A DNA stretch of 63,984 nucleotides, counting the filler, from Reticulomyxa filosa (lineage: Eukaryota > Protista > Foraminifera), in assembly GCA_000512085.1 (NCBI GenBank). It is 27 parts of 27 records of this genome, joined end to end, with 100 filler letters (N's around TTAATTAATTAA, not from the genome) between each part and the next. Parts side by side here need not be neighbours in the genome. Positions count along the whole stretch, not along the records: positions 51,985 to 55,484 come from ASPP01024178.1; positions 55,585 to 57,355 come from ASPP01001409.1; positions 57,456 to 59,258 come from ASPP01019504.1; 24 more parts are not named here. The stretch is one strand, 5' to 3'. A model generated the notes under the pieces. That model had not been told where the DNA came from. It was given only the letters and a program-made list of their open reading frames with translations, and ran no database searches. This document shows positions 1 to 63,984 of the stretch, piece by piece (position 1 is the first letter of the stretch; each line of letters begins with the position of its first letter). Both the position numbers and the translations under genes were made by a program.

Positions 1-289
1 ACAATGATGACAATGACAGTCGTGATGATAAAATCATTTGTGTTTGGGATATTTAAAGTAACCACAAATTTCATCAATTCAATTAACACTAGAAGCGTTG
101 TTGGAATTAAATTATCAACATTTAATAATGACCGATATTTATGTTCGCCTCACATAATAATAATGTCCGTTTATGATACATCAAAATATCTGAATTATTG
201 TATATTGTGTTTTGTGTGAATAATAACAAGAATGATAATCAAATAAGAAGGAATGTATGTGATAAAAAGATATAAGAATTGTACAATTA

Positions 290-1870
290 CTCCATCATTG
301 GATCGCCAAGCCAAATATTATCGAATGTATACTCATTGTGATGGATGCAGAAATTTCAAAAAACGACTATTATCCAACGCCAATGCGCATCACTCATCAC
401 AAGGGCGATGACAGTAAGACACTCTAATATGGAACTATTCTTCCGATGTGGTGGCTCCAATTTGATGGACAAGTTTTGCGATATCCAAGTCAAGATCATA
501 AACAAATAAAAAGATGAGGATGGTGCAGAAAAAGATTATCCCAAGGCCATATCATCATTGGATTTTTTTAAAAAGAAAAAAAAGATCGGCTGTCAATGTT
601 ACTTGCACACACAAGTGGAGGCTTTGCGCGTCCTTGACACGGACTAATTTTACATAGTGCGCCCTCTCAATGGAAGCTACTGGATGTTGTGTGACAATAT
701 CAAGAGCAGCGTCAATGATAATGACGACAACAATGAAACATAGTTCATGTTTTCCTCTATTAATTTGTCAATTCAAAACATTGGACTGGTTATGTGCACC
801 AATATTTGGGTGCCGCTGCTGTTAGTGTGCGCGGAAGAGAATTAATGTTGTTGCGTTATTTATTACAAAAAGCAACAATGTCGTACCAATCGATAATTGG
901 ATCGACTATTCAAAAGTCGCTCCATTATTTTTTAATCAAAACAAAAGCTTGGATATTGCAATGTATTGGCGGCGCTGGGCCTGCTGAGTGGATACGCTGC
1001 CATATTTTATATCAGCAGCCGAGCCCCTCTCTATCTACTAGCAACTCTCTCAAAGAACTCGCCGTGTGGATATGAACGAATTTTTTGGTTTCCAAAAACC
1101 GAATCACTCAATTCGAAAATTGGAAGGGTCTGCCATCGACAAGATCGCCACTCAAAAAATGGTATCTCTAGGGAAGGAGACTTTCAATAATACAAGCTTC
1201 CCCCAAGTCAGTTCAATTGTTCCAAATAATGGAATACATGGTGGAACATTATCATTGAAATCAATGCGCGCGTTCCAACACAAGAACTCAAGTTATTTGG
1301 TTGGTAATTTGTGCGCCTGTCTCTTTCCTGTTATCTGATGTTATAATTTGTGCTTGGGTCCATTACTAAAAAGTTTTTTTTTATGTGTACATATTTAATA
1401 TACAACATCTTTATACGTACATGTATTATTTATTTATATGTGGTATGTATTGCTTGAAATTTTTGAATAGATATTCAAAGGTGTGCAAATGGAGATATAC
1501 AAGTTGTTGCTGTTAACATTGCTATTGGTGCTGATGAATCTCCAGCAAAAATGGCAATAGTAATTATGGGCCATTGTATTATGTTTTGCATAACGTATAA
1601 TTTGGAGGGAAATGAGGAGGTCCATATCGTGCTCATGATTAATTGAAGTGGTGAGCTGCACAACCTATGTTTCCAAGTTATAATTTTTTTTTATAATGTG
1701 ATTGGAAAACATTTGAAACACGTATGACGAATACACATGTATATAACATAGGGTCAATACCTGTCTGTCGAGCAATTGGAAAGTGGCTGTGGGGTTGCGG
1801 TGCCAGCAAAGTTCAAACAACGCCAAGTGATGGCATGCTCGATTGTAAGTATTTGACTTGACCAAATTTT
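290..1870 (+). pseudogene. Decayed copy of an unidentified multi-copy gene, paralog of 28490-29890
   Basis: Colinear blocks shared with another contig, e.g. CTTTGCGCGTCCTTG, CAATATTTGGGTGC, CGATAATTGGATCGAC and CTTGGGTCCATT. Reading frames are broken by stops and frameshifts. Confidence 0.7.
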
Positions 1871-2263
1871 TGCTCAAAAAGTAAAATTGTAGTTTGTTTG
1901 TATTTTTGGAATAATTTTAACATTCCCAAGTCTCCAGCACCGATATCTTTCTCATTCAATTAAATTTCCTACACAAAATTTCTGAATTTAAATGTTTGAG
2001 TTTTTGCTGAGGCTATCTAGGCCAATTACAGCAACCAATTACGAACAACTTTTCCTAGGGCCAAAAAAACAATATTTCATAACTGCAAAACTAGATCTTC
2101 ACAAATTGTAAAAATATTGAAAATATCTAAGCTTTTTGAAATTTTATTTGAAAATTGAATAAATTCAAAGTTCGTTTTGAACAAAAAAAACAAAACATTC
2201 GGTGGTCACTTTTTACTTACACTTTTCCAAAGAAATATTGCCTTCCACCATACCAAAAAAACA

Positions 2264-2363
2264 NNNNNNNNNNNNNNNNNNNNNNNNNNNNNNNNNNNNN
2301 NNNNNNNTTAATTAATTAANNNNNNNNNNNNNNNNNNNNNNNNNNNNNNNNNNNNNNNNNNNN
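2264..2363. other. Artificial contig-joining spacer (N44-TTAATTAATTAA-N44), first of 26 copies
   Basis: Identical 100-nt unit with stops in all six frames. Starts: 2264, 5926, 9932, 11655, 14297, 16864, 19990, 22300, 24980, 30282, 32264, 34572, 35881, 38517, 39973, 42388, 43510, 44810, 48331, 50301, 51885, 55485, 57356, 59259, 61235, 62362. Confidence 0.99.
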
Positions 2364-2480
2364 AAAAAGTGTGTACCTTTTTTCAAAAGTGGTTTAAATT
2401 GAGAGAGAGCACTTATATAAATCAAACAAAACATTACTGCATATATGTACATATGTATATGTATATAATAAATGAAAAAG

Positions 2481-5400
2481 GGAACAATTGTAACCTCCCA
2501 GCAAAAAGACGCGAAAAACCAAATGTTGATAGTGACAACAAACGACACGGAACGCAATATTCCTTTGGAGTGGGGACACTGCACAACAAAAATTGAGTCG
2601 TTCAAGAAGGTGAGCGAATTCGAAAAGGAAGTGAAAGAGTTTTTTAACAACAAGCAAGTAAAGGATGACGTGTTAATCTTGCAATGCCACTATCCGTCAA
2701 AGACTAAGAATCTGTTGGATCAAGTGATGAGCATTCTCCAGGTCGAACATCATCTGTTTTACAAAGTCGCTGCCAATCATTGCGCAAACAAGCTGATCGT
2801 CTTGCTTATCCACACTAATCGAGAATCACCATTTCCTTTGATATTTACCCGGTATATACAAATATATATATATATGTATACATATACATATATGTACATA
2901 TATATAATATCGACAAAAGAATAAACCAAGTACTTTAATATCAAATGCACAATATGAATGAAACAACAGAAAGTGGAGACTCGTATACGTTGACTACTTG
3001 CTGTCAACGAAGCCAATATCATTGCAAAAGGACTTGAAAAAACCAGTGGCAGAAGTAATAAGTGGTGATTCCAAACCGAATTTGACGGATTGTGCATCCA
3101 GAGCATTCGGGAAGTTGCACTTTCCACGTTCGATGAATTCTCTGGAAGAAAAGAAAAAGCTGTCCAAGTTGTTCAGCAAAGATAAGCCCAACAAATGCGG
3201 AGCAATCCTAGAACAGCGATTGATGTCAATTTTGTCGGAAGCAATGAGACATCGTTCGGTCGAGGATATTCTGTTCGAGTTGGCTCCCCAAGAGGAATCG
3301 AAAGAAATGGAGGGGTCTTTTTTCGAAAAGCACCAGAACATTCTTGACACGTTGCTAATCTTGGCATTTGTCAATGTATTGTTGGTCGTTTATCAAAATG
3401 GTGGTTTCAAAGTTTTGCCAAGCATTTGTTTTTCTTTTACCAAAAAAAAAAAAAAAAACAAGTCAATCTACGAAATGGATTTGTTTGTGTGGAAAGAAAT
3501 ACTTTAAAAGCAAGGAAAGGAACAATGAAGAGTATCAACAATTGTTTGAAATGGCGCTGAGCAACAGCGAATTAGTACCAATGAAAACGCCGATTATCAC
3601 AGCGAATCAATTGCTATTGGTCGCCATTGAGCCGCAGCTGCACGTAGTCCGAGCGAGGACCAAGTCGTTATTTCCATTTTCGTATTGTATCCATGAGTGG
3701 TGTCAACAGCAATTTTCGTCGAACAAAGAACTACCATTTGTTGAAATCGCGCACCGCGTGACAATATTGGAGCAAGTGCCTATTGGAAATGGCAAAGACA
3801 GTCTGAAGCAATGGGAGTCTATATGCTCCGAAAAGGCCAATGGCATCTACGCGATGGATTTGATCCGAAAGTACTTTTCCCAGTCCCTGCGCAAGTCCGA
3901 ACAGCGACGTATATTACGCGACATCCTCGTTGCTATGGCGCAGCTGTCGAGTGGCAAGATCTCCATTGTTGCGATCGAGGTGGTCATGCACTATTTGCAT
4001 CAACTCATTTCTTATTACGCACAGATGATCGATACGTACTTTTTGTTTTGCAAGGAATTGAAACAAATAAATGATTACAATGGAGGAGATGCTAACAATG
4101 CAGGACAGTGGTTGGTGGATGTGACGCAACATTTGTGGAGCTCGATCCCATTGACGGAGGCATTACCCCACACTGGACACTTGTTTTTTCCTCAATCGAC
4201 TTCGTTCCTTGTCAATTGTATGCAAACACAATTGCTGCCGCAACTATCCGATGATGATCACGCAAGACTGATCAATCAGCTGTTGCAGAGTGCTCGACAA
4301 TTGGAGTTGCGACATCTCGGAGTGCAATATTTGAAGATGATCGATTTCATTGGTGAAAAGGAGCATTTCACGGATTTCAAACAGGGTCTTTTGGAAAATG
4401 GACAGTGTGTTCGGAACATTATTTCCAGCTATTCAAGTAATCGCAATATATCCGACGGAGAGTATCCTATGTTTGTTCGAGACTTGCTTGCTGTCATCAA
4501 ACGCGTTGAAAGCATATGCAAAGACACAAAGCAACAGCATACGTATACTACGCTGCTGCGCTCTTTGTATAATGAGAACAAAGAAAGTGTCATACTTCAG
4601 ATGCAACTGTTGAGGGACATGTGCATCCATCAATGTGTGAACAACGATACATTGTCACTACAATCCAAGGACGCCGTGCTTCTCAATCGCTGTCTGGAAA
4701 AAATACTGCTGGAAGAGAATGCGAATGCAAATAATGCCCTTATCACTAATTGGGCACAATGGTGTTGCGAACAGGGCCATGATAAATTCGAGTTGGTTAT
4801 TCGCATTTCGCAGTTGAAAACGGATCTCAGCAAACTCATTTGGAATTTGACTAACACTGATATTTGCATGTCCAAAGTTGAACAAGGAGATAGCGCATAC
4901 AATCTGATCAAACAAATGGGTGAACTGCTGTCGTCGGTCTTGATCCCCAACAGCTTGTACGAACATATGCTGCACGTGTGGTTCCTAAAACAACTGTACG
5001 TGTGCAAGGGCATCCATTGGATCGAAATCCTATTCACACAACCGGCAATTCGACAGGCAATGCTTCTTTTCGACAAAACAAAATCCACAAATATATTTGC
5101 AGCTCTGGCTCCAAGGCCCCTCTATTGTGATTTTTACAATCCGTTGGTTGGAGTGTATGGACCTCATTCCATGGACAAAATACAGAGCATTTTGATGAAT
5201 GGAAAGGATTTTCTCAATTTGAAAAATTTATGTCCAGTTCTTGTCGATTCCTTGTCCTTGGTCAATTTATGTGGTTTCACTTACACTGAGGCTCAATTGA
5301 AAAGTTAAGAGAGTGCGTGATTCACAATATACATATACATAAATGTATATACATAAATATATATACATGTATATGTATGCAATGACAACAAATATTGATA

Positions 5401-5925
5401 GATTTGCGCACAATGATCCAAGCGCAAGACATGATCGGACTGTTCAAAAAAAAAGTGTTTGAGCAAATCTTCAATTACCTCACATCGCGCGCGACGAAAT
5501 CGAGGTTCTATTGGAAGTCAATGAGACATACGCTCGACCCCATTGTGGCCAGACTTTGCTTTCATTTCTTTTCCATTCAGCAGCAGCTCAAGTACAACCC
5601 CTTCCGACTGCTATTTGAAGACTCGGAGTTGTTCTTGTCACAGGGCGCGTCGTCGTCATCGTCGTTGTCACCTACGAAAGAGCCTGTACCATATTATTGC
5701 GCAAACAGACATCCATTATTACTCGAAGATGTGCCTCTATCTTTGTGCAAAGAGGCAACCTGTCAAATGGACGGATGCGGAGCCAAAGTATGCATCCCCT
5801 CCTCCTTTTCGTCAAAAACGCCGTCCAAAGTGGGAGAAGAGTCGAAAAGCATTTGGTTCGTGCTGGAGAGATATTATACGTCGCCGAAAAGAACAGAGCC
5901 AGAGACAGTGAGTCCATTAACGTGG
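2481..5925 (+). CDS. RNF213: RNF213/mysterin-like giant AAA+ / E3-module protein, internal multi-exon fragment (late AAA region to RZ-like finger)
   Basis: GT-AG intron 2852-2969 restores FTR-KWRLVYVDYL; further introns near 3410-3495 and 5300-5400. Motifs fall in RNF213 order: KIESFKKVSEFEKEVKEFF, DVLILQC, LIVLLIH..F...W..VYVD, FPFSYCIHEW, FLKQLYVCKGIHWI, YYCANRH..C....C and VSPLTW. Confidence 0.75.
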
Positions 5926-7634
5926 NNNNNNNNNNNNNNNNNNNNNNNNNNNNNNNNNNNNNNNNNNNNTTAATTAATTAANNNNNNNNNNNNNNNNNNN
6001 NNNNNNNNNNNNNNNNNNNNNNNNNCGATACTTCTACACCAATAGGAACAGTAATAAGTAAAAAAAATTGGGGTTTGCCGACGATGTCATTATTTGAATA
6101 GTTTCTAATATTTTTTATCTTTTTTTGTGTGTGCAAAGTATATAATTTCAGTTTGAAAATTTTTTTTTAGTTATTCATTTGCAATATAATACTAGTAGTG
6201 ATACTACAATGAAAAGATGTTGATTTGAAGTTTTTATTGTCATTTGACTGCACAAAGTAAAAATGATGTAATAAATGCAGTGCTCTTCTTTGTTATTCAC
6301 AACTGATGATCAATACCAACTTCAAAAAGATAAACTACTGCTGTGATCAATCTGTGTTATGGTTGTTTTTGGTAATGTACACTATTGTCTTTTTTGCTTT
6401 ATCCTGTTTTGAGTGTTGATGCATACCAAAACAATAGCAAATACTAAAAAAATTAGTGGTTCTGAAATATTTTGCAATTTATTTTGCTATTTGAATAAGA
6501 TTTTCATTTATTATACTTTGAATTCTTTAAAAAAATTAAAAAACTTAGTTTAATGTTTTTCAAACAACATATAGAACACATCTTTCAATGCTTGCATTTA
6601 ATCAAATCAAATTACCTTACTTTTTTTTAATCAAATTTTTTAAACAAAACACTAATGTTGTTTCAAATCATTGTTTTTTTTGTTGCAATGACTCATTCAT
6701 TGAGCGCATATATATTTGATATCATTTGTATTCCATTGTGAATATAATCATTATCTTCATCTTTTTTTAGCATCATCATTGTAAGCGTTGCAATGAAAAA
6801 CATTAACTTACTTTCTGAATCAAGCGGATGCACTGCTGTCAAAGCAAAAGACAAATTTGTCTGTTCAAAATCTGAACAAAAGGAAACATTCTTTTTTTGC
6901 TTTGATACTGGACCATTTTTACTATTTTAAGGTAAGCACTGCCGACAGAATTAGACAAACAATAAAGAGCTAATCAAAATTAACAAAAAATACAAAGCAT
7001 TATGCAGTATAAAGATTTCCTGGTCCAAGCTTTTCCTTTTTATTTTGAAACCATTCAAGACTTGGTGTAGTAAGTAGTCATAAGATATTTTTTCTACTAT
7101 TTAAAAGTATTACTGTGTGAAAATTATTTGTGATTAACTTATGGATTCAAGTAAAAAAAAATATTGTTGTAGTACAAAGTTAGACTAAAGTTATACAAAT
7201 GAAGAAACAAAGCATTGAAATATTAACATTTAAGTGTTTACAAGTTAAAAGTTGGAAAAGTGAGAAATATTAATTTTAAGATTTTTATTCAAATTAGAAT
7301 GAGAAAATCAACTAATTTTCAAAAGATGCCCAACAAAAAAACAATTATTATGAAAGCGAATTAATTATCTAACTTTTTTAGATTTGCTTTTGTGTATCGA
7401 ATATAAAGTTATGGATCTGACATATCTCAAAATTATAAGCGAGTCAAAAAAAATTCAAATGATAAAAAAAGCAAGTTCTTCATTTTATTGTTAGCGTGAA
7501 TTTATAAACACAACTATCAAATGTTTAAAAATTAGATCTAAATACATGAAAAAATATTTTAATTTTTTTAATTGAAGCGTTTTTGAAATTTGAGTAAAGT
7601 TTATGCTGTGAGTTTGGCACAAGTCAATTTACCG

Positions 7635-9825
7635 ATGACTTCGAAAAAGAAGATTTGTGTCAAACTAAGGAGCCTAAAATTGAAAAAAGCAATGCATCCA
7701 TCATCTCGAAGAAAAGCCGGCTCAAATATGAGTTCACAAGCAGTTTTATCGAGCAAAGATCAAATGACAAGATTTCCTAGAGTTTCTCAAAAATATTTGG
7801 TTGACGTGAATGTTTGTGGTGTATTGAGAGAGCACAACCAAAAAACAACAAACAAACAACAAAGCAACGTTCCAAAGATGACAAAAATGTGAATGGAGCA
7901 AGCGCGCATGGGTCATCCTCACCAGCCCAAAAACTGAGAAATGATGTTGACTCTTCAACGCACTTGCCAACAATAGTGAAGACCAATAGTGAAACGCCTC
8001 TGATATGTATCGAGTTGTACCAACAATTGAAGCAATTTGACAACAATGACGACGGGTACTTGAATGTGAAGGAATTTAAGACATTTTTGCAATCCCTGCA
8101 GATCTCCAACAATTCTTCAGTGACCACGGCAATGGTTGAATATTTTTTCTGTGATTTTTGTGCGAACGAGTTATGGGAATGCATGTGACATATGGGGATA
8201 TGCGCTACATATATACATATACATACACATATACATATATACACATGTATATACATATACATACACATATACTTATATACACATGTATATACATATATAT
8301 ATATATATATGTATATGTAATATAAAAAAAAAAAATTGTTTTGAATGATAATAGGAATAGCACCAATTGGAAAGAGAAAGAAGAAAGAATAGTGGCGATT
8401 GACAAAATAGTAAACTACGCGGAAGAGCAATACCACGGGTTTGTGGAAAAGCAAAAAAAAGAAGGAAAACAAACGAGCGAAAGCGGCAAGAATCTGATAA
8501 ATTATGTGTTGAGTACATATGACTACCCTTCTCATATTCGAATGAAAGGCGCTGTGTTGGACTCGTCCGTGATGAAGACGGACTTGAATGGCAGCAGCGA
8601 AAAGAATGGCACAGTCGAAACAAATATGAATATAAACACGAGTATGAATATGAATATGAATATAAATATGAACAGCATAGCGGACAATAGACACAACAAT
8701 GGACAAGAACGGATAAGTGAAGCAAAAAAAGAGGGATTGAAATTGGACGACGAAATGCCGATGAAGCCAGTGCCAAAAATAGTGGCTCCAAAAAACAATG
8801 GAAACGAACGGGTTATCCACGTTTCGAAGCTGCCGTCCAAGCCGATTGGAGCGACATGTTCCAAGACTCAATCTTCTTCCGACGAAGTGGAGTCCGACTC
8901 TCTCGTCGATACGTCGAGCACAAAGGCACAAGAGCATAGCGACCACGCAGTGCAAGTGCATGAGCATCCTCCACAATACACGTTGAATCCAATGGAATTA
9001 TGTTCGAAAGAGATCTACGACAGTCTGTCCAAGTTGGATGTGTATGGCAATGGCACGTTGGATCCAACCGATTTTTCGGAGGCTTTGCGTGGGTTCTTGC
9101 CAGAGATTGACCCGAATAAGTGTCAGATCTTTCATGAATTTTTCAGTGACGTTGGAGATGATAAGACTTTTGGAGTTGAAATGAATCAAGCATGGCTTTC
9201 TTCTTCTTCTTCTTCTTCTTCTGTTACTAATACCAATGGTAATATGAGTGTGCAGGATCACAAACACGAAAGCACCACAAACGAACACTCTCCACATCCA
9301 TATCCACAGTCAGATACAAAGACCCGTCATGGTCATGACCATCCCAATAGCAGTCCAAAACTACTGAATTTCAAGAGCACCACGACGGTGTATTCGATCA
9401 GCCATTCGCACATTAAAAGTGTGGATGAGTCTGCCCACAATCGCAGGAGCACCAGCGCGAGCACCACCACCACGAGCAACGGCGTGCATCCTGCCAACAA
9501 CAAACACTCCCTGGCCCAGCCCTTTGGCACGCAACATCATAACGCGCGACAGCATACACACGGCACGACGTCGGAGGATTTGGGCATGTCCGACGGCAGC
9601 ACCTTGTGCGTGTCGTCGCTCAACTTGAAACTGCCGGAAATGAGCATCGACAAGTTTGTCAAAATTGTCCACTCTTTTGCACTCTCTCGAGCCCAATCCC
9701 TTCAATCTCAATCTCAATCTCAATCTCAATCACATATCCTGTCCACCTCGGGAGGATACACTTCGCCCAATCATATGTTAAAAGACGCTTTGGAAGAGCT
9801 GTTTCCTTCTGCTGCTAAACATTTT
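7635..9825 (+). CDS. Large EF-hand domain protein with low-complexity inserts, 3'-partial
   Basis: Exons 7635-7811, 7865-8184 and 8355-9825 splice in frame at GT-AG. EF-hand loops DNNDDGYLNVKE and DVYGNGTLDPTD. Confidence 0.75.
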
Positions 9826-9894
9826 GTATGTTATATACATATATACATATATGTACATATGTATATACATTTTTAACAGATATAATCCATTATT

Positions 9895-9931
<37 letters not shown>

Positions 9932-10031
9932 NNNNNNNNNNNNNNNNNNNNNNNNNNNNNNNNNNNNNNNNNNNNTTAATTAATTAANNNNNNNNNNNNN
10001 NNNNNNNNNNNNNNNNNNNNNNNNNNNNNNN

Positions 10032-10070
<39 letters not shown>

Positions 10071-10082
10071 TATATCTCATAC

Positions 10083-10800
10083 CAGGCTGACTCAAGCAAT
10101 TGAGTTTGTGAATCCAATACCGATTCAAAAGAACCATGCAACGTGAGTCAAAAGATGTCTTACGTGATTGTCTGTCAGAAAGCAAAAGAGCTTGGGCTTG
10201 ACGAGACAGAGAGGTATTTTGTCTGCGACGAATGTAAAATAAAATGTACGCTTGCTGACTACTCAAGTGCTCAGGAGTGACCTTCTCCACGCGCTCGTCG
10301 TCAAACTTAAACCAATGTCCTCGACCAGGGTGTTTGGCAAAGGCAATGTAATGCCCCCGTTCGGTCCCTCCAATGTGTTTGATGAGCGAACACAAATCAT
10401 AAATCGTGTCTTGGTTGTAAGGTTCGCCCACAGCGTTGTGATGCAGAAAGTCTTTCAAGTCGAGATGATAGAGAGGGAAGTCGACGGGAGTGGATATTTT
10501 GCATGAAGTGTTCCAAAACAAACTGTGTGAAAAACGCTTGATATGAATCATCAACACTTCTGGCAGACGGCTTATCGATAGTCGCTTCTTTGCATCCACT
10601 TTTGTCTTGCAATGGCTGCAGTAATACTGTTCCGTTCCAATCAAGTCTTCTGACGTGCAATACGTATGCAAACATAGGTTCAGTGGTATCTTCAATCAAA
10701 CAAAACCAAAGACCTTATCAAACATTAAAAAGTCAATTATGTTTAAAAAAAAAAAAAATCAATCTCCAAAAGCATTACAAAAGTGCAATAATCGACTGAG

Positions 10801-10845
<45 letters not shown>

Positions 10846-11594
10846 GTACATATATGTTCATGTACGCAATATAACTGGTTGCTGTGTTAAACCAATATAA
10901 CTTAAAAAAGATGTAGCCCATCCTTGCTTTTGTAAAGGCTCTACATTTCTTTCTTGCACTACTCTGTCTATCTATTCAATACCATTTTTTACACGTGGCT
11001 TTATTTATTGCGTATAAACATTATCCCGATCAATTCACTATGTATGTATATTACACATATAATGTATTGATTTATATTCAAATGCGCCATTTCAAAACTT
11101 GTGTTTGTTTTGGGATTTCCACAGATATGTCGTACAAGACATCCTTTGTGGACGACAGCCTCTTGCATTCTCCGCATTTCACTTCGCTGATTGACTCTCC
11201 GCAGAACAGATCGGTGATGATGGATTGCACCTTGATTTCGATCGGTTGAGACTTTGGTTTATCTTCCTCCTCTCCGCATTGGGATTTGTCCATTTGTGCC
11301 TTCAGTTTACCTTTGATTTTGCCCTTTGTCTTGTGTTTACTTACCTCTTCAATTTGGAGTTCTTTTTCTTCTTCTTCTTTTTTTCTTCTTCTTCTTCTTC
11401 TTCTTCTTCTTCTTCTTCATAGTCATAGTCATAAATAGGTACCTGTATCGAAACGCTTCGTGGAAGTGGTCCAACAAACATCGCAAAAATTCGTGGGCAT
11501 CTTGTTGGATAAGTTCTTCAAACTGAGGAGATAACTTCGTGATATGTTGGCGTACAGTCGCAGGGGATACATACTTTATCTTAGTATACCACAC
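10083..11594 (-). CDS. Ubiquitin-specific protease (peptidase C19), USP20/33-like, internal fragment
   Basis: QQDAHEFLRCLLD, Zn-ribbon CGEC/CSHC, LPEVLMIHIKRF, His box HIGGTERGHYIAF, WFKFDD and AYILFY. These are followed by a DUSP-like start (RYWIHKLNCLSQPG) as in USP20/33. Confidence 0.92.
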
Positions 11595-11768
11595 CTTCAA
11601 AAACGTTTATATAATGTATCATTATGTACATACATATGTACGTATACATATATANNNNNNNNNNNNNNNNNNNNNNNNNNNNNNNNNNNNNNNNNNNNTT
11701 AATTAATTAANNNNNNNNNNNNNNNNNNNNNNNNNNNNNNNNNNNNNNNNNNNNATATATATATATAT

Positions 11769-14194
11769 TTGCACAATGGCAATGTCCAGGTAACTCCGAA
11801 CACGCTTCAAACGAAGAAACAGGAAAAGAAAAAAGAAAAAAGCACAGACGATAAGACGAAGACGATGTCGGAAGAGTGGTCGGGCACAGACAAGAATGGA
11901 AAGACCGTGGTGGAGGTGTTGGACTTGCTGCGACGAAGTCAAAACGAGACGGAGATGAAAGAGGAGGAATTGAAAGTGAACCAATCGAGCACTGCCAAAC
12001 CGGAAAAGGAGCAAAAGGATGTTGCCATCGACAGCACATTGCCAATGAACTTTGATCAAAAGGGCGACCCCCTTCAACACAAAAAAGAAGACGTCAATGG
12101 TACGTAGCTTGGTTTTGTTTGTCATTTGTATTCTTTTCCAAATTTGCTAATAACTCAACTTACACACACACACACATACACATATACACATATACACATA
12201 TACATATACATTTCACCGGATGACAGAACAAAAAGAAGCCAAAACAGACGATAACCTGCTATCCGCGTATACCAATGATCTGGACTACTTGCAAGACCAT
12301 TTCGAGGTGATTGTATTGCGATTTCGATTGTTGCGTGGCGAAATGAACACCGGCTTCAATGAAGACTTTGCGTACAATGACACGTATGCACAACAGCAAC
12401 AGCAAAGACGTGCCACGTCGAAACGGGAGACCGAAGCCAAGCTCCAGCAAAGCATCCAGAAATGTAAGATACGTTTGGAAGCCACATTGCAAGAGCGCAC
12501 GTTTTTACCACGCGTGGAGAAGCTGGTCAAAGAGCTGAAATTGGACGTTTTCGAAAAGTGGGTATTGCTTACTCTTGTAGCCCAAGTCCTCAGTGCGGAC
12601 GTGCGCAAGCACTTACGATATCAAGCGAGGGCTGTCACCGTCGAAATTCTCTTGTCTTTGCACGTTCGCTTTTTTCTTTTTCCTTTTCGCGAGTCTCAAG
12701 GGAGGGGTTACTTGTCTTTCCGTCTGTTTGCTTGCTTGTGCTCACAATATATATATATAGTGCACTGAGTTACGAGACCAAATCGAAAAGCGAAAGTACT
12801 TTTACAAAGGTGCCACGTTAATCAAGGAGGGAATTGTGACTATGCAAGAAGGAGGAATGGGAGCAAATCTGATGAGTGCCGTACTGGAAATGGATCGAAG
12901 AATGGTATGCACATATATGTACATATACATATACGTATACATATATGTATATGTACGCTCCAACACCAATGTCAACACATGAAACATAAACATAGGTGGA
13001 TTATTGTGTGGCATTGGACACGGAATTCAAATCCTTGGTGGAAGGAAGTGTTCTGTTCACTCCAACCGCAACTTTAGAACGCGTCATTTTACCCGAGGAA
13101 ATCAAGTCGTCGATCGTCAGTCGAGTGCAAAATTTAAAAGAGCTACAAAACAACCAAGAAAAATACGGCTTTACCGAACACGGATACGGAAATGGGTTGG
13201 TTTTATTGTTTCATGGCATATCAGGTACCAATTGTTTTTGTTGTTGTATTGTTTGTACGTGAATGAACAAATCTATATAACATTGGAAAAAAAACAAAAC
13301 AAAACAAGGAACGGGTAAAACGTTAATGGCCAATGCATTGGCCAATTGCATGGGCAAGAAGATATTGTTGGCCAACTTCCCGACTTGAGAATTGCGCACG
13401 CCTCGCATAAAACGGATAATGGCGTGAAGGACACCTTTCGATTTATTTTCAGAGAAGCGAAAATTCAAAACGCAATTGTGTTCTTTGATGAATGTGAGTC
13501 GTTGTTTGAAAGCCGTGATTACAAATCGCTGTCCTCCGAGGTTAATACTGCCTTGTCTTGCATTGAGCAATATGACGACATCATTGTTATGGCGACCAAT
13601 CGACCCTATGATTTGGACGAGGCTATGTATCGTCGTATTCACATGGTGTGTTGAGGATTGTTTTCCTTTGTGTAATATATACATATACATATATATATAT
13701 TTATATATATATATGTATGTATATATGTATATATGTACATATATGGTGAATGGAATTGGGAAAGTATAGGTTGTCGAGTTTCCACCACCAGATATGCATT
13801 TGCGACAAAAGATTTGGGAAAAACATTTCCCGCCCAATTTACCTTTGGACGATGACGTGGACGTGGCGGAATTGGCAATGAAATTTGAGCTGACAGGTGG
13901 ATTTATTCGCAATGCGGTGTTGGCGGCAATGCAAGCGGCATTGCTTCGCGACAAAGAAAAACTAAAAATCACGCAATCCGATTTGCTGACCAGTTGTGAA
14001 CAGCAAATTATGGGCCAATTGCAATTGACTGGATTTGACGAACGTGTTCTGCCCAAAATCAAATTGAGAGATTTGTGTTTGGAACAGGCGCAATTGCAAC
14101 AATGCCACGAAATCATAGCTTTGTTGAAAGGAAAGAAAGTATTGACAGGACAATGGGGTTTCAAAGAGGCTGGCACTCGCATATTGTTGATCGG
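11769..14194 (+). CDS. AAA+ ATPase with N-terminal winged-helix-like region and tandem AAA domains, partial
   Basis: Walker A HGISG|TGKT is split by intron 13225-13308. Walker B IVFFDECE, SRH ATNRPYDLDEAMYRRI, and LTGGFIRNA. A second AAA domain begins at KLRDLCLEQ...WGF...ILLIG. One apparent single-base frameshift near 13385. Confidence 0.9.
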
Positions 14195-14260
14195 TATGTT
14201 CAATCCAAAAACTGTGTTTTGTGTTCCACCAATGTATGGGCAACATTGACAATACTATTT

Positions 14261-14296
<36 letters not shown>

Positions 14297-14396
14297 NNNN
14301 NNNNNNNNNNNNNNNNNNNNNNNNNNNNNNNNNNNNNNNNTTAATTAATTAANNNNNNNNNNNNNNNNNNNNNNNNNNNNNNNNNNNNNNNNNNNN

Positions 14397-14880
14397 CTGA
14401 ATTATTAGTAATTTGTCCTCAACAATTTGATTTGAAAAAAGGACAATTAAATGAAGTAATAAAATCAGAAGGATACTGGAATGAATCAAATTTAAATTCA
14501 AATTCAAAAAATAATTGCAATTGCAATTATAAAGGAAAAATGAAAGATTTGAAAGATCATTTGGATAACTCATGCAATTTGATTTCAAACAAACAAAATA
14601 TTCCATATGAAATTACAAATGAATTGAATGAGATGAATAGGCAAATAAAAGAATTGCAAAATATGATTAAAGATTTACAGTCGCAATTGCAATCTGAAAA
14701 AGTACAAACAGTTTGGTTATATTATTTTTGTCTTTTTGCTTAAATAAATGATTAAAAATATATATATGTATATATATTATCAAATTAAAAAAAGGAACAA
14801 TTGAAACATTTAAAAGTAGAGTCATTAAAGAAAGATCAACAAGCAATTGAACTAAATACAAAGATGAATCAAATTATTAT
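14397..14880 (+). pseudogene. Truncated TRAF-type Zn finger + coiled-coil gene copy, inverted paralog of the gene at 15576-16863
   Basis: CNYKGKMKDLKDHLDNSC finger. About 14612-14879 is the near-identical reverse complement of about 16602-16863, including the intron. Homology stops abruptly at about 14880. Confidence 0.7.
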
Positions 14881-15575
14881 ACATTACAACAATTGAAACA
14901 AACTTTGAGGATATTCAAATTAGAGTGGATATCACTTCCAACGAACAAATAAAAATCAATATCAAATCATCTCAAATGTGATATTTCTTTTTGACAGCAA
15001 CAAGTCTTTCAAAAGCAAAATAAGCAAGATTTTGAAATGGTGTAATGAAATAATCGACATTGATCACAAGGAGTGTATGTGTGTCAAATCAATATAGTTT
15101 TCGTATCATCTTATCATTTTTAACAATGAAACATACTTCACCACATGTACTGAGTGATATAAAAAAACTTGATATATCTCCTGGAAAAATACAATCTCAA
15201 TTATGTAAAATAATTTCTTTATTCATCACGCTGTGATTGAAGTAATCTCATTTCATTCGTTTCTTCAATAAACATTTATATTTGCACATAAATATATATT
15301 ATCATACTCAACTTCTTCAAAAAACTTTGCTTGATCCAATTCAAATACTTATATGTGGAAAAAATCCCAATTAATTTCAATCAGAATATTCAAAATATGT
15401 TACTACATTAATGGAATAAAAATAAAATTTGAAGTATTTTTAACAAAATGATGCCATTTACACTGAGAGTTAGCATGAAGTAAATTTCATTTCAAAATAC
15501 TTAAACTTCCAAATCAAAAAAAAAATAAAAATCATTTCAATTCAAAAAATTTGAAAATAAAAAAGTAGAAAGAAA

Positions 15576-16863
15576 TTATTTGTGAATCCTATTAAAAGGT
15601 TTTGGATCCATTTTTAAAATATCATTTGATGATAATTCAATACCATAAATTGCAATTCTTCCCTTTCCACCTCTGTTGCCTCCACCTCCTCCAATACATT
15701 TGATAGTTCCAAAAGTTTGTTTCAATTTTTTTAAATATTGACACTGTAATTCAATTAATATTGATCCTCCACTTCCACCACCACCATGACTATTCCCTCC
15801 ATTGGATTGAATCGATCCATGATTGATCAATTGCTGTTCAATTGTCAGTTCAATTATTCCACCACCGCTTCCTCCAATAATTCCAACTCCTCCACCACCT
15901 CCACTTCCAAAATGAATTTGTTTCAACAAAGTCTCTTCTCCATACATTTTTCCAGCTTGTCCATAATCTCCTTTTCCACCTGTTCCATCTGTTCCATATC
16001 CACCACCACTTCCTTTTTCACCTTTTCCAGGACCTTGACCCCCTGGATATCCCAATTGTGAGCAATCAATTTTGGATGAAGAATACTTAATCCACAAATG
16101 ACTTGTTTTGATTTTTAGATGTCCAAGTTCGTCTTCATCATATTGTCTATCATAATCAAGAGTTAAAGTGATACGTTCCCCAAGTAAAAATATTCCAAAA
16201 TTATAATTATTCCATTCATTGTTTTTTAATTTTATTTTTTTTCTATTTTCAGTAACCAATAAAAAATCAACTCCATTTTTCAAATTTGAACTTTGAATGA
16301 ATAACAATATATTCTCACAATTTTTGAGTCCTAGTTTTTCTTTTTGTTCATTTTTTTGTTTTTCTTCAATTTGTATGTCCATTTGAGATTGAATATTTGT
16401 ATTTTGATTTTTTTGACTAAATTTGATTTGATATTGTTCCAATTGTTTTTTAAGTTCAATATTATCTGTTTTTAATTGTTCAATGTTATTTGTTAATACT
16501 TGTCTTAAGTTGTCAAATTGTTTGTTGTTGGTTTTCACAAGTTCTTCCAATTTAATTTTCCATTGTTCATTTTGCTCATTTTGTTGTTTTTTTAAATCAA
16601 TAATAATTTGATTCATCTTTGTATTCAGTTCAATTGCTTGTTGATCTTTCTTTAATGACTCTACTTTTAAATGTTTCAATTGTTCCTTTTTTTAATTTGA
16701 TAATATATTTTATTTTATTTTTTATCATTTATTTAAGCAAAAAGACAAAAACAATATAACCAAACTGTATGTACTTTTTCTGTTTGCAATTGCGATTGTA
16801 AATCTTTAACCATCTTTTGCAATTCTTTTATTTGTTTACTCATCTCATTCAATTGATCTGTAA
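15576..16863 (-). CDS. Coiled-coil protein with C-terminal glycine-rich (GSGGG...GGGII...GGGSGGSI...GRIAI) domain, 5'-partial
   Basis: Open 367-aa frame plus an upstream exon. Heptad-rich N-terminal half followed by a Gly-rich repeat domain ending at stop 15576. Confidence 0.8.
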
Positions 16864-19800
16864 NNNNNNNNNNNNNNNNNNNNNNNNNNNNNNNNNNNNN
16901 NNNNNNNTTAATTAATTAANNNNNNNNNNNNNNNNNNNNNNNNNNNNNNNNNNNNNNNNNNNNAATTGGGATGGAACATCAATTGCGAAGTCATTCGTGC
17001 AATTGGAGTCATTGGACCAATTTCTGTATATAACAATTTGATCACCATAACAAATATTTCATCATAAGAAGTGCTTGTAACTGTAAAAAATCAAAAAAAG
17101 GTAAAGAAGTGACTGCGAAGAAAGCAGGAGAATTTGCAAAACGAAAACATGCAGCAGTGCTAATGGAGATGATACACAACCAAAAATCCAAACAATACCA
17201 TTAACAGCAGCAACATCAATAATAACGACGTTGCTGCGAACAAGCATAGCCATCATACCAATTAAAAAAGAATAGTCGATGTCCAAGTCCTTGCAGTGTC
17301 GAAGCAAATCTATCAACACCATTATATAACTGCCATTGATGAAGAAAAAGATCAAAGAGAATAATCGAAAGATTGCAAGAAAAGACTATTGAAGATAGTG
17401 ATAGCGAGCAGTCTGAATTGGAGTTTTGTGAAATCAAAATAAATAAATACATATGATAAACAGATAACACTTGCTACTTTACATTGCATGAAAATAATAA
17501 CACTGTTGAAGTAAATTGTATTTAACAATGTAAATAGAAATTCTGATTTACATTATGCATTATGATATAATATTAGTAAATGGACAATATTGGTAAATGG
17601 ATAAAATTATTAAATGACATAAAGTAAATGCGACTAGTTACATCATTAAAAATATTAAAAAATAAATAAATAAATTATAAATCATTATGGTAAAAAAAAA
17701 AATGCAAGCAAAGAAATATGTATTACCACATACAAATATTACAAGCAAAAACGCAGCATATAATAAATTAGAACAACAAATTTTGTATAATAGCAATATA
17801 TATTCAAAGATTTGTAAAAATTACAATCTAAAACAATTCATCAAATGAACTTGCCATCAAGTTTTTTTTTTTTAGCAAAACAAACATAAAAAAAAAAATC
17901 ATAGTGTGTTTTCGTATAAAAACAAAAAATTTTGTATATCTCGATATACATATACAATGAATTGATGTTGATTTGACTCTATTTGATATTTTTGGAAGAG
18001 ATATGATATTTCATAATGTTTACAACACATTTCTATCATTATTTTCAATTCATTTTTTTTTTCATTTTGTTCAATTTAAAAATCATAAACATTCTGTAAA
18101 CATTTTTTTTTTTATCGCTACCATAAAATCTTAACTTGCTGATATCGTAAGTAGAAGAAATCTTCTTCAATTTTACAAGTGTGTCTAAATAAATGTAATT
18201 AAATTGTTTCCATGTTTTCAAAATGATTGTTTTGTCCATCTTATTACTAAATACTTCTAATAATTGTATTACATGCAGTTGTTGGTAAATTATGATATAA
18301 TTGGAAAACAGTTTAAACAATAAATGCACCATCACAAATAGTATCAAATTGAAAAAAAGAGCTAATTATATTAGTGAACTTGAATTCAATACAACACTCA
18401 TTTTTCAATTAATTTTGATTTTCATTCAAAGGTATGATAATATTGTTTTCAAAATTATCACAATTTCTTGTGTTTGTTGTTTATTGATTTTCAAAATATT
18501 TTATCTTGATCAGTATAAACTGAGAACTTGACAGCGTATCAAAATTAGAGTTTTTTCTCGCTCTTCCTCCTGTTTCTTTCAAAGAGTTGAAGAGAAAACA
18601 CAAAATAGCCATTTTTTCTAACAAATTGTAAAAAATCAAGAAAGTGGTTGTCTAAAATAAATATTTTGATTACAATTGAATGAAAAACAAAAAAAAACAT
18701 AACTAATAGCAAGTTTATCAAAATCAAATGTAATGTAATACTCAAATCCAATGTTGTACGATTACAAAAATATCTTCTTCCCTTGACTAGTTCAATCACA
18801 AAGCACATTTAATAAAACTGACATCTAAAAATTTGAAATAAAGTTTATCAGTACCAGATGTGTTAGAAATTTTTTTTTTATTAGTAAAAGTAATCATTCT
18901 TTTTTTGATTAACTGAAATAAGAAATTGGACAATGAACATCAATATTGTACATTAGTTCCATAATTCAATGATTTTTAGTTATTCAATAACACAACACGT
19001 CAAAAATGAATCTTTATTGTTACAAAGAACAATTATTTTAAAAAATTGAAAATGATTAATAAAATTTATTTTCACAAACATAAATAAAACTTTTGTACAA
19101 ACTATGATATAAATTAATACCCATTAATTATTTGATTTTTTCAGTAATGCAAATTTAAGAAATCTAATTCCATCATCTGCTTTCACTTAGTCACTGGATG
19201 AAATGCATAAACAAAAAAAACATTACACATTTGACAACAATTTTGCCAAAATTAATTTTATTTTTAATATCCGAATCAAATGTCGAATAATTAACTGGGT
19301 CTTTTCTTCTTCTGATTAATTCAATCACATACAAATTATAATGTAGAAATGTAATGACAATCAACTTTAATGAAGCTTACCAATGCTAATTGCGTTATCA
19401 AACGTGGTCATTTTTTGTTTTTCCTCTTAGTATAGTTTCAAACTTTTTTTTAAAAGAGTTAAGAGATTTATACAAATTGCATTTACAATACCGTTTTTGA
19501 AACAATTATTAAATACTGAAATTATATTTTAAAACTTTTTTTTTATAAAAGAATATCTACAAAATAATGTTTCTTTATCGGAAAAAAATCAATCATCTTT
19601 AAAAAATGTTATTGTTCATATTTATTACAAACTAATTCAATTACATTATTTGCAATTTATTTCAAAGTTTTTCAAAAGTTTCATTTTAGTTGAAGAAGCT
19701 ACCCAGACACTGTTACAACATTTAACAAGAGAAAAAGCGTTCAGCTTATTCAGTTTATTTTCTTTTTTATGTAACAGAACATGATATTCATCTTTTTTTA

Positions 19801-20089
19801 TCTTTTTTAAGTTTGTGCAAAAAAAGTCTCATTTGTGTACAAATGAAGCCAAGAGATTAATTGTTTTGAATGAAATAAAAGAAAAAATTGAGCAATCTTA
19901 TTTTGATTTTTTTTTTAGTGTAGAGATAACAAGCATTTGTTCTTAAAAAAAAATAGTATCACCAAATTTCAATTAGTTTTTTTTTGTTTNNNNNNNNNNN
20001 NNNNNNNNNNNNNNNNNNNNNNNNNNNNNNNNNTTAATTAATTAANNNNNNNNNNNNNNNNNNNNNNNNNNNNNNNNNNNNNNNNNNNN

Positions 20090-21113
20090 AAAAAAAAGGT
20101 AACCAATATTGTCGAGTGGCCTTGGGAACCGAAAGTCGAGATTGTCACGTTGACCACAGGTTCAAATGTGTCGTGGTAGTCGGCAAGGAGGAAGCACACA
20201 GTGCAAATATGCCCATAGCATTTCTCAGTCGTTTCGAAAAGCAATTCATATCCTATCGTAATGCCCTGCCAAGCAACATTGAAAAGTATCTTTCAATCGC
20301 CTGCAATGTGTTGCAGACAAGTTTCAAACGACAGATCCACCAACTGCCGAGATTGTTTTGTGGATATTGCAAAGATACCCTCTTCTCCGCATTGCTGTAT
20401 TTGGCCACACAAAAAGCAAACAGTGAAGATGAGGAAAAGAAAGAGCAAACGGAGAAAAATCCCACTTTCGATTTGAGCAACATAAAATTCGACGACAAAG
20501 AATTAAAAGAGGAGCTGTTGAACTTGTTTCAACCCTTGTGTCAACCCAAAGAAATTGTCAAAATGTCGATTGAGGGAGATGTGAATTTTCACTCATTGGT
20601 AAAAAAAAAAAAAATAAGTGTGTACCTTTTTTTCAAAAGTGGTTTAAATTGAGAGAGGACACTTATAAATCAAACAAAATATTACTGCATATATGTACAT
20701 ATATATATATATATATGTATATAATAAATGAAAAAGGGACCAATTATAACCTCCCAGCAAAAAGACGCGAAAAACCAAATGTTAATGGTGACAACAAACG
20801 ATATGGAATACAACATTCCTTTGGAGTGGGAACGCTGCACAACAAAAATTGAGTCGTTTAAGAAGGTGAGCGAATTCGAAAAGGAGGTGAAAGAGTTTTT
20901 TAACAGCAAGCAAGTGAAGGATGACGTGTTAATCTTGCAATGTCGCTACACGTCAAAAACTAAGAGTCTATTGGAACAAGTGATAAGTATTCTCCAGGTT
21001 GAACATCATCTGTTTTACAAAGTCGCTGACAATCATTGCGCAAACAAGCTGATCGTCTTGCTTATTCACACTAATCGAAAATCACCATTTCCTTTGATAT
21101 TTACCCGGTATAT

Positions 21114-21153
<40 letters not shown>

Positions 21154-22299
21154 GTAAACAAAGAATAAAACCAAGTACTTTAATATCAAATGCACAATAT
21201 GAATGAAATAACAGAAAGTGGAGACTCGTATACGTTGACTATTTGCTATCAACGAAGCCAATATCATTGCAAAAGGACTTGAAAAAACCAGTGGCAGAAG
21301 TAATGAGTGGTGATTCTAAACCGAATTTGACGGATTGCGCATCCAGAGCATTTGGGAAGTTGCACTTTCCACGTTCGATGAATTGTCTGAAAGAAAAGAA
21401 AAAGCTGTCCAAGTTGTTTAGCAAAGATGAGTCCAACAAATGCGGGGCAATTCTAGAACAGCGATTGATGTCACTTTTGTCGGAGGCAATGAGATATCGT
21501 TCGGTCGAGGATATTCTGCTCGAGTTGACTCCTCAAGAGGAATCGAAAGAAATGGAGATGTCTTTTTTCGAAAGGCACCAGAACATTCTTGACACCTTGT
21601 TAATCTTGGCATTTGTCGATGTGCTGTTGGTAGTTTATCAAAATGGTGGTTTCAAAGTTTTGACAATCATTTATTTTTCTTTTACAAAAAAAAAAAAGCA
21701 AGTCAATTTACGAAAGTAAAGTATGAATGTATGGATTTGTTTGTGTGGAAAGAAATACTTTAAAAGCAAGAAAAGGAACAATCAAGAGTATCAACAATTG
21801 TTTGAGATGGCGCTGAGCAACAGCGAATTAGTGCCAATGAAAACACCGACTATCACGGTAAATCAACTGTTGTTAGTTGCCATTGAGCCGGAGCTGTACG
21901 TAGTCCGAGCGAGGACCAAGTCGTTATTTCCATTTTCGCATTGCATCCATAAGTGGTGCCAACAGCAATTTTCGTCGAACAAAGAACTGCCATCTGTTGA
22001 AATCGCGCATCGCGTGACGATATTGGAGCAAGTGCCTATTGGAAATGGCAAAGACAGTCTGAAGCAATGGGAGTCGATATGCTCCGAAAAAGCCAATGGC
22101 ATTTACGCGATGGATTTAATCCGAAAGTACTTTTCCCAGTCCTTGCACAAGTGCAAGCAGCGACGTATATTGCGCGACATCCTCGTCGCTATGGCGCAGC
22201 TATCGTGTGGCAAGACCTCCATTGTCGCAATCGAGGTGGTCGTGCACTATTTGCGTCAACTCATTTCTTATTACGCACAGATGATCGCTACGTACTTTT
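20090..22299 (+). CDS. RNF213: RNF213/mysterin-like protein, second paralog, internal fragment
   Basis: Begins GNQYCRVALGTESRDCHVDHRFKCVVV...MPIAFLSRFEKQ and LFCGYCKDTLFS, resembling RNF213 AAA segments (recalled as YVDLGLGTHRVKCRVHPNFRLIV...PIPLINRLEKH and VFIGYHSDACAS). From about 20613 onward it is colinear with 2364-4043, with the same intron positions. Confidence 0.8.
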
Positions 22300-23765
22300 N
22301 NNNNNNNNNNNNNNNNNNNNNNNNNNNNNNNNNNNNNNNNNNNTTAATTAATTAANNNNNNNNNNNNNNNNNNNNNNNNNNNNNNNNNNNNNNNNNNNNA
22401 TTCTAGGGTTTTTTAAATGATGAACTTTTTTCTTTTTTGCAGTCGCTGAGTGGTGTCTTTCGTATTCAAGACACTAGTTGGAATTGTGGCTAGTAAAGTT
22501 AAATAATATTTTTTGTTTTATGTTTTATTCTTTATTTTTTATTTTTGAAGGCTTACAAATTTAAAATATTCAAAAACACACCTTCAAATAAAAATATGTA
22601 TGAAAGATTGTATTGGAGATTGGATTTGTGGATTGCTGATTATATTTTAGTTATTATGGAAATGGTGGTGATTGGAATGGTGGCCTCGTTGCTGTGGGCC
22701 AGTCAGCCTCATGAGATTATAATCGAGGGTTTGCGCAAAAATCACATTCCATCTCAAAATTTTTAGTAAAACATAATATAGCATCTGTGGAGAAACAAAA
22801 TAACAAAATAAAAACACTCTTTTTAAAAAGAGTCGCTTTCTCAAAAACCAAACTGGCAGCCTCTTATCAATTGTGACTCACTCAGTATTTTTCCAGTTTT
22901 TGGCGTTCTCTTTCGCTTCTTCTCCTTCTTTGTTTGGAGGGGTGCCATTTGTTGAGTTGCTGTTTTTTTTAGATCCTTTTTTCTTCCACTTTATCTAATT
23001 GACCATTTGTCAGGCCCTTTTTTTTCATAAAATACTTTCAAAGATGTCTTGTAGGAAAAGAAGAGGATAGTCTAGGCAGTCCAACTGCGCAAAGCTGACA
23101 TACTATCTTTTATTTGACTATCTGCTGTTTCATTTGAAGGAATATTACTTCATCTCTGCAGAAGTTGTTATTTTTGTAGTGATAGTTTTTATTATTGAAT
23201 AATTTTGATAATCGTGCACATTAGATATTTTTATTAAAAAAAGATAATACTATTTGTAAGTATGAAATATTTTTGCATTTTAAAGTTGTGATTTTTCTTA
23301 AATATATGTCAGTTTTCTATATGCTAGAATAAACTGTTATTTTTAAAAACAATTTCAAAAAAAATAAAAAATATTTTTTTTCATTAAATATTGACCAGAT
23401 AATTCGTTATTGTATTATTTATCTATTTTGTCAAATCAAAACTATGTCAAAAAATCAATTAATCAACACGTCACAAGAGGGAACGTAGTTCCATTTTATT
23501 TTTTTTTGTATTTGTAATGTTTTCTCTTGACAGCAAACTAAGTGAATAGTGATTATCAATGTGTGTCAAACAACTTAGAGGATATATATTCATTTTTGAC
23601 TTGTAAATTTTCAAGAAATGAAAAAACAATTAACAATTTTTTCATGTTAAAACTTTAATCAAACCGAATATATTGAGTAGATATTTAAAAAAGATTAAAT
23701 TTTTCATGCAAAAATTGCAAGTATTTGCAGTAGTTCATTTTATGGTGATCTTTTTTTGCTGTCGA

Positions 23766-24979
23766 TTATAAATCCACTTGTGCAAATGAAATGTTGGTAA
23801 GTCTCTCTGCAATCCTCACAAAATGAGCTTCCAAATTGTTTGCATCCGAATTATTTTTTACTGTTGCACCAACTTTTCTTGCCATTGAATTCAAAGTAGC
23901 GCTATTACATTTGTTGAAATTACAAGGGTAGAAATAAAATCCATTGGAACAAAATGCTTCAACTTCTGCCAAGAGTTCAGAAGCTCCATTATCTTCATCT
24001 TCGCCATCAGTCAAAAAAATAAGGATAATAGACTTTAAGTTGTTCCTTTGCACAACTTCGTAGACGCATCGAATGGCGTTAATAAATGATGTACCCCCCC
24101 CCCATGACACATTAGCAGGATAAAGAACAGTCGGAACTGTATCTAGATTGAATGATATGTTTTCTGCAATAATTTTGGCTGTATTGTCATAAAATATGAT
24201 CGTCCCTTTGTCTCTATATCCCGTTTCCCATCGTTGTTGAATAAACGAGTGAACTATTTTCGAGTGTTTGTATGTACATATTTTGTTCATAAACAATTTA
24301 GGCAAACATAATTTTATTTTAAACATTCAACTGGCATCATACGCCGCACCCAATCTGTTGTCAAGACCACGTGCATTAAGGTGAAATTTGTAGTCCTTTG
24401 TCTTCTGTCTTTTGGCCCTAACATCAGTAAGGGCCATACTTATGCTAACATCGACAGCGAAAATTCTTTTTGATAGATGTTTGTGAACAACAAAAATTTG
24501 TATTTATTTAGGACTTTTTTTGATGACAACTTTTCTTAAAAAAATGTAACACATGGTAGCTGTCATGAGAGCATGTGAAAACATGACTATTCATGACAGT
24601 GGTGTTGGTAGAGTTGCTCTTTTGTTTTGTCACAGGAGAGTGCCATAGTCTTTCTAAGCAATAAGATTTATTGGCTTCATCACATTCATCTTTGGTTTTT
24701 TCATGACTAGTATGAGAACAAAAATAGTTGCATCTTTCAAATTGTTTTTGCAATGAAGGTCGACAAGGATCCTCAAATTTCAAACACTTCTCCCAATAAT
24801 ATTTGTGAGTGACTTTGTCCAAATCATCTCTTCCTCCGCATTCATCACGATTTGCATGTCTTCGTACATAATAAGTTTTATTATCTGTTGTTTCCATAAC
24901 ATCACAACTTTCGTCTCCATGTTTGTTGCATTTGATCAGATGGAAATGGCCTCTTCCCATTTTCTCGCAAAAGAAGTCA
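23766..24979 (-). CDS. C-terminus of a large protein: Cys/His-rich region followed by a von Willebrand A domain
   Basis: Exons 24979-24551, 24465-24332 and 24253-23766 splice in frame. MIDAS motif HVIFAVDVSISM, NRLGAAYDA, GGGTSF and IFLTDGED. Confidence 0.85.
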
Positions 24980-25079
24980 NNNNNNNNNNNNNNNNNNNNN
25001 NNNNNNNNNNNNNNNNNNNNNNNTTAATTAATTAANNNNNNNNNNNNNNNNNNNNNNNNNNNNNNNNNNNNNNNNNNNN

Positions 25080-38616: not shown

Positions 38617-39470
38617 TCAATTCTATGATCAAAGATATGAATTATGCTATTACAGATACATTTGCAAATAAAAATGGATAAAGGATGATCAAAACTTGTT
38701 CTTCTTGTGAAAATGTTGCATTTGTTACACTTCCAAAATGCCCACTCAACAATTGAATTTGTTTTCCTGATAATATGTCCCATATTCTGATGGTTTTGTC
38801 CATTGCATATGAAAGAATTTTCGACTTATCTGGTGAAAATTGTACAATGCTTGTACACTCTGAATGTCCTTTTAATATTTGTAGTTTTTTCCAGACAACA
38901 CATCCCAAAACCGAATTGCATTGTCAAAAGAATATGGCACAATTTTAGATCATCTGGTGAAAGTTAAATTCCATTCACTTCACTTGTATGTCCTTCAAAA
39001 TAAGCATACTCGCCAAAATAAATTCCATTCATTGATACGTTTGCAACGTTGACTTTATTTAAACAATCTTGAATAAACGGACATGATCTAAATTGGCATT
39101 AGTAAGGCCAGTTCCTTCAAGAAATGCACGGTCTAGAATTGCACACGGAATTTTTATATTTTTCCAATTTTGTTTATGCATATTAATATTTGCTGAAGAT
39201 CGTATTGTGATTGCATTTGCTGCAACACTAGCAGCTGCATTATTCTTTGATGTTTCAATAATTCGAAACAGTCATAACTTTAAATTTCTAAATATTGGGT
39301 TCGTATCATCAACTCTATCCGCAATAAATTGAATAATTTCTACATCTTCATTAATAATTTGTAATTGATAGATAATTGTTGAATATGTGTTTCAAATTGT
39401 TGTTGAAATTGTTGATTATCAACAGTAACAATATTTGGTTGCCATGAAAGAATATCAAATATACATTAGT
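38617..39470 (-). pseudogene. Decayed pentapeptide-repeat + WD40 gene (NACHT/STAND-WD40-type C-terminal half)
   Basis: IIETSKNN...VAANAITI..ANINMHKQNWKNIKIPCAILDRAFLEGTGLTNANLDHV, then WD40 units (LKGHSECTSIVQFSPDKSKILSYAMDKTIRIWDI). Stops and frameshifts present. Confidence 0.75.
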
Positions 39471-39659
39471 TCAGTTTTTCCTTTTTTAAACAAAAGTTCA
39501 AGCATTTTTTTCATCTTGCATCATCAAAAAACATATCAAGAATAAACTAAAAAAAGCTCAAGAATGAACTTAAACTTATCAATGAAAGTTAAGTCTAAGT
39601 TGTCTTTACATTTTTATTATTTCTTTTATTTAGTGTTATTACATGTAATTGAAATAGTT

Positions 39660-39972
39660 AAAAGAAGAAGAAGAGATCCAAAAAATTATTCATCATTGGA
39701 TTCGAACGTTAAATATCCAATTAGGATGGATCAAAGATTTTGATAAATTCGTTGTCAATTACGTTAGTTCATTTGTTCTTTCTTTTTTTAAATATTAATC
39801 AAAATATTCAAATGCTTATCTAACAGGCATCTAATGTCTTCATGTTTGACACATTTCGTTCATCATCCAAATTAATTAATACACTCAATGGACATATAAA
39901 GGCTGTGTGGAGCATTGATTATTCAGCGTTTGATGATCGTCAATTCATTTGTTCTGGATCATCTGATAAAAC
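39660..39972 (+). CDS. WD40-repeat protein, lineage-expanded family, N-terminal fragment
   Basis: EEEIQKIIHHWIRTLNIQLGWIKDFDKFVVNY, an intron, then MFDTFRSSSKLINTLNGHIKAVWSIDYS...ICSGSSDKT. Confidence 0.8.
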
Positions 39973-40072
39973 NNNNNNNNNNNNNNNNNNNNNNNNNNNN
40001 NNNNNNNNNNNNNNNNTTAATTAATTAANNNNNNNNNNNNNNNNNNNNNNNNNNNNNNNNNNNNNNNNNNNN

Positions 40073-41330
40073 CCGACTTTTGGAGCTTTGAGCGGCACTT
40101 GGCCGTCTATCTGCAACAGCGCGACGTGAGGATGGCTAGTGGCGAAGGAATCATTTGCGACCAAGAGTTTGCCATTTATTCCAAAGGGACGGGCGTACTT
40201 TGCACTCGTCCGCAAGGCATTTCGCAAAACCAATTTGTTGTCTCGTTCATTGGCGAGGTGTATCCTGCATGGTGTTGGTATGAAAAGTCGGGGCGTATTC
40301 GCTGGTTGGAAGAGTCAGTCAACGCCGAAAAGCAGTCTGAATTTTTCAATATCACCTTGGAAAGGCACTGCAACGATCCAGAAGGCTATGATGTCGTCTT
40401 TATCGACTCGTCCAAAAAGGGCAATTTCGCATCGCGAATTTCCCATATGTTATATACGATTCACTTTTACATATACATACATGTATATGTATATATATAT
40501 ATATGTGTGATACGTATACGTATGGTTAGTTTGGGGTACGCATAACGTATACTTGATTTAAATGAGTACACTCAAAAAAAAAAAAAAATATGTATATTGT
40601 ATATATACGTATACAACAGCTGCCAACCCAACTGGTCAATGGCGGTGCATAGCAAGTATGGAATACAAGTGTACAGCATTCGCGACATCAAGTGCGGCGA
40701 GGAATTAAGCTTTGATTACAACAGCGTGACGGAGGATGAGCAAGAGTGGAAACAGGCGGTCTGCTTGTGCGGAATGAAAAGCTGTCGAGGCTATTACCTG
40801 GCGTACTTTGGGTCGGACAGCTACACGGACGTGCTGTACAAGCAATATCACGTCTTGCATCGCACTGCGGTATTGTATCGAGCATGCTGTAGCAACGGTG
40901 ACGGAAGCGAGTTCAACGACGACAGCAAACAAGCGCAAGACCTGTTCGTCAAGCACAGTCTTGGCAATAGCGTCCTGCGCGGCATCCCCGTCTGAATGAA
41001 GCTGTTTTTGCTGCACACTTTGCAATACATTGAACTCGAAGACAAACTCCTGCCTCTGGAATTGATGAAGTTGGACTTGACCAACAAATACTCTTTGAAA
41101 GACGCCGAAGAAGAGACCTTTGGAGTCAAACGCACACGTATTCAAAATTTGGTGTTAACTTTGGTCTGTTTTTTATTTTTTGTTTATTATATATGCATAT
41201 ATACATATATACATACATATATGTATACGTATACATATAAAAGAATAAAACGAAGTTCTTTTTTAGAAATGGCAAAAACGCTCGCCAAATCCATATTCCA
41301 CCGCTGCAAGTGCTGGAAAGTGAATTGCTT
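40073..41330 (+). pseudogene. ATXR3: ATXR3/SDG2-like SET-domain histone lysine methyltransferase, probably pseudogenised
   Basis: KGTGVLC..FVVSFIGEVYPAWCWYEK, EFFNITLERH..GYDVVFID...NFASRISH|SCQPN, GEELSFDYNSVTE and post-SET VCLCGMKSCRGYY. In-frame TGA at 40993-40995 where homologs have Trp, plus a short deletion after QPN. Confidence 0.85.
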
Positions 41331-41792
41331 GTAAAAAAAATTGGTTTGAAAGTGACAGTGTCATTTCGCATTTGCGGGTTTGTCTTATTTCCCTCCCTCC
41401 CCCCCTTTTTTTTTTTAAAAAATAATATTTTGAAGAGATGTCTGAATTATGTGCTATATATGATGCTTTGACTGTTCACTTGCCACAAAAAAAGCAGATT
41501 CGGAAGAACCAACTAGCGGTGTTTCTCCTCATGCTTCCTCTTGTTAGTCAGATGGACTTTTGTCATTGCCGTTGTGCTATGTATGCTCGCCTAGTTGTGG
41601 CTATTGATGTCGATCTAATTCAGAGTTTGGAGGGAGTGGTTGTCTCCCAGAATCATCTCTAAATGAGGGGAAGGGGAAAATTGAACTTTAAAATTTTTTT
41701 TTTTTTACACTTTAAAGAAATATTATAATACATACATTTTGTTATTGCAATAAAGTTTTATATCTAAATCTTTTTTGCATGTTATGAAATAG

Positions 41793-42065
41793 TGTTCAAT
41801 TGTTCCCTGATGCTAACTGTGTGGCAATGGGCTCCGATGATGACAACATTCGATTGTTTAATATCCAATCGTACCAACAAATAAACCATTATGTAAACCA
41901 GAGCAATAGACCATTACACAGTGAAGGTCATGATGGAGCACATTGCGAGGGGACTATTTGTATGGTTTATCACACAATAATCGTGTTTCATGTTTGGGAG
42001 TATTTGCTGATGGATATGCATTGGCGACTGGCTGTTGGGATTTCAATTTGCGAGTCTTTGACTAA
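41793..42065 (+). pseudogene. Heterotrimeric G-protein beta subunit, internally deleted 3' fragment
   Basis: FPDANCVAMGSDDDNIRLFNI, then in another frame HNNRVSCLGVFADGYALATGCWDFNLRVFD*. These match G-beta WD5 and WD7, with most of WD6 missing. Confidence 0.85.
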
Positions 42066-43609
42066 ATTTGCTGTTTTTTTGTTTTATGCTTTTAGAAGAA
42101 ATGTGCACAATGATTGAAAAAATTTTTTTGTCTTGAGCTTCAGCTGATGTGTCATTTGTGTAATGTATTTTATTTTTCTCCCGGGTTGCCCCTTTTTTTT
42201 GTAAGTACTGACCTCACAATCAAAGTTAGTAAGTGAAAAGAATATTAAGAATGCTTTTTTATTATTTTTTTTTGTGAAAAAACTAAAAATCTTTTCAATT
42301 AAACTATACTATCGTTTTTAATTTTAATAATAAGACAGCTTTTCAAATTAATTTTTTTGCAAATAGTGTGATTTTGTCAAAAAAAAANNNNNNNNNNNNN
42401 NNNNNNNNNNNNNNNNNNNNNNNNNNNNNNNTTAATTAATTAANNNNNNNNNNNNNNNNNNNNNNNNNNNNNNNNNNNNNNNNNNNNGAGTCTTATACCA
42501 ATTATAGAATAATATATGATCCCTGAGATGGCAATTTTTGTTGCACTCACGTCATAACATAAACAAATTTCGAAGATCCATTTGAGTCGAGTTGGAAGGA
42601 ACATAACATTTACATACAAAGATTTAAAAAAGTCGTGGTTTTTGAAGAAAAGAGGTCCAAGGTTCCACTTCTATCTTTATTATGGGCTTTGCCCAACAAC
42701 AGCGAAAAACTACTTTTGAATATTTTTTTCAAATCCTCGTACATTTTAGTTATCATAAAAGCATCACATTATAACAGACAACATCATTTCCAACAAAGAA
42801 ATCAGTAATTCATTTTTAAAAACAAATCTAAAAATAAAATAGATAAAACATTTTTTTTATTTTTGAGATGATATGTTTATATGCCGTCTTGCGTCTTTAA
42901 AAAACAAACTTCACACATACAATACATTTAAGAATTACTTTCACTATGCTACTTCGACACTTCTCACTGAGTTTTTCTGGCTTAAGAGAGGGTACTTTAT
43001 TAATACTGGGCACTAAAACGAATATGCGCAAACAAAACAAACAACAAGATAATATTCAGCTTCAGCATCTTACAAATTACACACCTGATGAACTTTATCC
43101 TGTCAGTTCTCTGCATAATGTTTAAACACAGAACTAACACTTGGGGAAAAAATAAATGAAACAATTGCAGAGCACGTTTATGACAAATGTTGATATGTTG
43201 AAGGAATCATTTCGTACTAAAGTAACATCAAAGTATGTGATTGCAGTCCACAAAACAGCGAACAATTTGGAAAAGGGATTTCATGAATCAGGGTATTATG
43301 TGCACAAAGACTCAAGTGTCAACAGTTAAGAAATCAAAAAAGTTGATTGGTTGAAGAAATATTATTAAACAAGATAATAACAAAAACTAACAAAGAATAG
43401 AATATTGTGAAAAGAAGGCATTATATCTCTACAATAAAACCAAATTCCCAAATGAGATTCTCAAATTATCTAATCAAAAAGGTCGTTCTTCAAACAAGAC
43501 AAAAAAAAANNNNNNNNNNNNNNNNNNNNNNNNNNNNNNNNNNNNNNNNNNNNTTAATTAATTAANNNNNNNNNNNNNNNNNNNNNNNNNNNNNNNNNNN
43601 NNNNNNNNN

Positions 43610-44776
43610 TAATAATAACAATAACAATAATAATAATAATAATAATAATAATATAAATATCAATAACAATAGCAATCATAACCCAGCTCGCCAAAATTCT
43701 CGTACGTCTCAAAGTGGAATGATGCTTGGACTTGGAGGGGGTCTGTCGTCGATGGTAAGCAGCCCCTCTCTGGTTCCAAATCAACGACATTACCCAATGA
43801 TTTTGAGCGCAAACCATCCTATCGTGCTGTACTTTGACAAGAAGTTGCAATTGATGACTCTATCTTCGTCGTATTTTCACAGCAAGATAATCACTCCATT
43901 GATCATTCGCTATCCGTTCCACTTTCAACGGTCGTACTTTGTCTTGCATCACAAAGACTGGAATGAAAACAATTTCATGATGAGGATGGCAAAGTGTGGT
44001 GGGAACATCAACAGTCTTTATCCCTTCCCTTACGTGATGAAACGAACCGGCGACAGCGATATCAATGGCCAAGAGTCGGACGAAATGAACGCGATAAATA
44101 TTCAAACGAACAATGAAAACAATTACAACAATCTCAATGCTATAAACACTGCCAATAATAATGTTAATCACAATGACACGAACAACAATCAAATGGCGGT
44201 TCACAGGATCAATGAAAAAGGACTCCAAACCGGTCCCAAGAATGTCCAATCGTACAACTTTTTGGAATATTCTCGGAAAATGGAAGACCCCAGATTCAAA
44301 GTGAAGCGCTACAAAGCCGATCACTCTTCACTGTCTCGAGCATTGGCGCCCTCATTGCATCGCGATTGTGTCAAATCCGTTATGCGTCTCATCCCCAGAG
44401 ACGCAGTCCAGCGACAACTCAAAGACGAAGTCAATAGCTTCGGCTTTACTGCTTTGATGAATGCCTTTCTATTCCAATATGACATTGGCATTATCCGTTT
44501 GTTTGCGCCCAAACATCCCGACTTTGCTTATTGGGAAATTGTCGAACCCAATGTTTAATTTTCTCTTTATTTTGTCATTTCATATATATATATATATATA
44601 TTTATATATAACATATCTATATAATATCTAATACAATAAACCAAAGAATATAAATTCATTGATCCATTTGGCATTACACAACCCGGCTCCAGACGGGGCA
44701 GCGCGATTGGGGTTAATTCAGCATCTTATCCAAAACAATGAGTTCTTTGATACCTTGTTGCGGACAAAGAATAGGG
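43610..44776 (+). CDS. Asn-rich protein with ankyrin-like repeats, internal fragment
   Basis: Long open frame. NSFGFTALMNA and, after an intron, NSLIHLALHN...LLRTKNR are ankyrin-like. Confidence 0.6.
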
Positions 44777-45070
44777 TACGTCTTTTTTTTTTTTTTTTTT
44801 TTTTTTTTTNNNNNNNNNNNNNNNNNNNNNNNNNNNNNNNNNNNNNNNNNNNNTTAATTAATTAANNNNNNNNNNNNNNNNNNNNNNNNNNNNNNNNNNN
44901 NNNNNNNNNATATATATATACATACATATATATATGTATATATGTTATATGTTATGTTTTTTTTTTTTTTTTTTTTTTGGACTTTATTAACAAACTTGTT
45001 ATAAGTAACAAAGTTCATTCATTGCAATTTTTTTTTGTTGTGTGGAATGAACCTCCCCCTTTGAATGAAG

Positions 45071-46496
45071 GTGAATGCAAAAAAGCCAGAACTTTTTTTG
45101 AACCCTTTGGCAGCTCTTGCATTACAATCGAAACAAACTGTCGAAAAAGAAAAGGAAAAGGAAAAGGAAAAGGAAAAGGAAAAAGAAAAAGAAAAAGAAG
45201 AAGAAAAAAAAGACAATGTTCCATTTGTATTGACCTTTTTATCGAAACATTTGAAAGATTTAGGATCATTGTTGCAAAATGATGAAAATGCCAATTCGTC
45301 ATTTGTAAAGACACAATCCTCTCCCCCTTCTTCTTCTTCTTCTTCTTCTTCATCATCATCATTTCCTCCACTTGGGCCTGTTCGATACAGCGTGATTGAA
45401 TTGATTGTGTCTATGCTATGCAGCTCGTCGCATGAAAAAGTAGTGGCTCCATTTCTGTCGTTGGGCGTGATAGAAGAGTGTATCGGACTATTTTTCGCGT
45501 ACCCTTGGAACAACGTGTTGCATGCAAAGATTGAGGTGATGATAGACAAGATCATCGATAGCAATGACGACCACAGCCGTGGCTTGAAGCAGGTGGTGTT
45601 TGAAAGATGTCAGCTGTTGGAAAAGATCCTCGAGGCGAGACAACTGAATGCGACGCACTTTGAGCAGTTCCATGTGCGATTGGGCTATATGGGCTACTTG
45701 GCCAAGATGTGTGACTCCATTATCAAACACTGCAAGAGCGATGTCCAGCTCCAATCGTACTGTCAACAAAACACACGTTGGATGGGCTTTGTGGAAAAGG
45801 AGTTTGTCGAGGAGAGTGAAAAGCTAAAGATTCAATTGGGCGGACATCGTCCCAATGCGCTAGGAATGGAACGAGAGGACAATATGATGCGAGCCGATGC
45901 GGACACTCCCGAAAGTGCGAGAGGAAAACCAAGAAGTGGCTCCATTGGTAAAGACAAGTCTTCCACTGCCTTTGGAGACGAAGTGGAAGACGCCTTTCTC
46001 AATCAACTTGAAAATGCCTCTGCTGACCAATCTGCTTCGGCTGCTTCTGCCATTACAACCCAAGTCACCGGAGCATTCCACCGAAAGGGCTCCGATTCTC
46101 AGTCTCAGTCATCTTCTACTACTGCTGACTCCAAAACTCAAACAAATACCACTGAGGACTCTTCGTGGGATGATTGGAATGATTTTGATAACTTCGGCTC
46201 CTCCTCCACCTCCTCCACCTCCTCCACCTCATCCACCACTGCGCAAAATAACACCAATGCCAGTCAAAATAATAACAATGCAGCGACTTCGCAACTTACT
46301 CAGTCTCAACCCAAACAGGTACATTATATACATATATATATATATATATATACGTATATTAACTATCATTTCTTTAATGTACATTATGATACACGATTTT
46401 CTATTCTCTTGTTTTGTCGTGCCATGGGTGAATATACAACAGGGAAATGACGATAGTACGTTCGATAGTTTTGATGGGTTAGATGATTTTCAATGA
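45071..46496 (+). CDS. SIT4-associated protein / PP6 regulatory subunit (SAPS domain), C-terminal part
   Basis: PPLGPVRYSVIELI, LFFAYPWNNVLH, RLGYMGYL and W..FV are SAPS signatures. Acidic WDDW/FDxF tail; last intron about 46319-46443; stop at 46494-46496. Confidence 0.9.
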
Positions 46497-47788
46497 GCAG
46501 AGAAACACCATCAAAATACCAAAAAAAAAAAAAAAAAAAAAAAAAAAGTTGTTCCATAGCAGGACATCCCTCGAATAAAAAGAGGAGGGTAGCTGACTTT
46601 TTTTTTTTTCCTCAAAAAAAAAAACACACAAAAACCTTGTGGGAAGAAAAAAAATTATACATTTTTTTCCACTCCCTTTTATTTGACTAAATTCAAGAAA
46701 ATTTGTCCTCTTGTGACAATGAACTTTGCTTTAATTAGGTCTTACTACTTCAAGTTTCCTTTGCAAAAGCATATTTGGAGTTTGATGAGGATGTAGAATA
46801 ACATATCTTTTTGTTTGTGCGAGAGTGTACTTTCTTGCACTTTTTTTTTTTCCTTACAAGTGTTTGTTGGAGTTTTGTTGTATGATTACTTTTTGATGTA
46901 TGGCAGTTGTTTGGAGAAATACAATATTCATGCAATTATTTCCTACAACTTAAAACGAAAATACAACTCATCTGTGTGAAATAAAGAGATAAAATTTATT
47001 TGAAAAAATTGCAATTTCTTATTTAGTAATTGGAAGTGTTTATCACAGCAAAAAGAGATTTTTGTACTGAACATTAAATTGAATAAAGGGACCGCACACC
47101 TTTTGTATTAGTTTTTTATTATAATTTGTGTAAATATTTAGTTGTAATGTATTATAAGTAGCGCTACCGAACATATATGAAAGTATGTGTTATATGATTA
47201 CTATTCAAAAAGACATACGTTATAATATTTTGGAAAAAACAGTGTATAATTTGAAACAAAATAAAAATCAAATAGAAATTGTATAAAATGTATAAGTACA
47301 TTTATAACGAGTGAAAAAAATGCTGAATAAGATAAATCTAACTGTAGAAGAATGACCGATTTCAAACGTATAATTATTTATGGATCAGGTAAAATTCTAA
47401 AAAGGCAAACAATTGAGATTTTCATCTTAACAACATGCAAACTTTTAAAATATTATTTTGCGCAAATTATTTTTCTATTGTTGTCAGTTAAAAATTTTTT
47501 TAATTAAGATTATAAATTGCATATCTTATTGCTCAGATATCGTTGATTTGATAACACTAATTTGTATATTTTTTAAATTTTCGATCATAGACTTCTCATT
47601 TATGTGGTTTTCATCAGAGGAAATATGAATTAAAAATATCATTTTGTTTGAACACAAAAGATTATTTAAAATTTAAAGAAATGAAAGGTTTGGAAATCGA
47701 CATTTGTGACACTTCCGATTCGGGAATTATAAAATCCAATTAATGTATCCACTTCTTTAAACTTCAATAATTTCTGTTGTGTTTTAAA

Positions 47789-48220
47789 TTAATTTTGTTT
47801 TAATGCTTCAATTAATCTTAGCACGGCCAATACGCAGCGCACTCCCCTCTGTTATTCAGAAAAAAGATCGACAAGACAAATCATTTCTGTTCGCAAATCA
47901 AAAAAACTTGTGTGATGAAAGACAAAAAATGATTAACCCGAAGTTTGCGCACATATTGAAAATGCTTCAATTGGAGAATTTGTTCTGTGCTCATTTTTTC
48001 ATCAGAAGCATTTCCTTGCAGCCATGGATGGTGTAGTGCATCAGCTGCCTTAAGACGCTTAGCAGGCTCAAGGGCCAACAGTTTTTTAACTAAATCTTTG
48101 GCATCCACACTAACTTTGTCCCAGTACGGACTGGGCATAGTGTATTCTGCTTTTTTGATTTTGTGATACAGTTTCGTCATATCTTCATTTTCATCATAAA
48201 ACGGAGGAAACCCACATAAT
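47789..48220 (-). CDS. Ca2+/calmodulin-dependent protein kinase (CAMK1-like), C-terminal exons
   Basis: LCGFPPFY, WDKVSVDAKDLVKKLL..PAKRL...ALHHPW. Intron 47937-47849 joins KLR to RGVRCVLAVLRLIEALKQN*, a CaM-binding-like helix. Confidence 0.9.
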
Positions 48221-48430
48221 CTGGAATTGTTTTGTGTTCATTTAAGCAAAAATAGTGAGGCAACCTACATGCAGCGACAAATACAAATAGCAAAAAGGAG
48301 AGAAAGAGAGAAAAATAGCAAACAAAAAAANNNNNNNNNNNNNNNNNNNNNNNNNNNNNNNNNNNNNNNNNNNNTTAATTAATTAANNNNNNNNNNNNNN
48401 NNNNNNNNNNNNNNNNNNNNNNNNNNNNNN

Positions 48431-48835
48431 GAATTCATTTAATTTTTTTGATTTATTCGTTTCATTTTTATTTTCACTTTGACTTTCATCATCATTGTTG
48501 TCATCGCTCCAAACACTTACATATTTCATCACCAATGTATGTCTTGTATATTCAGTTCCACCAAAAGACAATAAAGTGATTTGATTGTTGTCTTTGTCTT
48601 TGTTACTGTTGCTATCTATCAGTTTCACTACACAGTGCCCAACTAAGTCAACATCACTTGGATACTCACAGATAAACTTGTATTCGTTTTTGATTGTATG
48701 ATAAGAATAACAAGCTCTTCTGTATACACTTCCACAAATGAGAAGTTCGTGTTTGTGTAGCACACATTGAAATCGAGAAAGTGGAGTGGGCAACTCCTTC
48801 AAAGATTGAAAGTGGATTGTATTTTGATTACCCAT
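48431..48835 (-). CDS. Kelch-type beta-propeller protein, lineage-expanded family, N-terminal fragment
   Basis: MGNQN..FQSLKELPTPLSRFQCVLHKHELLICG...CYSYH...GHCVVKL...LLSFGG. Confidence 0.8.
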
Positions 48836-49705
48836 TTTGTTAATGTTGTTGACTTTTTTTAAATTATTAACTTTTTTGAAAATGGACGTGGTATAACCCT
48901 TTTGAAAAAAACAAATATGTTGTTTTACGTGGCAATATGTAATACACAAAAATAACAAAGTCAATGTTGAATTTATGTCTTTTTTGTTTTTTGTAGGGAA
49001 GACAAAGATGTGAGACATACTTTTCTGCTTGTTATTTAGTGACTTAAATAAAAGACAATAAAGTATCTTAATAACAAATTATTGAAAACGATAAAGTTTT
49101 TTTTAATAACAAATTTACAAAATTATATGGTTTCAATGATGTTTGCCCTAAAATATTGACCACTTGAAATACATAAAGATATTCCCAAATGGATCAAACA
49201 AAATATTGAAAATAATTCTGACAACATTGTGAAAAAGAAGGGACAGAAACTACTCAAAGCAAAACAGAAGATGGACTCAAAAGTTTGTTAAAATGAAAAG
49301 AGTGAATTTAATTGCATTGATATAGTAAATAGTTTGAAGCTAGTAGTAGTTCTGTGATATAATATGTTTTGATCGTTGAATAATAGATTATTTGTACGTA
49401 ATTAAAGATGATAAATATGATAATGAATGAAAATATTATTTAAAGACATCTGTGCAAAAATCAAATTTTACAGTCTTCAAAAGAAACAACAAAGTGATTG
49501 AATAATTTATTCTCTTTACAGTTGTCTCGATATACAAAAAAAGATATTTGCAAATAATTGCCTTTTTCAATCCATTTGAGACATCAAGTAACTTATTCAT
49601 AAATAAATCAAAAACAACTCCAAATTTTAAAATAAATAATTTTAAAAATTGAAATTAAAATAAACTTTGATAATGTCTTTTCAACTTGTAAATTTAGACA
49701 AAAAT

Positions 49706-50300
49706 TTATCCCCAAACACAAATTTGACCATTTATTGAGCCATAATATAAATGAACACCACAATCATCTTTTGATTCTTGTTCATTATTATTTACTTTCT
49801 TTTTCAATGATACAAATTTAAGGCATAATATAGCATCAGCATCATCATCACTCCCTTCGATCACATATACTTCTTCCTTATTTGATCGGATATCCCAAAA
49901 TCTAATTGTATTATCTAATGATCCAGAACATATCATATTTGAATTACCAATACTATTTTTTATTATAAATGGTGAATATTCCACACAAATTACACTATTT
50001 GTATGTCCATCGAACACTTGAATCTGTTTACCAGATCGAATATCCCACAAACGAATACTTTTATCATTTGATCCAGATAATATTGTATTTAATAATTCAT
50101 TTGATCCATATTTTACACTATTCACATAATTTGTATGTCCTTTCAATACATTGAATTGTTTTGTTGTTTCAATATCCCATATTCGAATGGTTTGATCCCA
50201 TGATCCAGAACAAATAGTATATCCATTTCCACCAATTATACCAATATTATTCATTTTATTATTACTTTGTAATGGTGAAATATCAACACATAAAATACTA
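49706..50300 (-). CDS. WD40-repeat protein, C-terminal fragment
   Basis: Three clear GH...WD units: ICSGSWDQTIRIWDI, ILSGSNDKSIRLWDI and ICSGSLDNTIRFWDI. Confidence 0.92.
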
Positions 50301-50400
50301 NNNNNNNNNNNNNNNNNNNNNNNNNNNNNNNNNNNNNNNNNNNNTTAATTAATTAANNNNNNNNNNNNNNNNNNNNNNNNNNNNNNNNNNNNNNNNNNNN

Positions 50401-50433
<33 letters not shown>

Positions 50434-50498
50434 TGTATATGTACGCATATAATAATGTATGTATGTATACGTAGGTACGTATACGCAAATATATTAAC

Positions 50499-51025
50499 CA
50501 TAGGCCCGGCAATAGCGTTCACTATTTGACCAATGTGCAAAAAAATGATAGTGTGCCAAAAGTTATTTTCAATAGTATAATTGATACCAAACCAGCTGTG
50601 AACAAACGGTTCGCTCAATATGGTTGGAATTGTTCGAATTAATGACCCTAAAAACACTAATGTCATCCCGATTTTCATTGTGTATTTCAATCCTTTGTAT
50701 GGAATTGACAATATATATGCCGAAACGGGCGCACTTGGAATGAACATTATGGGACCCCTTTTAAAAAAAAAAAAAAAAAAAAATTGGAAACGTGTCAATA
50801 CAATTTCCAACGACTGGCACTTATAACCTACCAATTCAAAAGTAAATCTATTGTTGGGTTCACTGCGTCACTACTAGACGACTTCCATTTGTAATAGGTT
50901 TCAATCTTGTCTGGAACGGTGCTAAAAGTAAACCAAATCAAACATTGTATTCCATTCAGCAAGCAGAAGGCCAGTAAAATGTAGTATCTCTTCTTCTCCG
51001 GCGCCCCAACAACAATATCATCCAT
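50499..51025 (-). CDS. MFS transporter, SLC49/DIRC2/FLVCR-like, N-terminal fragment
   Basis: RYYIL..F...Q..IW.TFS, IDLLLNW|GPI.FIP, GL+...G..L..LG..IR and HIGQIVNAIAGP. Intron about 50830-50758. Confidence 0.85.
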
Positions 51026-51989
51026 TTGTCATTAGGGTTTTTTTTAGAGAAAAGAGCCGGGCGTTTGTTCACTTTCACAAAGGTAATTTCTGCGACCTGC
51101 AACAACTAGCTCATGAAAAAGAAAAATGCAAACAATGAAGAAGAATGGACAAAGATTATTAAAAAAAGTATTTTGTAAAAGAATATCAGCCATTTGTTCA
51201 CTGAGATACGACATGAAATTATCAAATTCGCCAGATATTTTATCAACAATTTATTAATTTCGTTATTTTCGTTTCATTTTTGAAACATTTAGATTGTTTA
51301 TTTTTTTTCATTTAATGTACTTTTGAATTGCCATAAAATCAAAACGAATTGGACCAAATATATGAAACAGCCGTAATTCGGATGATTCCACAGTAATAAC
51401 CTTCGAAGGGTGAACACCAGAGAGTAAAGCCTTTCACGACTTCAAAAATTTCAGAGACAAAAGCAAAAATATTGACATATCTCGTTTGTTAAGCCGGTGA
51501 ACAAAACGAATGCAATTTCGACATGTACACGATTCAAATTCATCTACTTGTTGACAGTAAGCAAAGTTTTATGTCATGCTTATTCCTGAACCTATTAACG
51601 CTTAAACGAATACAGATTCTGAAAAACTACCAACAAATGATGTTGATTTTTTCAATTAAATTGGATGAAGAGTACATTGACGTGCAGTTTTTTGTTCCAT
51701 TGACCAAATAATGAACATCTTGCAAAGAAAAATTCTACTTCGATTTGTACCAAGCTTATGGATTAGTTCTTGCAACAAGTAGATCACACCTTTATTTTTC
51801 TTACAAAAAAGATATTCATTCAACTTTTAAATTTATTTTATTTAAAGATGTATTGTCACGTAAAATACCTTTTTGTTTTTTTTTNNNNNNNNNNNNNNNN
51901 NNNNNNNNNNNNNNNNNNNNNNNNNNNNTTAATTAATTAANNNNNNNNNNNNNNNNNNNNNNNNNNNNNNNNNNNNNNNNNNNNGGGGG

Positions 51990-52023
<34 letters not shown>

Positions 52024-52026
52024 TAC

Positions 52027-52685
52027 GTTTGCGCAGTTAGTGTGCTTGTGTCCAAATGCTCTCTAGACTGAGATATTATACTATTGGCGTTCATCTCGTG
52101 CTGGTTGACAGGTCTTATGGAATGCTCATTGTCCATGAAGACAATGTTCTTTACGTCTTGGATTGTCAAGTGATGATCGCATAATAAATCTCGAAATAAA
52201 TCACAAACGTTATGTTGCAATATGTCGCGATACATCATAAAGTCGCCACGATAGAACGCATGTCCATACCTTTGCACCAAATGGTGTCGCAATGTCGTCT
52301 TCCCACTATAGCCTGGACCCAATATCAGTATTTGGTACTCTTGTAACGGCTCACTGTGATCCCGACAAAACGGACACATCCATTGCACATTTGCAAACCC
52401 TTTGTGATAGGTGTCGGCTTTTAACGTACTCCGCGTTTCCTTCAAAAAATGTTTTTTCTTTTTTTTTTCTTGAGATTTTTCGCTTGCAGAGAGCGCCGTA
52501 TCTTGACCTGCACGACGCGTGGATGTAAACAAACTCTGCTTATTGTTGCTGACTATGCTGCTATGTTTTGGCTCCAAGACTTTTTTGCGTTCAGCTTGGT
52601 GATCATTGGTTCGGGTATCTACACAACCATGAACATTTGTATCAAGACTTTTAGAATTATACTCCAATGACCAACAATCACCCAT
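52027..52685 (-). CDS. Divergent heterotrimeric G-protein alpha-like subunit with extended N-terminus, first exon
   Basis: MGDCWS start (myristoylation/palmitoylation type). EYQILILGPGYSGKTT P-loop at 52319-52293, followed by LRHHLVQRYGHAF...MYRDILQHNVCDLFRDLL, which parallels G-alpha IVKQMKIIH..GY.....YK..VYSNT...I..I. GT donor at 52026. Confidence 0.7.
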
Positions 52686-54094
52686 GGTTTCTTGCTTTAG
52701 TTGTTTTTAGTTTTTTTAGTTTTTCGAAAAATTCTACAGAACTCTGTTTAATTTTTTTTTTTGGAGATGCAAGTCGTCAAAGGTGCTAATCTTGCAAAAT
52801 AAGTTTACTGCGTCCAAAATAAAAGAAAAAACCATTTGTTCATCAAATCATCACATGCACTACAATTTTAATGCAAAAGAATAATAACAAATTTACCACA
52901 ATAAAAGCTTAAATTTTATAATTAGAGAAACAAAGAAGTATTGGTTTCTCAGTGGAACTATTAGTGCAACATCTTTTTTGGGTATGAGGTTTTATGTCCT
53001 ATCTTCATGAGGTACGCCTCTATTCATACCTGCAGTATATCGTATCCACCAGTTGTTCATAATAATTTTTAAAAAACTCAAATTATAGTAAATAACAAAT
53101 TAATCAAAAACTATTGTACGGCAAGTCACTAATATAGATTACTGAACTCTGAAAGAGTTGAGGAGCCCTCAGTGGGTTAAACTTCTCCCCAACTTTTCTT
53201 CCTTTTTGTTTGTTTTCTTTCTTTTATTGTGTTATTCATCTTCCATTTACTTAATTTATTTTTGTTTTATCGAAAGCAGATCTCTTTTTGAGTAAAATTT
53301 TTCGTATTACATTTAGTACACTACTGTGCATATGCTTTGATATTTTAAGTGTTTTTCTTGCTTGGCCAGAAAAATATTGATATTTCCTTTGTATATTTCT
53401 ATTTGCCTTTGAATTTTCTTCAGAATTTTCAGAATGACGTAAATGCATATTAAAATGATTATATTGACTGAGCATATATTGTTGAATGAAAATATAATAA
53501 TGTAAGTTTTATTTATATTTCTGCGAATATGTGTTAGATTATGATGTCTTGATACACAAAGTATAAATGTCTGATTTCATCGATTTTAACTCCTAATTAT
53601 ATAGTTTTTGTTTAAAATAAATTTATTCAAATTAGAAACGGATAGCAAATCAATACTGTAATTATTGCAATTTTCAATAAAATTTAATAGATTTAACATG
53701 TTAATTCTATCGTGTTTGTCTTCTGTCTGATTTTAGCTTTATTTTTAGTTTCATGTTTCTTCTAGATATGATTTGTTGGTGTAGTTAGTAGATATTTTCA
53801 CAAAATATACAATAAATGATATACAAATTTAAAACATATAAGTCTGTTTATTTCTTTTTTTGTTACCTTATGAAGTAATAGAAATTTTGGGATTACAAAT
53901 TTTAAAATGTTTCATACTATCAAAGGTTGTCATAAAATATATCAATCTGGAATAGCTATTGATGTTTATTAGTTACCTGTGTGTCAGATGTGACTATATG
54001 CTATTTATTCTAGTTTACCAAACTGGAAAAAGCAACGTTATTAACGCTAACAGCGTTAAAGGGGCATAGTGAACATGTTCAACGAAAACTAGAC

Positions 54095-55479
54095 ATGTGG
54101 AATCCATGGCAAATCATATCGATTGTTTGGATAGCAATAAGCGTTTTTTTCTTTTTTCCAGTATGTATTATGGAAATAAGAAAGTATTGGTTGTTGCGAA
54201 CAAAACATTTTATAAAAAATCGTCAACCGTTGCTTAGTGTTCTTTTGTTTGTGGCAATCCTTTTTCATAATTTGGGTGAGTAATCTATTATTTAAAAAAT
54301 AAATAAATAAAACAAAAAAAACGTTGTAAAAACAATGAACAGTTACATCTGCCTCGGGCGTGGTGGCGTTGTTTTCACCAAAGAGCAACTTGGAGTGGAT
54401 CATAGTATTGAATTTTTTGAGCACAATAGTATGTGGATATATAGGAATCTTGAGAAGTTTTCACATATGGTATGACTATATGTACAAGCGAGAATACGTG
54501 AAAAAGCATTGGATTAAAGACTTTGCGGCCTCTTATTCATTGTTTTATGTAAAATATCGTGACTCTTTGGGCAATGTCCGTTTCACTTCAATAATATTCG
54601 GAGGATTTACAATAGTATATATTATTATGTGTTGGTATGGATCACACGTTTTCTACGCAGCATCACGTATACACACATATATAAATATATGTACGTATAT
54701 ATGCACGTATACATGTGCACAATTTCATCACCACAAAAAAAAAAAAAAAAAAGTAACATTAACGCTGATGAATAAGATGCTTATAATATCCCAACTGCTA
54801 TTTCTATTCTATGTAGTCGGGAGCGTGGTATTGATAGTGGTAGTATCGATGAAGCAATCATCAGTGCATGATTTGATATACATTCGCGAAGAAGCGAGAC
54901 TATACATGATTTGGTCTGCATTTGGGACCGTGCTGTTCGTTGTGTTGACGTGGGTATTTCGAGTGGAAGGATCATTCGCAAAGTCGTTTGTTCTGTCCTT
55001 TTCGATCGGCAATCCGAGACGAGTGCTCGTCATGATCTGTCTCAATCTCGTTTTCTACCTTTTCTTTTTCACAGGCGCAACTTGGGTGAGGAAGATGCAA
55101 CGTGCGAACAAAGATTCGACTCTCATTTCTACCAATGACATGTCTGACGACAACAACAACGATCACACAATCCACCCTCCGTCCCCTGAAAACTTTTGGG
55201 ATCAGGTCACGCGTCCGCGCATCGGTACCTTTTCTCAAGATTTTCAAAAGTCGTTGATGTTTAGCATTTTCCGAGTCATTCAAGACAAAGATGGTTTTGA
55301 AGCTTTCATGGATCACTGCATCAAGTTAAAAAAAAAAACAAAAAAAACCCTTTGGGAGGGGAAAATAAATAAATACGTATACATGTAACAATACTTTTTT
55401 TCCCCAGTGAGTTTTCAACCGAAAACCTGCTCTACCTGCTTGAGTGCATTCAATTTAAGAAAAATATATGTGATATCTA
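54095..55479 (+). CDS. Seven-transmembrane protein fused to an RGS domain (7TM-RGS), 3'-partial
   Basis: Introns 54276-54342 and 55325-55407 splice in frame; a further intron-like segment lies at about 54635-54753. Seven hydrophobic segments, with HFIKNRQP before TM2 and DLIYIREE before TM6. RGS signature VIQDKDGFEAFMDHCINEFSTENLLYLLECIQFK. Confidence 0.85.
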
Positions 55480-58400
55480 GTTAANNNNNNNNNNNNNNNN
55501 NNNNNNNNNNNNNNNNNNNNNNNNNNNNTTAATTAATTAANNNNNNNNNNNNNNNNNNNNNNNNNNNNNNNNNNNNNNNNNNNNGTTTTCCTCCTCGTGA
55601 GAAATTTGTTACCGATTGTAAAGCATTGACCATGTTATCTAATTTAAACAAATACGAAAATTGTCACGTACGAAGTCGTAATGTCGGATATCGAATTCGT
55701 TTGAGTGATGTCGTTTATTGTGGTTTTGTAATCAAGAATGTAAGTATTCTTTTTTCAATAAAACTAGTTACAAGTAGCAATAATTGAAGAACAAAAATAT
55801 TATTAAGATACAAAAGTACAAACAAAGTAAAAGGTGATAGTAAATCAAATGCATTGAATAAATCATCACACATATTCGCAGTCACTCAGAATTGATGAAC
55901 TTACTCTCGAAACAATTGAAAGTTCTATATGAAGAGGTATACAATTGAATAGTATTGGAACAAGCACTTATTGTAAAACAAATATACACATCATTCAAAC
56001 AGGAGCATTTATGTTGATGCATTCACTAATCAAAACTATTTTCATTTGTATCTTAATTCAACAGAACGAGTCCATTTTTATCGATTTTATAAGTCCAAAT
56101 TTCCAAAATTTATTAAAGGTTTCAAAGAAATTGATAAGAAATATGTTCAATTTTATTTTGACACTGATGTATTTCATTGTCAAGTCATGAATGATTTGTC
56201 TCATATTTATTAAATTGTAAATTATTGAATATCCATTTGGAAGGATAATTATTTTTTGTTTGTTTAAGCTTAAGTATTTGAATTTGAATAACACACAACA
56301 GTCGTATGATTTTTGTCTCAACAGTTTGTTCAATGCATTTTATCATCAAAGTCAATTTTGAAATTGAAGAGTCGACACGGTGATTAAGAGTGTAAATGAA
56401 AATAATGATCGTCATACTTGGCAAAGTCTTTGTCTTAATGCCACTGCGCGCATTTTTCAAAGACGATTCCAAAGATTTTCAAATGCATTGCTGTCAGAAT
56501 GTTGTTTGTGTTTGCATAGCTTGTCACGGAATGCTGCAACTAGACTATGCTCATTTGCGTCTTGTCATTTTTAAATCCACAGCGGACTGTAAAGCTTTTC
56601 GTTGCATCACGTCACAATCTGCGAATGCGAATGTGTGAAAAGCGCAATTCGCAGTTCATTTCATTGCTTTGATATTTTCCTTTATCAAGTCATTCATATC
56701 CATTTCCACCCATTCGCCTTCATCCAATTTCGACAACGGCACTTTGATCTTGTTTTTATTCTATGCCTTCTTGTCTTCCTTCCGTCAATTCGATTACGTA
56801 TTTCGTCAGAATATTTGTCACCGTTGTCAATGCAATTGGCCCCGACCACAGCCATTGCTACATTCCATCGGTGAACGCTTCAGTATCAATGCATTCGTAA
56901 TCGATATTGAAACATTTTCAATGGCAATTCAGGATCTTTTGCCAACAGTGTATTTGTTAAATGTGTTGGTGCCATATAAATCTGGTTTAGTACCTCTTCT
57001 TCCTTGTTATTTCCATTATTATTATCATTATTATTAATCATTTTTATCATTTTTATCCTTCATTCTCCAGCACCGTTCATTTCTTCCCCCTTTATTCTTT
57101 TTTAAAAAAAATTCTTTTTTTTTTTGACTGACTCGGTCACCCCATAGCTCAAAAAGAACTGGATGAGTCTTGCAACACATTGCATATTGCTACGTTCGCG
57201 TATTTGATCGTCCATTTCCGGAGGCTGAATGTAACTTGCCTCCCCAGAGCTGTCCCATCCTGCCAACTTGTTGCAGTTGCCGTTGTTGTTCTTTTGTCTA
57301 TACATTACGTTCCGCTGGTTCCGCAGGAATAGCAATCGGTACATGGGGTCTAGTANNNNNNNNNNNNNNNNNNNNNNNNNNNNNNNNNNNNNNNNNNNNT
57401 TAATTAATTAANNNNNNNNNNNNNNNNNNNNNNNNNNNNNNNNNNNNNNNNNNNNTTTTTTTTTTTTCCTCCCATCTTCCCCCTTTTGCCTTTGTGCACG
57501 CGCAGCTTGGATTTTTGTTTGTTTTTTTTTTGAAGGAGTGGGAGGGGGGGGGGGAGAAAAAAAAAAAGAGAAAGACATAATAACATCAGAAATAATGCAT
57601 GAACCAATATATGTTTGAAAAAAGGTTTGGGACTGAAAGCGCCACAAGAATCAGTAATCGCGGAAAGAGATTTAATGTTGTCATCGATGGAAGAGGAGGC
57701 ATGTATGGCCCAGGAACGTAACGAAATGAAGGAAAGAGAGACAAAAATGAGCCCCAGTCAAATGATGAATCATCACTTGTATGCTTGTTTTGTGATCTGT
57801 TTTGGGACAGGGCTGGAGTGACGATTTTGTATGCTATGTACGATTTTTTATTTTTTTTTGAAAGATACAATCGGCAAATGATTTATTGACGTATAGGCTG
57901 CAGAGAAACAAAGATGTAACGACAAACACTGGCATTGACAAGAGTGTCAATAACTCGTTTTCAATGCCAAATCCAGAAAAAGAACACACAGTTCGTTGAT
58001 CAATAGTGACGATAGTCTCTCTATTTCGTCTGAAATGTCGGGATGCCAGGAGACTTTTCGCTCCGCTAACAAGCGAATGAAACTATGCACTGCAAATAAC
58101 AGTGTTTTGGATTGAAATGTACCTTTTCCCTCTCGCTACACATACACATTACATACACATAAATTAATTCACATTCATTTCCATTGACATTGTTAATCAG
58201 GTGGTTGTTTCATTTCTATTTGCTTGCTGATCTCTTTTCATCTTTTATCTTTTTCCATTGAAGCGTCTTCTCTATTTTGTTTCCTAATTGTCACTAAAAT
58301 TATTTCAATATTTGTCACTTCTTATTTTCCTTAATGATTTCAATACAATTCGCTTCCTTCGCTCTCTTTGTAGCTCATGCATTGCTTCTCTTTCATTGCG

Positions 58401-59559
58401 GGCATTGTTGCTTGGATAGCTAAATATCTGGTTATATTTTCTGATAAGTATATTAAGAATAGCTTATTCATTTGGTCATAATTTACGATATATTTATTGA
58501 AAATTTAAACGATCAATACAAAGTTAAATGTAAAATGCATTATCACCTCGGCTAATATTGATAACGTCATCAAAGTAAGAATGAATTATCCATTCAATCT
58601 TAAGAAAGAGAACTTGTCCGATCGAGAATGCCCGAAAGATTATGAAATTAAAATTATATAAAAATAACTTTTTATTATATCAAGCATAATAACGTTAAGA
58701 GATTTTATTTGTATATTGTTTTAGCTCAAGTGACAAATTTTCAAATAACAAAAACATATTTTCTGTTTTGTTGAGAAAAAGGACATATCATTTGTGAAAT
58801 ACTATATAATATATATTTTTTTTGACAATTATCAAACTGTAAATCGATGTTGTAATATTAAGTTTAATTATAAACTTAATCCACAATTGAATAAAAAATA
58901 GATCAACATTAGCAACAAAATGTTTTGTTAGGTGGTAAGCTACACCAAATTAACTGCTGTTGCGATTGTAAGTTTCATATTTGTCACTTCATAGTATGCC
59001 TTAAAATTTCTTTAAATTTTTTTTTTTTTTTTTAAATTTTAAAAATGTTTTATATAAAAAAATTAAAATGTTATTTGGAAAATGTTAAGTATTGAAATAT
59101 TAATCCAAAAAAAGCTTTGTAATAAAAAAAAGGTTTTAATATTTTATTCTGAATCCCAATTTACTAAGCTAGACTTTGCATAATAATTTCACAATTGACA
59201 CACAATGTAGTCGAAACATATTTTGACCTTCAATCGCGTCAAAAGAGTAAACAAATGANNNNNNNNNNNNNNNNNNNNNNNNNNNNNNNNNNNNNNNNNN
59301 NNTTAATTAATTAANNNNNNNNNNNNNNNNNNNNNNNNNNNNNNNNNNNNNNNNNNNNAAAAAAAGAAAATTGGAAAAAAAAAAGAAAATTAGAAAAAAA
59401 GAAAATTTGAAAAAAAAAAGAAAATTAAAAAAAAAGAAAATTGGAAAAAAAAAAAAAGAAAAACATTTAAAAATGATAAATGGAAAAAGGGGAGGGGAAT
59501 GGAAAATGAAAAATGCGCTATTGCGCATCGTCGAGACCTGTCGACGAAAGCAGAAAGCC

Positions 59560-61234
59560 ACACTCCAAGTTCACGTGGCAGAATTGGTGAGGTCAAGTTC
59601 GTTGTAAAGACCTTCTTTGGCAAACGCGATGAAGTGATAGTTTGGAGTTGGCCAAATGAATGTCCAGTTCAAGATGATGATATAGTTGGATTGGAAAATG
59701 GAGATGCATGTATTGTGAAATGGATTGGAAAAGTTTCATTTCTTGCAGGCGAAGTGATTGTCAATGGATTGGTCAAGGCAATACAAATTATCACAATGTA
59801 GAATTGGATGGAACAGTTTTTCAAAGCACCTAATTATCTAGGTTATTTTGCTTTGCCAGAAGAAATTGAAACCAATATGTGATCCACGAGATTTACCAGA
59901 CAACGCAAGTCAGCCGATGTTATAGAATAGCCCAACTCCATGAAACCATCAAAAATAGTTATAAAGTCCGCACAAGCAAAGTGGTTTGGAAAGAAACTGT
60001 ACAATCCAGAATGTGGTGGCAATTGCAACAGCGGAGTCCAGTACTTTAATGCGAAAAAGGGGATTGCCGTGCTCTCGCGCACCCAATGTATTCAACTTGA
60101 TTCGCTGCCTGATTTCGTAGCGTACAATATAATATTCAAATGTTGGTTGGAGATCGAATTCGAACTGAAAGGGTGCACTGTAGTTTTGAAAAACAATATA
60201 TATTGTATATAATTAATTGTTATATTTCATCAAATCAAATAAACGGCTAGACTGTTGGTCCAATACATTTCAAAGATGATGAAGTGTTGGCATAGAATTG
60301 GATGAGTGGCCATTTATGTGAACAACAGCAGCGTGGATATGAAGATGTACTTTGACTGCAGTGTCAAGAGGCTATTTCTGTGCGAAGCGCAATATCGCGG
60401 AAAATATGCCCGACATCATTGCATAGTACAAACGCATCCAAAGGCGTTGGAGTAGCCGATAATGATGATGACAAGATCGATCAAAAAAACAAAATTATCA
60501 AGTTGGCGATCGTGTTGGATTGGATAGGGTCGTTGTAAAATGAATCAGCGTGGCCGACCCTAGGTGCGAAGAAGTAATGGTGGAAATTGAACTCGATAAC
60601 TGGTATAGGCTGTCATAATGGAAGCCAAGATATGGGAAAATTTACAAGTTCATTACAAAAAAAAAAAAGATTATACGTACCTTGTGTTATCATAGATGTG
60701 TGTTTCAACTAGTGTGCGAAAAATCGTAAATGCTCTGCTCGTCGACGTTCCATGGCCAACATAATAGAATAGTGAAAGGTAAAGAAGGGTCCCGTGAGCA
60801 AAAAGACAAGACGACGAAAGGAACGAATATCCAGACTTCGAAAATATTTACAAGACATTTGAAAGTATGAAAAAGCGCTTGACCAACAAAGAATAATCCG
60901 CAAAAATTAAATGGAAAAGATTGGACGAAGGACCAATTCAAAGAAGGGCTTCACCATTTGGAAACATCACATCATCAAACTCGGCAAGACTTGAAAGACA
61001 TACGAAGAAGACATCGGCCAGTGAGCGAAAGCGATGACAAATATCTTTGGACGACGATATCAAAAAATTGATAGCGAGAAAGCGATTAGAAGCAAGAGTG
61101 AATAAAGATGCGAACGAAGACAACAAAATCAAATATGGACTTGCAAAAAATAAGTTTGAGAATTTGGTGATTTGGCTGTCGGCGATAGAGTTCGAATCTT
61201 GGGACGTCGTGCGTTATCTTGGCGATGTGCAATT
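59560..61234 (+). pseudogene. Decayed multi-CAP-Gly domain gene
   Basis: At least four degenerate units: GRIGEVKFVVKTFF, IVKWIGKVSFLAGEVI, GVQYFNAKKG, VGPIHFKDDEVL/GIELDEW..NNSSVDMKMYFDC and YQVGDRV...EIELDNW. Stops and frameshifts throughout. Confidence 0.75.
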
Positions 61235-61441
61235 NNNNNNNNNNNNNNNNNNNNNNNNNNNNNNNNNNNNNNNNNNNNTTAATTAATTAANNNNNNNNNN
61301 NNNNNNNNNNNNNNNNNNNNNNNNNNNNNNNNNNAAGTATATTTTAATTTTTTTTACTCTCCCCCCCCCCTTTTTGTTGATGCTTTAAATAATTACAAAC
61401 AAATACAATAATAATATTTTCTTTAAAAAAAAAAACAACAC

Positions 61442-61791
61442 CTGTTCAATTGCTTTGATAATCCAAGGCAAACGTACTGCAGTGGGAATTGGAATGTACA
61501 CAATGTCGACATTTTCGTTGTTGATTAGCTCTTTGTAAGAACATGGCAGTGCGTCTGGACAGTTTTTTTCAATGAACCTTTTCGCCTTGTTAATGTCACG
61601 ACTAGCCACAGCCACTATTTTTGAAGTGGGCTCTAACCGAATCGCTCGGGCTATTTTACTAGCAATTGCTGCGCACCCTAGTATGCCGTAGCGAGATTTT
61701 TCTCTGTTTTCTCTACAGCTTGTGTGGCTTCTGTTGTGGAAGTATCTGTCTTCGATTCTTCCCCAGTTAGAGATATTCTTTTGATTACCAT
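61442..61791 (-). CDS. Gfo/Idh/MocA-family NAD(P)-dependent oxidoreductase, first exon
   Basis: RYGILGCAAIA..IVAVASRDINKAKRF...SYKELINNENVDIVYIPIPT...WIIKAIEQ. One frameshift in an A/T run near 61700. Confidence 0.88.
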
Positions 61792-62128
61792 TTGCTAAGC
61801 ACTTAAAACTGGACTTTTTTTTTTGGGCAGCTCACTGTTGTTTTTTTTTACCAACGTGAGTAGATACAGAATAAGCACGAAAAAATCGGAACAATTTGTT
61901 AAGATCAGTTTTCAACACTTTTGCTTTACAAAAACAAAAAGTTTTTTTTACTTATAGTTTGTTTTTTTTGCATCAATTTACTTTTAGTTTAGGCAAACAT
62001 AGTTTTTTTTTTATAGTGTTTGTTTTTGTTTTTCTTTAGTCACTTTCACTCTTTCTTGTGTTTGAACTTTGTGTCGTAGTTCAAAAACTGTTCCTGGCAT
62101 ATATCTGATTCGTTCCAACTGATTTGAT

Positions 62129-62350
62129 ATGTCTGCATCAGTATCAGAGCACTACGAAGCAATGTTCTCACAAACAGACAGTAAATTGTTGGAGTCCTTG
62201 GACGATGCAGAAAAAAAGGAGGCGACGCACGACCCCGCGAACGACAGTATGATAAGCATTTCTGCGATGACCCCAGCATTGGAATCACCTTCCATGGAAA
62301 CAAAAGACGATGATCAGTGCAAGGTTGCTGAAAATGCATCGGTTACAAAA
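62129..62350 (+). CDS. Hypothetical acidic protein, first exon, divergent from the oxidoreductase
   Basis: ATG follows an AT-rich spacer, the composition is coding-like, and the exon ends at a GT/(GT)n tract at the contig edge. Confidence 0.5.
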
Positions 62351-62489
62351 TGTGTGTGTGTNNNNNNNNNNNNNNNNNNNNNNNNNNNNNNNNNNNNNNN
62401 NNNNNTTAATTAATTAANNNNNNNNNNNNNNNNNNNNNNNNNNNNNNNNNNNNNNNNNNNNGGTTTTTTTTTTTTTTTTTTAATTGCAG

Positions 62490-63118
62490 AAGACGATCGA
62501 CCATATGATCGCATGTGAGCTTGCTAGTCCATCGAAATGGAATGGAAAATTTCTGTCAATGAAAGCGCTTGACCGAAGCGCGTATTGTGGGTACACGGCA
62601 TATTTGTTTGATTACGCCGACAGAACGATAAGAAGCGGAAAGACCCCTTTCAAAAAGTTGAACATTACAGGCATTGGTGACGGAGGAACGAAGTTGGCAT
62701 GTTCAAAGTGTACGAACAAGTGTGCAAGCATATCCTTTACGGGGAGAAGATTGCCTCTGCTATTGGCTGTGATTATCTTATCACCGCCGGCGTGTCCAAT
62801 TGGGGGGCAGAGGCACTTGCCTGCGGAGTGTACGCTCACCACGTCCTTGCGCTTTTGGCGCAATCAACTGCCCCGTCTCAACAAGTCGATGTGTTGGCAG
62901 CCATTACTGTAATGCCAACATTGGCTCAACACTATGTCATCGCTTTGGGCAGTGGACACTTTGGCGCTGGTGACCCATTTTTGCATACCTACGATGGCGC
63001 TGCTGACGGCATTGCACTAGAGGAACATAGCAAAATGTTTCAAACGTTCAATCACATTGTTTTGCAAACAATTGTGCCGCTTTACTTTCGTCAATTGTTT
63101 CCAAAGTCCAAATTGTAA
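62490..63118 (+). CDS. D-glutamate cyclase-like (DUF4392) protein, last exon
   Basis: IDHMIACE, TGIGDGG[N]EVGM (one base missing near 62688), DYLITAGVSNWGAEALA and DG.....H. Confidence 0.85.
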
Positions 63119-63312
63119 AAAAAAAAAAAAAATATTTTATTTTTCTTTTTTTTTGAAAGTTGGAGGATAAGTCGTCAGTGTGGCTTATGATTAAAAAGTT
63201 TATAATTTTTTTTTTTTTTTTTTAATTGATCAAAAAAAAAAATTATACAAGAAAAGCTGAAAAAGTGCAAGATTAATTCATGAAACACACTCAAAACAAA
63301 ACAAAAAGTATG

Positions 63313-63951
63313 TTATAATTTTGAGGAGTGAAGCAACTTCTTGAGTTTATCGGCAACAGTCATTGGATCAACAACTGCCAACACTTCTAAAACTGGCCAA
63401 GCGTATTTGGGAGTCCATTCCAAGTACTCTGTTCAGACATCCATATTTGTATATTATAATATATAAAAAATATGTATACGTATGATAAGTGTAGTGCTCA
63501 AATAAAGCAATAACCACACCTCTGTTTTCGGGATAGTGAAAGACCATGTAAGCGCTCATGACAACAGAAGTAGTAAGACGAGTCAAGGCCAAAATGAAAA
63601 CGATAAGAATCTCTTCGTCCGTCAATGGGAACTGTTGATGATAGCTGTGAACGAGCGAGAAGAACACAGGCAGAAGTCGGTCAGGCTTTTTGTCGAGCAA
63701 AAAGTAGGCCGACAGTATGCTGATCTCCGCGATCGTGTACGTGTGAATGCTGTCCCCGTAGTCAATGAACGCACGAATTTCATGCGTCTTCGAATCACAT
63801 AGGATGTTCAGGTCATTTAAGTCATTGTGCACAACCGACTGTCTCAGCGTGCCACTCACCGGTACTACGTATCGTTTGTAATTCTCAAACACTTGTGAGG
63901 CTATTTTACGTCGATTTGGATTTTCTACGTATTCCTTTTTTTTTAGTTCGC
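63313..63951 (-). CDS. Hydroxylysine kinase / aminoglycoside-phosphotransferase-fold kinase, C-terminal exons
   Basis: VVHNDLNDLNIL (Brenner motif), IDYGD and FPLTDEE. Intron 63519-63429 joins YPENR to EYL..TPKYAW; stop at 63313-63315. Confidence 0.88.
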
Positions 63952-63984
63952 CTTTCATATACACATATACATATATGCATATAT

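What the first reader, a model, noticed from the sequence alone, without database searches (positions are those of the whole stretch)
52027..55484. Head-to-head G-alpha-like and 7TM-RGS genes on one contig: candidate self-contained receptor-GAP/G-protein module
Seen: within a single contig (no N-spacer between them), a minus-strand gene starts MGDCWS and carries a G-alpha-type P-loop. A plus-strand gene encodes seven hydrophobic helices plus an RGS box (EFSTEN). Their ATGs (52685 and 54095) point away from each other across about 1.4 kb of AT-rich DNA. Established: RGS domains are GAPs for G-alpha, and 7TM-RGS proteins such as plant RGS1 control self-activating G-alpha subunits in place of classical GPCRs. 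Inference: this may be a cognate, co-transcribed pair sharing a bidirectional promoter, i.e. a genetically linked signalling cassette. I know of no description of such linkage in Rhizaria. Both families are probably expanded in this genome, so chance adjacency is a real alternative.
Basis: partly seen in the sequence, partly recalled or inferred. Interest (0 to 1): 0.85.

Follow-up and report, generated by a model that had tools for sequence, protein, structure and literature searches.

The report
Chance neighbours: odd G-alpha, 7TM-RGS
Two real G-protein signalling genes of a foraminiferan point away from each other, but related genomes do not keep them together, and the G-alpha belongs to a conserved subfamily that seems to lack both residues needed to cut GTP, so its neighbour probably cannot switch it off.

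Summary
The piece is the whole 3.5-kb Reticulomyxa filosa contig ASPP01024178.1. Both genes are real and both are cut at contig ends. The minus-strand exon 52685-52027 is a divergent G-alpha (Pfam E 1e-6; its homologues carry G2-G4). The plus-strand gene has seven hydrophobic helices and the first helices of an RGS domain. Their ATGs are 1409 bp apart. The linked-cassette idea is not supported. Homologues of this G-alpha in other genomes sit next to a PUB-domain gene or a phosphatidylserine decarboxylase gene, and a 7TM-RGS paralogue sits behind a coiled-coil gene. The G-alpha subfamily has His at both catalytic positions (Gi1 Arg178 and Gln204) in all 8 members where both sites are visible, including R. 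filosa RFI_30954, the probable but unproven continuation of this gene. RGS proteins work by positioning that Gln, so classical GAP pairing is unlikely. Best reading: a chance adjacency of two expanded families. The worthwhile by-product is an apparently undescribed, conserved, probably GTPase-deficient G-alpha subfamily that works like plant XLGs without being one. Co-expression and chimerism could not be tested.

The parts
52027..52685 (-). Exon 1 (219 aa + 2 nt) of a divergent G-alpha: MGxC lipidation-type start, low-complexity linker, CxxCxxH motif, beta1/P-loop/alpha1 and alphaA. No gene is called here in the public record.
   Evidence: Pfam PF00503 E=1.2e-6; Atlas; homologues P0002-P0006; clade support 100/100; only the plus-strand protein is called on the contig
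52293..52319 (-). P-loop G1, GPGYSGKTT; Tyr replaces the canonical Glu (Gi1 E43)
   Evidence: Alignment A1; motif table
52356..52376 (-). CxxCxxH/S motif just before beta1, where canonical G-alpha has the end of helix alphaN; CxxC is present in all 8 subfamily rows
   Evidence: Alignment A1; metal binding is inference only
51985..52026 (-). Start of intron 1 of the G-alpha gene (GTATAC, T-run, C-run); the contig ends here
   Evidence: Sequence
52686..54094 (.). 1409-bp AT-rich (27% GC) divergent intergenic region; no tRNA, no Rfam match, only chance-level repeats
54095..54275 (+). 7TM-RGS exon 1 (TM1, R-x-P loop, TM2)
   Evidence: Hydropathy; 50% identity to exon 1 of paralogue RFI_21667, E about 1e-14
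54343..54666 (+). 7TM-RGS exon 2 (TM3, TM4)
   Evidence: Hydropathy and splice phase; aligned with the paralogue exon, too divergent for tblastn
54754..55324 (+). 7TM-RGS exon 3 (TM5, D-x-x-Y-I-R-E-E loop, TM6, TM7, linker, first RGS helices from about 55257)
55408..55479 (+). 7TM-RGS exon 4 with the EFSTEN box (55409-55426). The apparent TAG at 55478 overlaps a probable GT donor at 55480; the rest of the RGS domain is off the contig.
   Evidence: All PDB hits are RGS proteins; same intron position in paralogues L005 and L006; the donor reading is inference

Best explanation
Two independently functioning genes from families that have many members in this lineage happen to be divergent neighbours in R. 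filosa. The plus gene is an ordinary lineage-specific 7TM-RGS, a membrane-tethered GAP that most likely acts on canonical G-alpha subunits encoded elsewhere (shown: architecture and paralogues; inferred: GAP activity). The minus gene belongs to a conserved, strongly divergent G-alpha subfamily. It keeps the nucleotide-binding elements (P-loop GK[T/S]T, G2 hydroxyl and Gly, DxxG, NKxD) but has His at both catalytic positions and Tyr at the P-loop Glu (shown in homologues and in R. filosa RFI_30954; inferred for this gene). It most likely binds guanine nucleotide, hydrolyses it poorly, and acts as a constitutively on or nucleotide-insensitive scaffold or decoy that an RGS cannot turn over (inferred).
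For: Linkage not conserved: L001/L002 head-to-head with a PUB-domain gene 122 bp away; L003 behind PS decarboxylase and IF-2B genes; no 7TM-RGS exon-profile hit better than E 0.04 in any G-alpha locus; paralogue RFI_21667 lies behind a tandem coiled-coil gene, with no G-alpha match in 15 kb. Families are expanded: at least 3 related 7TM-RGS genes in R. filosa, Atlas clusters of 54 and 77 members with Foraminifera commonest among the few members of known taxon, B. natans has 39 RGS (PMC3971589) and over 30 G-alpha (PMC5784254). With assumed family sizes, 0.015-0.6 head-to-head pairs and 0.06-2.4 adjacencies of any kind are expected per genome. His/His in 8 of 8 subfamily proteins showing both sites, against Gln in 24 of 24 canonical hits. 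RGS4 accelerates R178C but not Q204L Gi1 (PMC10996109).
Against: Only three or four independent G-alpha loci and one paralogue locus had informative flanks. No true orthologue of this 7TM-RGS was found outside R. filosa. L008 is indel-prone. True family sizes in R. filosa were not obtained, and at the low end of the assumed range the head-to-head chance is only about 2%. The link between exon 1 and RFI_30954 is unproven: the splice phase at the first acceptor does not match, so a further exon or another acceptor is needed. His might support slow hydrolysis.
Confidence: 0.78

Rival explanations
1. A young, R. filosa-lineage functional pairing in which the hydrolysis-deficient G-alpha binds the neighbouring 7TM-RGS as a decoy or effector partner (as Arabidopsis XLG2 binds AtRGS1), and the two are co-regulated from the shared upstream region.
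For: Divergent orientation on one ungapped contig. Precedent for nucleotide-independent binding of a catalytically dead G-alpha to a 7TM-RGS (bioRxiv 10.1101/795088). The switch-I Gly needed for RGS contact (Gi1 G183) is retained in the subfamily.
Against: No conservation of the linkage; long intergenic gap; no expression data.
Confidence: 0.1
2. One reading: a cognate self-activating G-alpha plus its 7TM-RGS GAP, genetically linked as a self-contained cassette on a bidirectional promoter.
For: Both gene identities hold. Bikont G-alphas are often self-activating and controlled by 7TM-RGS proteins (PMC3865004). The window's RGS keeps the E-N pair of the EFSxEN box.
Against: Catalytic Arg and Gln are both His in the subfamily; RGS needs the Gln (PMC10996109; bioRxiv 10.1101/795088); the linkage is not conserved.
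Confidence: 0.06
3. The adjacency is an assembly artefact: the contig is chimeric somewhere in the AT-rich spacer.
For: The R. filosa assembly is described as highly fragmented (PMC5784254). No read or contig spanning the spacer was available; one 215-bp contig matched 53294-53504 only.
Against: No N gap, no long repeat and no abrupt compositional step in the spacer. The breaks seen in these contigs fall in intronic homopolymer runs at contig ends.
Confidence: 0.06

Closest known systems
Plant 7TM-RGS (Arabidopsis RGS1) and Trichomonas TvRGS with self-activating G-alpha (PMC3865004, PMC3971589)
   Same: Seven hydrophobic helices followed by an RGS domain; the architecture is common in bikonts, and RGS expansions are reported in rhizarians.
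   Different: No significant sequence match to these proteins was obtained: the only detected relatives are R. filosa paralogues. The RGS domain is cut after helix 4. No genetic linkage to G-alpha was found described for these systems (no papers).
Plant extra-large G proteins, XLG1-3 (bioRxiv 10.1101/795088; PMC8584482)
   Same: G-alpha-like domain lacking the catalytic Arg and Gln; a cysteine motif N-terminal of the G domain; some members are much longer than canonical G-alpha.
   Different: Substitutions are His/His rather than Glu and Arg/Lys; the P-loop and NKxD are kept; the MGxC start is kept; there is a single CxxC; the extra length is mainly a low-complexity insert inside the helical domain, not an N-terminal half. 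No XLG was named among the homology hits; relationship to XLG was not tested in a tree. Works like, not a member.
GTPase-deficient G-alpha mutants (Gi1 R178C and Q204L, PMC10996109; Gs R201H and Q227H, from memory)
   Same: The same two positions are substituted.
   Different: Here both changes are natural, fixed and shared by sequences only 59-90% identical at the nucleotide level over the exon-1 core.
Human GNA13-RGS9 neighbourhood on 17q24 (from memory, not checked; the paper was not held)
   Same: A G-alpha gene and an RGS gene as neighbours.
   Different: RGS9 is not the GAP for G-alpha13, which shows that adjacency need not mean cognate pairing; far larger spacing; RGS9 has no TM domain.

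Membership tests
Heterotrimeric G-alpha (PF00503) | P-loop G1 followed by the helical-domain alphaA | tested here: met
   Pfam E=1.2e-6, profile 18-101; variant GPGYSGKTT
Heterotrimeric G-alpha (PF00503) | G2, G3 (DxxG) and G4 (NKxD) downstream | tested here: inconclusive
   Off the contig for this gene; met in homologues on single contigs; G2 and G3 are present in RFI_30954, link unproven
Heterotrimeric G-alpha (PF00503) | N-terminal lipidation site (Gly2, nearby Cys) | tested here: met
   MGxC in the window and in 5 homologues; sequence motif only
Catalytically competent, RGS-regulated G-alpha | Catalytic Arg (Gi1 R178) and Gln (Q204) | tested here: not met
   His at both sites in 8 of 8 subfamily proteins including R. 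filosa RFI_30954; not directly visible in the window
Catalytically competent, RGS-regulated G-alpha | Measured GTP binding, hydrolysis and RGS stimulation | not testable with these tools
   Needs biochemistry
7TM-RGS | Seven transmembrane helices N-terminal of the RGS domain | tested here: met
   Seven KD-19 peaks of 1.5-2.8, counted exon by exon; no dedicated TM predictor was available
7TM-RGS | RGS domain (PF00615) | tested here: inconclusive
   No Pfam hit on the separate exons; 5 of 5 PDB hits RGS at E about 1; Atlas RGS clusters 0.86-0.89; motif conserved in paralogues; the domain is cut off
7TM-RGS | Asn thumb (RGS4 N128) needed for GAP activity | not testable with these tools
   Lies beyond the contig end; paralogue L005 has a candidate by eye only, and phmmer did not confirm it
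Conserved bidirectional gene pair or cassette | Head-to-head orientation | tested here: met
   ATGs at 52685 (-) and 54095 (+)
Conserved bidirectional gene pair or cassette | Linkage conserved in relatives | tested here: not met
   PUB, PS decarboxylase or no match beside G-alpha homologues; coiled-coil gene beside the RGS paralogue
Conserved bidirectional gene pair or cassette | Close transcription starts and co-expression | not testable with these tools
   No RNA run on record holds the stretch
Plant XLG | Large N-terminal domain with cysteine-rich motif and NLS/NES before the G-alpha-like half | tested here: not met
   Only about 115 aa precede beta1, with an MGxC start and one CxxC

The most novel reading that the evidence does not exclude
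Foraminifera (probably; only R. filosa is named) have a conserved, undescribed G-alpha subfamily that naturally carries His at both catalytic positions, Tyr at the P-loop Glu and a CxxC motif in place of the end of the G-beta-binding alphaN helix. It would be a pseudo-GTPase or constitutively GTP-bound G-alpha that arose independently of plant XLGs. In the most novel version (about 0.1 on its own) it is also co-regulated with, and binds, the adjacent 7TM-RGS as a decoy.
Probability: 0.6. Interest if true: 0.5.

Novelty: new variant of a known kind. Interest (0 to 1): 0.3.

Why it matters
A genetically linked receptor-GAP/G-alpha cassette would let one read cognate pairs straight from genomes in lineages with dozens of each, but the evidence here goes against it. 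The by-product matters moderately. A natural G-alpha fixed for changes at both catalytic residues, conserved across distant marine and freshwater samples, would be a second case, next to plant XLGs, of a G-alpha leaving the GTPase cycle. It is directly testable by expressing an intact homologue.

Tried and rejected
Pfam on separate exons gave no RGS or 7TM family. Single-sequence AlphaFold models were unusable (pLDDT 53 and 31) and the Atlas fold search of the first gave only TM below 0.5. The word-based homologue search with the TM read-through frame found only the window's own protein. The metagenome scan added only the locus already held. Sequencing runs: one small run of unknown type covering 211 bp of the spacer, no test of splicing, expression or chimerism. 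Rfam gave only sub-threshold miRNA matches to the TA/CA-repeat intron 2, rejected; no tRNA. Adenylate kinase/AAA was considered for the minus gene because it tops the PDB hits of exon 1, and rejected because homologues continue into G-alpha G2-G4. A premature stop at 55478 was considered; it is more likely split by an intron donor like the one at 55325.
Full report
Source. The piece 51985-55484 is identical to the whole 3500-bp contig ASPP01024178.1 of assembly GCA_000512085.1. Proteins from other contigs of that assembly are named Reticulomyxa filosa, a monothalamid foraminiferan in Rhizaria. The public record calls only one protein on the contig, a 302-aa model (P0001) that reads through an intron and lacks the first exon and the RGS box. 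The G-alpha exon is not called.

Observation, minus strand. An open frame runs from ATG 52685 to a GT donor at 52026, followed by a T-run and the contig end. Pfam gives G-alpha at E=1.2e-6 for aa 113-199, and 28 of 30 Atlas neighbours are G-alpha clusters. Five database proteins are 50-67% identical over the core. On their contigs the gene continues into exons that score as G-alpha at about 1e-36, and the single-frame homologue P0006 aligns with Arabidopsis GPA1 from the P-loop to beyond switch II. The protein is therefore a G-alpha, although G2-G5 of this copy are off the contig.

Observation, plus strand. Exons 54095-54275, 54343-54666, 54754-55324 and 55408-55479 have GT-AG borders in consistent phase, and hydropathy counted exon by exon gives seven helices. 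The RGS call rests on several weak lines. Pfam is silent on the fragments. All five PDB hits of the last exon are RGS8/10/16, at E about 1. The Atlas neighbours are RGS-bearing clusters. Two R. filosa paralogues, RFI_21667 and RFI_17063, share the loop after TM5, the first RGS helices and an E[FY]xxENL box behind an intron at the same position. I accept 7TM-RGS as very likely.

Is the pairing conserved? No, wherever it could be checked. In L001/L002 (one taxon, two samples) the G-alpha homologue is head-to-head with a PUB-domain gene 122 bp away. In L003 (GCA_014466315.1) it lies 85 bp behind a phosphatidylserine decarboxylase gene, with an IF-2B gene further up. In L008, 4.3 kb of upstream DNA has no match to exon-wise 7TM-RGS profiles, though this contig has frameshift errors. 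L004, L009 and L012 have too little flank. From the other side, paralogue RFI_21667 lies behind a same-strand coiled-coil gene, and none of the G-alpha queries gives a credible match in its 15-kb locus. These loci are 59-90% identical in the exon-1 core, so they are distinct taxa. That they are foraminifera is likely but not shown. No orthologue of this particular 7TM-RGS was found outside R. filosa, which limits the test.

Chance. I could not obtain family counts for R. filosa. The rhizarian B. natans has 39 RGS genes (PMC3971589) and over 30 G-alpha genes (PMC5784254). With assumed ranges of 30-120 G-alpha, 40-250 RGS and 25,000-40,000 genes, 0.015-0.6 head-to-head pairs and 0.06-2.4 adjacencies are expected per genome. 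One pair found by scanning a genome for any eye-catching neighbour is therefore not strong evidence. The 1409-bp spacer is longer than the 85-355 bp gaps in the comparison loci and holds no tRNA, Rfam family or notable repeat.

What the G-alpha is. The window's exon-1 core groups with seven homologues at 100/100 on a very long branch, apart from canonical G-alphas. The group shares an MGxC start, a CxxC motif just before beta1 and a P-loop with Tyr at the position of Gi1 Glu43. A search with a downstream exon returned the same subfamily, including R. filosa RFI_30954 (P0016) on a 1.5-kb contig that begins in an intron. All 8 subfamily proteins that show both sites read CHVRSTG at switch I and DVGGHR at switch II: His replaces both the catalytic Arg178 and Gln204 of Gi1. 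A ninth fragment shows His at switch II. All 24 canonical hits keep Gln. NKxD is intact; G5 is altered. RFI_30954 is the only R. filosa member found and is probably the continuation of this gene. However, exon 1 ends in phase 2 and the first acceptor on that contig needs phase 1, so an intervening exon (homologues have a long insert there) or another acceptor is required. The join is unproven.

Mechanism. RGS domains accelerate hydrolysis by using an Asn to orient the switch-II Gln (bioRxiv 10.1101/795088), and RGS4 rescues Gi1 R178C but not Q204L (PMC10996109). A G-alpha with both residues replaced is therefore an unlikely substrate for a neighbouring GAP. My best reading (0.78) is two independent genes: a typical lineage-expanded 7TM-RGS acting on canonical G-alphas, and a hydrolysis-deficient G-alpha that binds nucleotide and acts as a constitutive or scaffold/decoy subunit. 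Shown: identities, motifs and the different neighbours. Inferred: loss of GTPase activity, what each protein binds, and separate promoters. Rivals: a young decoy pairing like XLG2 with AtRGS1 (0.10), the classical cognate cassette (0.06) and a chimeric contig (0.06). The single available run covers only 211 bp of the spacer and tests none of these.

Comparison and novelty. 7TM-RGS proteins are known across bikonts and RGS expansions are reported in Rhizaria (PMC3971589, PMC3865004), so the plus gene is a new member of a known kind. The G-alpha subfamily works like plant XLGs (loss of both catalytic residues) but fails the XLG architecture test. I found no paper describing it, but the library lacks the R. 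filosa genome paper and most subscription journals, so novelty is provisional. No paper on head-to-head G-alpha/RGS pairs was found. Verdict: observation confirmed, cassette not supported, and a moderately interesting new G-alpha variant. Interest 0.3.

Noticed in passing
L007 (ASPP01027139.1, RFI_30954) and P0006, P0009-P0014: A conserved G-alpha subfamily with His at both catalytic positions, a Tyr P-loop and a CxxC motif; members differ by a low-complexity insert of up to several hundred residues in the helical domain.
   Followed up: yes
window:52027-52685: The G-alpha exon is not called in the public record of the contig, and the called plus-strand protein reads through introns and misses exon 1 and the RGS box.
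   Followed up: yes
window:51985-52026 and L007:1-30: Contig ends fall in introns with a T-run plus C-run on one contig and a G-run plus A-run on the other, a complementary pattern that may explain assembly breaks.
   Followed up: partly
L005:11030-12935: Paralogue RFI_21667 is split into two gene calls; its RGS domain appears by eye to be interrupted by long low-complexity inserts, so Pfam and phmmer miss it. RGS counts in this genome are probably underestimated.
   Followed up: partly
window:53294-53504: A 215-bp contig from a small public run of unknown type matches the middle of the spacer exactly; whether it is RNA or DNA is not on record.
   Followed up: no
L008: The contig comes from a sample labelled as chicken but carries this protist-type G-alpha at low coverage with frameshift errors; probable contamination or mislabelling.
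   Followed up: no
window:54650-54715: The TA/CA-repeat intron 2 gives sub-threshold Rfam miRNA matches, a low-complexity artefact.
   Followed up: yes
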